Below are positions 1-64,000 of a DNA stretch of 64,000 bases, piece by piece. Under the pieces are notes generated by a model. That model was not told the DNA's origin, did no database searches, and was given only the letters and a program-made list of their open reading frames with translations. Location: NCBI GenBank assembly GCA_965261545.1, contig CBDHDF010000010.1, positions 512,001 through 576,000 on the forward strand. The letters run 5' to 3'. Position 1 is the stretch's first letter; each line of letters opens with the position of its first letter. Position numbers and translations under genes: made by a program. Source of the DNA: Bdellovibrionales bacterium. GTDB lineage: Bacteria > Bdellovibrionota > Bdellovibrionia > Bdellovibrionales > UBA1609.

Positions 1-40
1 TTCTTGCTTTCACGCATTGTTTCAATAAGTTCATGAGTGG
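1..40 (-). pseudogene. istB: Continuation of the interrupted IstB ATPase of IS21 element 1; runs off the left edge
   Basis: The reverse complement of 1-40 reads (T)THELIETMRESK. This is in frame with ...GYRCLWVTT at 15704 once the transposon and its 5-bp TSD (agtgg 36-40 / ccact 15700-15704) are removed. Confidence 0.8.
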
Positions 41-216
41 TGTGATCCAATACTTTATTTTGACGGACTTTTCATGGGTTCCTTTGACCTCGAAGCAATT
101 TTTATGATTTTATCCTGACTGAGTTTAAGTTGTTGAGAGTGATATTTTGATTAGCAAGGTGTGTCGAGGTGAAGTGAGTGAAAAAAGGATGACTGATTCT
201 CTCTGTTTGGTTTGCT

Positions 217-567
217 CTCCCGCCTGGTGGCTCAAGAAATTAAGAGCACTTGAGATTTCCAAGTTCTCTTGGAAGGATAATTTCGCTGTATCTGATTTGA
301 TGGATTATTTTTGGAAGCCTAGTTCCTGGCATTTAAAGCAGGAGATCCTCCCACAGGTGGTGGCTACTTGCTTGAATCGACGCAACATCCTGTTGCGGAT
401 CTTTCAGTCTCGGGCTCCTGCCCTCGCCCCTCAGCCCCAGGGGGCTTTCGGGTACGACTGAAAGATTCTTAGTCTCGATTCCACATTGAGAGGAGATTGA
501 GAGGAGCGTCCTATCCAGTGGGACTTTATTTGGCCCCTCAGGGAGAATAACTACCGACCATGTAGTT
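217..567. ncRNA. Putative structured RNA in the transposon right end; no family recognised
   Basis: Nested perfect stems: gaatcga 374-380/tcgattc 475-481, cgcaaca 381-387/tgttgcg 391-397, atctttcagtc 399-409/gactgaaagat 456-466. Further hairpins at 231-254, 257-274, 412-423, 433-446 and 549-567. Confidence 0.4.
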
Positions 568-990
568 TAAATAAGTTCTGTGGCGGCTTGGCGAACATGT
601 TCTTCTGTAATTTGTTCTTCAGAAGCTTTCATACATGCAATCAATGAACCTCTGGCAATCAAATTGGCTTTTCTTAGCAAGCCTCCAGAGCCCTGCCAAA
701 TGGCTGTGACAGCATTATCTGTCATGAGTTTATTCTTGATTCCAGAGATTTTAAGGTGATGATCTAGATAATTTCTCATATTTTCTTCATTAAGAGCTGG
801 TAGGTGAGCGTGGGTCATCACACGAGAAGCCAAGGGCAGAGAAGTTCTATACTTCAATTTATCAAGAAGGTTATTCTGTCCCACCAAAATAAGTGAGAAT
901 CTTTTTTCAGAATCAAAGTTGAATTGGTTAATCGTATGCAATTCAGCAAAGACATCGACTCTCAATAAGGATGCCTCATCAATGATAACC
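567..990 (-). pseudogene. C-terminal half of the ExeA/TnsC-like AAA ATPase, split by an IS4 insertion and the inversion
   Basis: Reads VIIDEA (Walker B)...LILVGQ...SGGLLRKAN. Joins in frame to 19154-19543 across the TSD ggttatcatt. Confidence 0.9.
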
Positions 991-1166
991 CATAGGTGTT
1001 CGTGGTTTTTTTCTAATTTTAATTCCGAATTAATGGAAATACTTTTCAAGCCTCCTTTTTTACATAGAGGGAAGTGGGCGATTTATAAATATTTATAGAT
1101 GGTATTTTGAGAAATGGACGCAGATTGACATTTGATATCCACGACAAGCCATGTGTTTTAAGAGAC

Positions 1167-1631
1167 TTAATTGTGTAACGAAAGAACTGTGGACTTTTGG
1201 GAACAACAGAATTTAAATTTCTTTCCACTTCCGCATGGACAGGATTGATTTCTTCCAATTTTTTCGCTTTGGTCATTTTTCTGCTGTGATGCAGACATAT
1301 CTTCAGTTACAATTTTTTTTTGCTTTTCATCTTCCAAATCCTCATCCAAATTATCAAAAAGAATATCTCCTAGATTCTGGTGAAAGTAACGATTTTTAAA
1401 TTGAGATATGAGCATCATAAAAATACATGTAAGAACCAAAAGTGTGAGTGAAGCAAAAAACAAAGAAGATGCTTGCATCTGAGTTAATGGGAGGATGAGT
1501 GCCAGTAAATAACCAAATCCAAATACCAATAAGGAAATAAGAAGAGATATAAAGGATCCCAAAGAAAGTAATATTAAAAGTCCAAAAATCATTGCTATTT
1601 TTTGCTCCTGTCGAATACAATGAATCCGCAT
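1167..1631 (-). CDS. Membrane protein with C-terminal SEC-C Zn-binding motif (IS passenger)
   Basis: Hydrophobic N-terminal helices, acidic linker, C-terminal KIGRNQSCPCGSGKKFKFCC. Confidence 0.85.
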   Translation of the reverse strand: MRIHCIRQEQKIAMIFGLLILLSLGSFISLLISLLVFGFGYLLALILPLTQMQASSLFFASLTLLVLTCIFMMLISQFKNRYFHQNLGDILFDNLDEDLEDEKQKKIVTEDMSASQQKNDQSEKIGRNQSCPCGSGKKFKFCCSQKSTVLSLHN

Positions 1632-1736
1632 AGATACAAGTGAGTTATCTACAGACTTAATGATTCTCGCGTTAGTATCTTAATAGGTCAAGATTAATTG
1701 GAGGAAATTTTTATTTTTTAAACGCAGGGGGCAAAT

Positions 1737-2981
1737 ATGAGCACGGAAGCTCAAACACTTAAAACGATCAAAAAATGTTTCAAGAAAGTTATTCCTGAAA
1801 AGGACTCTCGGGCAACCATTCCACCTCTTGAGTTTATTGTGGCTCTTGTCTTGTCATTCCAGGGAGACTCTAAGACATATTCAATAGAGGGAATTAGGAG
1901 GTTTATGATAAGTCATTTAGGATTAAGAATTGAAAGACACAGCTTCTGGGAAAGACTCTCTAGAAAAAGATTAAAAGAGCTTCTGAGTAAACTGGTTGAA
2001 ATGCTCATGATAAAGCTATCTCATGGAGCTTTTCATGGGAGCAAAGCCATATTATTACAACTGGGAGTCTCAGACGTTCTTCTTGTTGACTCAAGCACAA
2101 TAAGCCTTTGGGATGGAGCATCTGAGAATTTTCCAGGGACAAGAACAAACGCAGGAATTAAATGGCACGCTTGTTTCAGTTTATTCAGTGGTATAATGAC
2201 TTGGTTCGAATTAACTCCGTCTTCCACTAACGATAGGAAGTGCTTTCCTGATATAAAGGAACTCGTTGGAAAATTAGTCATCTTTGATTTGGGATATTGG
2301 GACTATGGCTTATTGTCATCTATTCATGAAGCTAAAGGATTTTTCTTGTCTAGAGTAAAGTCAAATGCCTCTATTCTTATTGATGCTGTTGTTGAAGGTT
2401 TGCCAGATTACTATGTTGGAAAAGAGTTCTCTGATATTAAACTCAAGAAAAAAAACGATGTTGTTGAATTTATAGGCAGTGTCTTGTCCAATGGTAAATG
2501 GGTAAGTTTGAGAATTGTAGGCTTCTGGAATTCCTCCGAAAAACGCTATCATTGGTATTGCACGAATTTAGATGTGGCAGCGGAGTCCATATATCCAATT
2601 TATCGTTTACGTTGGCAATGTGAACTTATTTTCAAATCTTGTAAGAATTCTTTGAATGCAAATCAGATCACCTCAAACGATCAAAATATCATAGAGAGTC
2701 TTCTTCTTGCTTCATTAGCGGCTCACCTCACATCAAGTGTTGTTTTGAGGATAGGAAGAACTAAACTCAATAAGGAACAAAATGACTCCACATCGTTTCA
2801 AAGAGTTGCTAAGGTTACCGTCTTATTAGCCTCTGATTTTATCAAATATCTCCTAAGCTCATCTCAAAAGTATTTAAATATTTTGATAGAGAAGATCAAG
2901 ATATTCTCCCATGAAATTTATGACACAAACTACCGACGGCGAAAAACATCAATGAATATGGCTAAAAAGGTCTTGCTATGA
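1737..2981 (+). CDS. IS4-family DDE transposase
   Basis: Motifs LVDSS, IFDLGY and YRLRWQCELIFK (YREK-type). 414 aa, intact. Confidence 0.95.
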   Translation: MSTEAQTLKTIKKCFKKVIPEKDSRATIPPLEFIVALVLSFQGDSKTYSIEGIRRFMISHLGLRIERHSFWERLSRKRLKELLSKLVEMLMIKLSHGAFHGSKAILLQLGVSDVLLVDSSTISLWDGASENFPGTRTNAGIKWHACFSLFSGIMTWFELTPSSTNDRKCFPDIKELVGKLVIFDLGYWDYGLLSSIHEAKGFFLSRVKSNASILIDAVVEGLPDYYVGKEFSDIKLKKKNDVVEFIGSVLSNGKWVSLRIVGFWNSSEKRYHWYCTNLDVAAESIYPIYRLRWQCELIFKSCKNSLNANQITSNDQNIIESLLLASLAAHLTSSVVLRIGRTKLNKEQNDSTSFQRVAKVTVLLASDFIKYLLSSSQKYLNILIEKIKIFSHEIYDTNYRRRKTSMNMAKKVLL

Positions 2982-3107
2982 AAGAATAAAAAACCACGAA
3001 CACCTATGAACCTTTATGGCTATCGAATGGATTGAGCTATCTATCCTCACCTCATAATAAAGTCATTGTCTACTTTTCGCTATATGCTTAAAGAACTACT
3101 GAGATTT

Positions 3108-4115
3108 TTATGAGGCTGTTTTAATATATTTTACATTTTTGTATTTCCTGTAGGGTTTAAATTTTTCTTCAGACTTCAAAACTCCTAATGCTAAAGCAGC
3201 TATTCTTCTTGAAATGGCGTTCCTGGCTTTGTGTGGTGGATAATTTCTTTCTGTAATTAACTGCTCATACCAGTCATTGAATTCATTTTTCCCACCAATA
3301 ACTGTCAATGCAGCCACCTTAAAAACACATTTCATTTGCCGACAAGATCTAGAGTTTTTCTTTCCATAAATTTTTCCACCACTAACTCTAGCCAGCTTCA
3401 CTAGTCCACAGTAACTCCACCAAGAATTGCGTTCAAATCGATGAGGGTCTACAACACGAGCTACGATTTTAACAGCATTGATGTGTCCAATTCCTGGAAT
3501 TCCCTGGAGGTGTTTAATTTCTTTGTGTTTTCTGGCCAGTCTCTTGAATTCTGCGTCATAACGCTTCTTCTCTTCTTCATAAAAGGCAATGCTCGTATCC
3601 AATCCAAGGAGTACGAATATATCTTCTGATCTTTTTAACTCTGTTTTTTTCTTCGCATTTTCATGGGAGGCTCGAAACAATGCTGATCTCTGGTTTTTGC
3701 TTCGAACTCCTGCTTTGATAACATCTTCATATCCACTGATAATTTTTCTAAGATAAATAAAATCATCCCCTGAATGAAAGACTCTTTTTAAAAGACCTGA
3801 ACGCAACAGATGAACCAGCTTCTGAGCATCAATTTTATCATTCTTGGGTCCCTCACTCAGTAATTTATTGCGACAGGGATCACAAATCAAGAGTTCATCA
3901 ACATGATCTTTTAACTCTGTATATAGCCACTGTGAAGCCGTACTTTCTTCAATGGTGAGAGCTTTTGTGCCTTTAAGACTCTTCAAGTAGATTTGGAGTT
4001 CACTAACATCAGCTTTCACATCAGTGGCCTTGATGGCATTAGATTTGGCTGTCATTCTTGCAATGGCCATGTTGCTTTGCGCCCAGTCAACGGCGATATA
4101 ATGATCGTACTTCAT
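3108..4115 (-). CDS. IS110-family DEDD recombinase (intact copy)
   Basis: Motifs AVDWAQ, TIEES, KNDKIDA, IPGIG helix-hairpin-helix and SGG. The start is placed at MKYDHY after the RBS aggagg. Confidence 0.93.
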   Translation of the reverse strand: MKYDHYIAVDWAQSNMAIARMTAKSNAIKATDVKADVSELQIYLKSLKGTKALTIEESTASQWLYTELKDHVDELLICDPCRNKLLSEGPKNDKIDAQKLVHLLRSGLLKRVFHSGDDFIYLRKIISGYEDVIKAGVRSKNQRSALFRASHENAKKKTELKRSEDIFVLLGLDTSIAFYEEEKKRYDAEFKRLARKHKEIKHLQGIPGIGHINAVKIVARVVDPHRFERNSWWSYCGLVKLARVSGGKIYGKKNSRSCRQMKCVFKVAALTVIGGKNEFNDWYEQLITERNYPPHKARNAISRRIAALALGVLKSEEKFKPYRKYKNVKYIKTAS

Positions 4116-4208
4116 AGGTTCCTCCTCCTTAGGTGGTTCTTTGTAACTAAATTTGTTCTCTGCCATTCATTGTAATAATAAATTTTTCGCCTGCTTATCG
4201 GTTTTTGG

Positions 4209-4378
4209 CTTGCTCGTTTGGGGCCTCTCACCCGTGAGAGGAGGCCCCAGCGAGCAAGGGAAAGAGTGAAAGATGCGCTGCACTCCCCAGTCCGTCTAGC
4301 GAAGCGGCAATTAGAGTGACAGACGCGGAGCGGCTGGCCACGATAATTGAGGACTGGGAAAAGAGTGCTAAGCATCTT
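4209..4378 (-). ncRNA. Candidate IS110 bridge RNA core, copy 1
   Basis: Two consecutive long stem-loops in the non-coding leader of the IS110 gene. Mirror image of 6108-6277. Confidence 0.55.
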
Positions 4379-4549
4379 GATCGGCTGTCTACATCTAAAT
4401 TGTGTGAGGGCAACCAAGTTCCTAAGCGATTTCTGTACTTTAGTCACATTTAAATGCTTGAAGTTCTCTTGGGGAACTCGGAGGCTCAAGACTATTTTTT
4501 TTGCATATGGCATGTATGTTTGAACGAGACTTTGGGTGACCATCTTTTT

Positions 4550-5936
4550 CGATTTACCGCTTAAGAATGGTTGAATTTATCCTAAGAAAGGTGTTGTTTT
4601 AGCAAATAAAATATGTGACATTATTTTTAAAGGAGCATTGGAGACTTCAAAATTTTAAATTTACAAAGGAGCGAACAAAATGACAAGTTCGCGTCACAAA
4701 CCACAAGAATATTATTTCTTATTTACCCAAAGAATTCAACAAGAATCACTGCGTTAATGAAAATAAAACTCTAAGAAACAGGAAAATCACCCCAAAAATA
4801 TTTTTCTTTTTCATTCTTCAACTCGCCTGCAATATGACCTTTGCAGGTTACTCCTCAAATGCCCAAATACTTCAAACCCTTATTGAGGAGTTTCCCTCTC
4901 TTGCACAAAGCTCTTTATGTGTCTTCAGACAAAAAATATCCTTTTATTTTTTTAAAAATATTTTCGACAATCATCTCAAAGACTCTTGGGGGGCACTAAA
5001 AACTTATCAAGGATTTCACCTTGTAGGCATTGATGGAGACGAATATAGCCTTAGTGCGACAGGTGATGCGTTGGAGCAAGGGTATCGTGGTCGCGGGGCT
5101 CCTGAAGATAAAGAGACTTATTATCCACGCATGTATGTTGTAAAAGCTATTCATTTACTATCTGGAGTCATCTGCGGATTTTATCATGCAAATACCTGTA
5201 ATGAGATTCTAGGAGCCTTAGGAATTTTAGAAAATTTACCCCAAAAAATCATTGCTGTTTATGATAGACTCTACTTATCAAAGGACTTGCTACAAGCACA
5301 TCAAGTTCATGGTAGCTATTTTATCTTCCGCTGCAAAGTAGGGTCTACATTTAAAGAGATAGTTAATTTTGCGGCAAGCCATATGAGAACAGCAGATGTT
5401 GTCTTAGATGGTGTGAGTGTACGGCTGATAAAGATCAAAAATCCTAAGACAGGCAAAGATTTGGTCTTTGCCACAAATCTTCCTAAAAAGAATTGGAGTA
5501 AGAAGAAGATCGAACAAATTTATCAACTTCGTTGGGAGTGTGAGACCAGTAATAGAGATCACACTCTTTCTATAAATATGGAATCCTTGCATTCAAAAAG
5601 TATTAATGGAGTCTTACAAGAGCTGTATGCCTCATTCATTCTTAATAATATGCTCCGCCTAGAAGCTCATGAAAATGGAGGTTTCGAGGTAAGTCCAGAT
5701 ACTCCCATTACGAAGAAAGTTAATTTTAAATTTTTAGTAGAAATGTCTTTTGATTGGTTGGAAAAGATATGGTTTGAAAAAATTGAGGAATTTGTGAATC
5801 TGATGAAAAATCTTGTTACAAAAAATATCTCAAAGAGAAAGAGGATGTCAAGATGGTACGAAAGAGAGATTAAAGGATGTAGGAAGTCCTATAAAAATAG
5901 TGCTCTTGTTGTTCGGAGGGTTTAAACGGTAAATCG
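4550..5936 (+). mobile_element. IS4-family element A (about 1387 bp) at the centre of an inverted duplication
   Basis: TIR cgatttaccgcttaa / ttaaacggtaaatcg, with the transposase stop inside the right TIR. The exact outer base is inferred because the flanks are inverted copies of each other rather than a direct TSD. Confidence 0.75.
4684..5925 (+). CDS. IS4-family transposase; the frame is open 50 codons upstream of the first ATG (4834)
   Basis: Motifs GIDGD, VYDRLY and YQLRWECE. The upstream part encodes RNRKITPKIFFF, similar to RNRKFNPQIFFF in element B. Confidence 0.88.
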   Translation, partial: QVRVTNHKNIISYLPKEFNKNHCVNENKTLRNRKITPKIFFFFILQLACNMTFAGYSSNAQILQTLIEEFPSLAQSSLCVFRQKISFYFFKNIFDNHLKDSWGALKTYQGFHLVGIDGDEYSLSATGDALEQGYRGRGAPEDKETYYPRMYVVKAIHLLSGVICGFYHANTCNEILGALGILENLPQKIIAVYDRLYLSKDLLQAHQVHGSYFIFRCKVGSTFKEIVNFAASHMRTADVVLDGVSVRLIKIKNPKTGKDLVFATNLPKKNWSKKKIEQIYQLRWECETSNRDHTLSINMESLHSKSINGVLQELYASFILNNMLRLEAHENGGFEVSPDTPITKKVNFKFLVEMSFDWLEKIWFEKIEEFVNLMKNLVTKNISKRKRMSRWYEREIKGCRKSYKNSALVVRRV

Positions 5937-6107
5937 AAAAAGATGGTCACCCAAAGTCTCGTTCAAACATACATGCCATATGCAAAAAAAATAGTCTTGA
6001 GCCTCCGAGTTCCCCAAGAGAACTTCAAGCATTTAAATGTGACTAAAGTACAGAAATCGCTTAGGAACTTGGTTGCCCTCACACAATTTAGATGTAGACA
6101 GCCGATC

Positions 6108-6277
6108 AAGATGCTTAGCACTCTTTTCCCAGTCCTCAATTATCGTGGCCAGCCGCTCCGCGTCCGTCACTCTAATTGCCGCTTCGCTAGACGGACTGGG
6201 GAGTGCAGCGCATCTTTCACTCTTTCCCTTGCTCGCTGGGGCCTCCTCTCACGGGTGAGAGGCCCCAAACGAGCAAG
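6108..6277 (+). ncRNA. Candidate IS110 bridge RNA core, copy 2
   Basis: Stem 1: aagatgc..gcactc..cccagtc pairs with gactggg gagtgc..gcatctt (6108-6216). Stem 2: cttgctcg..ggggcc..ctctcac pairs with gtgagaggcccc..cgagcaag (6228-6277). Confidence 0.55.
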
Positions 6278-6370
6278 CCAAAAACCGATAAGCAGGCGAA
6301 AAATTTATTATTACAATGAATGGCAGAGAACAAATTTAGTTACAAAGAACCACCTAAGGAGGAGGAACCT

Positions 6371-7148
6371 ATGAAGTACGATCATTATATCGCCGTTGAC
6401 TGGGCGCAAAGCAACATGGCCATTGCAAGAATGACAGTCAAATCTAATGCCATCAAGGCCACTGATGTGAAAGCTGATGTTAGTGAACTCCAAATCTACT
6501 TGAAGAGTCTCAAAGGCACAAAAGCTCTCACCATTGAAGAAAGTACGGCTTCACAGTGGCTATATACAGAGTTAAAAGATCATGTTGATGAACTCTTGAT
6601 TTGTGATCCCTGTCGCAATAAATTACTGAGTGAGGGACCCAAGAATGATAAAATTGATGCTCAGAAGCTGGTTCATCTGTTGCGTTCAGGTCTTTTAAAA
6701 AGAGTCTTTCATTCAGGGGATGATTTTATTTATCTTAGAAAAATTATCAGTGGATATGAAGATGTTATCAAAGCAGGAGTTCGAAGCAAAAACCAGAGAT
6801 CAGCATTGTTTCGAGCCTCCCATGAAAATGCGAAGAAAAAAACAGAGTTAAAAAGATCAGAAGATATATTCGTACTCCTTGGATTGGATACGAGCATTGC
6901 CTTTTATGAAGAAGAGAAAAAGCGTTATGACGCAGAATTCAAGAGACTGGCCAGAAAACACAAAGAAATTAAACACCTCCAGGGAATTCCAGGAATTGGA
7001 CACATCAATGCTGTTAAAATCGTAGCTCGTGTTGTAGACCCTCATCGATTTGAACGCAATTCTTGGTGGAGTTACTGTGGACTAGTGAAGCTGGCTAGAG
7101 TTAGTGGTGGAAAAATTTATGGAAAGAAAAACTCTAGATCTTGTCGGC
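6371..7148 (+). pseudogene. IS110 recombinase copy 2, truncated by IS21 element 1
   Basis: Near-identical to copy 1 up to ...NSRSCR. The sequence then switches to the IS21 terminus TGTTAGCTGACAATTAAAATG at 7149. Confidence 0.92.
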
Positions 7149-7964
7149 TGTTAGCTGACAATTAAAATGCCCCACCGTCGCCAATGAAAAGTGGCCACTT
7201 TTCAGAGGAGGACCTATGGTGATTTTTGGCATTGTCAACCGAGACGCATATAATCAATTGATATTACTCATAAAAAGGCTCCGAGCTGATAAGAACTCCT
7301 TTTGGGTTCTTGTCGACCTGGAAAGGGGCTCCGTGTTGGAGAGTCCTTCCATGACAGCCTATTCAGGTTCCATATTTGTCATTTGTAGACTGTTTCTGGA
7401 TTTCAATGAGGTTAAATATATAGTCAAGAAAAGCCTGTTTAGGCTGTGCCCATTTTCTAAAGTATTTAAATTCCACAAGATTCCAACATTTGCCTCAATT
7501 TTCATGGAATTTCTTTTTGAAGACAGGCTTCCCTTAAAGCCGTCGCCAATTAAAATGTCCCACTTTCAATATGGAGGTTGTCGCCAATGAAAAGTGACCA
7601 ATCTTCAGGGAGTGTTCAAATACTAGACAATGAAGTCTCTTCTTCTGATATAGATACTAAGCTCACAGAGTCCCTCCCTTTTGCAACTCAAAAGGTTAGC
7701 AATGAGGAGGATCTTATGATTAGTCAATACACTTTCGGCCGCATTCGTGACCTGAGTCACAGTGGTAAAAATAAGACAGAAATATCTCGTGAATTAGGGA
7801 TCAATCGTAAGACGGTGGGCAAGTACTGTGAGTCCAACACCCCACCGAAGTACAAGGCGAGGTCCAAAAGAACTCGCCCAGATCCCCTTAATGGATATAT
7901 GGATCGGGTGAAGTACTTTTTGAAGTTGAACCCAAGTAACACCGCCCGTGAAATATATGAGCTA

Positions 7965-8558
7965 CCTGAAATCCCTAAAAGTTGTAACTAGGTTTAATGT
8001 ATTGCGTTAACTCTCTTTTCCTATGGAATTGGCTACTATCAACGGTTTGAGAGGTTTAATAGTATTAATATATTTAATATGACTCATAAAAATCTTCTTC
8101 GAAAGGTCCTTCGTTCCCATTGGATCGACAATATAAATTAGGCATAGTGGTAGCCTGCTTCTCTTCCTTGTCCCAAAAGCTTTTAACTTTATAGAGATAG
8201 GTTTTTCTTCAGTAACCCTCTCCAAAATTAGTTTCAGCTCCTATAGCCTGTTTCATGTGTTCTTGGGAAAGATATATCGCAGATTTTTCCTCTATTTGAA
8301 ACAATTTTGAGAGATATTTCTTTCATTAAGATTATTATAAGAGTACACAGTTTAAAATAGCAGTGCCAAGTTTCAAAACGAATCTCGGCAAGAACTACTG
8401 GTTTTTTCCTTATTTTTTTGCTCAAAAGTGTATGACATCGTTAATATTGTAACTATGCTTTTGAAGAGATGAAAATCTCTTAATCAAAGTGAAGGCCTTC
8501 TCAGACAATAATCAGGACTTAAGTCCTATACCTAGTTACAACTTTTAGGGATTTCAGG
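7965..8558. mobile_element. 594-bp non-autonomous element (MITE)
   Basis: Perfect 28-bp TIR cctgaaatccctaaaagttgtaactagg. 6-bp TSD gagcta (7959-7964, 8559-8564). No transposase inside. Confidence 0.92.
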
Positions 8559-9422
8559 GAGCTATTAGTTGAGGAGGGTTATCGTGGGAGTGAGAGAACG
8601 GTTCAGAGAAGAGTTTGTGAGATTCTTGGTTCTCGCCCCAAGGAGCGTTTTTTCAGCCAAAGATATGATCCTGGAGAACAGGCTCAGTTTGATTTTAAGG
8701 AGAAGGTTGCTTTACCATTTGCCGATGGTGTTCAGATCGTTCATCTCCATTTTGGAACATTGCCTTGTAGTGGCACCTGTTGGGTTCGTGCCTACCCCTT
8801 TCTTGTCTATGAGTGTTTCATCGATGGGGTGCATGCTTTTTTTGAAAAGATAGGTGGGATGAGTGCGAACATCCGTATTGATAATTTATCTCCCTGTGTG
8901 AAGAAAGTTCTTAAAGGAAATCAGCGAATTTACACCCAATCTTTTGATCGAGCCATCCAATACTATGGATTTAAGGTTCTTCCCTGCCGCGCAGGGAAGG
9001 GCTCTGACAAGGGAGATGTGGAGCGTGATATTCGAACCTTCAGTTCTCGGATAAAAAATATTGTTAGAAACAAAGGAATTGTTTTTAAAGACTGGGATCA
9101 TTTGAATCAGTTTTTAGAGTCTTATATGGATCAGCATCAGAGTGACTCCACCAAATCTCGCTTTGAGGAGGAGGCCAAAGTTCTTAAGCCTTTGCCTCCA
9201 CGAGATGAAGATATTCTCTGTAAGGTGAATATTTGTCAAAGTAATGGTTATGGGACTTTGAGAATAGGTAAAACCACATATTCCATACCTGATGAGGTGA
9301 TCCAATCTCCCTGTAAAACCGTACAGGGTCCCTATCCCCGATGGGCGGGTTAAACCAGGCCATTTGTGGGCGGGCAAACCAGGCCATTTAGGGCGATCTG
9401 ACAAGATGGGCTCACCCTACCT

Positions 9423-10193
9423 TTAATTTTTTATCTTGACAAGTCGGTTTGAAGCTTCCTTCAATCGGTAGCTTTTTCCCTCAAATTTTAATAGTTGGCT
9501 GCAGTGGAGAAGGCGATCCAGGATGGCAGAGGCCACGGTATTATCGCCCAAACACTTTCCCCAGTCCTCAATAATGCGATTGGAGGTAATAAGAGTGCTT
9601 TTTCTCGCTGAGTATCGATCCAGAATGATTTCCTGGAAGTCATCGCAAGCCTCTGGCGGAATGCGCTTTCTAAGAAAAAGATCATCAATGATCAACAGGT
9701 CCACATGGATGAGTTGGGTGTAGAACCTCTTTCTGCGCCCCAGCTGCCTGGCCTCAAAGAGATTTTCAAAGAGCTTGTGAGCTTCTTGATACAAAACCTT
9801 GTAATTTGATATGGAACAGACCTTGGTGGCTATAGCTTTTGCAATGTGGCTTTTTCCAGTTCCAGGGGAGCCAATAAGCAAGGCTCCCTCCCCCTGCTTG
9901 ATGAACTTCAAGTTCATTAATTCCAAGATCATTGGCTTGGGTATTTTTGGGTTAAAATTCCAATCAAAGCCGGTGAGGGTGGACTCTTCCGTGAGCTTGG
10001 ATGCTTTGAGGAGTCTCTCACATTTTTTGCTTTTCTTGAAATCCTTTTCATCCTGTAAGAGCAATGAGAAGGTCTCTTGGAAGTTTTGTTGGTTCTGTGT
10101 GTGTTGGTAACTTCGAGCCTCAAATGTTTCAAACATGCCTATAAGCTTAAGGCTTTTGAGAGTCTCTTGTATTTCTGTAGGTGACATTGGCAT
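9423..10193 (-). CDS. istB: IS21 helper ATPase IstB
   Basis: Walker A GSPGTGKS, Walker B LLIIDD, ITSN, AILDRLLH, GKSYR. Confidence 0.95.
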   Translation of the reverse strand: MPMSPTEIQETLKSLKLIGMFETFEARSYQHTQNQQNFQETFSLLLQDEKDFKKSKKCERLLKASKLTEESTLTGFDWNFNPKIPKPMILELMNLKFIKQGEGALLIGSPGTGKSHIAKAIATKVCSISNYKVLYQEAHKLFENLFEARQLGRRKRFYTQLIHVDLLIIDDLFLRKRIPPEACDDFQEIILDRYSARKSTLITSNRIIEDWGKCLGDNTVASAILDRLLHCSQLLKFEGKSYRLKEASNRLVKIKN

Positions 10194-10272
10194 TGTGATT
10201 GCTCCTTTCCTCTAGAAGAGGGGTTGGGGGGGTGGATTAAGTAAGGTTGGTGCTAGGCTGAGGGTGTAAGGG

Positions 10273-12826
10273 CAATGGCATTCGTTTTTGCAGAAGGTTT
10301 TTCCACATTTTTCTGACTCCCTCTAACATACTGAGTTAAGGGGGCTTTTATCTTTTTTCTTTTTCCGAAAAAAAATACTTGAGTCCACCCCATCGTTGTG
10401 TCACATTATATTTGAACCATTCCCAAAGGGGAGAGACTCAAATGGACCCACGCATAGAGACATTGCCTTCAACAACTTTTTTTGGAAGACGCTTGACGCG
10501 CAAGCAAATTGCCGACATTCAAAAGACGGTGGCGCTATTTCCTTCTTTAAGTCGCCGTGAACTGGGTTATACAGTTTGTGAACATCTTGGTTGGCTAACT
10601 CCCAAAGGTGATCATCGCATCCAATCGTGCCTTCGTATGCTTGAGACGCTAGAGGAACTTGACATTCTATCCCTGCCAGAAAAAGACATGTCAAAGCGGA
10701 GTGTCCCCTCCAAAAAAATCACTTGGACACACCGAACAGATGAAAAGCCTCTCATCAACGATAAACTAGACTCATTGACCCCACTTTCTTTGCAAATCGT
10801 AACTGATCAAGAGGCCATTAAGGAATGGAATGAAGTTGTCGATCGGCATCATTATCTCAATTACAGACGTCCCTTTGGTCCCCACTTACGCTATTTCATC
10901 TTAGATAATTGTGGGCGAAGATTGGGTTGTCTTTTATTTGAAGCTGGCACATCCACTTTGCCTTGCCGTGATGAATGGATCGGTTGGCAAAATCGAGCTT
11001 ACAAAAAGCACTTGAATTTAGTGGTGAACAATAGTCGATTTTTGATCTTTCCCTGGGTAAAGGTTCGCCATCTTGCTTCGATGGCTTTATCTATGGCAAC
11101 TCGCCAACTTCCCACAGACTGGGAGTTAAAACATGCTTTCAAACCTGTACTCATGGAGACTTTTGTCGACCTTACCAAATTTAATGCCACGAGCTATCGT
11201 GCTGCCAACTGGCTTTATTTGGGCAAAACAAATGGGAGTCGTGCCTACAAAAATGTAAAGGGAAAAACTCAAAAAGGTGTTTATGTTCAACCTCTGACAA
11301 AGAATTATCAGTCTATCTTATTGAATGGCCCCCAATGCGCTATCAAGAAACCCGTCGGGAAACCCACCATCAAGCCACATAAGAACTTGGCTGAGCCTAT
11401 GCTAGAGGACTCTTTTGTGCATCTTTGGCAAAACATCATCAAGACAGTGGTTATCATTGCAGATGAGTACGACCGAACCTGGCAAAAGCGTCAACGTGTC
11501 TTGAATACATTGTTGATTATACTTTTCATCTTCCGACTTGTTTTCTCTAAAGGAAAACAAGGTTATGATACAACTTTGATTGAACTTTGGGAGCAGTGTC
11601 GCATATTAGACATTGAACTCCCTCAACCTAAACCAGTTCGGGCATCCACTATGTGTAGTGCACGGGCTAAAGTAGATGAAAATATATTTAAAGTTTTGCA
11701 TGATGAAATTCTTAAACAAGACGGTATATCCAATTCTAGTACCTTATGGAAGGGCCATAAGGTTTTCGCAGTGGATGGATCGAAAATAAATTTACCACGT
11801 CAACTCGTAGATAATGGGTATCAGCAACCATGGGAAAAAGCATGGTACCCTCAAGGTCTTGTCAGTTGCCTGTACCAACTACAGTCGAAGATTCCTGTGG
11901 ATTTTGATCTCTTTGCCCATAACAATGAGAGAAAGGCTGCACAAACTCATTTCAAAAAATTGTTTGAAAACGATGTTGTGGTTTATGATCGTGGCTATTA
12001 TTCCTACGAAATGCTTCATGAGCATAAGGTGCGAAGTCTGCATGCGGTGTTTAGGATAAGGAGAAATGCCAACACTGTTTTTGATGAATTTATTAATAAT
12101 GATCAAAAAGACTCAGTGATCCAAGTCATTCCTAGCAAGCAAATTCTGAAAGAACTACATAAAAAAAAGCCACAAGACGACTTCAAAGCCTACGCTTTGC
12201 GTTTGGTCAAATATAAAATTGGACAAACTACTTTTGTTCTAGGAACAACCTTAATGGATCAAAAAAAATATTCCATTGATGATCTGGCCAATCTCTATCA
12301 TGGACGCTGGAGTATAGAGGAACTGTACAAAATATCCAAAGAACTGATGACCATTGAAGAGTTTCATTCTCAAAGTGAAAGGGGAGTCAAACAAGAATTG
12401 TTTGCACACTTCACACTTATCACTCTGACAAGATTATTTTCCAACTACACGGAAGACCGTCTTAATACATCTCAATCCCATAGTAAAAAACAAACCATGC
12501 AGACAAACTTTAAAAACAATTTACTGACAATTGCAAGAAATATTGAAGGTCTTTTTCTTCAACAAAAGGTAGTGCTTAGTAAAACCCTCAATTGCATCAT
12601 TACAAATATGAAGACCTGCCGACAAAGGCTACGTCCGAATAGGCATTACGACCGAGTTTCTAGAAAACCCATCGGAGTATGGAGACCCAGTAAAGAGGTT
12701 AGGGGGGCTATGGCCAACGGATAATCACATGGATCAAAGAAAAAAACTTGGGGTTAGCCCACCCCCGAGGAGTTAGAGGTTCAAATCCTTAACCGAATGG
12801 GATCTCTCACTAAACGAATGCCATTG
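10273..12826 (+). mobile_element. IS4-family element encoding a DUF4338-transposase fusion, 2554 bp
   Basis: TIR caatggcattcgttt / aaacgaatgccattg. 10-bp TSD ggtgtaaggg (10263-10272, 12827-12836). Confidence 0.93.
10442..12724 (+). CDS. DUF4338 (DruA-like) domain fused to an IS4 transposase
   Basis: N-terminal half: HHYL, LRYF, RDEWIGW, NNSRFLI, HLAS, ETFVD, YRAANW. C-terminal half: AVDGS, VYDRGY, YHGRWSIEE. Confidence 0.88.
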   Translation: MDPRIETLPSTTFFGRRLTRKQIADIQKTVALFPSLSRRELGYTVCEHLGWLTPKGDHRIQSCLRMLETLEELDILSLPEKDMSKRSVPSKKITWTHRTDEKPLINDKLDSLTPLSLQIVTDQEAIKEWNEVVDRHHYLNYRRPFGPHLRYFILDNCGRRLGCLLFEAGTSTLPCRDEWIGWQNRAYKKHLNLVVNNSRFLIFPWVKVRHLASMALSMATRQLPTDWELKHAFKPVLMETFVDLTKFNATSYRAANWLYLGKTNGSRAYKNVKGKTQKGVYVQPLTKNYQSILLNGPQCAIKKPVGKPTIKPHKNLAEPMLEDSFVHLWQNIIKTVVIIADEYDRTWQKRQRVLNTLLIILFIFRLVFSKGKQGYDTTLIELWEQCRILDIELPQPKPVRASTMCSARAKVDENIFKVLHDEILKQDGISNSSTLWKGHKVFAVDGSKINLPRQLVDNGYQQPWEKAWYPQGLVSCLYQLQSKIPVDFDLFAHNNERKAAQTHFKKLFENDVVVYDRGYYSYEMLHEHKVRSLHAVFRIRRNANTVFDEFINNDQKDSVIQVIPSKQILKELHKKKPQDDFKAYALRLVKYKIGQTTFVLGTTLMDQKKYSIDDLANLYHGRWSIEELYKISKELMTIEEFHSQSERGVKQELFAHFTLITLTRLFSNYTEDRLNTSQSHSKKQTMQTNFKNNLLTIARNIEGLFLQQKVVLSKTLNCIITNMKTCRQRLRPNRHYDRVSRKPIGVWRPSKEVRGAMANG

Positions 12827-14732
12827 GGTGTAAGGGTGAGTGGTAGATTTCGTTGTTGGCATGTAAATCCCAGTAGATGGCATACTCGGATGGTGCTCGA
12901 ATGATGTCGTGGTCTTGGGTGAGGTGGGATTCCATCTTTTTCTCATCCACAGGGGGCTGTAGTTCCTCAACAAGCCTTTTAAAGACCCTAAGAGATAAGA
13001 CCCCTCTGCTCACAGCCTGAATGGCTGCTTTTTCAATAAGATCAGAGTGATATTTTTTAGCCAAGGACACCACCCCACGCATCTGCCTGTTTCCAACTCT
13101 CTCATCCACCCTGAGTAATGACTGACAAAAAGCTTTTGTTTGAGGGCCAATCTGACCCGCATCAGCTAAAATATTTTCTACATGGCGAGATGGATTATAA
13201 ACACGATCTTTGTCTAGCAAAGAGAGACTCCCCGGGAGAGTGGCTTTTTGGTGGCGGCGGATAACACTCATCGTAGCAGGGTCCATAATCTCTATGTCTT
13301 TATCATAAATACGCACAATGACTTGGCTCTTTAGATCAGAAGGGTAGGCGCAATAGTAACTGTTTCCCACTTGAATGAGCCCATCGTCTGCAACTGTTCG
13401 TATCTCTTGTTTAAAAAAATCAAATTTCTTTTGGGGGAGCTTTTTGAGAAAGGGGCTCTCTTCTTCAAACATCTCAGAAACGACTCGCTTGGTGCGACCA
13501 TGGACCCGAGGGCGAGCCCAAGTGTGCTCCCAGTGCATGAGCCACTCATTTTGCTCCTCAATGGTTTTAAATGAACGACCCTTCAGTGCTGTGTCTTGGG
13601 TGTGGTGAATGGCGTGCTCAACGGTTCCTTTCCTATCAGGATCACGAACTCTTGCCGGGTCAGCAACGACCCCGTAGTGAGTCAGTACAGCGCCATAAAC
13701 GGCGTTCAGCGTTGGCTCATAGATATCTGGCTTAATAACACCTTCCTTGAGATTGTCTAAGACGACATATTGAGGGCAGCCCAAAAAATAATGAAAAGCC
13801 TCCTCATGGAGTCTGCTCCACGTCTCTTGGCTGGACTTCCAAACAACCTTGCGAAAAGAGGCACGAGAGTACTTGAGGGTCATCACAAAAAGGCGAGGCC
13901 GCCTATATTTGCCTGTCCGGGGGTGAACAGTCAGAGCCCCTTGGCCATAATCCACTTGGGCTTCCTCTCCGGGGGGAAAATCCAAGCGATCATAGCGTTT
14001 GGGAGTACTCTTCTTCAGCTTCCTTACAAATTTTTTCACGCTGTCGTAGGAGTGAGAAAAACCAAATTTCTCCACTAAATCTTGGTAGATGGCCATTCGA
14101 TTGCGCTCTAAGTTCAAAGCCTGATTTTCAATCCAAGCCCTGTGGGGCTCACAAGCCGACTGATGACATAAGGGGCGTTGAGAGGTTTTATCTTTAAGAG
14201 ATTTTTTCAATCCAGGTGGTTCTATACAGTCCGTGGATCCAGTTTCTGTGGGAGCAGCCATCGGTTCCACCATGGTTGTGGATGGGCGCGTGAGGCAGGC
14301 GGAGGAGTGCATGGAAGCCCCATCAGACACGACAAGACATGCTGAGCCTGATCCTATAGGGGAAGATGGAGGCGTTTCTAAGGGGGGTGTGGCTTCCCCT
14401 AGAAGAACCTGCTGATTGAATTCTGTGGAGGAGACCGAAACTTCCTTGGGCTTTTCGAACTGGGCCACAGGAAGGCTTGGAGGCTCCGCAGAGCAAATTT
14501 CAGGAGAACATGAAGATGAACATGACTCTGCTTCTGAGCACACCGAAAAGGCTGGAGATTTTGGCTCTATACCTCCTGTACGCCCCTTTTTGGCAATGAC
14601 CCTATGGGCTTTCGCATACTCTGAAACCGTAGATCGACCTACATGTAGCCTTTTCGCTATTTTACGAAATGAGTGACCTGCTATAATTAATGTTAATATC
14701 TCTTCTTGTTTTTGTTTATTCAAGACGTTCAT
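12810..14732 (-). CDS. istA: IS21 transposase IstA; the last 7 codons are replaced by the IS4 insertion
   Basis: N-terminal HTH, SACEPHR, PGEEAQVDYG, VLDNLK, RKGTVE. The original C-terminus QPSTNLT* lies at 10237-10260. Confidence 0.93.
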   Translation of the reverse strand: MNVLNKQKQEEILTLIIAGHSFRKIAKRLHVGRSTVSEYAKAHRVIAKKGRTGGIEPKSPAFSVCSEAESCSSSCSPEICSAEPPSLPVAQFEKPKEVSVSSTEFNQQVLLGEATPPLETPPSSPIGSGSACLVVSDGASMHSSACLTRPSTTMVEPMAAPTETGSTDCIEPPGLKKSLKDKTSQRPLCHQSACEPHRAWIENQALNLERNRMAIYQDLVEKFGFSHSYDSVKKFVRKLKKSTPKRYDRLDFPPGEEAQVDYGQGALTVHPRTGKYRRPRLFVMTLKYSRASFRKVVWKSSQETWSRLHEEAFHYFLGCPQYVVLDNLKEGVIKPDIYEPTLNAVYGAVLTHYGVVADPARVRDPDRKGTVEHAIHHTQDTALKGRSFKTIEEQNEWLMHWEHTWARPRVHGRTKRVVSEMFEEESPFLKKLPQKKFDFFKQEIRTVADDGLIQVGNSYYCAYPSDLKSQVIVRIYDKDIEIMDPATMSVIRRHQKATLPGSLSLLDKDRVYNPSRHVENILADAGQIGPQTKAFCQSLLRVDERVGNRQMRGVVSLAKKYHSDLIEKAAIQAVSRGVLSLRVFKRLVEELQPPVDEKKMESHLTQDHDIIRAPSEYAIYWDLHANNEIYHSPLHPMAFV

Positions 14733-15299
14733 CCTTCCCTCCCAGGTTGTTTTCTAGAAGGTATTTTACAATACGCCTTGTCAGATATTAAATTTTAAAT
14801 GGCCTGGTTTGCCCGCCCACAAATGGCCTGGTTTGCCCTCCCCTCCGGGCTATCATGTCACGATCTATCGTGCAGGAGGGAAGCAAGAAATTGTCGCTCG
14901 CCATCAAAGAAAACCTGATGGGGAGCATAGTCTTCTTCTTGAACATATCCTTCCCTCTTTAGTTCGTAAGCCGCAAGCCATGGTAAGATGGGCTCACCGA
15001 TCCATTCTTTTTCCAACAAATGTGTTTGAAAATTTTTATCAATACCTCAAGCAACAAGATTCAAGCCGTGCCGAGCATGAATATTTAAGAGTTATCAACT
15101 TGATTCAGCATGTGAGTTGGCAGGACTTATCTACAGCCATGGAGCTTCAATTAGAAAGTCGTGAGATTTTCGACTTTAAATCCATAAAAGATTTGCTCTT
15201 AGGCAATCCCACCAAAATTAATTTGAATGACCAACAAAAACCACTTCAACCTAGATTGTCTCAATATGACAGTCTTGTTCCAAACATAGGAGGTTCTTA

Positions 15300-15704
15300 A
15301 TGAATCACGAAGAACTTATAGGTTCTCTTAAAAAACTCCGACTTCCAGCGATGGCGGATGAATATGTTGCAACGGCTAGAGTTGCCGAAAAAACAAAAAA
15401 GACGTATGAACAGTATTTAGGTATACTCGTTCAAAATGAGCTTGCTGACAAGCATTCCCAGAGAGTGAAAAGATTGCTTAAGGGGGCCAAGCTTCCTCAA
15501 CTTAAATCACTCCAAACTTATAACTTCCAGAAAAGAACGGGAGTGACAGCTCAGCAAATTAATTGGATGGCAGAGGGAGAGTGGGTCAGAAAAGCCTGTA
15601 ATGTTGTGTTTTACGGAAGCTTTGGAATGGGGAAAAGTCATTTGGCCATGTCCCTAGTTCGTTCACTCTGTGAACAAGGCTATCGATGTTTATGGGTCAC
15701 CACT
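15300..15704 (+). pseudogene. istB: 5' part of IstB of IS21 element 1
   Basis: LKKLRLP and Walker A GSFGMGKSHLA. Cut by the transposon terminus at 15705. Confidence 0.9.
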
Positions 15705-16019
15705 TGTTATACGATACTTTATTCTGACTAGAATTCGCCTTTATTTTTTATTTTTCTTTGACCATCCCTAGAGAATTATTACATTCCCTTGACTAAGTCT
15801 TGTCATAACCTCCCCATGAGTTTAATACTCTGCATCAGGAGGTGTTATGATTTTAGCTACTTTTGTATCAACGGATGACCTTGTAAAAGAAGGTAAGAAT
15901 TACAATTGGAAGAGGCCATGTAAGTGCCAAAATCCCGGATGTAAAAGTGAGAAGCTCTGGGGCCATGGCTATGTGAAGAGATACTTTTTTGCATGCTCTG
16001 AAGCGGTCTACCTCAAGCG

Positions 16020-17436
16020 CAATGCCGTTTCCTTAAGCCACCACACCCCTCTGCCTCTGCGTTAAGCTATTTCTTTTAAAAGAACTCCCAGCCCTTTTGA
16101 TAGACCTTTCATAGCTTCTTTTGAAGTGCCTCCTCTTCTCCATTGAAATCTTCATCAGCAACTTTATCTGCTTCCTAAATTTCTGATAGAGCCCCGCAAC
16201 AAAAAGAGGGATGCTATCCATTATGAAATCAAGAATCAGTTTAAAGTTAGGTTTTTTGTAGTCATTTTTTACCAACTGATTCACACTGTCTTCATCCTCA
16301 TTTATGCTCATTTGAATCTTTGTATAATTGAAGAGCCAAAAATAAGAATACAGCTCTTGCAATATTCCATTAAGGCTTGTTGAGTGCCACTGCTCCATTT
16401 TCATTGTCGATGTAAAATCACGAAATGTCGTTTCTATTTCCCAACGACGAGAGTAAAGAGCAACCATATCCTTCTTGTCCAAGGAGCCATGCGGAAGATT
16501 AGTGGCCAAAACAGAGAACTCCCCAGTCTTTGGGTTTTTATACTTATAGAGATGAATGACCACCCCCTCAATAACCATTCGTGAATACCAACCTGGGCCA
16601 TTAAATAAATTTACAATGGGGATAAAAGTAGAGCCTCGCTTACAACGCGCAATAAAGAAGTTACTGGCTTGAGCATGGGCCTTAATAATCTCTGTAGATA
16701 AATAAAGCCTATCGTAGAGAGTTATGCTATTACTCTCAAAACTACCTATCATTTGAATAGCATTGGCGATTTCGTTGAGAGCGGGAGAAAAGCAAAGATT
16801 CTTTGTCACACCCGATAAAACGTCATAAGCATGAGATAGATACATACGTAAGAAATGAGTTTCCATCTCATTTGGGCAAGGGTACCCACAATAACCCTCC
16901 TTTAAAAGATCTTTAGAGCGAGGAAGTGCTAATTGGTCGCCATCTATGGCATAGATATAAAAACCATGAAACGTTTTTCTCAATGGTTCGTAGTCTGTAA
17001 TCAGAGATTCAAAGATATCTTTGAAAAATAGGTAAGAAATACTTTGACGTATCTTGCTGAGACTGCTTTTGACTGGCATGAGAAGCAGGTCACCAAAATG
17101 AGTCCATACCGTCTTAAGAGCGATTTGGTAGCCTTCGTAATTTGTTCCGGAAATAAGATAGATAATGGTAAAAAAGAAAATTTGAGGATTAAATTTTCGA
17201 TTCCTTTTTTGTTTTTCTGGATCGACAAGGTGCTCTGGCTTGAAGGAAGAATCAAGTTTTGGTAGAATAAAATGGTCATCTGTGACGCGAACTCGTCATT
17301 TGGGGGCTTTCGAGATCAATATTGGATTGCATGTGACTTACTCCTTGGTTGAGGGTTGGGTGTAAAATAAAACAAGTCTTATTCTTGTCGATTTATCTAA
17401 TAATTTCAAGAGATTTTTCTTAAGGAAACGGCATTG
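16020..17436 (-). mobile_element. IS4-family element B, 1417 bp
   Basis: Perfect 18-bp TIR caatgccgtttccttaag. 10-bp TSD acctcaagcg (16010-16019, 17437-17446). Confidence 0.95.
16033..17295 (-). CDS. IS4-family transposase; the frame is open 72 codons upstream of the first ATG (17079)
   Basis: Motifs AIDGD, LYDRLY and YSRRWEIE. The upstream part encodes RNRKFNPQIFFF. Confidence 0.88.
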   Translation of the reverse strand, partial: RVRVTDDHFILPKLDSSFKPEHLVDPEKQKRNRKFNPQIFFFTIIYLISGTNYEGYQIALKTVWTHFGDLLLMPVKSSLSKIRQSISYLFFKDIFESLITDYEPLRKTFHGFYIYAIDGDQLALPRSKDLLKEGYCGYPCPNEMETHFLRMYLSHAYDVLSGVTKNLCFSPALNEIANAIQMIGSFESNSITLYDRLYLSTEIIKAHAQASNFFIARCKRGSTFIPIVNLFNGPGWYSRMVIEGVVIHLYKYKNPKTGEFSVLATNLPHGSLDKKDMVALYSRRWEIETTFRDFTSTMKMEQWHSTSLNGILQELYSYFWLFNYTKIQMSINEDEDSVNQLVKNDYKKPNFKLILDFIMDSIPLFVAGLYQKFRKQIKLLMKISMEKRRHFKRSYERSIKRAGSSFKRNSLTQRQRGVVA

Positions 17437-17858
17437 ACCTCAAGCGCTGGCGGTGTCCTCACTGCCACAGTGTTATAACGACAAGACCCAAGTCGTTCTG
17501 GCGTCGTTTTCAAGAGACAAAGTCTCGTATTTTCGAAGCATTACGACATCGTCTGAACCCCAAGATTCCCAAGGCATGGCCCCTTTGGACAACGAGGCAA
17601 AGAGCGGGGCACTGGCTGAAAAAACTTCTTAATCACGCTAAGGCTTATAATCTGATGAAAGAAAAAGATCCACTTAGCACAGTGGCCTTTTATCAAGAGA
17701 AAAACCTGGACATTTTTGGTTAACGAAGTTTGCCAGTGCTCCCATTTATTTTCAACCTACCGTTTCTTGTCATTAACAAAGAGTCAGGAAGTTGTGTATC
17801 TCTTATTTCAAGAAAGATTTCCAATAACGGAAATTAAATCAAAGAAAGAGAGGTCAAA

Positions 17859-19157
17859 ATGGCTGATAAGGACAAGAAAATGGAGGTTGCCACCTTTAGA
17901 TTCGGAGTGATTTCTGAATTTGTTACAGGGTTGCGCCTTGAATATGGAGAAAAAGAGAGATTGCTTACGGAAAAATCTTCCAAGAGCTATCGTGTTCCCT
18001 ACTCATCATCGACTCGTGTGAGTCGTTCCACCATAAAAAAATGGATTGCAGACTACAAGGGATCGGGCAATAGATTAGAGGGGCTTATGCCATCGGATCG
18101 CAAGGATCAAGGTCAATTTAGAAGTCTTGATGAATCTCTCCAAGTGGTCATTAAAGAGATCATGAAGGCAAAGGGACATTTTACAGGCATAGCCCTTGTC
18201 AATGCTCTACGTCAGCGCGGCTCTATTGGTACCAATGAAGAGATCAATATGAGTGTGCTTTATAGATTTTTAAAGCATCACAAATTGCAACAAAAAGAGT
18301 CCACAGATCGTAGGTCCTTTGAAGCTTCGTCTCCCAATGAAATGTGGCAGTCAGATGTTCTTCATGGCCCCATTGTGGTTGGCAAAAAGAGAAAGAAAGT
18401 AAAATCCTACCTCATTGCCATATTGGATGACAATTCTCGCATCATTCCCCACGGGGAGTTTTATGAGTCCGAAAGGCTTGAGAATATGAAGGATTGTCTT
18501 AAGAAAGCTGTTGAGAAGAGGGGGCTTCCTCAAAAGCTTTATATCGATAATGGGGCTTGTTTTAAGGCTATAAACTTGGAACAGGTCACAGCTTCCTTGG
18601 GTATTCAGATTATTCACACTCCTCCTTATACTCCTCAGGGTCGGGGGAAAGTGGAGCGTTGGTTTCGATATGTACGGGAAAACTTCTTTCCTCGCTGCGA
18701 TGAAAAAACCTTGAGCCTTGAAGAACTGAATGAGGTATTTTCTGACTGGGTGGAGAGTTATCACCACAAAGTTCATGGAACCACTGGCGAAACTCCATTG
18801 GCGAAATTCCGTAAAAATATGAAGTGTGTTCGTCCCGCTCCCCCCAATCTATTGGACTATTTTCGATTTATTCAATTTCGACGAGTTAAAAAGGATCGAA
18901 CTTTTCATTTGAATGGAACCATATATGAAGCTCCCGTAGACCTGATCGATAGAAGAGTGGAACTCAAGTTCCACAGAGAGACTCCCGAAGATGTTGAAAT
19001 TTTCTTTGATGGAAGAAGCTTTGGTCAGGCCAATTTATTGGATCGGCATGTGAATTTTTACTTGGGTCGCAATGGAAAGGTGACTTCTGCCACGAAAGAG
19101 ACAAAACCAAAATCAGGAGAATTATTTTCAGGAGATAAAACAGGAGGTAAGAAATGA
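17859..19157 (+). CDS. DDE-type integrase/transposase (rve core, Mu/TnsB-like C-terminus)
   Basis: Motifs MWQSD, ILDDNSR, YIDNG, GRGKVERWF, YHHKVHGTT and RRVKKD. Intact, 432 aa. Confidence 0.93.
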   Translation: MADKDKKMEVATFRFGVISEFVTGLRLEYGEKERLLTEKSSKSYRVPYSSSTRVSRSTIKKWIADYKGSGNRLEGLMPSDRKDQGQFRSLDESLQVVIKEIMKAKGHFTGIALVNALRQRGSIGTNEEINMSVLYRFLKHHKLQQKESTDRRSFEASSPNEMWQSDVLHGPIVVGKKRKKVKSYLIAILDDNSRIIPHGEFYESERLENMKDCLKKAVEKRGLPQKLYIDNGACFKAINLEQVTASLGIQIIHTPPYTPQGRGKVERWFRYVRENFFPRCDEKTLSLEELNEVFSDWVESYHHKVHGTTGETPLAKFRKNMKCVRPAPPNLLDYFRFIQFRRVKKDRTFHLNGTIYEAPVDLIDRRVELKFHRETPEDVEIFFDGRSFGQANLLDRHVNFYLGRNGKVTSATKETKPKSGELFSGDKTGGKK

Positions 19158-19543
19158 AATACATTGAATATTTTGGAATGAAGTTCTCTCCTTTTAATGA
19201 CAATCTTAAATCCAAAGACCTTATGTCTTTACCTGGAACAATGGCAGTGAAAGAGAGATTGGATTATGTTCTTTCCATTGGTGGAATTATGGTCGTCACC
19301 GGCGATGTTGGCACCGGAAAATCCACCGCCATGAGATGGAGTTTAGATCAATTCCACAAATCTGAAATTAACAGCTGTTATGTGACGGCGAACAGTGGCT
19401 CAACCAGTGAGCTATATAGACAATTGTGTTGGAGTATAAATTTAAATTTAAGAGGAAACCATAGGTCCTTCCTTCTTAAGGAATTCAAAGAAGCCATCTC
19501 AGAAATATTAGAACAACAAAGAAATAAAATTGTGGTTATCATT
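19154..19543 (+). pseudogene. N-terminal half of the ExeA/TnsC-like AAA ATPase
   Basis: YFGMKFSPF and Walker A GDVGTGKS. Ends at KIVVII, just before the Walker B DE that is found from 980 leftwards. The rejoined protein is 267 aa. Confidence 0.9.
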
Positions 19544-19570
19544 CATAGGTGTTCGTGGTTTTTTATTCTT

Positions 19571-20815
19571 TCATAGCAAGACCTTTTTAGCCATATTCAT
19601 TGATGTTTTTCGCCGTCGGTAGTTTGTGTCATAAATTTCATGGGAGAATATCTTGATCTTCTCTATCAAAATATTTAAATACTTTTGAGATGAGCTTAGG
19701 AGATATTTGATAAAATCAGAGGCTAATAAGACGGTAACCTTAGCAACTCTTTGAAACGATGTGGAGTCATTTTGTTCCTTATTGAGTTTAGTTCTTCCTA
19801 TCCTCAAAACAACACTTGATGTGAGGTGAGCCGCTAATGAAGCAAGAAGAAGACTCTCTATGATATTTTGATCGTTTGAGGTGATCTGATTTGCATTCAA
19901 AGAATTCTTACAAGATTTGAAAATAAGTTCACATTGCCAACGTAAACGATAAATTGGATATATGGACTCCGCTGCCACATCTAAATTCGTGCAATACCAA
20001 TGATAGCGTTTTTCGGAGGAATTCCAGAAGCCTACAATTCTCAAACTTACCCATTTACCATTGGACAAGACACTGCCTATAAATTCAACAACATCGTTTT
20101 TTTTCTTGAGTTTAATATCAGAGAACTCTTTTCCAACATAGTAATCTGGCAAACCTTCAACAACAGCATCAATAAGAATAGAGGCATTTGACTTTACTCT
20201 AGACAAGAAAAATCCTTTAGCTTCATGAATAGATGACAATAAGCCATAGTCCCAATATCCCAAATCAAAGATGACTAATTTTCCAACGAGTTCCTTTATA
20301 TCAGGAAAGCACTTCCTATCGTTAGTGGAAGACGGAGTTAATTCGAACCAAGTCATTATACCACTGAATAAACTGAAACAAGCGTGCCATTTAATTCCTG
20401 CGTTTGTTCTTGTCCCTGGAAAATTCTCAGATGCTCCATCCCAAAGGCTTATTGTGCTTGAGTCAACAAGAAGAACGTCTGAGACTCCCAGTTGTAATAA
20501 TATGGCTTTGCTCCCATGAAAAGCTCCATGAGATAGCTTTATCATGAGCATTTCAACCAGTTTACTCAGAAGCTCTTTTAATCTTTTTCTAGAGAGTCTT
20601 TCCCAGAAGCTGTGTCTTTCAATTCTTAATCCTAAATGACTTATCATAAACCTCCTAATTCCCTCTATTGAATATGTCTTAGAGTCTCCCTGGAATGACA
20701 AGACAAGAGCCACAATAAACTCAAGAGGTGGAATGGTTGCCCGAGAGTCCTTTTCAGGAATAACTTTCTTGAAACATTTTTTGATCGTTTTAAGTGTTTG
20801 AGCTTCCGTGCTCAT
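19571..20815 (-). CDS. IS4-family transposase
   Basis: Same protein as 1737-2981. Confidence 0.95.
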   Translation of the reverse strand: MSTEAQTLKTIKKCFKKVIPEKDSRATIPPLEFIVALVLSFQGDSKTYSIEGIRRFMISHLGLRIERHSFWERLSRKRLKELLSKLVEMLMIKLSHGAFHGSKAILLQLGVSDVLLVDSSTISLWDGASENFPGTRTNAGIKWHACFSLFSGIMTWFELTPSSTNDRKCFPDIKELVGKLVIFDLGYWDYGLLSSIHEAKGFFLSRVKSNASILIDAVVEGLPDYYVGKEFSDIKLKKKNDVVEFIGSVLSNGKWVSLRIVGFWNSSEKRYHWYCTNLDVAAESIYPIYRLRWQCELIFKSCKNSLNANQITSNDQNIIESLLLASLAAHLTSSVVLRIGRTKLNKEQNDSTSFQRVAKVTVLLASDFIKYLLSSSQKYLNILIEKIKIFSHEIYDTNYRRRKTSMNMAKKVLL

Positions 20816-20920
20816 ATTTGCCCCCTGCGTTTAAAAAATAAAAATTTCCTCCAATTAATCTTGACCTATTAAGATACTAACGCGAGAATCATTAAGTCTG
20901 TAGATAACTCACTTGTATCT

Positions 20921-21385
20921 ATGCGGATTCATTGTATTCGACAGGAGCAAAAAATAGCAATGATTTTTGGACTTTTAATATTACTTTCTTTGGGATCCTT
21001 TATATCTCTTCTTATTTCCTTATTGGTATTTGGATTTGGTTATTTACTGGCACTCATCCTCCCATTAACTCAGATGCAAGCATCTTCTTTGTTTTTTGCT
21101 TCACTCACACTTTTGGTTCTTACATGTATTTTTATGATGCTCATATCTCAATTTAAAAATCGTTACTTTCACCAGAATCTAGGAGATATTCTTTTTGATA
21201 ATTTGGATGAGGATTTGGAAGATGAAAAGCAAAAAAAAATTGTAACTGAAGATATGTCTGCATCACAGCAGAAAAATGACCAAAGCGAAAAAATTGGAAG
21301 AAATCAATCCTGTCCATGCGGAAGTGGAAAGAAATTTAAATTCTGTTGTTCCCAAAAGTCCACAGTTCTTTCGTTACACAATTAA
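20921..21385 (+). CDS. SEC-C motif membrane protein (IS passenger)
   Basis: Same protein as 1167-1631. Confidence 0.85.
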   Translation: MRIHCIRQEQKIAMIFGLLILLSLGSFISLLISLLVFGFGYLLALILPLTQMQASSLFFASLTLLVLTCIFMMLISQFKNRYFHQNLGDILFDNLDEDLEDEKQKKIVTEDMSASQQKNDQSEKIGRNQSCPCGSGKKFKFCCSQKSTVLSLHN

Positions 21386-21795
21386 GTCTCTTAAAACACA
21401 TGGCTTGTCGTGGATATCAAATGTCAATCTGCGTCCATTTCTCAAAATACCATCTATAAATATTTATAAATCGCCCACTTCCCTCTATGTAAAAAAGGAG
21501 GCTTGAAAAGTATTTCCATTAATTCGGAATTAAAATTAGAAAAAAACCACGAACACCTATGCATAAAGGTTCATTTAAACGATTAGTACGTCCTCTATTC
21601 CTTAACATTTACGATGACCCAAATTGAAGATTGTAGGAAGGAGCATTTTCCAACCGGTCTTGAATTAAGAGTGTCCAAATAGACGAATCATAGGAATATG
21701 TTGTTTTAGAGATGTAAATAAAAAGCCATTAACCATGAAGAAGAAGTGCTAGAAAGAACTTGGTGAGAGATTTCGGAAGGACGGGTGACCGTATG

Positions 21796-22055
21796 CAGCA
21801 AAAGATGGTAATTTTTTGCAACATGGATAGGTATATTTTCTTGACATACTTTTTCATAGACAGCAAAAGATGGTAATTTTTTGCAACATGGATAGGTATA
21901 TTTTCTTGACATACTTTTTCATAGACAGCAAAAGATGGTAATTTTTTGCAACATGGATAGGTATATTTTCTTGACATACTTTTTCATAGACAGCAAAAGA
22001 TGGTAATTTTTTGCAACATGGATAGGTATATTTTCTTGACATACTTTTTCATAGA
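21796..22055. repeat. Four exact tandem copies of a 65-bp unit
   Basis: Unit cagcaaaagatggtaattttttgcaacatggataggtatattttcttgacatactttttcataga at 21796, 21861, 21926 and 21991. Confidence 0.97.
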
Positions 22056-22067
22056 CGAATGGCATTG
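22050..22067 (-). mobile_element. Orphan IS4-type terminal inverted repeat marking the right edge of the IS pile
   Basis: Its reverse complement caatgccattcgtctatg resembles the TIRs at 10273 and 16020. BspA coding sequence begins immediately after it. Confidence 0.7.
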
Positions 22068-22868
22068 AAGTACGACAGTCGTGCCGAGAATATCCGACAA
22101 GCTTTAAAGAATCGAGGATGGACGATCAATGATGGTGGATTTTCTTTCTTCGTCTCTGTTTGGAGAACTTCTACCAACAATGAATCCATCACCCTCCCTT
22201 TACCACTAGGGTATAATTATAATTTCCAGGTGAATTGGGGCGATGGTTCTTCCAGCGAAGTCACAGCCCACGATGACAGCGACATCACCCATACCTACGC
22301 AGAGGCTGGAGATTACACCATGACTATTTCTGAAACCCTTGAAGCTTGGAATTTCAAAAACTATGCCATTGAACATAGGTCTAAACTCATTTTTGTGAAA
22401 GATCTCGGCGACGTGGATTGGAAAGATTTGCAAGAAGCCTTTTATTACTGTCGCAATTTGGAAAGCCTAAGGGGAGGAAATGTCTCTGGTGTTATAAGTA
22501 TGAGATCTATGTTTCACACCTCGTTTCAGGGTTCAGTCCTTCATCCCGATGTGAGCCGTTGGGATACTTCCAAGGTCACAGATATGAAAAGTATGTTTGA
22601 ACAAGCTCTGTCAGCTCAACCCAATATGTCCCAATGGGATTTTCGCAATGTTAAGATCATGAGACGCATGCTTAGAAACATCATTCTGCCCACGGAGGTG
22701 TATAGCCGCATGATCAAGCAAATTCACAGCACTTCACAAAAAAATAACATTTCGTTTCATGGGGGAAATTCAAAATACAATAACAGTGCCATTGATGCAC
22801 GAGCGGCTCTCATAGCTCGAAAATGGACCATTGTTGATGGTGGTCTCGATGGAGGAGTCGGGGAATAG
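22068..22868 (+). pseudogene. 5'-truncated BspA/DUF285 surface protein
   Basis: Begins mid-module (KYDSRAENIRQALKNRGWTINDGG, equivalent to its own C-terminal KYNNSA..WTIVDGG). PKD-like NWGDG and WDTSKVTDMKSMF repeats. The ATG at 22059 comes from the TIR. Confidence 0.8.
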
Positions 22869-23139
22869 GAAGGATAATCTGACCTCATCTTTTAAATTCA
22901 CTCCACCGTAGAACAAGCAACACGAACTGAACCAACTCCTTTGATGAGGTTGACCCACTTAAGGTGCTCATATGCTTGTTCTGGGTTCTTTTGAGCCACA
23001 ACCCTTTCATTTTACTCTGCTATGATTCTTGTATTTAAAGTTTAGCATATGATCCTCCGAAGATAAAGAGAAATAAGAAATAAGAAATTAAATTAAATAC
23101 TATTTATCTTTATCTACAAAGACCATTCGGAGATACAAT

Positions 23140-24597
23140 ATGATATATTTCATGAAAGAAAGAATTGTCAGAAAGTATCTTGCTTTATTATTTTATATTT
23201 TTGTTTTCACTCTTGTGGGCTGTAAAGATACTACTAAAAAACCGATACAGATGATAAGCATCAATGGTCAAGAATCGAATCAAAAAAATAAGGATATAGA
23301 AGAAGATATAATAGAAGAAAGTGTAGTGGCAGAAAGTAGAGCATCAAAAGGTATAGAAGACGAAAATGAATTGAAATTTGACAGTTTTGAGTCTCTCACA
23401 TTAGAAAACGTAGATTCTTACCCTATAAGAGGGAGATGCCTTTCAAGTTTAGGTTCAGTGAGCATTGCCACAGGGCAGTCTGCTGTGGAGCATGTTTTAG
23501 ATTGTGAAGAAAATAATACTTTTTCAGGAATTTTTGATATGAGAGAAATAACTTCAGATCATTCTTTAATAACAGCAACTCAAGGCTCTAAAACTATCAC
23601 AAATTCATCTATAGAAAATGAGGTTCAATACTTTGTAAGTGAATGGAAATTTGATGGAGAAAACTATCTCTTCGTTTTTCCTATTAAAGAGAATTTAAAA
23701 TATAATTTTATTATTGATTGGGGGGACGGTAGTTCTCAAAATGAAGTGACATCTTTCGATGACCCGGATAAGAGTCATACCTATACTAAACCTGGAAATT
23801 ATATCATTACCGTTATGGGGCTTTGTGAGGGTTTTGAGAATGCCCGAGGTAATAGGGTCGGACCTGATGCTGATCACCTTGTAAAAGTTTTGAATCTAGG
23901 CCATGTGGGTTGGAAGGATTTATCCTACGCCTTTTCACAAAACCAGTATCTCACAGATTTTTTTGGAGGAAACACCTCTCAGGTGACTAATATGTCTTAT
24001 ATGTTTTATGGAGCCTACGAAGTCACTCCCAATGTGAATGGATGGGATACGTCTCAAGTGACAGATATGTCTTATATGTTTAACAGTGCTTTACTCGCCA
24101 ACTTAGATGTGAGTGATTGGGATACGTCTCAAGTGACAAATATGTCTTATATGTTTTCCAATGCCGATCGAGCCACTCCAGATGTGAGTGATTGGAATAC
24201 GTCCCAAGTGACAGATATGTCTTCTATGTTTAGCGTTGCGACTATAATCAATCCCGACGTGAGTGACTGGGATACGTCTCAAGTAACAAATATGTCTCGT
24301 ATGTTTTATCATTCTCGATCTGCAAATCCTTATACAGCCACATGGGATTTAAGTCGTATCCAAAGTATCGAAAGTATTTTTGATCGATCAACAAACTTAT
24401 CTCTTGAAAATTATTCAATATTTCTTAGGGTGGCTGCTCAGATGATACCTGAAGATGCTTTTGGTCCTAAAAGCATAGGATCTAAAGTTCCCATTAAAGT
24501 GCAGTACAACGTTCAGGCAAAGTCTTCTAGGTCGATCTTGTTGAGTCGAGGTTGGACGATCAATGATGCTGGTTTGATTTCCACAGCTGGTGAGTGA
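23140..24597 (+). CDS. BspA/DUF285 repeat surface lipoprotein
   Basis: Lipobox LVGC, DWGDG, and about five 25-aa repeats of the form DVSDWDTSQVTNMSYMF. Confidence 0.9.
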   Translation: MIYFMKERIVRKYLALLFYIFVFTLVGCKDTTKKPIQMISINGQESNQKNKDIEEDIIEESVVAESRASKGIEDENELKFDSFESLTLENVDSYPIRGRCLSSLGSVSIATGQSAVEHVLDCEENNTFSGIFDMREITSDHSLITATQGSKTITNSSIENEVQYFVSEWKFDGENYLFVFPIKENLKYNFIIDWGDGSSQNEVTSFDDPDKSHTYTKPGNYIITVMGLCEGFENARGNRVGPDADHLVKVLNLGHVGWKDLSYAFSQNQYLTDFFGGNTSQVTNMSYMFYGAYEVTPNVNGWDTSQVTDMSYMFNSALLANLDVSDWDTSQVTNMSYMFSNADRATPDVSDWNTSQVTDMSSMFSVATIINPDVSDWDTSQVTNMSRMFYHSRSANPYTATWDLSRIQSIESIFDRSTNLSLENYSIFLRVAAQMIPEDAFGPKSIGSKVPIKVQYNVQAKSSRSILLSRGWTINDAGLISTAGE

Positions 24598-24672
24598 TGA
24601 ATAAAGGGCGAAGGCTTTTTTCTTATTTTGGGAAACGAACTCTGTTCTATAGATAATAGACAACAACTGGCT

Positions 24673-26268
24673 TTACTCTGAATGCAAAGGCCATTGGACA
24701 ATTTTTCGACTACTGCCTCTGCGGGATTTCATAAGATCAATAATCTCATCTTTGGGGCTCTTTAAGCCTAAGCTTTTTGAGTTTAATTCTACGGAGTTGG
24801 GGCTTAATTCCTCGGAGTCGGGGCTTAATTCCTCGGAGTCGGAGCTTAATTCTTTTGAGCTTTTTGCACCTTTGAGTTCCTTTGCCATGGCCCTGTGGAG
24901 AAGGGCTTTAAGCTCATTTCCTGTGTTAAAAACATTTACAACATTAAGTTGGGATACCCTCATGCTTCTCAATTTTTGTGCTTTGAATTCCATCGCTTCT
25001 GCGTTATTCATATGCTTCGGACCAACAAATCCAATACAGCCAGCCGCCAAGGGCTCCATAACACTGTGAACCTTTCGGTGAAAGGACCCTCCCACAAAGG
25101 CAAAATCAGCCCAAGGATAAATCTCTGCAAGAAGCCCCATCTGGTCCACAAGAAGAACTTCGCCCTTCTTCCAATATTTCCACTGGCTCAGGGGGCGAAA
25201 GTCCAATTTATGGTGAGACATCATCTTCTCAAAGTTCAATAGGTGTTGGCGGGTGGGCTCATGTGGGGCCACTATAAGGTGGAGTTTTCCGTTTTGAACT
25301 AGGGTGGCGGCCCCCTCTAGCAACTTAACTTCATCAACTGGCCAGGTGGAGCCTGCAACCAAGGTAGGGGTGGGGGCGGTGGTGGCCAACCCCTTTGGAC
25401 TCTGGAGAGAAGATCTGGGGTTTTCCAGGCGATAAAAAACTTGGTCGTACCTCGTGTCTCCACAAACCTTAAGCTTCTCTTCAGAAACTCCCATAGACTT
25501 AAAGTTTTTAAAGTCCACAGAGTTAATCACACCTATGAGATTTAAGTGTCCCCAGATCCATCGATAATAAAATCCAAACACTTTATGGAGTGGTCTAAGC
25601 TGCTGAAAACTCGCAGAAAAAAGATAACAGGGAAGTCCCATGCGACGACATTGGTGGAGTAGTTCCGGCCACAAATCCGTGCGCGCAATAAAAAGGGCCC
25701 GAGGTCGATAGTGGCGAAGAAAAGAATGACATGGTCCAGGCAAATCTAGGGGCAGGGGGACGGAGAGATCCACAAGGGGATCAGTCTCGATGGGCTTGCG
25801 ATAGCTTGGAGAAAAATAGGTCACAAGGATAGGGCAGTGAGGTTGACTTGCTTTCCATTGTCGTATCAGGGGCTTGGCATATTCAAACTCCCCTGATGCA
25901 CAATGAATCCATATAGGGGCTTTCTCGCCCTCCTCTCCACCGGCGATAATCTCTCTTTCTGTTTCACCTTCTCTTTCACAGGTGATCTCTCTTTCTGTTT
26001 CACCTTCTGTCTCTATTTGTGGTAGGGGCTTCAAAGAAGGGTTTTTTCCCCTGCGAGGCCAGCGCATTTGAAATCCCTCACGGACTTTCTTATTCCATGG
26101 AAAAATCACAAATAGGAGGAAACAAAGGGCCGTGGGAACCACAAACCACCTATAAATGAAGAGAAGCCCTTTTTCCTTTCGAGATAATGGGGCGAATAAG
26201 GATGATGAAGATAATGGTGGTGGTGGCGACATAATTTCTTTTATTGGCTCGGTGTGATTCTTCATCAA
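24673..26268 (-). CDS. waaA: Kdo transferase
   Basis: Motifs IWIHCASGE, LPLD, GDTRYD, VAGSTW, APHEP, AFVGGSF and EP. Confidence 0.9.
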   Translation of the reverse strand: MMKNHTEPIKEIMSPPPPLSSSSLFAPLSRKEKGLLFIYRWFVVPTALCFLLFVIFPWNKKVREGFQMRWPRRGKNPSLKPLPQIETEGETEREITCEREGETEREIIAGGEEGEKAPIWIHCASGEFEYAKPLIRQWKASQPHCPILVTYFSPSYRKPIETDPLVDLSVPLPLDLPGPCHSFLRHYRPRALFIARTDLWPELLHQCRRMGLPCYLFSASFQQLRPLHKVFGFYYRWIWGHLNLIGVINSVDFKNFKSMGVSEEKLKVCGDTRYDQVFYRLENPRSSLQSPKGLATTAPTPTLVAGSTWPVDEVKLLEGAATLVQNGKLHLIVAPHEPTRQHLLNFEKMMSHHKLDFRPLSQWKYWKKGEVLLVDQMGLLAEIYPWADFAFVGGSFHRKVHSVMEPLAAGCIGFVGPKHMNNAEAMEFKAQKLRSMRVSQLNVVNVFNTGNELKALLHRAMAKELKGAKSSKELSSDSEELSPDSEELSPNSVELNSKSLGLKSPKDEIIDLMKSRRGSSRKIVQWPLHSE

Positions 26269-26282
26269 TGTGAGGTGGTGGT

Positions 26283-27095
26283 TTAAGGAATTAATTTATC
26301 TAAGGAATTAGGAGAAAGCCCCCAACCTTGAACAATTTCTCTTTCGTTTTGGGCTGAGGCTGATTTTTTAAATTTAGCACCTGGACGTCCTTTGACCACT
26401 GCTTCACACTCCTTCCAAGTTTTGTGTCGTTGCAGTTTTCCATTGACATAACTTAAGTAAGAGTGGGTTGCAGATTTGGGGGAGCTAGATTTCATAGGAG
26501 GTAGTGACATATCTTCGGGCAAATCGTGAATGGCGAAGGGGTAGTGGAGAAGGGGGCCTGAGTAAAGTTGGGGCTTTTTTTTCTTTGTAAACTCAACGGC
26601 AATTTCATCACATCGCTCGTTGCCTGGAACTCCTATGTGACCACGTACATACTTCCACTCCATAAAAAAGTGGATTTTTTGCCTGGTATCCACCGCATGG
26701 TGAAGCCTTTCCCACAGATCTTTATTGATCACGGGGGTGCCTCCGGCGGTTTTCCAACTCCGTTTTTTCCAGGCCCATATCCATTGGGTGATACCACGAA
26801 TGACATAGGTGGAGTCTGTCATCACCCACAACTTTTCAGGCGTTGAGTTTCTGGGAGATAAATTTCTAGAAGTCGAGTTTTTGGGGGTCAAATTTTGAGG
26901 GGTCGAAGCAAGGCTCTCTAAGGCGCGAATCACAGCTGTCATTTCCATTCGATTGTTGGTTGTTGAGGAATCCCCCCCTCCCAACTCTTGAATATGTCCA
27001 TGCGGATAGGCAATAATAGCACCAAAGCCCCCAGGCCCTGGGTTTCCAGAGCAAGCTCCATCTGTAAAAATCAATATGGTGTTTTGTAAATCCAT
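26283..27095 (-). CDS. rnhA: Ribonuclease HI with C-terminal viroplasmin-like (hybrid-binding) domain
   Basis: Motifs FTDGACSGNPGPGG, TTNNRME, TDS and GNERCD. C-terminal TWKECEAVVKG...KFKK. Confidence 0.93.
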   Translation of the reverse strand: MDLQNTILIFTDGACSGNPGPGGFGAIIAYPHGHIQELGGGDSSTTNNRMEMTAVIRALESLASTPQNLTPKNSTSRNLSPRNSTPEKLWVMTDSTYVIRGITQWIWAWKKRSWKTAGGTPVINKDLWERLHHAVDTRQKIHFFMEWKYVRGHIGVPGNERCDEIAVEFTKKKKPQLYSGPLLHYPFAIHDLPEDMSLPPMKSSSPKSATHSYLSYVNGKLQRHKTWKECEAVVKGRPGAKFKKSASAQNEREIVQGWGLSPNSLDKLIP

Positions 27096-27100
27096 AGGGA

Positions 27101-27745
27101 TTAAAAATGAGTTCCTATATGCGCTTTAAAATAAATTCCCTCGTATTTCTGAATGGGGCCCAGACCCTCATCTTTCATATAAAAACGTCCTGTTTCTACA
27201 CCCACTAAGAAGCCGAAGAGTTTACCGCCTCCCTCAATCCCCATGGAGTAGGAAGGACCCACGCTATCTCCAAACTCCTGCACAGAGCCCGTCTTGGGAT
27301 CCACTCGTGTTTCTCCCCAATGGGCAAAACCCCAAGTTCCAATGGCACCTACAAAAAAGCCAAGCTCAATGGGTCTCCAACTGGCAATAGCAGCGAGTCT
27401 TTGAAAATTGACACTCACCTCATCGTAAAAATTATTTCGCTCCGAAGCTCCGAGCAACTCATATCGTAGGCCAAAGGCAAAGGGAAAGAGGGGGGGGGAA
27501 ATAATGGCATCTGCTCCCAAGCTTGTAAGTGCTCCAATTTGTGGAGCCTTTTTGGTGATGGGATCGGGATCCACCGGGATTCCTCCATAATGCAGGCGCC
27601 CCTCTAAAAGAGCTTGAGCTTGCTCCTGGGGAGCAATGCAAGCGAAGAAAAAGAAAACAAATAAAGAGAAAATAGGGAAAATAAATCTCAACATACACAC
27701 CTCGCTTTTGTCAGAATAATAATTATGATAGCCAGTAAATACCAA
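27101..27745 (-). CDS. Putative outer-membrane beta-barrel protein
   Basis: Signal peptide, alternating beta-strand pattern, C-terminal Phe. Confidence 0.55.
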   Translation of the reverse strand: MVFTGYHNYYSDKSEVCMLRFIFPIFSLFVFFFFACIAPQEQAQALLEGRLHYGGIPVDPDPITKKAPQIGALTSLGADAIISPPLFPFAFGLRYELLGASERNNFYDEVSVNFQRLAAIASWRPIELGFFVGAIGTWGFAHWGETRVDPKTGSVQEFGDSVGPSYSMGIEGGGKLFGFLVGVETGRFYMKDEGLGPIQKYEGIYFKAHIGTHF

Positions 27746-27955
27746 TAATGCTAGTCATAAGGTGACAGCACAAATCATCACAATGCAAGCCGCCCCAAGA
27801 TCGATGCGATGCGTCTAATGCCCATTAGGGGAGGCTTTTTTTCTTTATTCGTAGGCCCCGCTCCTCTTCTCACCAACCTTGTTATCATGCCAGCCCTTGA
27901 TCCATTTTGGTGTTATTTGTGTTTACGTAATCCAATTTCTTTATCTTAACTCACT

Positions 27956-29218
27956 TTGCTTTCTTTGTTCAATATGACCTTGCCCTTCCATATGTATATG
28001 TTACTTTTAGCTATGCATATTGATTACCGACCCATGGGGCAATGGGAAAAACTTTGTCATCAATGGAGTCAACAACTTCACTTTCCAAGTGGCTCTGTGC
28101 AAGTTTACCAAGGACTCCCCCATGGCCTCATGGAAGTGGGTTTTGGTTTGACCAGGCTATTTCCCCACAGGAAGCGAATTCACTTTATCAAGGGGCTTAG
28201 CTCTCATTTTTCCCAATTGATAACGACTTTAGCTGTGGATGGCTATGATGTGGTGGAATGGACTCTCGAAGACCTCCAAGGCATGATTTCTTCCACAGAG
28301 TGGGAACAGAAGTTGGACAGCAAAGACCTCTTTGTTTTGTACTCTATGGATGACCCCCTTTTAGGGCGCCTTTTTCCCGTTCAAGCACTGGAAAAAATAG
28401 CACGAGATAAAAAAATCTTTCAAATATGCATCTCCCACAGTTGGCATCACTATGTCTCCAGAGAAATGATCTTGCAAGGCCAAAACAGTTACAAAATCAG
28501 TTTGTACTCCATGGACTTTAAGTGTTGCTTGGCTCACCTTGGAGAAAGGTCTCAAATCGAAGCTTTGACTTCAAGCTCTTTGAATTGGGAGGAGTGGCTC
28601 CATAGAGACATAGGTCTAGAGTGGAACCACATGACTCAAGCCACCCAGGTCCTATCACCCCCTAAGGTCAATGAAAATAAGAACCGGGAACTCATTTTGC
28701 AATTTGAATCCACCATCAGAAACAATGACCAAGATTTTTCAATAGCCCCAAGGGATCCAAATAACTCAAATCCTTCAAATACTCCAAGGGATTCAAGCAC
28801 CTCAAGTATTCCACATGTTCCAAATGACTCAAATCCTCCTGAAATGATAGCTCCTCTTCATGGGGCTCCAAGGCTGTTTGACCGTGCTGTTTTATGTTGG
28901 GAGGATATGGATGGGCTTACTCTCATCGACTGTATCGCCAAAGAAATGAATCTAGAGCTTGCCCCTCCTGGAGAGGATAAGAATTTTGAAACCACAAGCC
29001 TATCTCGTTGGCACTGTGAAAAATCCATGGGCTGGCTTCAAGACATGGGCATTTCTCCAAATCAAGCTAGGGGTTTGGTTATTTTTTCCCACTCCATAAT
29101 CAATGATCGCTTCATCGACATCCTTCTATGGGCTCGCAAGGCTGTTCTTCATCGACAATTAGGCTCCCCACCAACAACAACATCGTCAAAGCCCAACCCA
29201 ACCCTCCCTCAAAACTGA
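27956..29218 (+). CDS. Hypothetical protein
   Basis: 420-aa ORF at the head of a co-directional run. No motif recognised; start uncertain. Confidence 0.6.
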   Translation: MLSLFNMTLPFHMYMLLLAMHIDYRPMGQWEKLCHQWSQQLHFPSGSVQVYQGLPHGLMEVGFGLTRLFPHRKRIHFIKGLSSHFSQLITTLAVDGYDVVEWTLEDLQGMISSTEWEQKLDSKDLFVLYSMDDPLLGRLFPVQALEKIARDKKIFQICISHSWHHYVSREMILQGQNSYKISLYSMDFKCCLAHLGERSQIEALTSSSLNWEEWLHRDIGLEWNHMTQATQVLSPPKVNENKNRELILQFESTIRNNDQDFSIAPRDPNNSNPSNTPRDSSTSSIPHVPNDSNPPEMIAPLHGAPRLFDRAVLCWEDMDGLTLIDCIAKEMNLELAPPGEDKNFETTSLSRWHCEKSMGWLQDMGISPNQARGLVIFSHSIINDRFIDILLWARKAVLHRQLGSPPTTTSSKPNPTLPQN

Positions 29219-29228
29219 AGGCGAAAAA

Positions 29229-30326
29229 GTGAAATTCAAACCCTCCTCTAAAGCCCAGCCTTCTCTTAAAGCCCAGCCATCCTCTAAAACACAACCCTCT
29301 CTTAAAACTCAGCCCCCTCTGAAAAGACCACGCCTCCTTAAAAACTCGTCATCTCTCCAAAGCCGTCTTATCATCTTACTTAAAGTTCTTCTTGCCTGTG
29401 GACTCATTTATTGGCTTGTCACTGGAGGATATTTTGATCTCAAGGCTCTCTCTCATATTCTGTTCAACCCATATTATGCCTTGTTATTTATCGGACTTAT
29501 CGGACTCAATCTTGTGCTCGTGAACCTGCGTTGGTGGGTTTTGTTAAGGTCTCAAGGATTTCAATCGAGGATACCAGAAGTTTTTTCTCTTGGCCTCGTT
29601 GGTATTTTCTTTAACCACGCCGTTCCAGGGTCCATCGGGGGAGACCTTGTTAAAGGTTATTACCTTGTACAAAAGTATCCCCATAGAAAACTCCAAGCTG
29701 GCTTTACTATTGTTGTAGATAGGGCCCTTGGACTCTACACCATGAGTTGCCTCGCCCTGCTCGCTCTTGCCACAAGCACTTCTTTCATCAAAAATAACAC
29801 GATGCTTATGGCCACAGCCCTTGGAGTGTTGTCCCTATTTTCTTTATTCACGGCCTTCGTGTTTCTAAGTTATTCCAAAAGGTTTAAGAAAAAATTATTC
29901 CGCCTTTTTCAGAAGCTTCCGGGACGCATTATTGTACTTGACTTGTACAAAGCCCTATATAGCTATCGAAAAAACAAAAAAGCTTTGTTGTATGCCACAG
30001 GGCTTAGTATCCTAGCTCAAATTACTATGACAGTGTGTTTTTTCTGTGTGGGGTATATCCTTGGAGAAAGTTTGGAAGTTATGACCTATGTTTTTGCCGT
30101 CTCCGTGGGATTGATTATTGTTGCCGTTCCCATTGCACCAGCAGGTATTGGAGTCGGGCAAGTGGCCATGCTCTTTTTATTCCAGGCCCACTCAGGAGTT
30201 TCTTCCCAGGTGGGCCCCGTTGGTCTAAGTATTATCCAACTCACCTTCCTGCTGTGGGGGCTTGTGGGAGCCTATATTTATTTAAAACCCAAGACTCAAG
30301 TGCAAGAAGTAATAGGGAATATATGA
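29229..30326 (+). CDS. Lysylphosphatidylglycerol synthase TM / UPF0104 flippase-like protein
   Basis: Motifs LRWWVLL, FFNHAVPGSIGGD, VDRALG and PIAPAGIGVG. Multiple TM helices. Confidence 0.85.
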   Translation: MKFKPSSKAQPSLKAQPSSKTQPSLKTQPPLKRPRLLKNSSSLQSRLIILLKVLLACGLIYWLVTGGYFDLKALSHILFNPYYALLFIGLIGLNLVLVNLRWWVLLRSQGFQSRIPEVFSLGLVGIFFNHAVPGSIGGDLVKGYYLVQKYPHRKLQAGFTIVVDRALGLYTMSCLALLALATSTSFIKNNTMLMATALGVLSLFSLFTAFVFLSYSKRFKKKLFRLFQKLPGRIIVLDLYKALYSYRKNKKALLYATGLSILAQITMTVCFFCVGYILGESLEVMTYVFAVSVGLIIVAVPIAPAGIGVGQVAMLFLFQAHSGVSSQVGPVGLSIIQLTFLLWGLVGAYIYLKPKTQVQEVIGNI

Positions 30327-31675
30327 TCGACAATCGAACTCAAGTCCTCATTACATCGGTGAGAAAGCTTCTTCGCCGTGGAGCTGAGCCCAACATTCGA
30401 CGAATTCTCTCAAAGGCCCACGAAGCTGATGTTGCCGTTTTGTTGGAGAGCTTCGATATTAGCGAAAGAGTGCAGTTGTTTTACCTTGAAGAGGAGGAGC
30501 AAAAAAGAGCCTCCTCTCTCAGCTACCTTAGCCAAGATTCCCAAAGAGAACTTCTTGAACACCTGCCCAAGGACGAAATTCTCAAGATGCTTAGCCTTAT
30601 GGACTCCGACGATGCCGCCGATTTGCTAGGCTATCTTTCTGAGGAAGAGTCTAAAGACATTCTTCTCTCCATGGTCAAAGAAGATTCTGAAGAAGTAGCG
30701 GATCTCATGGGCTATCCCGAAGACTCCGCAGGCGGACTAATGAGTTCTGAGTATTTGAGCCTAGACAAAGACCTTACTGTGGCTGAAGCCATACAGGAAA
30801 TTCAACACGAAGACAATGAATCCAAGGTGGCCTTTTATATTTATGTCACCAATGAGCAAGGGCTCCTTATCGGCATCGTCAGTTTAAAGCAGCTTCTTTT
30901 ATCTAAGAAATCCAAACTTCTAAAAGACATTATGACCCCAGAAGTTATATCCACCACTATGGATGCTCACCAAGAGCAAGTGGCAGAGATTGTTGAAAGG
31001 TACGACTTTTTGTCTTTACCCGTTGTCGATGCTCAAAGAAAACTCATTGGTGTGATTACAGTGGATGATGTTCTCGATGTCATTCGTGAAGAGGCCGAAG
31101 AAGATTTATTGCAAATGGGGCAGGCGGGGGGAAGCATTCATCTTCCCTTTAAGGAGCATTTAAAGGCACGCTTTCCTTGGATTGTTCTCGCCTTTGCCAG
31201 TGGAGCCCTTTGTTTTTCTGTGGTCTACCTTTTTGGAGATCCTCCCATATCCTCTTTCTGGCTTATTGCGGCTTTCACTCCCATGTTGCTGTCTTTGGGG
31301 GCCACAGTGGGAGGACAATCCACAACTGTCGCTTTAGGGGTGATTCGTTCCACCAAGTCCGATATGATCCGATGGGGATTTCACTTGCAAAGGGAAAGCC
31401 AACTAGGTTTTGTCTTTGCGACCACCTTGAGTGCTGTTATATGGTTGATGGGAGAGCAACTTTTTCCCCAGCACGACCTAAGCCATATTGTGGCACTGGC
31501 CACATTTTTTCAAATCACCTTGTCCATGGTCATGGGCCACTTTATTCCCATGATCTTTCATCGTCTTCAAATGGAAACGACCATGGCCCTACTCCCACTT
31601 CTCACGATGCTTGCCGACCTCTCTGCCGTGGGTATCTTGTTTGGTTTTTTTAAAGTCTTTAAGAGGGTATGCTAG
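30323..31675 (+). CDS. mgtE: Magnesium transporter MgtE
   Basis: MgtE_N (MDSDDAADLL), YPEDSAGGLM, CBS pair, GGQS and TM domain. The start is reassigned to MIDNRT. Confidence 0.92.
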   Translation: MIDNRTQVLITSVRKLLRRGAEPNIRRILSKAHEADVAVLLESFDISERVQLFYLEEEEQKRASSLSYLSQDSQRELLEHLPKDEILKMLSLMDSDDAADLLGYLSEEESKDILLSMVKEDSEEVADLMGYPEDSAGGLMSSEYLSLDKDLTVAEAIQEIQHEDNESKVAFYIYVTNEQGLLIGIVSLKQLLLSKKSKLLKDIMTPEVISTTMDAHQEQVAEIVERYDFLSLPVVDAQRKLIGVITVDDVLDVIREEAEEDLLQMGQAGGSIHLPFKEHLKARFPWIVLAFASGALCFSVVYLFGDPPISSFWLIAAFTPMLLSLGATVGGQSTTVALGVIRSTKSDMIRWGFHLQRESQLGFVFATTLSAVIWLMGEQLFPQHDLSHIVALATFFQITLSMVMGHFIPMIFHRLQMETTMALLPLLTMLADLSAVGILFGFFKVFKRVC

Positions 31676-32271
31676 CCTCCATGATTCATGACAAAATCAT
31701 CGTTCTTAGAACCATCAAATACTCGGAGTCAGACCTCATTGTTCATGGGCTCAACACTGGAGGGGAAAAACGCCATTTCATAGCCAAAGGAGCCTTAAGA
31801 AGTCGAAGGCGCTTCAGTGGTGGTATTTTAGAGTCCACTCATTATATTCAAGTTAGCTATGGACGTCGAACCCAAAAGAAAGAGAAGGCTATGCACTTTC
31901 TCCATGAAGCCAGTCTTATCGAAGACTTTCCAAAAATTCGCACAAGCTATGAGCGTCTTGAAATGAGTTTTTATTTCTTAAAAATGACCAGCAAAGTAGG
32001 TTTGGAGGGAGACTGTGATTCGCCACGCCTCTTTCACCTCCTCGGTCACTCCCTGCGCTGCTTGGAAACCACTGGAGACCTCAATAAATTGAAATTCTTC
32101 TTTGAAGCAAAGCTTATGGAGCAACAAGGGGTTCTCCCCTTCGACACTTCCCTTCGAGAAGTGATCTCCACCTCTATTCTCGACCATGAACAGGTTTCTA
32201 GTAGCTCCGAAGATTGGAGGATGGCAAGATCCCTCGTTCGTCATAGTCTACAGGATTATTTAAATATATGA
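31669..32271 (+). CDS. recO: DNA repair protein RecO
   Basis: IVLRTIKYSESDLIV, AKGALRSRRRF. Confidence 0.88.
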   Translation: MLASMIHDKIIVLRTIKYSESDLIVHGLNTGGEKRHFIAKGALRSRRRFSGGILESTHYIQVSYGRRTQKKEKAMHFLHEASLIEDFPKIRTSYERLEMSFYFLKMTSKVGLEGDCDSPRLFHLLGHSLRCLETTGDLNKLKFFFEAKLMEQQGVLPFDTSLREVISTSILDHEQVSSSSEDWRMARSLVRHSLQDYLNI

Positions 32272-32347
32272 GCTTAGATCTTTTAAGATGTTTAGAAATA
32301 TTTCAAAATGCTCAGAAGTATTTTAAAATATTGGGAGATATTTTAAA

Positions 32348-33058
32348 ATGTTATTAAAAGAAATGTTATTAAAAGATAGGGTTGCGCAAGTTTTAGAAAA
32401 AGTTTTTTTGTCATCTGAAAAATCAGGTCGCAGTGGAAAAGATATTTGCATCTTGGCTGCGTCGAAGAAGCACCCCCCCCCTCTTATTCGAGAAGCCTTT
32501 CATTGTGGACTTTGCAATTTTGGTGAAAATTATATTCAAGAATACCATGATAAGGTGAAGGTTTTAGATGACTTAAAAATAATTTGGCATTTTATAGGCC
32601 CCTTGCAGAGCAATAAAGTTAAAAGTATTGTAGGAACTTTTGCTATGATTCAGTCTGTGGGACGTCTCAAGATTCTTCATGAAATTCACCGGCAATCCAT
32701 GAAAAAAAATCTTGTTCAAAAAATTCTTCTTCAAGTCAATTTCTCAAAAGAAAAAAGTAAATCGGGTTTTTTTGAAGAGGAAATACCTTCTGTTTTAGAG
32801 GCAGCCCAAAGTTGTCGTGGCCTTCAGGTATGTGGACTTATGGTGATGCCTCCTCCTGTAAATCATGAAGAGTGCAATCGAGCCATCTTTGCAAGGGCAA
32901 AAAGCGAATCTGAATTATGGAAAAAATATCTCAACCATGAACATCACCTAGGGGAATTATCCATGGGGACATCTCAAGATTTTTCTATAGCTATTGAAGA
33001 GGGGGCCACCATGGTGCGCTTGGGCTCTCTTCTCTTGGGTCCTAGAAAAATAAGCTAG
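32348..33058 (+). CDS. yggS: PLP homeostasis protein YggS
   Basis: Motifs FGENYIQE, WHFIGPLQSNK, LSMGTS and GATMVRLGS. Confidence 0.95.
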   Translation: MLLKEMLLKDRVAQVLEKVFLSSEKSGRSGKDICILAASKKHPPPLIREAFHCGLCNFGENYIQEYHDKVKVLDDLKIIWHFIGPLQSNKVKSIVGTFAMIQSVGRLKILHEIHRQSMKKNLVQKILLQVNFSKEKSKSGFFEEEIPSVLEAAQSCRGLQVCGLMVMPPPVNHEECNRAIFARAKSESELWKKYLNHEHHLGELSMGTSQDFSIAIEEGATMVRLGSLLLGPRKIS

Positions 33059-33288
33059 AAAGGCTTCAGAAAGGTCCTACATTCTCACTCGCTATAGAGT
33101 CGTGGGGCATCCCACTCCCACCGCATCTCTCACAAATGAGATTTAAGAAATATGGACCTTTGTATAGTTCTATACTTTTTTATTATCAACAAAGTAAAGA
33201 CAATATATAATATTTATTGATGAATAATATTAAATTTATATTTATCAACCTATTTTAAAAAAAACCTATTTAAAAAAAGGGGGGGGAC

Positions 33289-33651
33289 ATGAAGTCCTTT
33301 GTTCATTTTACTATTGTCGCTGCCATTTGTGGCTTGATATCAACCATAGCCTTGGGACATAACAACTCCGATACTTGGGGATATATGCGTGTCGATAATG
33401 ATGGAGCCTATGTCATTGCAACAAGGTGTTACGACATCTACGGCAACGATGTCAATTCATGGCAACGCACTCCCATTGGCGGATTTAGAAGTTGCCACGG
33501 CGCATACATAAGAGTGGATTTTCTCTTTCTCGATGCCCATAAAACGCAACGCTTCTGGCGAAGTGACTATGATTGTGGCAACAAAGGTCTCTATGTGACA
33601 CTCAAAGGAACCATTGATTTCTTTACTAAAGTAGAAGTTCGCTGTGAGTAA
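33289..33651 (+). CDS. Small secreted Cys-containing hypothetical protein
   Basis: Signal peptide, four Cys in the mature part, AT-rich upstream region. Confidence 0.65.
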   Translation: MKSFVHFTIVAAICGLISTIALGHNNSDTWGYMRVDNDGAYVIATRCYDIYGNDVNSWQRTPIGGFRSCHGAYIRVDFLFLDAHKTQRFWRSDYDCGNKGLYVTLKGTIDFFTKVEVRCE

Positions 33652-33986
33652 AGATGAGGCATCACCATATGCGATGGTTGTAGGATCCTTTTGACACAGA
33701 GATTAAAAAAAAGTTACCATGAATCTGGTTAGGGTTCTACAGTAGGATCCTAAAATAGTTGTAAGTAAAATAGAGAATTTTACAAAATTAACACATTAGT
33801 CTTGATTAATGAAGATTCATGGGCTAGTAGGTCTCTTTAGCTAGTAGGTCTCTTTAGCCAATAGGCATCATGGGCTAGAGATCCACAAATCAAATGCGCT
33901 TATCTTATAGATCTCCCGCAAAGATGACTTATAAGGTGACGTTGCGATCAGTAAGCCCAAAAAAGCCTCAAGAAGGGAGTTGTTAA

Positions 33987-35186
33987 GTGAAGCTACTGCT
34001 ATCCACTTTATCCACAAAACCAGCTGTCGCCGTGTTTGCTGTCGCTATTTTTGTCACTTTCATTCCAAAAGCAAATTCCAAGAATGTGAAGAGTTTTCAA
34101 GGGGGCGAAGAGGTGACCCAGGGGGAGGAAGCCGAAGTTAGGTGGAAATCCTACTACTATGAAGTTCAACGAGGTGAAACACTTTATTCGCTACTGCAGC
34201 AGTCTGGCTTCTCTGATCGTGAGATAAGTGATTTTATAAAAGAGTCTGGTCTTTCAGAAAACTTTTTTCTTGAAATAGGACAAACTTATTTGGAGAAAAG
34301 GAGGCCGGGGCATACGGAGTTACTTCTCTTTCAAAACGAGAGCAACCAAGCCCATGTTTTTACCAAGAAAGTGGGAGAGAAGTCTCGGAGTGTTTCCACA
34401 TACCATATTCAAAAGCAGCCCTTGAGAACTGAAGTCCATGAAGCGAAAGGACAAATGGTGGGCTCTATCTTGGGAAGCCTACAAAAGGTGGTTCCCGATA
34501 GGTTTATTGGCCTCCGCTTTCTAGATGCATTTGTTTTAGATTTTCATCTTGTGAGTGAGGTTCAGCGAGGCGCTCGATTTATAATCCGTTATGAGAAGAA
34601 AATGCTGGGGCCGAATATAATTCGCTATGGAGAACTCCTTTATGCAGAGTTGGAGATATCAGGCCACACCTACAAGCGTTACTTTATCCCTCTCGCACGC
34701 GGAGGGGTTTTTGTGGGAGAGAACCTCCATGACCAGCGTCCTTTATTTGCGCCCGTTGACTATATTCATATTTCTAGCCTTTTTCAAAAAAATCGTTATC
34801 ACCCTATTTATAAAAGGGTGATGCCCCATCGAGGAGTGGATTTTGTGGCAGCCACGGGAACTCCGGTTTATTCTGTGGCTTCAGGTGTTGTGGAAAAAAG
34901 GGGATACAGTCGTTCGGCGGGTTATTATGTGTCTGTCAAGCACGAAGGGGGATTGTCTAGTCATTACAATCACCTTCATAGAATTTCAGAAAATATCTCC
35001 TTAGGAGAATTTCTCCCTGCGGGAGTTCAACTTGGAAAAGTGGGGTGTACAGGTCTATGCACAAAGGCTCACTTGCACTTTGCTGTCAAAAGGGGTGGAG
35101 AATTTATCAACCCCATAGGCCTATTGAAAAATCACTCTTTTTTCCAAAAAAACCATTTGGAAAGAGAATTTGCCAAACTTCACTAA
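33987..35186 (+). CDS. M23 family peptidoglycan DD-endopeptidase
   Basis: HRGVDF and HLHF motifs. N-terminal LysM/OapA-like segment. Confidence 0.9.
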   Translation: MKLLLSTLSTKPAVAVFAVAIFVTFIPKANSKNVKSFQGGEEVTQGEEAEVRWKSYYYEVQRGETLYSLLQQSGFSDREISDFIKESGLSENFFLEIGQTYLEKRRPGHTELLLFQNESNQAHVFTKKVGEKSRSVSTYHIQKQPLRTEVHEAKGQMVGSILGSLQKVVPDRFIGLRFLDAFVLDFHLVSEVQRGARFIIRYEKKMLGPNIIRYGELLYAELEISGHTYKRYFIPLARGGVFVGENLHDQRPLFAPVDYIHISSLFQKNRYHPIYKRVMPHRGVDFVAATGTPVYSVASGVVEKRGYSRSAGYYVSVKHEGGLSSHYNHLHRISENISLGEFLPAGVQLGKVGCTGLCTKAHLHFAVKRGGEFINPIGLLKNHSFFQKNHLEREFAKLH

Positions 35187-35325
35187 AGATATCACCAAAT
35201 CTCACTAGAAATATAAATATTCACCATAAAGCCTATCTTGAGGTATTCTATAGACTTGAGGCATTCTTATAGATAATTCGTAGATAGAGAGTTTACCCAC
35301 AGTTCAAAAGCAGCTATAAGGGGTC

Positions 35326-36639
35326 ATGGATGTAAGAGACCCCATTCACGGATCGATTGCCCTCAGTTCTGCCGAATTAAAAATCATTGATAGTGTGGCC
35401 TATCAAAGGCTTAGGGCGATTAAACAACTGGGCTTTGCAGAGCTTAGCTTTCCAGGGGCCACCCACAACCGCTTTCTTCATTCCATAGGGGTTTGCCATC
35501 TTGCGGGGAGAATCTTTGACAGTGCTCTTCACAACTTTAAGTTTGGTTCTTCTGAAAGCACAACACGCTTGAGGCAATGCCTTAAACTGGCGGCCCTTCT
35601 TCACGATATTGGCCATGGACCTCTCAGTCATACCACGGAAGAGGTCATGCCCCCTGTGAAAGAACTCAATATTCCTGCATACAAAAATCGCCGCTCCGAC
35701 ATTGAGATTGAGCCCATGGATAACTCTCGTCAAGCCAACCATGAAGATTACACCATTAAATTTATCACTGATTCCTCCTTGTCTGTCATCATCCGACGTG
35801 AATTCCCCCAAATGGATCCCATTCATGTTGCCTGCCTTGTGGATAAATCCCTTCTTTGCCCCGATGATTTTTTCAAAGAGGGAGGCTTTGATCTTCGCCC
35901 CATTCTAAGCCAAATTATCAGTTCTGAAATGGACGTGGATCGCATGGACTACCTTGAAAGAGATGCTTATTTCTGTGGAACCAGTTATGGAAAAGTTGAA
36001 CTCGACTGGTTGCTTGCCAACACAACCCATCACCTTGTGGACGACCAGGTGTATTTGTCCTTACAAAGGAGGGCCCTTTACACTTTTGATGATTTCTTGC
36101 TCGCCCGCCATCACATGCACCTCATGGTTTATTTTCACCATAAAAGTATTATCTACGAAGAGCTTCTTTATAGATACTTAACTTCCAAGGATTGTCACTA
36201 TAAAATTCCCAGTCAGATTGAAGAGTACATTCATTGCACAGATTATGGTTTTTACCAACACCTCACCCAAGTCGACAATTTATGGGCAAGACGCATTGCC
36301 GATCAGATTCCCTATCAGAGACTGTTTGAGTGGCATTTCGTAGAGACTTCTTCACCTCGCACCAAGAAGATGAAAGAAATTCTTGCCAGTGAGGGTATTG
36401 ACACCATTGCTTCGAATTCAAAGGCTCGGCTTAGTAAGTGCCACTCCTCTCACCCCATTGAAAAATCCTTTCCCATTTATGTTGTGGACCCTTACGATAT
36501 TGGAGGTCAACCCCACAGCATTCAAGAAAGCACAGAAATTTTTAGTAAGTATGAAGAAATTCGTAGCATTGATCGCCTTTATGTGGCCCCTGAAAATTTG
36601 GAAAAATCCAAACAAATTCTTGTGGATCGAGGACTTTAA
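35326..36639 (+). CDS. HD-domain phosphohydrolase (dNTP triphosphohydrolase-like)
   Basis: Motifs RDPIHG, QRLRAIKQLG, HNRFLHS, LLHDIGHGPLSH and DVDRMDYL. Confidence 0.92.
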   Translation: MDVRDPIHGSIALSSAELKIIDSVAYQRLRAIKQLGFAELSFPGATHNRFLHSIGVCHLAGRIFDSALHNFKFGSSESTTRLRQCLKLAALLHDIGHGPLSHTTEEVMPPVKELNIPAYKNRRSDIEIEPMDNSRQANHEDYTIKFITDSSLSVIIRREFPQMDPIHVACLVDKSLLCPDDFFKEGGFDLRPILSQIISSEMDVDRMDYLERDAYFCGTSYGKVELDWLLANTTHHLVDDQVYLSLQRRALYTFDDFLLARHHMHLMVYFHHKSIIYEELLYRYLTSKDCHYKIPSQIEEYIHCTDYGFYQHLTQVDNLWARRIADQIPYQRLFEWHFVETSSPRTKKMKEILASEGIDTIASNSKARLSKCHSSHPIEKSFPIYVVDPYDIGGQPHSIQESTEIFSKYEEIRSIDRLYVAPENLEKSKQILVDRGL

Positions 36640-36708
36640 GAGCATCGAAGACTTTAAGAGCATAGAGAACTTTAAAAGTATAGAACACTTTCATGGAGGT
36701 CTGATATT

Positions 36709-37272
36709 ATGATTCAGGTATTGTTTGTATGTTTGGGAAATATTTGTCGCTCTCCAGCCGCAGAGGGAGTCATGAAAAAAATGATTGAAGACCGGGGATT
36801 TCAAAACAAAATATCTTGTGATTCGGCGGGAACTTCGGGCTTTCACCATGGACATCATGCAGACTCCCGTATGCATGAAACCGCATCCCAAAGGGGTTAT
36901 CAACTCACCAGCCGTTCAAGGAAGTTCACTGTCGATGATTTTCAACGCTTTGACTATATTCTGACTATGGATAACCAAAACTACAAAGATGTCATGAAAG
37001 GTGTCACAAAGGATGTTATGAAAAATATCACGAAGGATATCATGGATGATTCCCCGATGAAAAAAGTCCTTGGGAAAAAGGAGCATGGAGAAAAAGACCA
37101 AACTCTTGAGGATAAGGTTTACAAATTTGTGGATTTTTGCCAGGCCCACAATATATCTGAAGTGCCTGATCCCTACTACAAGGAGGACGAAGGCTTTCAG
37201 TTTGTCATGGACCTTCTTGAAGATGGTTGTAAAAATCTTTTGGATAAGATCGTCAAGGAAAATCAATGGTGA
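36709..37272 (+). CDS. Low-molecular-weight protein-tyrosine phosphatase
   Basis: CLGNICRS P-loop and DPYY. Confidence 0.95.
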   Translation: MIQVLFVCLGNICRSPAAEGVMKKMIEDRGFQNKISCDSAGTSGFHHGHHADSRMHETASQRGYQLTSRSRKFTVDDFQRFDYILTMDNQNYKDVMKGVTKDVMKNITKDIMDDSPMKKVLGKKEHGEKDQTLEDKVYKFVDFCQAHNISEVPDPYYKEDEGFQFVMDLLEDGCKNLLDKIVKENQW

Positions 37273-38288
37273 GCACCCAAACCTTTCAAAGCTTTAGAGT
37301 TCATGAAGCTAAAAAGGCAGGTCACCTTCAAGATATTTACCTCCATGACCTTACACAGGGAGATACGGTGATAAGGTCCTATTTTTCCAGTCTCAACTAT
37401 AAAGATGCCCTCGCTGTTACAGGTAAGGGCAAGATTCTCAAGCGTTTTCCACTCAATCCTGGTATTGATGTTGTGGGGGAAGTTATACAATCCTCAGACC
37501 CTCAACTTCATTCAGGCACCTTTGTCGTTATTACGGGCTGTCAACTGGGTGAGTCCTATGATGGTGGCCTTTCGGAAATTGTTCGTGTTCCCTCTTCCAT
37601 TGCCATCCCCCTTCCCCAAGGTCTTTCACCTAGAAATGCTATGATCTATGGAACAGCTGGTTTTACAGCAGCTCTTGCTATTTTAAGAATGGAAATCAAC
37701 GGACAAAAACCAAGTGATGGTCCCATTTTAATCACAGGTTCTAGTGGAGGAGTCGGTTCTTTTGCTGTGGCCTTCCTTCACCAAAGAGGATATGAAGTTC
37801 ATGCTCTGAGTGGCAAACCATCACAGCACCAAAGGCTTAAAGATTTAGGGGCCAACCAAGTGATGCTTCCTGAAGACCTTCATTTGGGTCATCGTCCCCT
37901 TGAAAAAGGTCTATGGGCGGGAGTCGTGGATAGCGTGGGCGGCGAATTGCTGTCCAAACTGATTCCACATATCAAGTTATGGGGTCAAGTGGCCTCTATT
38001 GGTTTGGCTGGAGGAGCTTCTTTTTCTGGAACAGTGATGCCACATATTTTAAGGGGCGTTTCCATTCTTGGTATAAGTTCCAATAATTGTCCTTGGGACA
38101 TGCGATTAAAAATTTGGAATGATTTGGCCTCTTTTGGGAAAGTGAAAAATTTGGATTCTTTTGTCAGCCAAAATATTCATCTAGAGGGAGTGCTCCGAGC
38201 TTGTGAGCAGATGCTCCATCGCAAAACCTTTGGTCGAATTCTCGTTGAGATACCGAGACCCACTTCGGGTTTTTCACTACGATTATAA
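37266..38288 (+). CDS. acuI: YhdH/AcuI family acryloyl-CoA reductase (MDR)
   Basis: Motifs SSLNYKDALA, GTAGFTAA, TGSSGGVGS and PHILRGV. Confidence 0.85.
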   Translation: MVSTQTFQSFRVHEAKKAGHLQDIYLHDLTQGDTVIRSYFSSLNYKDALAVTGKGKILKRFPLNPGIDVVGEVIQSSDPQLHSGTFVVITGCQLGESYDGGLSEIVRVPSSIAIPLPQGLSPRNAMIYGTAGFTAALAILRMEINGQKPSDGPILITGSSGGVGSFAVAFLHQRGYEVHALSGKPSQHQRLKDLGANQVMLPEDLHLGHRPLEKGLWAGVVDSVGGELLSKLIPHIKLWGQVASIGLAGGASFSGTVMPHILRGVSILGISSNNCPWDMRLKIWNDLASFGKVKNLDSFVSQNIHLEGVLRACEQMLHRKTFGRILVEIPRPTSGFSLRL

Positions 38289-38307
38289 AAAAACATAAAA
38301 AAAATAA

Positions 38308-38384
38308 TGGTAGCGAGGGAGGGACTTGAACCCCCGGCCACCGGATTATGATTCCGATGCTCTAACCAACTGAGCTACCTCGCC
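38308..38384 (-). tRNA. tRNA-Met (CAT), elongator type
   Basis: GGCGAGGTAGCTCAGTTGGTTAGAGCATCGGAATCATAATCCGGTGGCCGGGGGTTCAAGTCCCTCCCTCGCTACCA. Cloverleaf, CAT anticodon, encoded CCA. Confidence 0.93.
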
Positions 38385-38622
38385 ATGAGGGCTGAATAAG
38401 ATTCGCCAGTAGACGATCTAACCCCACAGATAAATTTAATGAGACTCCCAGTGAGGGATAATGAGGTTGGATAGTAACAATGTGGCAGCATCGAGTCAAA
38501 CAGCGTCAGAAACTTTATACACTCTATGCGTTATTCAACCCCCTATGAACGAACTCAATCACTTAAATAAACCCCTCACATGGCTCCAACCGCTGCCTCA
38601 ATCACCAGTGGGCACTTTCCAG

Positions 38623-39936
38623 TCACGGATTGAAGGAGTCCAGAGAGAAGTTCTTTAAGAAGGAATCTTCCAGTAAACGCCCTATCACAGCCCAAACCTG
38701 GGTGAGTTCCTCTGGAGTTATACAATAGGGTGGTAATACATAGAGGATGTTTCCAAGGGGTCTTAGAAAAACTCCCTCTTCCATGGCTCTTTGGGTAATG
38801 ATTTGAGAGAAAGGGGACTCATACCCCCTCTGGTCTGAGGCAAGTTCGATGGCGGCCACAGTGCCACACACTCTTGTATCCACAACACAGGGGTGACTTC
38901 TATAAGGAGCTATATTTTTCATATGAATATGGTGAATTTGTTCCCATTTTGATTTTAAGACGTGATCTTTCATAAGTTGAGTGCTCGCTGTCGCTGCGGC
39001 ACAAGCTATTGGATTGGCCGTAAAACTGTGACCATGAAAAAGCATTTTACTTTTTTCTTCATCGAGAAAACATTGATAAACTTCAGGTGTGGCTATGGTC
39101 AAAGACAGAGGGAGAAAACCGCCCGTAAGACCCTTTGACAGACAAATTATATCTGGCTTTTCGTCAATATGATCCATGGCAAAATTTCGCCCTGTTCTTC
39201 CAAAGCCTGTCATGACTTCATCAAAAATAACATAAGCTCCATGTTTACGTGCCACTTGCACGACTTCGCTCAAAGCCTGAGGGGGCCACATAATCATTCC
39301 ACCGGCACCCTGGATAAGTGGCTCCACAATAAGAGCCGCCACACGACTGCCATGCTCTTCCATTTGATTCTTAAGGTCATCCACATAGGAAGTCCATGGG
39401 GCTGTACTCTTTGTGCCTTGTTCAACATGAATGACATCAAAGAGCATTTCCTTGTAGGGCTGGGTGAAAAGACTCGGTCCGCCCACACTCATAGCGCCAG
39501 CTGTATCGCCATGATAAGCCTGCTTAAAGGCGACAAAACGATTTCTCGTAGCTTCCCCCTTTTGTTGACAAGCCTGGAGAGCCATTTTTAAAGAAACTTC
39601 CACGGCTGTGGAGCCGTTATCTGAGAAAAAGAAATGTTTGAGGGAAGAGGGAAGGAGTTCTTGCAAAGATTCTATGAGTTGCTCAGCTGGTTCATGAGAA
39701 AAATTTCCAAACAAAACCTGATCCACTTGTTCAAGTTGTCTTTGAACTGCTTGAACCACTTGGGGGTGGCAGTGGCCATGGGTAATTACCCACCAAGACG
39801 AAATGGCGTCAATAAGTTCTTGCCCATTTTCCAAAAACAACTTGGCTCCACGGGAACCCACAACCCTAGGGGGAGGGGCCGCTAACTTCATTTGCGTAAA
39901 AGGACGCCAGAGAGAAGAGTTCATATCATGACTCAT
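38623..39936 (-). CDS. bioA: Adenosylmethionine-8-amino-7-oxononanoate aminotransferase
   Basis: Motifs WRPFTQM, DAISSWW, YHGDT, FDEVMTGFGRTG, SKGLTGG and HGHSFTANP. Confidence 0.96.
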   Translation of the reverse strand: MSHDMNSSLWRPFTQMKLAAPPPRVVGSRGAKLFLENGQELIDAISSWWVITHGHCHPQVVQAVQRQLEQVDQVLFGNFSHEPAEQLIESLQELLPSSLKHFFFSDNGSTAVEVSLKMALQACQQKGEATRNRFVAFKQAYHGDTAGAMSVGGPSLFTQPYKEMLFDVIHVEQGTKSTAPWTSYVDDLKNQMEEHGSRVAALIVEPLIQGAGGMIMWPPQALSEVVQVARKHGAYVIFDEVMTGFGRTGRNFAMDHIDEKPDIICLSKGLTGGFLPLSLTIATPEVYQCFLDEEKSKMLFHGHSFTANPIACAAATASTQLMKDHVLKSKWEQIHHIHMKNIAPYRSHPCVVDTRVCGTVAAIELASDQRGYESPFSQIITQRAMEEGVFLRPLGNILYVLPPYCITPEELTQVWAVIGRLLEDSFLKNFSLDSFNP

Positions 39937-40675
39937 AGGGGCCTCGCTTACTTATAAGGGCGTGTTTATTCAAGAGAGGACTCGCAAATTTTTGATCTTG
40001 AGGGGGTGGCGTAGCCTCTTGGTGAAAAACGGCCTTTTGGGGTATGACCTGTGGAGGCATGGCCTTTTGGGGGACTGCCTCCATCCAAGAATCGAGCAAA
40101 CATTTAAAAGCAGCTTCTTCTTTGTTTGCAAATATTTTTTGTCTCTGAGGGGCTTTTTCTGGATCCAATTCATAAATGAGAAAGCGCATTGTTTCTAGGT
40201 GAGAATTTTCTTCGTTGAGAATCCCTTGCAATTTGAAAGTTCGCTCCTTGTATAATTTAAACGGCCTGATGATCTGAAGATAGAGTGTATAAACAAAAAT
40301 GGCTCTCTCTTCGATAAGCCATGTTACATAGAGATAATTGAGCCGAGTGTTCGTCACTTGTAACTCATGGGTCACCATGTGATCGAGAGATTGGAAATAA
40401 TCCTTAGAAGACTTTCCCGCAAGCAGTGCATCTTCACTGTAATTGGGGCAAGCTCCTGGCAGAGTTTTTTCTGAAAGCTTCTTAAAAAAATAAGCATGGC
40501 GAGTTTCTTCAGCAATATGCTCCATCATCATAAGGTCTAAGCTATGGGCCTCTTGACTCTTGATAATTTTGCGTGCTCCGATGTATTCTAGAAGTGAAAG
40601 GGTATTGAGCCATTTTGCATGGTGCAAAGGTTCGTGGGCAAGGGTATTTAAAAAATTGATAATTGTTTGGTGCAT
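39926..40675 (-). CDS. Ferritin-like diiron protein in the bio operon (BioE-like candidate)
   Basis: Helical protein with the ligand pattern E..EETRH..E..EENSH. Overlaps the bioA start. Confidence 0.7.
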   Translation of the reverse strand: MHQTIINFLNTLAHEPLHHAKWLNTLSLLEYIGARKIIKSQEAHSLDLMMMEHIAEETRHAYFFKKLSEKTLPGACPNYSEDALLAGKSSKDYFQSLDHMVTHELQVTNTRLNYLYVTWLIEERAIFVYTLYLQIIRPFKLYKERTFKLQGILNEENSHLETMRFLIYELDPEKAPQRQKIFANKEEAAFKCLLDSWMEAVPQKAMPPQVIPQKAVFHQEATPPPQDQKFASPLLNKHALISKRGPYES

Positions 40676-40759
40676 ATGTTTTTCACCTCTGCATATGTTT
40701 TTTTACTGCTGTTTCTCGGTAAATCCTAATTCTCGACAAGTCCTTATTTTCGACAAGTC

Positions 40760-41365
40760 CTAGGCCCAAAAAAAACCGTATCCAAGCTTGAGATCTAAAT
40801 ATTCAAAATTCTCTAGATTTTCAAGCCAAGGAAACTCAAAAACTGGTATCTTTGATAAACGCTCTATGGTTTGGCGGTTGGACTCATTGGGGGGGCCCAC
40901 CATCACCACAGAGTGAATATTCAGGTTTCGTTTTTTAAGAGCCTCAATACTGAGCAGGCTATGATTTAAGGTGCCAAGAGAGCTTTTTGCAACAAGAATG
41001 ACGGGTAAGCCTAGGTGCGACATTAAATCCATCATATTGTGCTCCCATGTTATGGGCACGTAAACACCTCCTGCACCCTCCACAATAAGGGGCTGAGGTC
41101 CCAAAGGCATCTTGCAATGGGTGGTGGTGATATCCAAGTCAATACCTTCTAGCTCAGAAGCTCTATGGGGGGAGAGGGGGTGCTTTAATTTATAAGCACT
41201 CGGGTGAACTTTGGTGCTTCCCACAAGGTCCCTCACAGTTTCTTCATCGGATGGCTCTCCGCACTGAATGGGCTTCCAATATTTACCACCACCACACTTT
41301 GTGAGGTAGGCTGAAAAAATTGTTTTGCCAATATCTGTGTCTGTTCCCGTAACAAAATAGCTCAT
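40760..41365 (-). CDS. bioD: Dethiobiotin synthase
   Basis: Motifs VTGTDTDIGKT, YWKPIQCG, VEGAGG and LGTLNH. Confidence 0.96.
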   Translation of the reverse strand: MSYFVTGTDTDIGKTIFSAYLTKCGGGKYWKPIQCGEPSDEETVRDLVGSTKVHPSAYKLKHPLSPHRASELEGIDLDITTTHCKMPLGPQPLIVEGAGGVYVPITWEHNMMDLMSHLGLPVILVAKSSLGTLNHSLLSIEALKKRNLNIHSVVMVGPPNESNRQTIERLSKIPVFEFPWLENLENFEYLDLKLGYGFFWA

Positions 41366-41386
41366 AAATTTTCCTCTATGCCTCTT

Positions 41387-42592
41387 CTATGTCTCCTTAA
41401 TGAAGTGAAACACCTCTTCGAGTTGCTGGCGAGTCTGTGTACTTTTTAAGCAGATTCTTAAGCGTTCATTGCCCTTGGCCACTGTGGGGTAGCGAATGGG
41501 CTTAATATTAAAATTTTTTCTTTGAAGACCCTCTGCCACCCTTGTTACTTGTCGGCTGCCAGGAACCAAAACAGAAACGATATGACTCCTTTGGGTTCCT
41601 CTCCCATCACTGTGGGCATAACTGTGGTTTTTACCTAGGTGGGTCCAAAGCCAATCCATATGCTCCCATAGCTTCTGGCGAAGTTGGGGTTCAGATTCCC
41701 ACACCGTCCAAGCTGCCATCCACTGCTCCATCACCAGAGGAGAGGGGGCTGTTGTGTATATAAAACTCCTGGAAGTATTGATAAGCCACTTTTTAACTTC
41801 CTCCGAACAAAGGACAAAGGCCCCCTGACTTCCAAAAGCCTTCCCCATAGTGTGAACGGAGATGATATTTCTTTTGCTCTCTAAATCATCCACAAAACCC
41901 AAGCCCTTTTGTCCATAAATCCCCGTGGCATGGGCCTCGTCAATGAACAACCAAGCTTCATGTTTTTGAGCGAGGGCGTAAAGATCTTGGAGGGGAGCAA
42001 AGTCACCCTCCATGCTGAAGAGACTTTCACTGATGATAACCTTAAAGGGGGGGGGCTCCAGGGGAGCCTTTTCTATGAAGGGAGCTTTTTCCATAGGTGA
42101 CTGGGGAGAAGGATGACCTTCAATTTGAGACATTTTTTCTTCTAGGTCCCTAAGGTCGCAATGTTTATAAATGGACTTTGAGGCCCCCGAAAGTCGAATG
42201 CCATCGATGAGGCTTGCATGGTTGAGTTCGTCAGAAAATATATGGACATTTGAAAATATATGGGTATTTGAAAATAAAGAAGTTATGACACCAACATTGG
42301 CTAGGTAACCACTTCCATACACCAAGGCGGATGGACGCTGAAATTTGTGGGCTAGAAATTTTTCCACCTTTTCATGCTGCAGATGGTGACCACAGAGGAG
42401 TCGTGATCCCCCTGAACCCATGGGTACCCCCCTTTGCAAAGCTTCTATAAGAGTTTCGCGAATATGCGGATGATGAGATAACCCCAAAATATCGTTGGAC
42501 GAAAAATCTACACCCGTGGATAGAGATAGTTGGCGGCAAAGACCCTTTTCTTCTAGTTGAGTGAGCTTTCTACGGAGGGTGTTTTCAAGCAT
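41387..42592 (-). CDS. bioF: 8-amino-7-oxononanoate synthase
   Basis: Motifs FSSND.LGL, GSGGSRL, SGYLAN, NHASLIDG, DEAHA and TMGKA. Confidence 0.95.
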   Translation of the reverse strand: MLENTLRRKLTQLEEKGLCRQLSLSTGVDFSSNDILGLSHHPHIRETLIEALQRGVPMGSGGSRLLCGHHLQHEKVEKFLAHKFQRPSALVYGSGYLANVGVITSLFSNTHIFSNVHIFSDELNHASLIDGIRLSGASKSIYKHCDLRDLEEKMSQIEGHPSPQSPMEKAPFIEKAPLEPPPFKVIISESLFSMEGDFAPLQDLYALAQKHEAWLFIDEAHATGIYGQKGLGFVDDLESKRNIISVHTMGKAFGSQGAFVLCSEEVKKWLINTSRSFIYTTAPSPLVMEQWMAAWTVWESEPQLRQKLWEHMDWLWTHLGKNHSYAHSDGRGTQRSHIVSVLVPGSRQVTRVAEGLQRKNFNIKPIRYPTVAKGNERLRICLKSTQTRQQLEEVFHFIKET

Positions 42593-43620
42593 TCCATGGG
42601 CTCCATGGGTTTTAGGCTTAAGTCTTCAAAAAGCTTTTGATCTTTTGAAACTTCAGGATTGGGGGAAGTCAAAAGTCTTTCCCCTAGGAAAATAGAATTG
42701 GCCCCTGCATAAAAACAGAGAAGCTGCTCAGCAGATGTCATGTTAATTCGCCCCGCACTGAGGCGAATCATGGAATTTGGCATATGCACCCTTGCCGTTG
42801 CAATGACCCGCACCACATCCAAAGTTTCCACAGGTTTTTGTTTGGCCAAAGGTGTGCCCTCGATGGCCACAAGAGTATTGATGGTGACACTTTCTGGTTG
42901 AGGGTTCATTTTTACCAGTTGGTGTAAGAAGTGAATGCGATCTTTATGGGCTTCTCCCAGCCCAAGAATCCCACCCGTGCAAACAGTGATCCCTGCTTCA
43001 CGCACATGGCTTAATGTTTTCAGACGATCTTGAAACTGACGGGTCGAAATGACCTTCTCATAAAAATCTTCAGAGCAATCTATATTGTGGTTGTAGGCGT
43101 AAAGCCCGGCATCTTTAAGTTGTTGGGCTTGATGCTTTTTCAGCATACCTAAGGTGCAGCAAACTTCCATATCCATGGAACTTATACGTCGTACCATCTC
43201 TAAAACACGATTGAATTGAGGGCCGTCACGGACCTCTCTCCAAGCGGCTCCCATGCAAAACCGTGTCGCCCCTTCAGCTTTGGCCCTTTGGGCTTCAAAG
43301 ATAACTTCATTCACTTCCATGAGGTCTTCTTTTTGAACCCCCGTTTTGTAATGGGCCGACTGGGGGCAATAGGCGCAATCTTCAGGACAGCCCCCTGTTT
43401 TAATAGAAAGCAAACGACTTGTTTGAATGGTCATGGGGTCGAAGCAAGACCTATGAATTCTATGAGCCTTTTCGATAAGCTCCACCATGGGAAGTCCATA
43501 GGTTTTTTGGATAGATTGAATAGATTGTATAGAAAAAGCAGACTGTATGTCGCCACTGGAAGAATCAGATTGAAGTTGAGTTTCAAGCTCCATAGAAGCG
43601 ATAGGTTCCTCCAATATCAC
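42553..43620 (-). CDS. bioB: Biotin synthase
   Basis: Motifs KTGGCPEDCAYCPQS, YNHN, RLSAGR and GANSIF. Confidence 0.97.
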   Translation of the reverse strand: MILEEPIASMELETQLQSDSSSGDIQSAFSIQSIQSIQKTYGLPMVELIEKAHRIHRSCFDPMTIQTSRLLSIKTGGCPEDCAYCPQSAHYKTGVQKEDLMEVNEVIFEAQRAKAEGATRFCMGAAWREVRDGPQFNRVLEMVRRISSMDMEVCCTLGMLKKHQAQQLKDAGLYAYNHNIDCSEDFYEKVISTRQFQDRLKTLSHVREAGITVCTGGILGLGEAHKDRIHFLHQLVKMNPQPESVTINTLVAIEGTPLAKQKPVETLDVVRVIATARVHMPNSMIRLSAGRINMTSAEQLLCFYAGANSIFLGERLLTSPNPEVSKDQKLFEDLSLKPMEPMECLKTPSVESSLN

Positions 43621-43903
43621 TGAAAAAGCAAGGCTTGTTGCCTACTGTTAAGTTTGATGACAGGCGTCGGTTTTATATTCATTATTCTCTCAAGGAAGTT
43701 TTTAGAAGGTCTTTTATTTCAACAACTTACCAATCGCCTTCCCAGGCACTCTATTTGCTCCATAAAACATCAAGTTGTCGAAGCAAAGGTTAGGGGAAAC
43801 CTTTGCAACTTGAATTTGTTGCAAAACGAACAATGAGCTGAATAGACTCTCATGTGGGAAGTCCCCGTTTCCATGATGGGTTACAAATCCTTAGGAGGCA
43901 AAA

Positions 43904-44785
43904 TTGAAACAAATATCTTCATTATTTATACTCTGGTTCTCATCCCTGTTTTTAATGGGGTGCTTTGGACAAAACAGCGAATTCGATAACAAGTCTGTTG
44001 AGATTGTTGAAAGTCAGAGCCTCCCATCCAATACGGATACAAATACAGAGAGTACTCGCAACACGGATACAAATACAGGAAGTAATGACAATAAAGAAAC
44101 CAGTAAAAATAATGAAAATAGCGAAAAGAGCGAAAATATTATTTGTAATCCTTTTGCGGAATCGAAGAAGTGTTCCCCTACCCAGTCGTCGTCCCAGACA
44201 AATGGTCTTATTGGGTACATATACTATTTAAAGTCTCTTCATGGCTCTTACTGGGGGCTTTATCATTCATCTCTCGACGATTATTTCGACTACGGTATCA
44301 AGGTTCCAAACCTTGTTCAAATGAGCCAAATCAATATTCCTGCGAGAGCTTTTCTGAAAGGTTTTAAAGTCGCCGATGGAAGTATTATTAAAGATAGGAA
44401 TGGCAATAAATTGTATGAATGGTTCTCATTGCGTCTTTCAGGTTTTATCATGCCCAATCGTAGCTCAAAAGAAAGGAGCTATGAATTTTCTATGCTGTCT
44501 GATGATGGAATGAGAGTTGTTATTGATGGACAAGTTATTCTAGAAGATGATGGATTGCACGAACCTCGATGGAGCTGTACCTCTCAATCTTATGTATTTA
44601 AGCCTTTAGCGAAAAAAAATATTGAGATTCATTACTTTCAAGGCCCTCGGACACACATTGCTATGACACTCATGTATCGCGTGGCAGGCACAGGTCAAGG
44701 GTGCCCTTCTAGAGATGTCGTCGAGCCATCCCATGGGAATTGGCAAGTCGTACCTTCAGATTTTTTTTATCCGAAGAAGCCCTAA
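43904..44785 (+). CDS. PA14-domain lipoprotein
   Basis: Lipobox LMGC, SDDGM, DDGLH and YFQGP. Confidence 0.8.
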   Translation: MKQISSLFILWFSSLFLMGCFGQNSEFDNKSVEIVESQSLPSNTDTNTESTRNTDTNTGSNDNKETSKNNENSEKSENIICNPFAESKKCSPTQSSSQTNGLIGYIYYLKSLHGSYWGLYHSSLDDYFDYGIKVPNLVQMSQINIPARAFLKGFKVADGSIIKDRNGNKLYEWFSLRLSGFIMPNRSSKERSYEFSMLSDDGMRVVIDGQVILEDDGLHEPRWSCTSQSYVFKPLAKKNIEIHYFQGPRTHIAMTLMYRVAGTGQGCPSRDVVEPSHGNWQVVPSDFFYPKKP

Positions 44786-44801
44786 AGTCAATCTTGGTCG
44801 C

Positions 44802-45533
44802 TCATTTTGCACACATCACCCAAGAACCTCCCACAACGGCGGCGGGCAATAAAAGAAGGGTTAGGCCAGGCACCAACAAAGAAAGGCTCAACATGGTCGC
44901 CATACCTGAAAACTCAGGGAGGTGATTTCTAAAATATTTAAATCTCTGGGCAAGGCCCATCTGTTGAGCTTCAAATGAATAATCCATAGAGTCAAAGGCC
45001 ATAATAAGGGTCAAACCAAAAACTGCCAACACATTGACAAGAGGAATAAAAGAAAAAACAAACAAAATGATACCAATAAGGGCAAAGACAAAAGAACGCA
45101 CCATAGAGACCATGAACATACGAAGACTGTTGGTCAACCAAGCACTCCCATAAGAAGAAGAACTTTTCAAAAGTCCATAGTGGACCAAAGTCTTTTCAGC
45201 CATGATGGCATTAAAGGGGGCGGCAATCACTGTGGATAACAAAAAAGTCGCATACAAGAGCAAGCCCACAAATACCACCCAAAAGAAGAAGCCGAGCAGA
45301 GGTGAAAGAAGAGCATAGGCCCAACCACTGGAGTCACTAAAAATACGCTCTAGAGCCTGAGTTTTCCATGCAGACACCTTCTCTCGACCTACAGAAAAAC
45401 CAAAGATCAGAATAAGCCCATCAATAACAAAGGGAATTACGGCCCAAACCAAGAGACCTGGAATACCAAAGATCGCCTTGATTCCCTGAAAAACAAACGC
45501 CATTCCCCTGCTATAACGATAGAGTAAAGTCAT
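44802..45533 (-). CDS. EI24/CysZ-domain membrane protein
   Basis: IAAPFN..AEK and DY motifs, multiple TM helices. Confidence 0.8.
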   Translation of the reverse strand: MTLLYRYSRGMAFVFQGIKAIFGIPGLLVWAVIPFVIDGLILIFGFSVGREKVSAWKTQALERIFSDSSGWAYALLSPLLGFFFWVVFVGLLLYATFLLSTVIAAPFNAIMAEKTLVHYGLLKSSSSYGSAWLTNSLRMFMVSMVRSFVFALIGIILFVFSFIPLVNVLAVFGLTLIMAFDSMDYSFEAQQMGLAQRFKYFRNHLPEFSGMATMLSLSLLVPGLTLLLLPAAVVGGSWVMCAK

Positions 45534-45571
45534 ACACGCCTTTTATATAGAATTATAGTCATACATATTTT

Positions 45572-46771
45572 TTATTTTGTCTTTGTGCTTTGTTTAGTCT
45601 GCTTTAAGTAGGCCACAAACTTTCTCTCATGTTGCCCTAGAATGGTAAACAAGTTGGTAACCCAAGGGCTCTTCCCAATCTCCCAAATTCTCCCTTTCTT
45701 AAGGTTTTGAAGGCAACTTAGAACCCTTTGCACCATTTTTGTCTGAACAATTAAATGCTTGCGAATCTGTTGTTGAGAAAGATTTTCTGATGGCTTTTTA
45801 TTGGCCTCTTCCCACAAGCCATCATAAACTTCAATGAGATGGTGCAAAGCCCTGTTGGACCATATTTTACTGTCAAACTCCACAGCCCTTAGAAGATAGA
45901 GTTGCTGGTGATCTAAGGCACCCACAGACCTTTTGCTTGGTCGCCTTCCTTGAAAAAATAAAGCCCTTTGATTGACCTTTCCCATGAGAAACAAAGTTTT
46001 TGCAAAGAGTTCCTTTTGTTTATAGGGGTCGGTCTTTTTGTTTCTCAAGGAGCGAAGTCCCTCTTCAGCCTTACTAAAGAAATGACGAGCCATCTTTTTA
46101 TTACCAAGCCTTAGGTAAGCCGCTCCAAGGCGCGCTGGAATCTCAGCCTTTCCGACTTCTTTGGGAAAGAACTCCACCTTCTGAAGGGCACCCATAAGGC
46201 TGGTCACCACTCTCTCATCTTTTCTTAAACACTCATAGGCATAGCTCAATCTCAAAAGAGACTGAACTTCAATCTTAGATAATTCCTTCCGGCGAGAGAC
46301 TTGAACTGCTTTTTTAAAGTAGCGAGCGGCTGTCTTACATTTTGCCAAACCCTCATAAGCACTTCCCACATTGTAGAGAGCCAGCAGTTCGAGTTGAGAG
46401 TCAGGGTGCTTTGCAAGAAGAGAGCGAAAGGCTTTCACAGCCTTTTTGTACTCTTCCTTATCCATATGCTTTAAGCCCTTCTGAAACTTCTGTAAGGCCG
46501 CCTCACCGGGTAAGAAAGCTTGATGATTCACCTTTCCTCCATGGGGAGAACCATTTTCTTTTCCTATATTTTTTCCAAGATTTGTTCCTATATATTTGCC
46601 CATGTAAGAGCAACCCAAGCAAAAATAAGTGACTGCAATAAGCCCCACCAAACCCATCCAAATCTTGACTATGGAAAAGAATCTCATTTTTCTGAACAGG
46701 ACTTTTATTTTTCTACATAGGACTTTCTTTTTTCTAAACAAAATTTTCATTTCTTTGAACAGGACTTTCAT
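45572..46771 (-). CDS. TPR-repeat lipoprotein
   Basis: Lipobox CLGC and TPR-like helices (ALYNVGSAYE, ARLGAAY). Confidence 0.7.
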   Translation of the reverse strand: MKVLFKEMKILFRKKKVLCRKIKVLFRKMRFFSIVKIWMGLVGLIAVTYFCLGCSYMGKYIGTNLGKNIGKENGSPHGGKVNHQAFLPGEAALQKFQKGLKHMDKEEYKKAVKAFRSLLAKHPDSQLELLALYNVGSAYEGLAKCKTAARYFKKAVQVSRRKELSKIEVQSLLRLSYAYECLRKDERVVTSLMGALQKVEFFPKEVGKAEIPARLGAAYLRLGNKKMARHFFSKAEEGLRSLRNKKTDPYKQKELFAKTLFLMGKVNQRALFFQGRRPSKRSVGALDHQQLYLLRAVEFDSKIWSNRALHHLIEVYDGLWEEANKKPSENLSQQQIRKHLIVQTKMVQRVLSCLQNLKKGRIWEIGKSPWVTNLFTILGQHERKFVAYLKQTKQSTKTK

Positions 46772-46813
46772 TTCTTCTCCCCTCTTTTTGATGTGAGCTA
46801 TTTTCGATATGAG

Positions 46814-47959
46814 CTACCTCTTCCAACTCTTGTAAAGAATTTGTCCAAACTCCTCCAAACTCTTTTGTCCCACCACTCCTCCCCTCAATTCAGGAACCAT
46901 CACAAAATCAGACCCCTCCCCAAGAGAAGTCTGAATTTGCTGGAGGGAAGAAATCTTTTCTCTGTACTCCAAAGAGAGACCACGACATAGGTCTGTCAAC
47001 CGAGGATCCGAAAACTCCATCTCTTTTCCTTCAAATTCTTCAAACCCCTCCCCCTCCATCCACGATGGATAGCAGCGATTCACAATCACCCCGTAAAGCC
47101 CTTGCCCTCTTTTCTTAAGTTCATGGGCCAAATAGCTCACCTCCTTATTTTTACTCTTATTTCCACTGGCGACAAGAAGAACTCTCGTGCTTTCACGACC
47201 AAGAATCTCTTCAAATCGACAACTGCTATGGACAATGGCCTGTTGGAGGTCCTGAGCACTGATAAAAAACTCTCTGAGTTCATCCACAAAATCAGGCCCT
47301 GTCACAAGCTCCATGGCTTTAAGAACTTGAAGAGTTCCCCGGTGAACAACCTTTCTAAAAAGACCCTGCTTCTCCGCCGGCTGGAGAAACCACTTAGAAA
47401 CAGAGTCATCAAAAAGGGCTCGAAGTTTTCCAGGAGCTTCTAAGAAATTCACGGCATGTTGTGTGGGAGGGGTGTCTAAAACAATGAGGTCATATTGACC
47501 CGAGCCATGGAACTCAAGGAGCCTTTCCAGAGAAGAAAACTCCTGGGACCCACTTAAAGTTGTGGAAAGCTGTTGAAATAATTTGTTGTTAAGCAGCCTC
47601 CCCGCCAGGTGGGCATCGGGGATCGAGCGCCTCACAAAGGAGCGAAAGGATTCTTCGGGATTGAGAAGATAGGCAAAAAGAGAACCTTCCCCCATAGTCG
47701 TGCTGGTGCCCACAGAGACCACGCCCGGACCTTGGGCTGCGGAGCTTAACCCCAAACTTGTGGCAAGCCGAAGAGATGGGTCAATGGTCATGACAAGAAC
47801 TCTTCGCCCTTGTTGGGCCGCCCTCATACCTAGGGAAGCTGCAAGGGTTGTCTTTCCCACTCCTCCACTGCCCATAACAAGAATAATTTTTGATTTTTCA
47901 AGAAGTTCATTCACTCTGCATCTACTTTCCATAGGTCTTATGGGACCAACGAAGACCAC
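46814..47959 (-). CDS. ArsA/GET3-like ATPase
   Basis: Motifs GSGGVGKTT, TIDP and DTPPT. Confidence 0.85.
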   Translation of the reverse strand: MVFVGPIRPMESRCRVNELLEKSKIILVMGSGGVGKTTLAASLGMRAAQQGRRVLVMTIDPSLRLATSLGLSSAAQGPGVVSVGTSTTMGEGSLFAYLLNPEESFRSFVRRSIPDAHLAGRLLNNKLFQQLSTTLSGSQEFSSLERLLEFHGSGQYDLIVLDTPPTQHAVNFLEAPGKLRALFDDSVSKWFLQPAEKQGLFRKVVHRGTLQVLKAMELVTGPDFVDELREFFISAQDLQQAIVHSSCRFEEILGRESTRVLLVASGNKSKNKEVSYLAHELKKRGQGLYGVIVNRCYPSWMEGEGFEEFEGKEMEFSDPRLTDLCRGLSLEYREKISSLQQIQTSLGEGSDFVMVPELRGGVVGQKSLEEFGQILYKSWKR

Positions 47960-48846
47960 CGAATTTTACCCACAAGATCGTCCACTCTCTGTCGACCACT
48001 TTCTCCAAAACCCATGGGAGACACAATCACCTTCAAGCCTTCAGCCTCAAACTTTTTCAAGGCTTCTTTCTTGTAGGAAAGATGGGCCCGAACATCACCT
48101 AAAAATTCTCTTTGCCTCATAGAAAGAGATTCTTTCTCCAAAGAAACCACAGTACTCCCTACAGCGTTCTCCACATTGGGGTAAACACGATTGAGAACCA
48201 CCGTGGGCTCAAGGTTGTGCTCTTTTCGCAACTGCTGACAGGTTTCTAGGGCTTCAACTACAGGCATCTCCTCCACTGTTGAAACCATATAAAGAGAAAA
48301 AATAGCTGGATTGAAGACCACATTTAAAATAGAACGACTCTCACGCCCCGCAGCTCCCTTGGAAACCACATAGCCTATACCCTTGGGAGCCATGAGAAGG
48401 GCCCGGCAATGCCCTGTGGAATAGGCATCAACAACCATCTCATCATAATCCATGGGAGGACCTATGCCCCGTGGCCCACTGGTGATTTTTCCCAAAATAG
48501 CAAGCTCACTTAAAGCGGGTGCGGCTCTTATTAAAGCCCCCATCACCTTGCTCTCAAAAAACAAGTCCACCAACTTGGAAACCTTTAAATAATAGGCCAA
48601 AAATTCTTTTAAACAATCCACCCCCGTCCACCGACTTACATGCAAATTAGGCAAAACCTCACGGGCCTCAAAGCCTATCGGTGCATTTGTAGGTGCATTA
48701 AAAAGTTGGGAGAACTCACTCACCAAACCCAGTTCGACCAAGAGAACTCGCTTTCCTGCCTTGGCCAAGTCCATAGCAAGCACAGCCGCCATGGTCGATT
48801 TACCAACTCCCCCCTTACCTGTAATTAAATGAATTCTCTGGCCCAC
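47938..48846 (-). CDS. ArsA/GET3-like ATPase (partner subunit)
   Basis: Motifs TGKGGVGKST, DAYSTGH and EEMPV.E. Confidence 0.85.
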   Translation of the reverse strand: MGQRIHLITGKGGVGKSTMAAVLAMDLAKAGKRVLLVELGLVSEFSQLFNAPTNAPIGFEAREVLPNLHVSRWTGVDCLKEFLAYYLKVSKLVDLFFESKVMGALIRAAPALSELAILGKITSGPRGIGPPMDYDEMVVDAYSTGHCRALLMAPKGIGYVVSKGAAGRESRSILNVVFNPAIFSLYMVSTVEEMPVVEALETCQQLRKEHNLEPTVVLNRVYPNVENAVGSTVVSLEKESLSMRQREFLGDVRAHLSYKKEALKKFEAEGLKVIVSPMGFGESGRQRVDDLVGKIRWSSLVP

Positions 48847-49190
48847 TCTTGATTCCTATTCTACAGATCACAGTCCAAACCCAACCCACCTCATCTTTTC
48901 TCCAAGTTCACTCTGTGTCAACTCTCACCCCGCAATGGTTCAATGAGCAACTTGAGAGTCCGCAGTTTTTTGTCCATAATGCCTAAATTATCTAAATACT
49001 TGTACTTGTCCTTGATCCGTGGAAGTTGATGGGCTATAAACCAGCCACAGTTTGCTTAAAACACTTTCTACTTCTTTGGAAGGACTTCATTTGAGACATC
49101 GTTAATATAAATTTAATATTTAATATTTAATATTTAATATAAAAATATAAATCTAATATAAAAAAAATTTCATGAGTATAAGGAGAATCT

Positions 49191-51068
49191 ATGTCGCATC
49201 GCGCCTTGATCCAAGGTTTCTCATTTATAGCACTGGCCCTTATAATTATTTTTATAGACACACATTCTCCAGCGAGTTCATGGACCCACTCTCTCCAACA
49301 AGCCCGTCGATACCATATCGTTCGAGATGACTCTTCTTTCAACTATACGCAGACAGTTCTTCCCACCACGAAAGGACAGTTTAAACTCATTGGCCCTGAT
49401 AAAGGACGTCTCTCATTAATGACAAAATTGCAAATGATCCGTAGAGCTAAATACACCCTTGATATAGGCTACTATATTTTAAAGAGAGATATCTCTGCTT
49501 ATTCTTTATTGCACGAAGTTTGTAAAGCCATAGAAAGAGGTGTAGATGTCCGCATTCTCATCGACTCCCTAGGGTCCATTCATCATTTCCACGGCGAATT
49601 AAAAGCCCTTTCTTACTGCCCAAGAGGACTTATGCTGGATGAAAGCGGTCGACACAATCGAGAAAATATCCGCTCCAAAGTGCAATCTGTAGTTTTTAAT
49701 TCTCTCTTTCACCCTATTGGTGATCTTCTAGACTTAATCCGAGGACTTGGCCGTGTCATCAAAAACATCGCCCAACAAAAGACAAACAATAGACCCTTTA
49801 AAAATTGGGCAAACCGCCGTATGCATGATAAAATCATTCTCATTGATGGTCGTATTCCTGAGTTTGCCATGGGCCTTATCGGTGGTAGAAATATATCTAT
49901 TAATTATTATAATATTGACAAAGAAGGCCGGGCCCAAAATGAAACCTATCAAGATATAGAGATTCTTTTTAAAAATGCTGAACGAGGAACTGTTGACAAC
50001 CATCAACAGCTTGGTGCCATTGTTTCTGATTACTTCGATATACTGTTTACACATATAGGCAACAAAAAATTAGTTCTAAACATCCCTCTTTTCACTGGGC
50101 GTCATCTTAACATCATGAAATCCAAGCACCATCAACTTCTCAACGCCCCCGGAGGAAGAAAGACTTACAATGAAGCTTATGAATTTCTTGATTCAAACTT
50201 CATTGAAGCTGAAGGTCGATGGCTCCATGAAACCTACAACTTATTTAAAAGGAGACATCTTGCCAGAGCCTTAGATGATGCTTCAGATTCAAAAGATACG
50301 CTGCCTTATGTTGCCGAGCAAGAAAATGCTTCATCCAATTCGATTTATCACTTTATGAGAAATGCTATGCTCACTTCGCAGAAGCGTCTTGTTATTATCT
50401 CTCCTTATTTATTTTTTAACAAACAAATCAATGCCAATATGCCTTTTTTTGATCACGTAAATGAGTATGCCCTCATTCAAGAATGGTTGGGTGGAGACTC
50501 CGAAAGAGTCGTGGAGATTATCACAAATTCTGTACTCACAAGCGATAATTTCTTCGCTCAAGCCATCATCGATCAGGAGGTCTTTCCCCAGCTAATGACA
50601 TTTCAAGAAGAAAACTTCTCCCTCATCCCTGAATTTCGTGAGCTTGCACCCAAGATAATGTCCCAGGACGAATGGAATCAAATTATTGATGAAGGTCGAA
50701 TTCAAATTTGGGAATACGGTCAAATGGATAGTGTTCAACTGGGGGGTGACCTCGCCTATGGAAAACTTCATATAAAAACCTCAGTGATAGACAGTGACAC
50801 TATAATGATTACAACATCTAATCTGGATTTTCGCTCAAGGCATTACAATACGGAATCTGGCCTTGCCATATTTAATCCCCAACTGGTCGCCCAATTTGAG
50901 AAGGACATCGAAGAACTCAAATCTCATTCACTGCTTTGGGGAAGCCCTGAGTGGAAACAAGTGCGAAAAGAAGTCGCCCAGAAAGGCGGGATAAGAAGTC
51001 TTTCAGTAAAGCACCAAAAGGCCATTTATCAGTTACTTTCTGCATCTGGCCTTCGTTGGCTTTTCTGA
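49191..51068 (+). CDS. Phospholipase D family protein
   Basis: Two HxKxxxxD motifs (HDKIILID, HIKTSVID), GGRNI and SNLDFRS. Confidence 0.9.
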   Translation: MSHRALIQGFSFIALALIIIFIDTHSPASSWTHSLQQARRYHIVRDDSSFNYTQTVLPTTKGQFKLIGPDKGRLSLMTKLQMIRRAKYTLDIGYYILKRDISAYSLLHEVCKAIERGVDVRILIDSLGSIHHFHGELKALSYCPRGLMLDESGRHNRENIRSKVQSVVFNSLFHPIGDLLDLIRGLGRVIKNIAQQKTNNRPFKNWANRRMHDKIILIDGRIPEFAMGLIGGRNISINYYNIDKEGRAQNETYQDIEILFKNAERGTVDNHQQLGAIVSDYFDILFTHIGNKKLVLNIPLFTGRHLNIMKSKHHQLLNAPGGRKTYNEAYEFLDSNFIEAEGRWLHETYNLFKRRHLARALDDASDSKDTLPYVAEQENASSNSIYHFMRNAMLTSQKRLVIISPYLFFNKQINANMPFFDHVNEYALIQEWLGGDSERVVEIITNSVLTSDNFFAQAIIDQEVFPQLMTFQEENFSLIPEFRELAPKIMSQDEWNQIIDEGRIQIWEYGQMDSVQLGGDLAYGKLHIKTSVIDSDTIMITTSNLDFRSRHYNTESGLAIFNPQLVAQFEKDIEELKSHSLLWGSPEWKQVRKEVAQKGGIRSLSVKHQKAIYQLLSASGLRWLF

Positions 51069-51106
51069 AAAGCTTCTAGGGGAATTTTGGGGAATCTTGG
51101 AGAATC

Positions 51107-51913
51107 TTAGGGAATCTTGTTGAGACTCCAATTGTATGCACTGTAACTGATGGAGAGTTTCCCACCATAGAGTTTGGCTTTGATAGCAGGGTCATCTGTA
51201 ATGTACTTAGAGACAAACCTCTGAACTGTTTGCTCTCCCTTTGTAAAATCCTCTTTAAACCACTTAAAAATTTTAGAAATTTTAAGGGTACCACCTTGGA
51301 TGTGATTGCGAGAAGTATCTCGGAGAAAACTTTTGGTTTGCTTTTCCAATTGCTTTTCCAACTTGTTTTCCGTGAAAGCTTCATTGAGAAGAGCTGGGCA
51401 TCCAATAGAGGCACAATTCACGGCAAAATGAGTTCGTGGCTCATTGAATTTTACTCGTAGTATCTTGTGTTCTATTTCATCGAGATGGCGTTTTTCTCCA
51501 AGAAGAGTAAAAAACTTTTTTTCCCATGGAGTTCTCAAGGGAAAGAACGTGCCCAAATCTTTAATGGAATCTAAAGGATAGTTATCAATAATAAGTTTCA
51601 CAGTGTAAGCGTTGTAGGCATTGACCCAAAAGACATACTTTTGCCTTTGATTCCAGGAGTTAAATTTCTTTTTGTCAATGGCCTCAAGTTTTCTGAGATA
51701 AGTCTGAAGTTTTCCAGAGTCTCGCTTTAAACCTACATAATTCACCTGGCTGACAGGACCTCTCACCGTGACATACTTTCTTAGAACTTCTGTCCAAAGA
51801 CTATGGGAGTGATCAAAGTCCATGGATGAATCTCGTGCCCCTTGGGACCAAACAAGGGATGCCATAAGAAAAACCGAGCTTCCCAAAATTCCTATACTTC
51901 CCATACTAAGCAC
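51107..51913 (-). CDS. DUF547 domain protein
   Basis: Motifs FWVNAYNA, LDEIEH, HFAVNCASIGCP and YNWSLN. Confidence 0.88.
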   Translation of the reverse strand: MLSMGSIGILGSSVFLMASLVWSQGARDSSMDFDHSHSLWTEVLRKYVTVRGPVSQVNYVGLKRDSGKLQTYLRKLEAIDKKKFNSWNQRQKYVFWVNAYNAYTVKLIIDNYPLDSIKDLGTFFPLRTPWEKKFFTLLGEKRHLDEIEHKILRVKFNEPRTHFAVNCASIGCPALLNEAFTENKLEKQLEKQTKSFLRDTSRNHIQGGTLKISKIFKWFKEDFTKGEQTVQRFVSKYITDDPAIKAKLYGGKLSISYSAYNWSLNKIP

Positions 51914-53393
51914 CCCGCCTCCAATTAAAAAATTTCTCTAAGAATTTCAAAGCCTCTTCAGGCTTACGGGCCTTCTTCCACTCTCCAGCCAAATATTTAT
52001 TGGCCTCGGCCATGGTGGGATAAATATGGATCGTGCCCAAAATAGAATTCAAACCAAAACCATTTTTCATAGCGGCAATAAACTCTCCAATAAGGTCACT
52101 GGCGTGATACCCAGCAATGGTGGCCCCAATAACCTGATCGGTACCAGGTTTTGTAAGGACTTTCACAAAGCCATGGTCTTCACTGTCAGCAATGGCTCGA
52201 TCCAAGTCGTCGAGACCGTAGGTAGAAACCTCGTAATCCACCCCTTGCTCCGTGGCTGTCGTCTCTGTTAGCCCTACCGTGGCGACCTCAGGATCTGTAT
52301 AAGTCGCCCAGGGAATGACACTATAATCAACTTTAAAGCTTTTATTAAAGGGGGCGGGTATAATGTTTGTAAAAGGCTTAAAAAGAGCATTCACACAGGC
52401 ATAATAAGCTTGGTGAGCGGCCGTGTGTGTGAACTGATAGGGACCCGCAACATCTCCACAAACAAAGATATTATTGTAGTTTGTTGCCAAGAAATCATTG
52501 GCCTTGACGGTGCCACGGTCTGTGAGTTCCACACCTAAGTCTTCAAGACCAAAACCCTTCACGTTGGCCCGGCGACCAAGAGCAATAAGAACTTCATCAA
52601 ATTCAATTTCTTTTTCCTGCTTGTCGTGTTCAGCGACCAAAATCTTTTGCATTCCATCCACCTTAAAGGATTTGGCTGTGTGATTGGTATAAATTTGCAT
52701 TCCCTCAGACTCAAATTTTTTCATTACAAGAGTAGAAACCTCTTTGTCCTCACGGGCCATAATGCGAGGAGATCGCTCCACAAGAAGAACCTGAGAACCC
52801 AACCTTTGAAAACTTTGAGCCAACTCAGATCCAATGGGCCCTCCTCCAAGAACGAGAAATCTTGGGGGTTGCTTGCGAATCTCCCAAATATTGTCTGAAG
52901 TTAAATACTTTATCTTATCAAGCCCTGGAATGGGCGGGACAAAAGGTCCTGCACCTGTAGCCACAATAATCGCACGGGTTGTAAGAACTTTGCCATTGAC
53001 TTCAATTTCGTAGGGCGAAAGGATCTTGGCATCCCCTGTGATACACTCCACTCCCAAGCTACTATAGCGCTCTATGGAGTCATGGGGTTCGACTTTTTTA
53101 ACGACGTTTTGCACACGCTCCATTACCTCCGCAAAATCATAATCAATTTTGGCTGATTTAAAACCAAAATCTTTGGCCCTTTTTGCATAAGCCATCATTT
53201 TTGCCGACCTGATAAGAGCTTTTGAGGGAACACAACCCGTGTTGAGACAATCTCCTCCCATCTTGTGCCTTTCAATCAAGCCCACCCGGGCTTTGAGAGT
53301 GGCGGCAATATAGGAAGACACAAGCCCTCCACTCCCCGCACCAATGACAAGAAGGTTGTAATCAAATTGACTTGGTTTTTTATATGATTTCAT
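51906..53393 (-). CDS. Pyridine nucleotide-disulfide oxidoreductase (mercuric reductase/LPD-like family)
   Basis: Motifs GAGSGG, GGDCLNTGCVPSK, GGGPIG and HIYPT. No C-terminal CC. Confidence 0.88.
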   Translation of the reverse strand: MKSYKKPSQFDYNLLVIGAGSGGLVSSYIAATLKARVGLIERHKMGGDCLNTGCVPSKALIRSAKMMAYAKRAKDFGFKSAKIDYDFAEVMERVQNVVKKVEPHDSIERYSSLGVECITGDAKILSPYEIEVNGKVLTTRAIIVATGAGPFVPPIPGLDKIKYLTSDNIWEIRKQPPRFLVLGGGPIGSELAQSFQRLGSQVLLVERSPRIMAREDKEVSTLVMKKFESEGMQIYTNHTAKSFKVDGMQKILVAEHDKQEKEIEFDEVLIALGRRANVKGFGLEDLGVELTDRGTVKANDFLATNYNNIFVCGDVAGPYQFTHTAAHQAYYACVNALFKPFTNIIPAPFNKSFKVDYSVIPWATYTDPEVATVGLTETTATEQGVDYEVSTYGLDDLDRAIADSEDHGFVKVLTKPGTDQVIGATIAGYHASDLIGEFIAAMKNGFGLNSILGTIHIYPTMAEANKYLAGEWKKARKPEEALKFLEKFFNWRRGA

Positions 53394-54079
53394 GAATCCA
53401 CCTTTTTCTTTTTAATAAGTCCAATGATTTTTTTAGATATCAATGGGAAAATTCCCAATATAACAAATGAAACAATAAGCTTGGGTGATAAGATACCCGA
53501 TAAGGAATCTATTTTGGCAAGTTCTGTTCCCGCATTGACATAGACAATGGTCCCAGCCAACATTCCAATTTGGCTTACAATAAAAAAATGAAGAGTCTTA
53601 ATTGGTGTTAAACCCATGACAAGGTTTATGACAAAGAAGGGAATGGCTGGAATCAAACGCATGGTAAATAAATAAAACATCCCCTCCCTTTCAATGCCTT
53701 CATTGATAACCTTAAGCTTATCACCAAATTTACTCTGAATGGCATCCCGGAGCATAAATCGGGCCACCAAAAAAGCCGAAGTGGCTCCTATTGTACTGGC
53801 GAAAGAAACAAGAATCGTTCCCGTCAAAAGACCAAACAGGGCTCCCCCAAGAAGTGTGAGGATGGCGGCCCCCGGGAGAGAAAGGGCGGTGACAACAATA
53901 TAACTGACCAAGTAAATGACAATGGTGAGAGTGGGGTTTCCCTCCTTATAAGCTTGAAAATCCGATTGTCTCTGTTTAAGGTACTCAAAACTAAGGTATT
54001 GACCAAGGTCAAAATAAAAGAAGGCCCCCAAAAGAGCAATAATAAGAACAATAACAACATATTTAAAAGAATTTTTCAT
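53390..54079 (-). CDS. TVP38/TMEM64 (VTT/DedA) membrane protein
   Basis: Motifs LSLPGA, GALFG and RLIPAIPFFVIN. Confidence 0.9.
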   Translation of the reverse strand: MKNSFKYVVIVLIIALLGAFFYFDLGQYLSFEYLKQRQSDFQAYKEGNPTLTIVIYLVSYIVVTALSLPGAAILTLLGGALFGLLTGTILVSFASTIGATSAFLVARFMLRDAIQSKFGDKLKVINEGIEREGMFYLFTMRLIPAIPFFVINLVMGLTPIKTLHFFIVSQIGMLAGTIVYVNAGTELAKIDSLSGILSPKLIVSFVILGIFPLISKKIIGLIKKKKVDS

Positions 54080-54263
54080 AAGATTCCCTTCTTGTATTTA
54101 TATATTATTCTTATTTACTATTATCGGCCCTCATTTCTCAATTTCTAAACCTTGTTTTCTAAAAAATACCTTATGAAAGTAAAATCTAGATATAAATGGA
54201 GCTATAATCAGGATCAACGTCTTAAGATGAGTGGCTTAGAATGAATAATTTGGGACGAGTCAC

Positions 54264-55811
54264 TTATGATTTTGACTTATAGACCCCTTGGACCATTCGG
54301 TCCATCACCATGGCACACAAAAGAATGGCCAGCCCAGCGAGAAGTCCTTGCCCTTTGGCAGCGTACTGTAAAGCTTCAAGAATAAGGGCACCTAAACCCT
54401 CGGCCCCAATCAATGAAGCAATCACAACCATGGAAAGACTCATCATAATGGTTTGGTTGATACCTGTCATAATGGATGGCATGGCCAGGGGAAGTTCCAC
54501 ATGCCATAACAACTGCCCCCTAGAGCAACCAAATGCAATGGCAGCCTCTTTTGTGGTTTTGGGTATATTACTTATTCCGAGGGCCGTGAGGCGTACCACA
54601 GGGGGCATGGCAAAAATAATGGTGGCCAAAATGCCAGGAGGTTTGCCCGTTCCAAAAAAGGCAATAATGGGGATAAGGTAAACAAAAGCAGGCATGGTCT
54701 GCATGAAGTCAAGAGCCGGCCGAGCCAAAGAGTAGGCTCTAGGGTTATGCCCAAACCAAATTCCCAGGGGAATACCAAAGACAAGGCAAAGCAGAGACCC
54801 CACACCAATGAGAGAAATGGTCATCATGGCCACTTCCCAGAGTCCTAAAAAAGCTAGGTAGGAGATGGCAGCGGCTGTAAAAATGGCCATTCGAAGCCCC
54901 CCCAGACGAAAGGCCGTGACAATAAAAACCAGCCATACAACAGGCCATGGAGTTACAATGAAGAGGGTCTCACATATTTTAATAAGGCTGGAAATAACAG
55001 TCACCACCCCCTCAAATACATCTCCAAAGCGGCGAGCAATGGAATCAAAAGCCTTATCTCCCAAGTCGGCCAGCTTAAAAAAGAGTTCTTTTTCCAAAGG
55101 GAACTTGGTGATGGGAAAACCTATGATTTTTTTAAAGACAGCATCAGGATGAGAGTGGGTAAAACGAAAGATGGTGAGAGGGGCAATGAAGAAGGTCAGA
55201 AAAAAACCCATGATAAAGTGGGCCCAACTCACACCTTTTTTGTATTTGTCTGGAAAAGCGAGCCAGTGTCGATATTTTTTCTCGTAGGCCACATTGGCGT
55301 AGAAACCTTCGACAATTTTGACGAAGATAAGTAAAATCACTCCAAAGATAGCCCAGGGAACAAGACTTTCTTGGGCCAATTCTTGTTGAAGCTGGCTGGC
55401 TGTGAGTTGAAGGTTATCGAGAATCTGGGAGGCCGTTTCCAAGTTATTTGACTCCCCTTGAGCCATAGCTTTTTCCATTTGCTCTTTGCGATAAGCTATA
55501 TTTTTCATAATTTGCTCATAACGGAGCCTCTTCTCTCCCCCAGGTTCGGCCCATAGCCCTCGGGCTATGGTGACAAAGGAGATAAGTTCCGCAATGAGAA
55601 AAAACCAGAAGAACCCCCACATTTGTCGCCAAGCTCCCCAGAGGGGACCAAGGACACAAGCTGCCATGTTCCATGAAAAAACAAGGTCTTTCGCTTCTTG
55701 GAGCCTTTGGAATTCTCGCATGTAATACTTTTGACGATGCAGGGTAAAGGCACCAGTTTGCTCACTTAAATTCTTCAATTTTTCTTCCTTACTTTTTAAT
55801 TTACTTTGCAA
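54264..55811 (-). CDS. proW: Glycine betaine/proline-type ABC permease with N-terminal DUF2628-like extension
   Basis: Motifs LDFMQTMPAFVYLIP, EAA loop and GINQTIMMSLSMVV. N-terminal WNMAA..GPLW. Confidence 0.85.
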   Translation of the reverse strand: MQSKLKSKEEKLKNLSEQTGAFTLHRQKYYMREFQRLQEAKDLVFSWNMAACVLGPLWGAWRQMWGFFWFFLIAELISFVTIARGLWAEPGGEKRLRYEQIMKNIAYRKEQMEKAMAQGESNNLETASQILDNLQLTASQLQQELAQESLVPWAIFGVILLIFVKIVEGFYANVAYEKKYRHWLAFPDKYKKGVSWAHFIMGFFLTFFIAPLTIFRFTHSHPDAVFKKIIGFPITKFPLEKELFFKLADLGDKAFDSIARRFGDVFEGVVTVISSLIKICETLFIVTPWPVVWLVFIVTAFRLGGLRMAIFTAAAISYLAFLGLWEVAMMTISLIGVGSLLCLVFGIPLGIWFGHNPRAYSLARPALDFMQTMPAFVYLIPIIAFFGTGKPPGILATIIFAMPPVVRLTALGISNIPKTTKEAAIAFGCSRGQLLWHVELPLAMPSIMTGINQTIMMSLSMVVIASLIGAEGLGALILEALQYAAKGQGLLAGLAILLCAMVMDRMVQGVYKSKS

Positions 55812-55857
55812 CTAGATGCTTTGAACTTTTATAACTAGCTGCTTTGAACTTTTATAA

Positions 55858-56730
55858 CTAACTGCTTTGAACTAAAGGTGACGACTTTGCGGGGAGGTCT
55901 TCGGGATTCACAGAGCAATTACTCACAAATTGCCTCACATAGTCGTCGGCGGGATGAGATAAGATTTCTTGGGGCGAAGCCACCTGGACAATGCGCCCCT
56001 CGCACATAATAGCAATACGGTGCCCAATGCGAACGGCTTCATCTAAGTCATGGGTAATAAAAACAGAGGTCTTTCCAAGCTCCTGTGACAAAACCATAAA
56101 TTCATCTTGCAGTTCACGACGAATGAGGGGGTCAAGGGCTGAAAATGGCTCATCCATAAGCAAAATTTCAGGGTCGAGGGCAAGAATTCTTGCCAGGCCC
56201 ACTCGCTGCTTCATGCCACCAGAGAGTTCCGAGAGATGGCGCTCTCCGTGACCCTTGAGTTTCACCAACTCTAAACACTCTTGGGATTTTTTCCAACAGT
56301 GAGCCTTGGATTCTTGGCGAAGGCGCAGGGGTAAGTTGATATTTTCTCGCACGGTGAGGTGGGGGAGGAGAGCTGTGTGTTGAAAGACCATTCCAATTTG
56401 CCGGGCGCGCATATACCTCAACTCTTGGTGGCCCATTCGTAAAATATTTTTACCTAAAACAGTGATTTTACCTGCTGTGGGATGAACGAGGCGGTTGATG
56501 TGTCGAAGAATGGTGGATTTACCAGAGCCTGATAAACCAATAACACAAAAAATCTCCCCTCTTTGGACTTCAAAAGAAGCATTTTGAACTCCCACAAAGC
56601 AGTTATATGTTTTAGTGATCTCTGAGGCTGTTTGGCCATGACGCATAGAATCTAAAGCCTCCAAGGCTCGACCACCAAAAATCTTCCACACCCCATCAAG
56701 TCGAATAACAGTTTCTTCTACTTGAGCCAA
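55858..56730 (-). CDS. proV: Glycine betaine/proline-type ABC ATP-binding protein
   Basis: Motifs [17 protein letters not shown] and [12 protein letters not shown]. Confidence 0.88.
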
Positions 56731-57821
56731 GAATCCACCAGGGAAGAGTTTTTAGCGATCCATTCACGGGCAAATAATTCTGGCGGCATTTTTTTCACAG
56801 TAAGCTGGTAGCTCATGGACTCCATATCTTTTTCTGAAAAACGAATGCGATTAAGAAGTTGCACTACTTGGGAATGGAACTTCTCCAAGGAAACTGAATA
56901 ATGCATACTTATGGTAGCACTTTTCCAAGCTGTTGTGGCATAGGATTTTTCCAACCACTGAGGGTCCTCTTTTGGAAGTAAAATCTTCCACTTGGAGGGA
57001 TCATGGGGGTCTTCCTTTAACTTTTTAAGTTTATGAAGGGTGAATATGTGGTGGGGAGAGTAACAAAAAAAGGCAATATTTTGTTTTTTGTTAATAGCGG
57101 CATCCACTTCGACCATGGCAAGAGCTTCCTCCATCACCTTAAGCTTCATGGTATTATTGTAACCATATGATTTGGCCCGAATTTTTTCAGCAGGCGTGGA
57201 TCCCCAACCCACAGCTCCAATCCACATTTCGCCCTGCCCATCACCATCTGTGTCAAAATGTTGGGCCATGACTGGATTGCTAAGTTCAGCAACACTTTTA
57301 ATGCCTGTTCTCTCGGCTGTACCTTGACTGACACAAATATTTTGATAAGCAAGAGTTGGGGTATCTGTGACCGTGTCTTTAATAGACTTGTTCTCCTCCA
57401 CATATTTTTTAGTGAAATTATCGTGATTGGGTGACCATGTTTCGGGGTGAATATGCATGGCGGATCGATCCAGTGCTTCAAAGATCACGGCGTTGGAACC
57501 ATTTTGAAGTTCAACTTGAAGTCCGAAATTATCGACAATCAAGATCTTAAGGATATTGGCCCTTGCGCGCCCTGAGGGCCAGTTGGGAATCCCAATGACG
57601 ATTTTTTCAATGGACTTTTGGCTCCCACTCTCGGTAGGAAGAAGCTGATCTGAAGCCTGTTGGTTTTGAGTCGGCTCCTGTGGAGGAGTGTCAGAAGTAT
57701 TTGAAGCCGGTGAAGAGTTGGAGGCTGTGGGGAGTTGAGTAGGTTCTTCTATAAAAATAAAAAAGATCGACACAATGACAGCTACAGCCAGTAGAACGAT
57801 AAAAAGTGCATATTTTTTCAT
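56718..57821 (-). CDS. proX: Glycine betaine-type substrate-binding protein
   Basis: Motifs [19 protein letters not shown] and YSPH. In an operon with proV/proW. Confidence 0.8.
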
Positions 57822-57977
57822 ATGTTTTCTTCCTTTGTTTAGTTTGTTTAACTCACTAGGTTTAATTTATTTCTCCTTTAGCAGCAATTGTGCGACAAGT
57901 CAATATTGATCTTCGCACCATTATCCTTCTGTCGCTTTATGGTTTTACAGCCACTCATCTATTTTGTTAAGTGTTGT

Positions 57978-59045
57978 TTATAGTATTTTAGGTGTTAATT
58001 TCCAAGTGAAGGTGTATTGAGCTTCGCTAATATGTTTCTGTTGATTGCGAGAAATCACAGTGGTCACAAAAATCCATCGAGAGTTACTGTGCCTTCCCAA
58101 AAAAACCAATCCTAAAGAAGTTGCATGGCGTTGATCCCGTTTGACTTTAAGAGAAGGGTTCAAATAATCATAGCGTGTCATCAACTTGAATTTGCGATGG
58201 AGTATGTAATTGAAATCCATATACCATGATTGAAATGAATCTGCTTGGGGATTGAACTCTTGATCTAAAGAACCATAGGTATATTCGGCTAAAAACTGGA
58301 AATGATCTTTTTTATACCAAAGAAAATAGGGGTTGAAAACTTGCCAACGAGACTTCAAGCTAAGGTCGACCCCAGCAAGATGAGACGATTGTAAAAGGGT
58401 GGAGTGAGGCTGAGTTGTTCCAGCATGTCCCGACAACCCTAATTCTATGTTATTGTAGTGCCACCCCCAAGAGGCGGTGCAATAAAAATCTCCATCGAGA
58501 TTCTGACCAGATTCTCCATTGTGAATGGCTAATTTTGTGTAAAAACCTTGATGCTCAATAAAATAACTCAGCCCAAGATCTCTCAACCCAATAATTCTTC
58601 TCGAAAAGATAAGCCTGCGAGGAAAATCTATTTGATATTCTTGAGTCCGGCCATTGACCCCAAAATCAAGGGGAATGAGCCCCATGCGTATCCTCCCATA
58701 GATGCCCTCATACTGACCATAGGCTTCGTAAAACCCTATGTCATTTATTGTGGTTTCTTGAAAGATCTGAGGCGGATTGATAAGCTTTTTGGAACCAAAA
58801 CGAACCCTACTTGAAAGCCAAGGGCTTTTCTCCCACAAGATCGATATAGAACTTTTATCAAAATAAAAGCCTCCGAGAGCTCCCTCCGGAAAGTGAAGCT
58901 GGGCTTCAACCAAAATGTTGTCTATGGATATTTTCCCTAGGTTTTCTTCACCTAGACTTTCTTCACCTAGACTTTCTTCAGAAATCCATAGAGAAGATAA
59001 CAGAAAAACTATTATAGAAAACAATAATATTGTGCGTAAATGCAT
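57978..59045 (-). CDS. Putative outer-membrane porin-like protein
   Basis: Signal peptide, aromatic beta-strand pattern, RDLG, NGE, RYD. Confidence 0.55.
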   Translation of the reverse strand: MHLRTILLFSIIVFLLSSLWISEESLGEESLGEENLGKISIDNILVEAQLHFPEGALGGFYFDKSSISILWEKSPWLSSRVRFGSKKLINPPQIFQETTINDIGFYEAYGQYEGIYGRIRMGLIPLDFGVNGRTQEYQIDFPRRLIFSRRIIGLRDLGLSYFIEHQGFYTKLAIHNGESGQNLDGDFYCTASWGWHYNNIELGLSGHAGTTQPHSTLLQSSHLAGVDLSLKSRWQVFNPYFLWYKKDHFQFLAEYTYGSLDQEFNPQADSFQSWYMDFNYILHRKFKLMTRYDYLNPSLKVKRDQRHATSLGLVFLGRHSNSRWIFVTTVISRNQQKHISEAQYTFTWKLTPKIL

Positions 59046-59616
59046 TCTCAGTATTATAAATGAAAATCGAGGAATCTAAAAGAAAATGCATGTTTTAGAA
59101 GGTACCTCTCTACTAATGTCTAAAACAATGTCTAAAAATACTTCTGTTCAAGAAAACCCAAGAGACTTATGGCAAGAAATCTAATAGAAATTATGATGGG
59201 GCCGATAAGAAACCTAAGGAGTGGTAAAAGGTTAAATAGAGAGCTGAATTAGCTTTTGATTCTTCGCTGATTTGACTTTGCCCTTCCCTGTAAATCATTC
59301 CCAGCACACTTTGGGCGTCTCACTTTGATATTTGCTTTCCTCATACTTTCAACCTAGTTATAGAATAACGTCATACATGTCGAGACTTTTGTTTAATTTA
59401 TTCTTTAGTAAACTCAGTTACTTATGTTGCTTTATAAAAAAAAATTAGGTACTAGCAACTAGGTCAGGTTAAAACAATTGCATGAAATGTCGCAAATACA
59501 ATACTGCCGCTAAGCTCATATTGACCCAATCATATTAAATTGTTACAATAAAATAAACCACTTTCACTTTACTGGTTTGTTACCAAAACCACTAGAGGTC
59601 ACAATGAAAAAAAAAC

Positions 59617-60519
59617 GTGCAAATTGCCTTATTGGGAATTTTCTTTTTGGTCGTACCATTATTTCTATTTCAAAACTGTTCCAACGAACTCCCCAGTGCA
59701 AATGACGCATCATCTAAGTCTTCCGGTACAAGTGAGCCTAATGAAGTGCCTATCGGTTCTAGCGAATATGGATCTATTATTATTCCATCTTCCACCAACC
59801 CAAATGATCCCAGTGATGTGGTTGTAGGCCCCAACAATTTAATAAATATACAGCCAAACACTTTCATTGAATCGCCAGTGAATTGTACAAACATTTGTCA
59901 AGAGCAACAGCAGTGTGCCTCTCAAAAAAGCAGTAGTGAAAGATTATCCTGCCGAAACTCTTGCAATAGAAGAACGGGCCTCTGTGCACCTTTTGAGCTC
60001 CATCGAGACCCCTACACTTTAACAAGTTTTGTTGTTCCTGGGGGATATAAAAAAGTCAATATCACCTTGGAGCACTGTACAGATCGAAACGATGTTTTAG
60101 TGATTGAAGGCCCCTATCTTCACTTTAAAACGCTTAATTCTGGAGCTATATGGAATGCTCGATTTGGTGCCAATGTGGGCAGAGGTCCTCGATGTAAAAA
60201 AGAAGATTTATTGGATCATGCGAAAGTGAAGGTAAGAAACTTTAATAAGGCTGGAAACTTTCAAAGCGAAAAAGTATATATTTGGAAATTTCCTGCTGCC
60301 CTCTCCTACCCACTCAACGTGATAAACGATATTGATATCCAAAAACCCGTTTTTGTTCATGTGAAAAGTCTTAAGGGGCCAGGAGTTAAAATTCATAGAA
60401 TTTATGACAATGAAGCCTACAACAAACAATTATCTTTTATTTTAGAGTATATTTTTTGGTATGACCCTAAGTACACCACTAACTTTGATCTCTATTATAA
60501 ACCAAAAGAATCTAACTGA
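59617..60519 (+). CDS. Hypothetical Cys-rich lipoprotein
   Basis: LFQNC lipobox, Ser/Pro linker, Cys cluster. Confidence 0.7.
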   Translation: MQIALLGIFFLVVPLFLFQNCSNELPSANDASSKSSGTSEPNEVPIGSSEYGSIIIPSSTNPNDPSDVVVGPNNLINIQPNTFIESPVNCTNICQEQQQCASQKSSSERLSCRNSCNRRTGLCAPFELHRDPYTLTSFVVPGGYKKVNITLEHCTDRNDVLVIEGPYLHFKTLNSGAIWNARFGANVGRGPRCKKEDLLDHAKVKVRNFNKAGNFQSEKVYIWKFPAALSYPLNVINDIDIQKPVFVHVKSLKGPGVKIHRIYDNEAYNKQLSFILEYIFWYDPKYTTNFDLYYKPKESN

Positions 60520-61765
60520 GAATACCAATCACACAACCGGTGCAGCAAGTGGCTAACAGACCTGCCACCAAACTCTTCCAAGCCAGTCCAAGGATTTCCT
60601 TACGCCGCTCTGGTATGAGCACAGTCAAACCACCCACCATAATGCCAAGCCCTCCAAAGTTGGCAAAACCGCACATGGCATAAACCAGAATGAGGCGGCT
60701 GCGTTCCCCCAAACTGCCCTCGGGCAACTGAGCCAGCTCCGCGTAAGAAACCAATTCGTTGAGTACAACCTTGGTGGCCATCAATCGACCTGCCTCAGCA
60801 CACTCCGCCCAGGGGATCCCCATCAACCAGCAAAGAGGGATCATCACCAAACCTAGAATTCGCTGCAAAGTGATGGCTCCACCGGCCACATGGGGCAACA
60901 AGCCAAGCAGATCATTGGCCAAGTGAACAAGGGCGACCAGCGAAATCAGCATGGCAATAATGAGAAGCACCATATTGAGCCCCTGCTGCGTGCCCACAGA
61001 CAAAGCCTCCATGGCACTTGATGTTTCCCGTAGTGGCAGATGACTACGAAGTTGAAGTGATTCTCCATCATTGACCGGCACCATCAAAAGAGCGATGGCG
61101 ATGGCAGCAGGGGCACTGATCACCGAGGCAATCAAAAGTTGGCCAGTGGCATTGGGCAAAACGGACGTTAGGATGCCAGCGTAAAGGACAAAAACGGAAC
61201 CGGCGATAGTAGCCATCCCGGTGGTCATCAAAACAAACAACTCACTACGGCTGAAATACTTGAGATAGGGGCGAACGAAGAGTGGTGCTTCAGTCATGCC
61301 AATGAAGATATTGGCAGCACTCGCCAAACCAATGGCACCACCAATGCGAAAGCTTCGCTCCAACACGAAGCCCATAATCTTCACAATCCAGGGTAGAATT
61401 CGCCAGTGGGTGAGCAACGAAGTCAATGCACTTGTCACCAAAACAATGGGAAGAACTTGGAAAGCTAAAATAAAAGTGGCACTGGCCTGAATTTCTGCAA
61501 AAGGCAGTGGCCCACCCCCCAGATAGCCAAAAACCATACTGGTGCCCTGGCGAGTGGCCATCTCCATGCTAGTGACAACATGCCCTAGGGAAGCCACCAT
61601 ATCTGCAATCAAAGGCACCTTGAGGAATACCAAGGCGAGAACCAACTGGAGGGCAATGCTGGCCAAAGCAATTTTCCAGGCTTCAAGCCGTCGCTTCTCC
61701 CCCATAGCCCAAGCCAGGACAAGTAGCACAACCAAGCCTAAGGCACTCTGTAACTCTGGCATCAC
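60512..61765 (-). CDS. NupC/NupG family concentrative nucleoside transporter
   Basis: Motifs ANIFIGMTEAP, GMATIAGSV, NELVSY and CGFANFG. Confidence 0.92.
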   Translation of the reverse strand: MMPELQSALGLVVLLVLAWAMGEKRRLEAWKIALASIALQLVLALVFLKVPLIADMVASLGHVVTSMEMATRQGTSMVFGYLGGGPLPFAEIQASATFILAFQVLPIVLVTSALTSLLTHWRILPWIVKIMGFVLERSFRIGGAIGLASAANIFIGMTEAPLFVRPYLKYFSRSELFVLMTTGMATIAGSVFVLYAGILTSVLPNATGQLLIASVISAPAAIAIALLMVPVNDGESLQLRSHLPLRETSSAMEALSVGTQQGLNMVLLIIAMLISLVALVHLANDLLGLLPHVAGGAITLQRILGLVMIPLCWLMGIPWAECAEAGRLMATKVVLNELVSYAELAQLPEGSLGERSRLILVYAMCGFANFGGLGIMVGGLTVLIPERRKEILGLAWKSLVAGLLATCCTGCVIGILS

Positions 61766-61879
61766 CTCGATTCTCCTTTCTCTTAAAGAATGAAGTTGAT
61801 AAGGCTCTGCTACTATAATTGATTCTGATGGCTATGGCGACCCTAAAATGGATCACCCTGAAGATGTCTCACTGGCAAC

Positions 61880-63496
61880 TCATTCCTCTTGGGGGGGGGG
61901 AGTGTACTGGCGAAAAGTCTCACCACCCACCTTAAGACCTATGAAAGGATCTCGTCCCAATTTTTGCACGCTGTACTTGAGAATACCTATATTGCCAGGA
62001 TCAGGTTGCAACACTTGGATATAGTAAACGAGCACGGCGTTTTCCTTGGCCTCATGCTCAAGACCCGCCAATGTGTGGCCAGCCTTAACAGTCAGTGTTT
62101 CATACATAGGTAACACCGTTTGTTCAAAGACGTAACACTCCCTTGACAAGTCATCTATGGGCGTCAGACTTGTATCATAGGCTATGACATCAGAATCTTT
62201 GAACCAGGGGTTTCTATGATCCTTAATTTGCACAAGAACACTTTCTTCACCATCGGGATTATCCTTGAGATTTTCACTATCAAGAGCTGCTGTGTAGCGA
62301 GTTGTCCTCCCTGTGCTTTGGGATGCAAAATAAACAAAAGTTTCAACTCCATCCAATATTCCGTCTCTATCTGTATCAAAAACTTCGGGATTCCCCTTTG
62401 TCATACGGCTGTCCTTGCTAGAACGATTTTCAAGTTCATCCTCCTCACACTTTGTCAATAAGTCAAAGTCCTGGTCTGAACGATCATGGCATGGAGTCAA
62501 TGATTTTCCTGGGTATCTAAAGCGCAGCCAATGAAAAAAATCTCCATAGCCATCTCCAAAGCTAAAACGATTGGCGGGGTCAAAAGATTTTCCCTCTTGA
62601 CTTAATTCCTCAGCATATAAGTTGTTCATTGCAATTTCATCGCGATCACACATTCCATCTACATCTGAATCCACATCGATCTTACCGTCCAAACAAAACC
62701 CAGCATTGAGATTATAAACTAAAAATTCCTTAAGACTCCATGGAATCACGTCGCCAGTGACAATCAGTTGATCAAAATCCCAACTTTCATCATCTTCAAA
62801 ATTGACAAAATGACCACGTCCCGCACTCGCCATATCTTCCAGTCGCTGAATAGCATCTTCACTTCCCCTTCCATAGTAGGCTGAACTTAGATAAATGGGG
62901 CGTCCTTTTGTGTTGATAAGACTGGAGACTTGGGAGTTAGTATTGCCATCTTGGGGCTCTCCATCTGAAATAAAGAATATGACATATCCTGAAGATTCAT
63001 TGGGATACTTAAGAACGTCATCTTCAATGGCTTGCTTGACCATATTGAGGGCTGGCTTGTAATTTGTATTACCACGGTAGGGATTTTGACGAATCTCATC
63101 GCTCGCCGACTTCACTTCATTGAGATCTTTTGTGAAAATAGCCCTATTGCTATCTCCTTCCTCATTGATAAGAGCCACGGGGCTATCGTCGAATAAGATG
63201 ATTCCGTACTGATAACCTTCTTGTTGAGAAAGTCCATCCACAAAATTGTCAATATTATCAGCACGCTTAAGCCCATATGGATCTGTGCTGGCGTTGCTTC
63301 CTGAAACATCCACAACAAACATAACTTTTGTGTCACCCTCGATTTCCACAGGGTCTACAATACAAAAACTATCTTCTGATGTGATAGAAAGAGCCTCTGG
63401 AGACTCTGGAGTTAAACTCACATTGAGACAGCCGCTAAGCCAGAGAGCAAAGAAACTCAAAAAAATTCGTAAAATGGCTCGCCCAATCATGGCCAT
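61880..63496 (-). CDS. VWA-domain lipoprotein with Ca-binding DxDxDG repeats (MtsD-like)
   Basis: Lipobox LSGC, MIDAS DVSGS...T...SDG, and repeats DSDVDG, DQDFDL, DTDRDG. Confidence 0.8.
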   Translation of the reverse strand: MAMIGRAILRIFLSFFALWLSGCLNVSLTPESPEALSITSEDSFCIVDPVEIEGDTKVMFVVDVSGSNASTDPYGLKRADNIDNFVDGLSQQEGYQYGIILFDDSPVALINEEGDSNRAIFTKDLNEVKSASDEIRQNPYRGNTNYKPALNMVKQAIEDDVLKYPNESSGYVIFFISDGEPQDGNTNSQVSSLINTKGRPIYLSSAYYGRGSEDAIQRLEDMASAGRGHFVNFEDDESWDFDQLIVTGDVIPWSLKEFLVYNLNAGFCLDGKIDVDSDVDGMCDRDEIAMNNLYAEELSQEGKSFDPANRFSFGDGYGDFFHWLRFRYPGKSLTPCHDRSDQDFDLLTKCEEDELENRSSKDSRMTKGNPEVFDTDRDGILDGVETFVYFASQSTGRTTRYTAALDSENLKDNPDGEESVLVQIKDHRNPWFKDSDVIAYDTSLTPIDDLSRECYVFEQTVLPMYETLTVKAGHTLAGLEHEAKENAVLVYYIQVLQPDPGNIGILKYSVQKLGRDPFIGLKVGGETFRQYTPPPQEE

Positions 63497-64000
63497 TCCT
63501 TTCCATTATAACACAATCCCTGAAAGCCAGGATGAGTTGTGAACAAGATTCAGATGCCAAAATTTATCTGCTAGAATTTATCTACCAAAATTTATCTTCT
63601 AGGATTCATCAATGATGAAGTCTTACTTCTCTTAATATCCTAATAAAAGCAATTATGGGGCCAAGTAGCCAAATTATAAACTCAAGTTTTCTTAGGTATT
63701 TAAGAAAAAAAGAAGATAGAATTTTTAATGAAAATTGTATAGTGAGAGATTTGTAAAAGAATTTTTACTAAAATAAAAGAAATTAATAAAAAAATTTCCT
63801 ATCCTATGGACTTTCCCGAGCACATCCATATTAATCACACCCATGATTATTAATAAATAATAATCGAAGAAGAGTGGCTCTCAATATTAGAAGGACTCCG
63901 AACCTTAGACTCCTTCTGCATCGAATCTTGTTGTTTTTCCACCATTTGAGTCTTTTTTGTCTCAGTTTCACCTTCATGAAGCTCCCCAAGGGTATTAAGG

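What the first reader, a model, noticed from the sequence alone, without database searches (positions are those of the whole stretch)
4678..4834. Two divergent IS4 transposases lack an in-frame start and both open at the same 21-nt motif: candidate +1 recoding or translational control signal
Seen: element A has AAATGACAAGTTCGCGTCACA at 4678-4698 (+). Element B has AAATGACGAGTTCGCGTCACA at 17301-17281 (-). They match at 20/21 bases although the surrounding DNA and the TIRs differ. In both, the motif ATG is in a short leader frame fed by an AAGGAG RBS. In A the leader is MTSSRHK..., 25 codons. In B it is MQSNIDLESPQMTSSRHR*. The transposase is in the +1 frame, starting right after the overlapping TGA (xVRVT...). 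It runs 50 (A) or 72 (B) codons with no ATG/GTG/TTG, yet encodes the conserved RNRKxxPxIFFF segment. The motif contains TGAC-N8-GTCA with a central TTCG, so it could be a hairpin or an operator. Inference: full-length transposase needs a +1 frameshift or non-canonical initiation. Programmed frameshifting is established for IS1, IS3 and IS630 (mostly -1), and I do not know of it in IS4.
Basis: partly seen in the sequence, partly recalled or inferred. Interest (0 to 1): 0.72.

Follow-up and report, generated by a model that had tools for sequence, protein, structure and literature searches.

The report
Built-in frame switch in IS4 transposases
A family of bacterial jumping genes puts the start codon of its transposase one base out of frame and keeps a short, strongly conserved signal just behind it, so the cell very probably has to switch reading frame within the first five codons, by a kind of signal not described for such elements.

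Summary
Confirmed, and much wider than two elements. Element B has 74 full-length copies in this genome; 119 of 119 copies covering the motif keep the out-of-frame ATG, so this is not decay or error. In a metagenome sample chosen by a C-terminal peptide, 40 of 47 distinct relatives (median ~37% identity) have the same layout, 2 are doubtful and 5 start in frame and lack the motif; 16 of 16 readable elements from 15 other genomes have it too. Consensus over 57 elements: SD–ATG ACN NNN NCG CRN YR; CGC at nt 11-13 in 56/57, while nine other conserved Arg use all codons. A stop at leader codon 6 in 14/57 confines the switch to nt 4-17. The skipped-over N-terminus matches Tn5's N-terminal domain. 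No slippery run exists. Best mechanism (inferred, untested): ribosomal +1 shift after codon 3, skipping nt 10, which tracks nt 9 (41/57). Rivals: -2 re-pairing on CG-CG, or a polymerase skip. I found no report of this in IS4, or of +1 ribosomal frameshifting in any IS, in the papers searched.

The parts
4558..4565 (+). Element A: inner remnant of left TIR (outer tip replaced by the end of an IS110-like element)
   Evidence: compared with the intact-ended copy on contig C4
4666..4671 (+). Element A: Shine-Dalgarno AAGGAG, 8 nt before the out-of-frame ATG
4680..4757 (+). Element A: leader ORF, 25 codons plus TAA, in the frame -1 to the transposase
4680..4697 (+). Element A: frame-switch signal, nt 1-18 (quasi-palindrome nt 2-17; proposed skipped base nt 10 = 4689; invariant CGC = 4690-4692)
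4684..5925 (+). Element A: transposase frame, 413 codons after TGA 4681-4683; first in-frame ATG at 4834
5921..5928 (-). Element A: inner remnant of right TIR
17419..17436 (-). Element B: left TIR (18 bp, IS4-subgroup type)
   Evidence: consensus over relatives
17341..17346 (-). Element B: Shine-Dalgarno AAGGAG, 8 nt before the leader ATG at 17332
17276..17332 (-). Element B: leader ORF, 18 codons plus TGA; contains the motif ATG at 17299
17282..17299 (-). Element B: frame-switch signal, nt 1-18 (proposed skipped base nt 10 = 17290; invariant CGC = 17289-17287)
16033..17295 (-). Element B: transposase frame, 420 codons; first in-frame ATG at 17079; DDE residues D118, D195, E288 invariant in 72 homologues
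16020..16037 (+). Element B: right TIR
16010..16019 (+). Element B: 10-bp target duplication (second copy 17437-17446)

Best explanation
A clade of IS4-subgroup insertion sequences of Bdellovibrionota makes its full-length transposase by a programmed change of frame within the first five codons. SHOWN by comparison: ribosomes are loaded at an SD-ATG in the frame -1 to the transposase; the switch must lie in nt 4-17; the signal is kept at nucleotide level and is lost when an element regains an in-frame start. INFERRED: the switch is ribosomal and +1. After three leader codons the tRNA on codon 3 takes nt 10 as its wobble partner (four bases for one residue), the slow in-frame codon NCG is passed over, and tRNA-Arg(ICG) reads the overlapping CGC, much as in yeast Ty3, where the P-site tRNA has no good +1 re-pairing either. 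Most ribosomes stay in frame and stop after 5-25 codons, which keeps transposase low. The surrounding quasi-palindrome (nt 2-8 with 11-17) is a second layer of unknown role, probably a weak hairpin over the AUG or a protein site. Odds: recoding in nt 4-17 by any route about 0.87; ribosomal about 0.72; this particular +1 site about 0.45.
For: Not decay: 74 full copies of B, 99.0-100% identical, 54/74 with 10-12 bp target duplications, 66/74 with an intact long frame; 119/119 copies covering the motif without indel; no indel in contigs of 4 runs from 2 samples. Conserved layout in 40/47 metagenomic and 16/16 genomic relatives; 5 in-frame starters lack the motif and lie nested among motif bearers in at least three separate places of the tree (quick tree). 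When the start moves upstream (B, L034, L123) it stays in the leader frame. Stop at nt 2-4 of the transposase frame in 53/57, leader stop at codon 6 in 14/57. CGC 49/49 CGN-type Arg at the motif versus mixed codons at nine other Arg columns; third-base information 2.0 and 1.0 bits at motif codons versus median 0.11 over 41 four-fold columns. Codons 2-3 are better conserved as leader residues (0.99, 1.83 bits entropy) than as transposase-frame residues (1.97, 2.37); from nt 11 the transposase frame has Arg 56/57. nt 9 = nt 10 in 41/57 (shuffle mean 15); the excess, 0.44, is above all 140,468 variable column pairs of the same genes (max 0.41). Identity is 22/22 where codon 3 is read by a G34 tRNA, but 7/18 where it is read by inosine tRNA-Arg, and all 18 stay within A/C/T. 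The genome has no C34 tRNA for Ser, Thr, Pro or Ala among 36 tRNAs; none among 31 of 35 tRNA loci read in G249 either, two of its Ser tRNAs not seen. The direction is the same in all 57, which Antonov et al. (PMC3711429, passages) take as the mark of ribosomal rather than transcriptional shifting; longest homopolymer in nt 4-17 is 1-3 in 55/57. The N-terminus is needed: AlphaFold pLDDT 88-96 for residues 11-70, model 7-369 aligns with Tn5 transposase 3-463, Z 19.7.
Against: No expression data: no RNA run, ribosome profile or peptide was available. Leader codon 5 is Arg in 53/57 with synonymous variation, more conserved than the overlapping transposase-frame codon (Val 34/57), which favours the -2 rival. 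Y at nt 16 (57/57) and R at nt 17 (57/57) are not explained by the +1 model. The nt 9/10 link did not reach significance in independent-pair tests (5-6 pairs, median p 0.125-0.6; direction mostly agreeing; parsimony 13 + 14 changes but 18 jointly) and wobble compatibility by distinct type was p = 0.067. Three elements break the wobble rule (L035, L101, L036). After a +1 move the P-site tRNA keeps only one or two pairs, and no bacterial case of such a shift is known to me. Three elements (L074, L115, L133) have an open in-frame ATG/TTG 5 nt upstream, with the SD only 3-4 nt away. About ten database proteins have plausible in-frame N-termini whose DNA I did not see, so in-frame lineages may be commoner than 5/47.
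Confidence: 0.45

Rival explanations
1. Ribosomal -2 shift at codon 5: peptidyl-tRNA-Arg on CGN (nt 13-15) slips back to CGC (nt 11-13) on the CG-CG repeat while the A site waits on a YAN codon (often TAG). The product is one residue longer than the +1 product.
For: CG-CG at nt 11-14 in 52-53/57; Arg in both frames at this place; nt 15 varies synonymously in the leader frame; stop in the A site in 14/57. -2 shifts are known in phage Mu and others (PMC5009743, passages).
Against: Four elements have CAT or CAG at codon 5; does not explain why nt 10 follows nt 9; G14 is also explained as the palindrome partner of Y5. In yeast antizyme the shift is +1 despite -2 re-pairing potential (PMC5009743).
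Confidence: 0.2
2. RNA polymerase (or an RNA-processing step) drops one base of a doublet at the centre of the palindrome, giving a minority of in-frame transcripts.
For: A doublet lies within nt 8-11 in 48/57; the doublet sits exactly between the palindrome arms; +1 transcriptional realignment is known in several IS (PMC5009743; PMC6211511, listing only).
Against: No run longer than 3 in 55/57; 9/57 have no central doublet, 8 of them the type allowed by inosine wobble; only one direction is seen in 57 elements (criterion of PMC3711429).
Confidence: 0.12
3. Another ribosomal route inside nt 4-17: a short hop over the hairpin, a shift at the first translocation after AUG, or in one sub-clade read-through of the TGA in an upstream ATG-ACA-TGA.
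For: T2-R17 and G3-Y16 pair in 57/57 and 56/57 with G-U-type variation; 8 elements have an in-frame start 5 nt upstream closed by TGA; reporter work shows +1 shifts at codon 2 of lacZ at percent level (PMC8324841, passages).
Against: L123 has CTA in place of the ATG and L034 TTG with the SD-ATG further upstream, yet both keep the signal; 46 of 57 elements have no upstream in-frame start to read through from; TGA is a normal stop here (494/1594 long ORFs) and no Sec tRNA was found.
Confidence: 0.1
4. No frame switch: the transposase starts at a non-AUG codon in its own frame or at a downstream ATG, perhaps by re-initiation after the leader; the motif is only an operator or inhibitory hairpin.
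For: The palindrome could be a DNA site; its half resembles the TIR tip in 5 of 7 bases (untested). Many elements have an ATG at positions 44, 73 or 82.
Against: First in-frame ATG/GTG/TTG is scattered from codon 11 to 130, first ATG from 30 to 298; conserved residues F18, R31, R33, P37 lie upstream of nearly all of them; no conserved near-cognate start; leader stops fall anywhere from codon 6 to 26, so there is no coupling point; a start at Met73 would lose the region matching Tn5's N-terminal domain; no copy of the palindrome upstream of host genes; an operator does not explain the conserved frame.
Confidence: 0.1
5. DNA-level switch or decay: copies are silent until a rare one-base deletion at the palindrome centre turns one on, or the elements are dead and moved by an in-frame helper.
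For: A repeated central base is what a staggered cut and fill-in or a slip would leave; in-frame relatives exist elsewhere.
Against: 0 of 119 genomic copies and none of the contigs in 4 runs carry an indel there (contigs drop rare variants); 0 of 57 elements show the single-base form; no in-frame member of the clade was found in this genome; purifying conservation of the N-terminus and catalytic residues.
Confidence: 0.03

Closest known systems
IS4 family, subgroup IS4 (De Palmenaer et al. 2008, PMC2266710; section 6 read)
   Same: DDE transposase with Tn5-like fold, 1.36-1.52 kb, ends fitting -AATR--------WTW, 10-bp target duplication.
   Different: The paper lists a single-ORF transposase as a family hallmark; here the start is out of frame in most members. 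The K of YREK is replaced (T in B). Nearest named plasmid IS4 elements are only 22-26% identical.
Programmed frameshifting in IS1, IS3, IS5 and IS630 (Atkins et al. 2016, PMC5009743, passages; Antonov et al. 2013, PMC3711429, passages)
   Same: Transposase needs a change of frame, presumably to keep its level low.
   Different: Those join a DNA-binding OrfA to a catalytic OrfB, mostly at A-rich slippery runs, by -1 ribosomal shifting or by transcriptional slippage. Here the first frame gives only 3-5 residues, the site is GC-rich with no run, and the direction is +1/-2. The review states that IS elements using +1 ribosomal frameshifting had not been identified.
Yeast Ty3 +1 frameshift, GCG_AGU_U, and glass-sponge mitochondrial +1 shifts (PMC5009743, passages)
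   Same: No realistic P-site re-pairing; a slow in-frame A-site codon competes with an overlapping +1 codon read by an inosine-34 tRNA; one base is passed over.
   Different: Eukaryotic or mitochondrial, mid-gene, fixed P-site codon; here bacterial, at codon 3-4, P-site codon variable with nt 10 matching nt 9, and embedded in a quasi-palindrome. Resemblance only, not tested.
IS50/Tn5 transposase and its inhibitor (PDB 1MUS, 4DM0, 1B7E)
   Same: Whole-length structural match (Z 19.7); a downstream in-frame ATG would give an inhibitor-like protein without the N-terminal domain (inhibitor biology recalled).
   Different: Tn5 transposase has an ordinary in-frame start (recalled); 9-12% sequence identity.

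Membership tests
IS4 family, subgroup IS4 | DDE triad and RNase H-like Tn5-type fold | tested here: met
   D118, D195, E288 invariant in 72 homologues; NF033592 129.8 bits for B, cut-off 115; A 100.7, below the cut-off; Tn5 Z 19.7
IS4 family, subgroup IS4 | Ends -AATR--------WTW, size 1400-1650 bp, direct repeat 10-13 bp | tested here: met
   B: 1417 bp, TIR fits, 10-12 bp duplication in 54/74 copies; consensus over about 50 left and 51 right ends; criteria; some members are slightly under 1400 bp
IS4 family, subgroup IS4 | Y(2)R(3)E(6)K motif | tested here: inconclusive
   Y281, R284, E288 invariant; the K position is T in B and T or V in most relatives (rough pattern match)
IS4 family, subgroup IS4 | Transposase encoded by a single ORF from its start codon | tested here: not met
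   SD-ATG out of frame in 57 elements, stop at nt 2-4 of the transposase frame in 53/57; met only by the 5 in-frame relatives
IS1/IS3-type -1 ribosomal frameshift | X_XXY_YYZ or A_AAG slippery site, -1 direction, OrfA domain upstream | tested here: not met
   Direction is +1/-2; no such site in nt 4-17; leader gives no domain
IS630/IS5-type transcriptional slippage | Homopolymer or run pair long enough to realign the RNA-DNA hybrid; both directions found in a family | tested here: not met
   Longest run 1-3 in 55/57, 4 in 2/57; one direction only
IS630/IS5-type transcriptional slippage | Indels in transcripts at the site | not testable with these tools
   No RNA holder listed
prfB/Ty1-type +1 shift with P-site re-pairing | P-site codon that can re-pair in the +1 frame (CUU_U type), next to a stop or hungry codon | tested here: not met
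   No codon in nt 4-17 gives conserved +1 re-pairing; codon 3 takes 11 forms
Ty3-type +1 shift without re-pairing | Slow in-frame A-site codon and well-read overlapping +1 codon | tested here: inconclusive
   NCG in 56/57 and CGC in 56/57; no C34 tRNAs for these boxes, tRNA-Arg(ACG) present; decoding speeds not measured
Ty3-type +1 shift without re-pairing | Junction peptide showing one base skipped | not testable with these tools
   Needs mass spectrometry
Selenocysteine or genetic-code read-through of TGA | Upstream in-frame start, Sec tRNA or reassigned TGA | tested here: not met
   TGA ends 494/1594 long ORFs, no Sec tRNA among 36; upstream in-frame start closed by TGA in only 8/57

The most novel reading that the evidence does not exclude
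A new class of bacterial recoding signal: an 18-nt, start-proximal, GC-rich quasi-palindrome with no slippery run that makes the ribosome read four bases as one residue through wobble re-pairing alone (or makes the polymerase drop the central base). It would be the first +1 ribosomal frameshift in an insertion sequence and the first bacterial counterpart of the Ty3 non-slippage shift, with 57 natural variants that map its rules.
Probability: 0.5. Interest if true: 0.9.

Novelty: new variant of a known kind. Interest (0 to 1): 0.8.

Why it matters
It adds IS4 to the IS families that need recoding and supplies the case a 2016 review said was missing (+1 ribosomal shifting in an IS). Whether +1 shifting can occur without P-site re-pairing has been argued for decades from yeast Ty3; an 18-nt bacterial signal with dozens of natural variants, testable in purified translation, makes that question directly approachable. 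Shifts within the first five codons are invisible to frameshift finders that need two overlapping ORFs, so a whole class may be missed; gene callers truncate these transposases (many database entries begin at model positions 26-55). The signal has not stopped element B from reaching more than 100 copies in one genome.

Tried and rejected
The search for related loci with P0002 in genome contigs gave one irrelevant hit; with alignment A1 in viral contigs only distant (21-33%) IS4. No RNA holder listed, so no expression test; contigs of 4 runs showed no indel but drop rare variants. SD+motif pattern in viral contigs: 42 matches, none near an A1-type transposase; the nine with longer frames or repeats that I inspected (eight viral, plus L151) were chance or inside other genes. 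Pattern in 401 phylum genomes: 9 matches in 7 genomes, 7 at known elements, 1 at a 5' fragment (L151), 1 at an unrelated ORF (L152); reversed control 1. Profile scan of the own genome outside A/B copies: 4 hits at 12 bits or more, best 16.4 (training 14.9-29.1), none before a long +1 frame; no palindrome set before host genes, so no sign of a host regulon. TGA as Sec/Trp/Cys: rejected. Expanded-anticodon tRNA: none among the 36 standard calls. UUCG tetraloop: not conserved. 'MTC..GRV' in-frame N-termini in databases: in the three such DNAs seen the SD is 3-4 nt from the in-frame codon and 7-9 nt from the out-of-frame ATG, and 8 sister elements have TGA there, so probably mis-annotation, not proven. 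Independent-pair tests of the nt 9/10 link were underpowered. The careful tree did not finish; the quick tree was used. Plasmid collection: only distant IS4. Earlier scan notes: none on this element. Literature searches without a report of this signal or of IS4 frameshifting; PMC3196728 and PMC8944449 passages held nothing on it. The library lacks most subscription papers and ISfinder records, and supplements were not read, so a prior annotation cannot be excluded.

Full report
Observation. In both elements an AAGGAG lies 8 nt before an ATG whose frame is -1 to the transposase; the transposase frame opens after a TGA that overlaps the motif ATG and has no ATG/GTG/TTG for 50 (A) or 72 (B) codons. 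The proteins are 38% identical IS4-type DDE transposases. Below, nt 1 is the A of the motif ATG (A 4680, B 17299).

Not decay, not error. B is 1417 bp with 18-bp TIRs. The genome holds 74 full-length copies (99.0-100% identical, 48 distinct), 54 with 10-12 bp target duplications and 66 with an intact long frame. Of 121 hits to B's 5' region, 119 cover the motif and none has a gap. Contigs of four public runs (two samples) show no indel in B. A has two long copies and two 5' fragments, all four with the motif. TGA is an ordinary stop in this genome. A homologue named Pseudobdellovibrionaceae by NCBI is encoded in G491, which is in the same order as this genome, so the hosts are most likely Bdellovibrionota.

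The layout is a clade trait. To avoid selecting on the motif I scanned metagenomes with a pattern for a C-terminal peptide present in 95 of 122 homologues. Of 61 loci, 10 lacked the 5' end and 4 were dropped as at least 90% identical to another, leaving 47: 40 have the motif with an out-of-frame start, 2 (L097, L124) have an out-of-frame SD-ATG, a degenerate motif and a further stop 8 codons on, and 5 (L071, L075, L082, L100, L108) have an SD and start codon in frame and no motif. Median pairwise identity was 37.5%. In genome searches 16 of 16 elements with a readable 5' end, from 15 other genomes, have the motif; one locus was unreadable, the fragments without a 5' end were not usable, and two distant relatives (L138, L139) lack it while an equally distant one (L142) has it. 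In a quick ML tree the in-frame starters are nested among motif bearers in at least three places, which reads most simply as repeated loss with frame repair; the root is uncertain. About ten database proteins with plausible in-frame N-termini were seen only as protein, so in-frame lineages may be under-counted.

The signal. For 57 motif-bearing elements (A, B, 40 metagenomic, 15 genomic; L134 left out for a second frameshift nearby): ATG 55, T2 57, C11 56, G12 57, C13 57, purine at 14 in 57, pyrimidine at 16 in 57, purine at 17 in 57. An SD-like word lies 4-11 nt upstream in 52; in three of the other five (B, L034, L123) the SD-ATG has moved 6-11 codons upstream but stayed in the leader frame, one is at a contig edge and one has none. 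The transposase frame is closed at nt 2-4 in 53, and the leader stops at codon 6 in 14, so any switch lies in nt 4-17. The constraint is on nucleotides: the Arg at nt 11-13 is CGC every time, whereas nine other conserved Arg columns use five or six codons; third-base information is 2.0 and 1.0 bits at the two motif codons against a median of 0.11. Outside these elements the signal is essentially absent from 401 phylum genomes and from the host genome.

The N-terminus is needed. First in-frame starts scatter from codon 11 to 130, downstream of conserved F18, R31, R33 and P37 in most elements, and no near-cognate start is conserved. AlphaFold models residues 11-70 at pLDDT 88-96 and the model aligns from residue 7 with Tn5 transposase from residue 3 (Z 19.7); Tn5 residue 70 falls at model residue 87. 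Tn5's first 70 residues are its end-binding domain (recalled). In-frame relatives place the conserved Leu-Pro at residue 12-17, as a product starting at the leader ATG would.

Mechanism. There is no slippery run (longest 1-3 nt in 55/57) and only one direction; by the criterion of Antonov et al. (passages) that favours the ribosome. Codons 2-3 are conserved as leader residues, and nt 11-13 as transposase-frame Arg. The base between them, nt 10, takes all four values but equals nt 9 in 41/57, a link stronger than any of 140,468 column pairs in the same genes. It is exact in 22/22 elements whose codon 3 is read by a G34 tRNA, relaxed to A/C/T in the 18 read by inosine tRNA-Arg, and G occurs only after G. 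That is what one expects if the wobble base of the codon-3 tRNA moves from nt 9 to nt 10. The in-frame competitor is always NCG, for which this genome has no C34 tRNA. Cryo-EM of a model +1 shift at codon 2 shows four mRNA bases accommodated and the wobble base re-paired on the fourth (PMC8324841, passages), though there the other positions re-pair too. The closest natural analogue is Ty3. Against this: tree-aware tests of the link were underpowered, three elements break the rule, and Arg at leader codon 5 (53/57) fits a -2 slip on CG-CG equally well. A central doublet in 48/57 keeps a polymerase skip alive. The palindrome arms pair with G-U-type variation at nt 2/17 and 3/16 but not at 4/15, where changes are anti-compensatory, and fold weakly; their role is open. 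All mechanistic steps are inference; none was measured.

Relation to known systems. Ends, size, target duplication and fold place the clade in IS4 subgroup IS4, but it fails the single-ORF hallmark of De Palmenaer et al. (section 6 read). Atkins et al. 2016 list frameshifting for IS1, IS3, IS5 and IS630, do not mention IS4 in the 300,000 of 449,034 characters held, and state that IS elements using +1 ribosomal frameshifting had not been identified (passages). Eight searches found no later report, within a library that lacks ISfinder and most subscription journals.

Verdict. A real, selected, clade-wide frame switch at the very start of IS4 transposase genes, with a signal unlike described ones. 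Recoding about 0.87; ribosomal +1 after codon 3 about 0.45. New variant of a known kind; interest 0.8.

Noticed in passing
window 3337-4564 and 5922-7149: Element A sits between two inverted copies of an IS110-like element (ORFs 3108-4166 and 6320-7165) whose ends replace the outer tips of both TIRs; all 4 genome hits of that IS110 end abut an A-type TIR, suggesting an IS110 that targets this TIR.
   Followed up: partly
L138 (G589), 5' end of the transposase: A distant IS4 relative, sister to motif-bearing L142, has SD-ATG AAA AAG in the frame that would need a -1 shift; one example only, may be a programmed A_AAG shift or a broken copy.
   Followed up: no
window 10379-12724 (+): IS4 transposase fused to an N-terminal DruA/DUF4338 domain, multi-copy in this genome.
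   Followed up: no
5' untranslated regions of L033, L066, L068, L074, L080, L081, L084, L106, L120, L127, L128, L133: A-run / hairpin / T-run inverted repeats, like two-way terminators, lie just upstream of the SD and may shield the transposase from outside transcription.
   Followed up: no
L038, L040, L080, L095, L106, L111, L116, L117: A three-codon start-Thr-stop mini-frame in the transposase frame overlaps the leader ATG; gene callers take the open versions of it as the transposase start.
   Followed up: partly
L100 and L108, first codons: These in-frame starters keep Pro-Arg-Tyr, the leader-frame reading of codons 4-6 in motif bearers such as L094, L098, L121, but have lost G12 of the signal: probable revertants.
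   Followed up: partly
whole genome G000: An NCG codon followed by C occurs 1871 times in 1392 long ORFs against 2638 expected; may be avoidance of a shift-prone junction or only CGC/CpG-type bias.
   Followed up: no
window 1-22000: Almost all of this stretch is nested IS elements (IS4 of three kinds, IS110, IS21-like and integrase/ATPase pairs), many interrupting one another.
   Followed up: no
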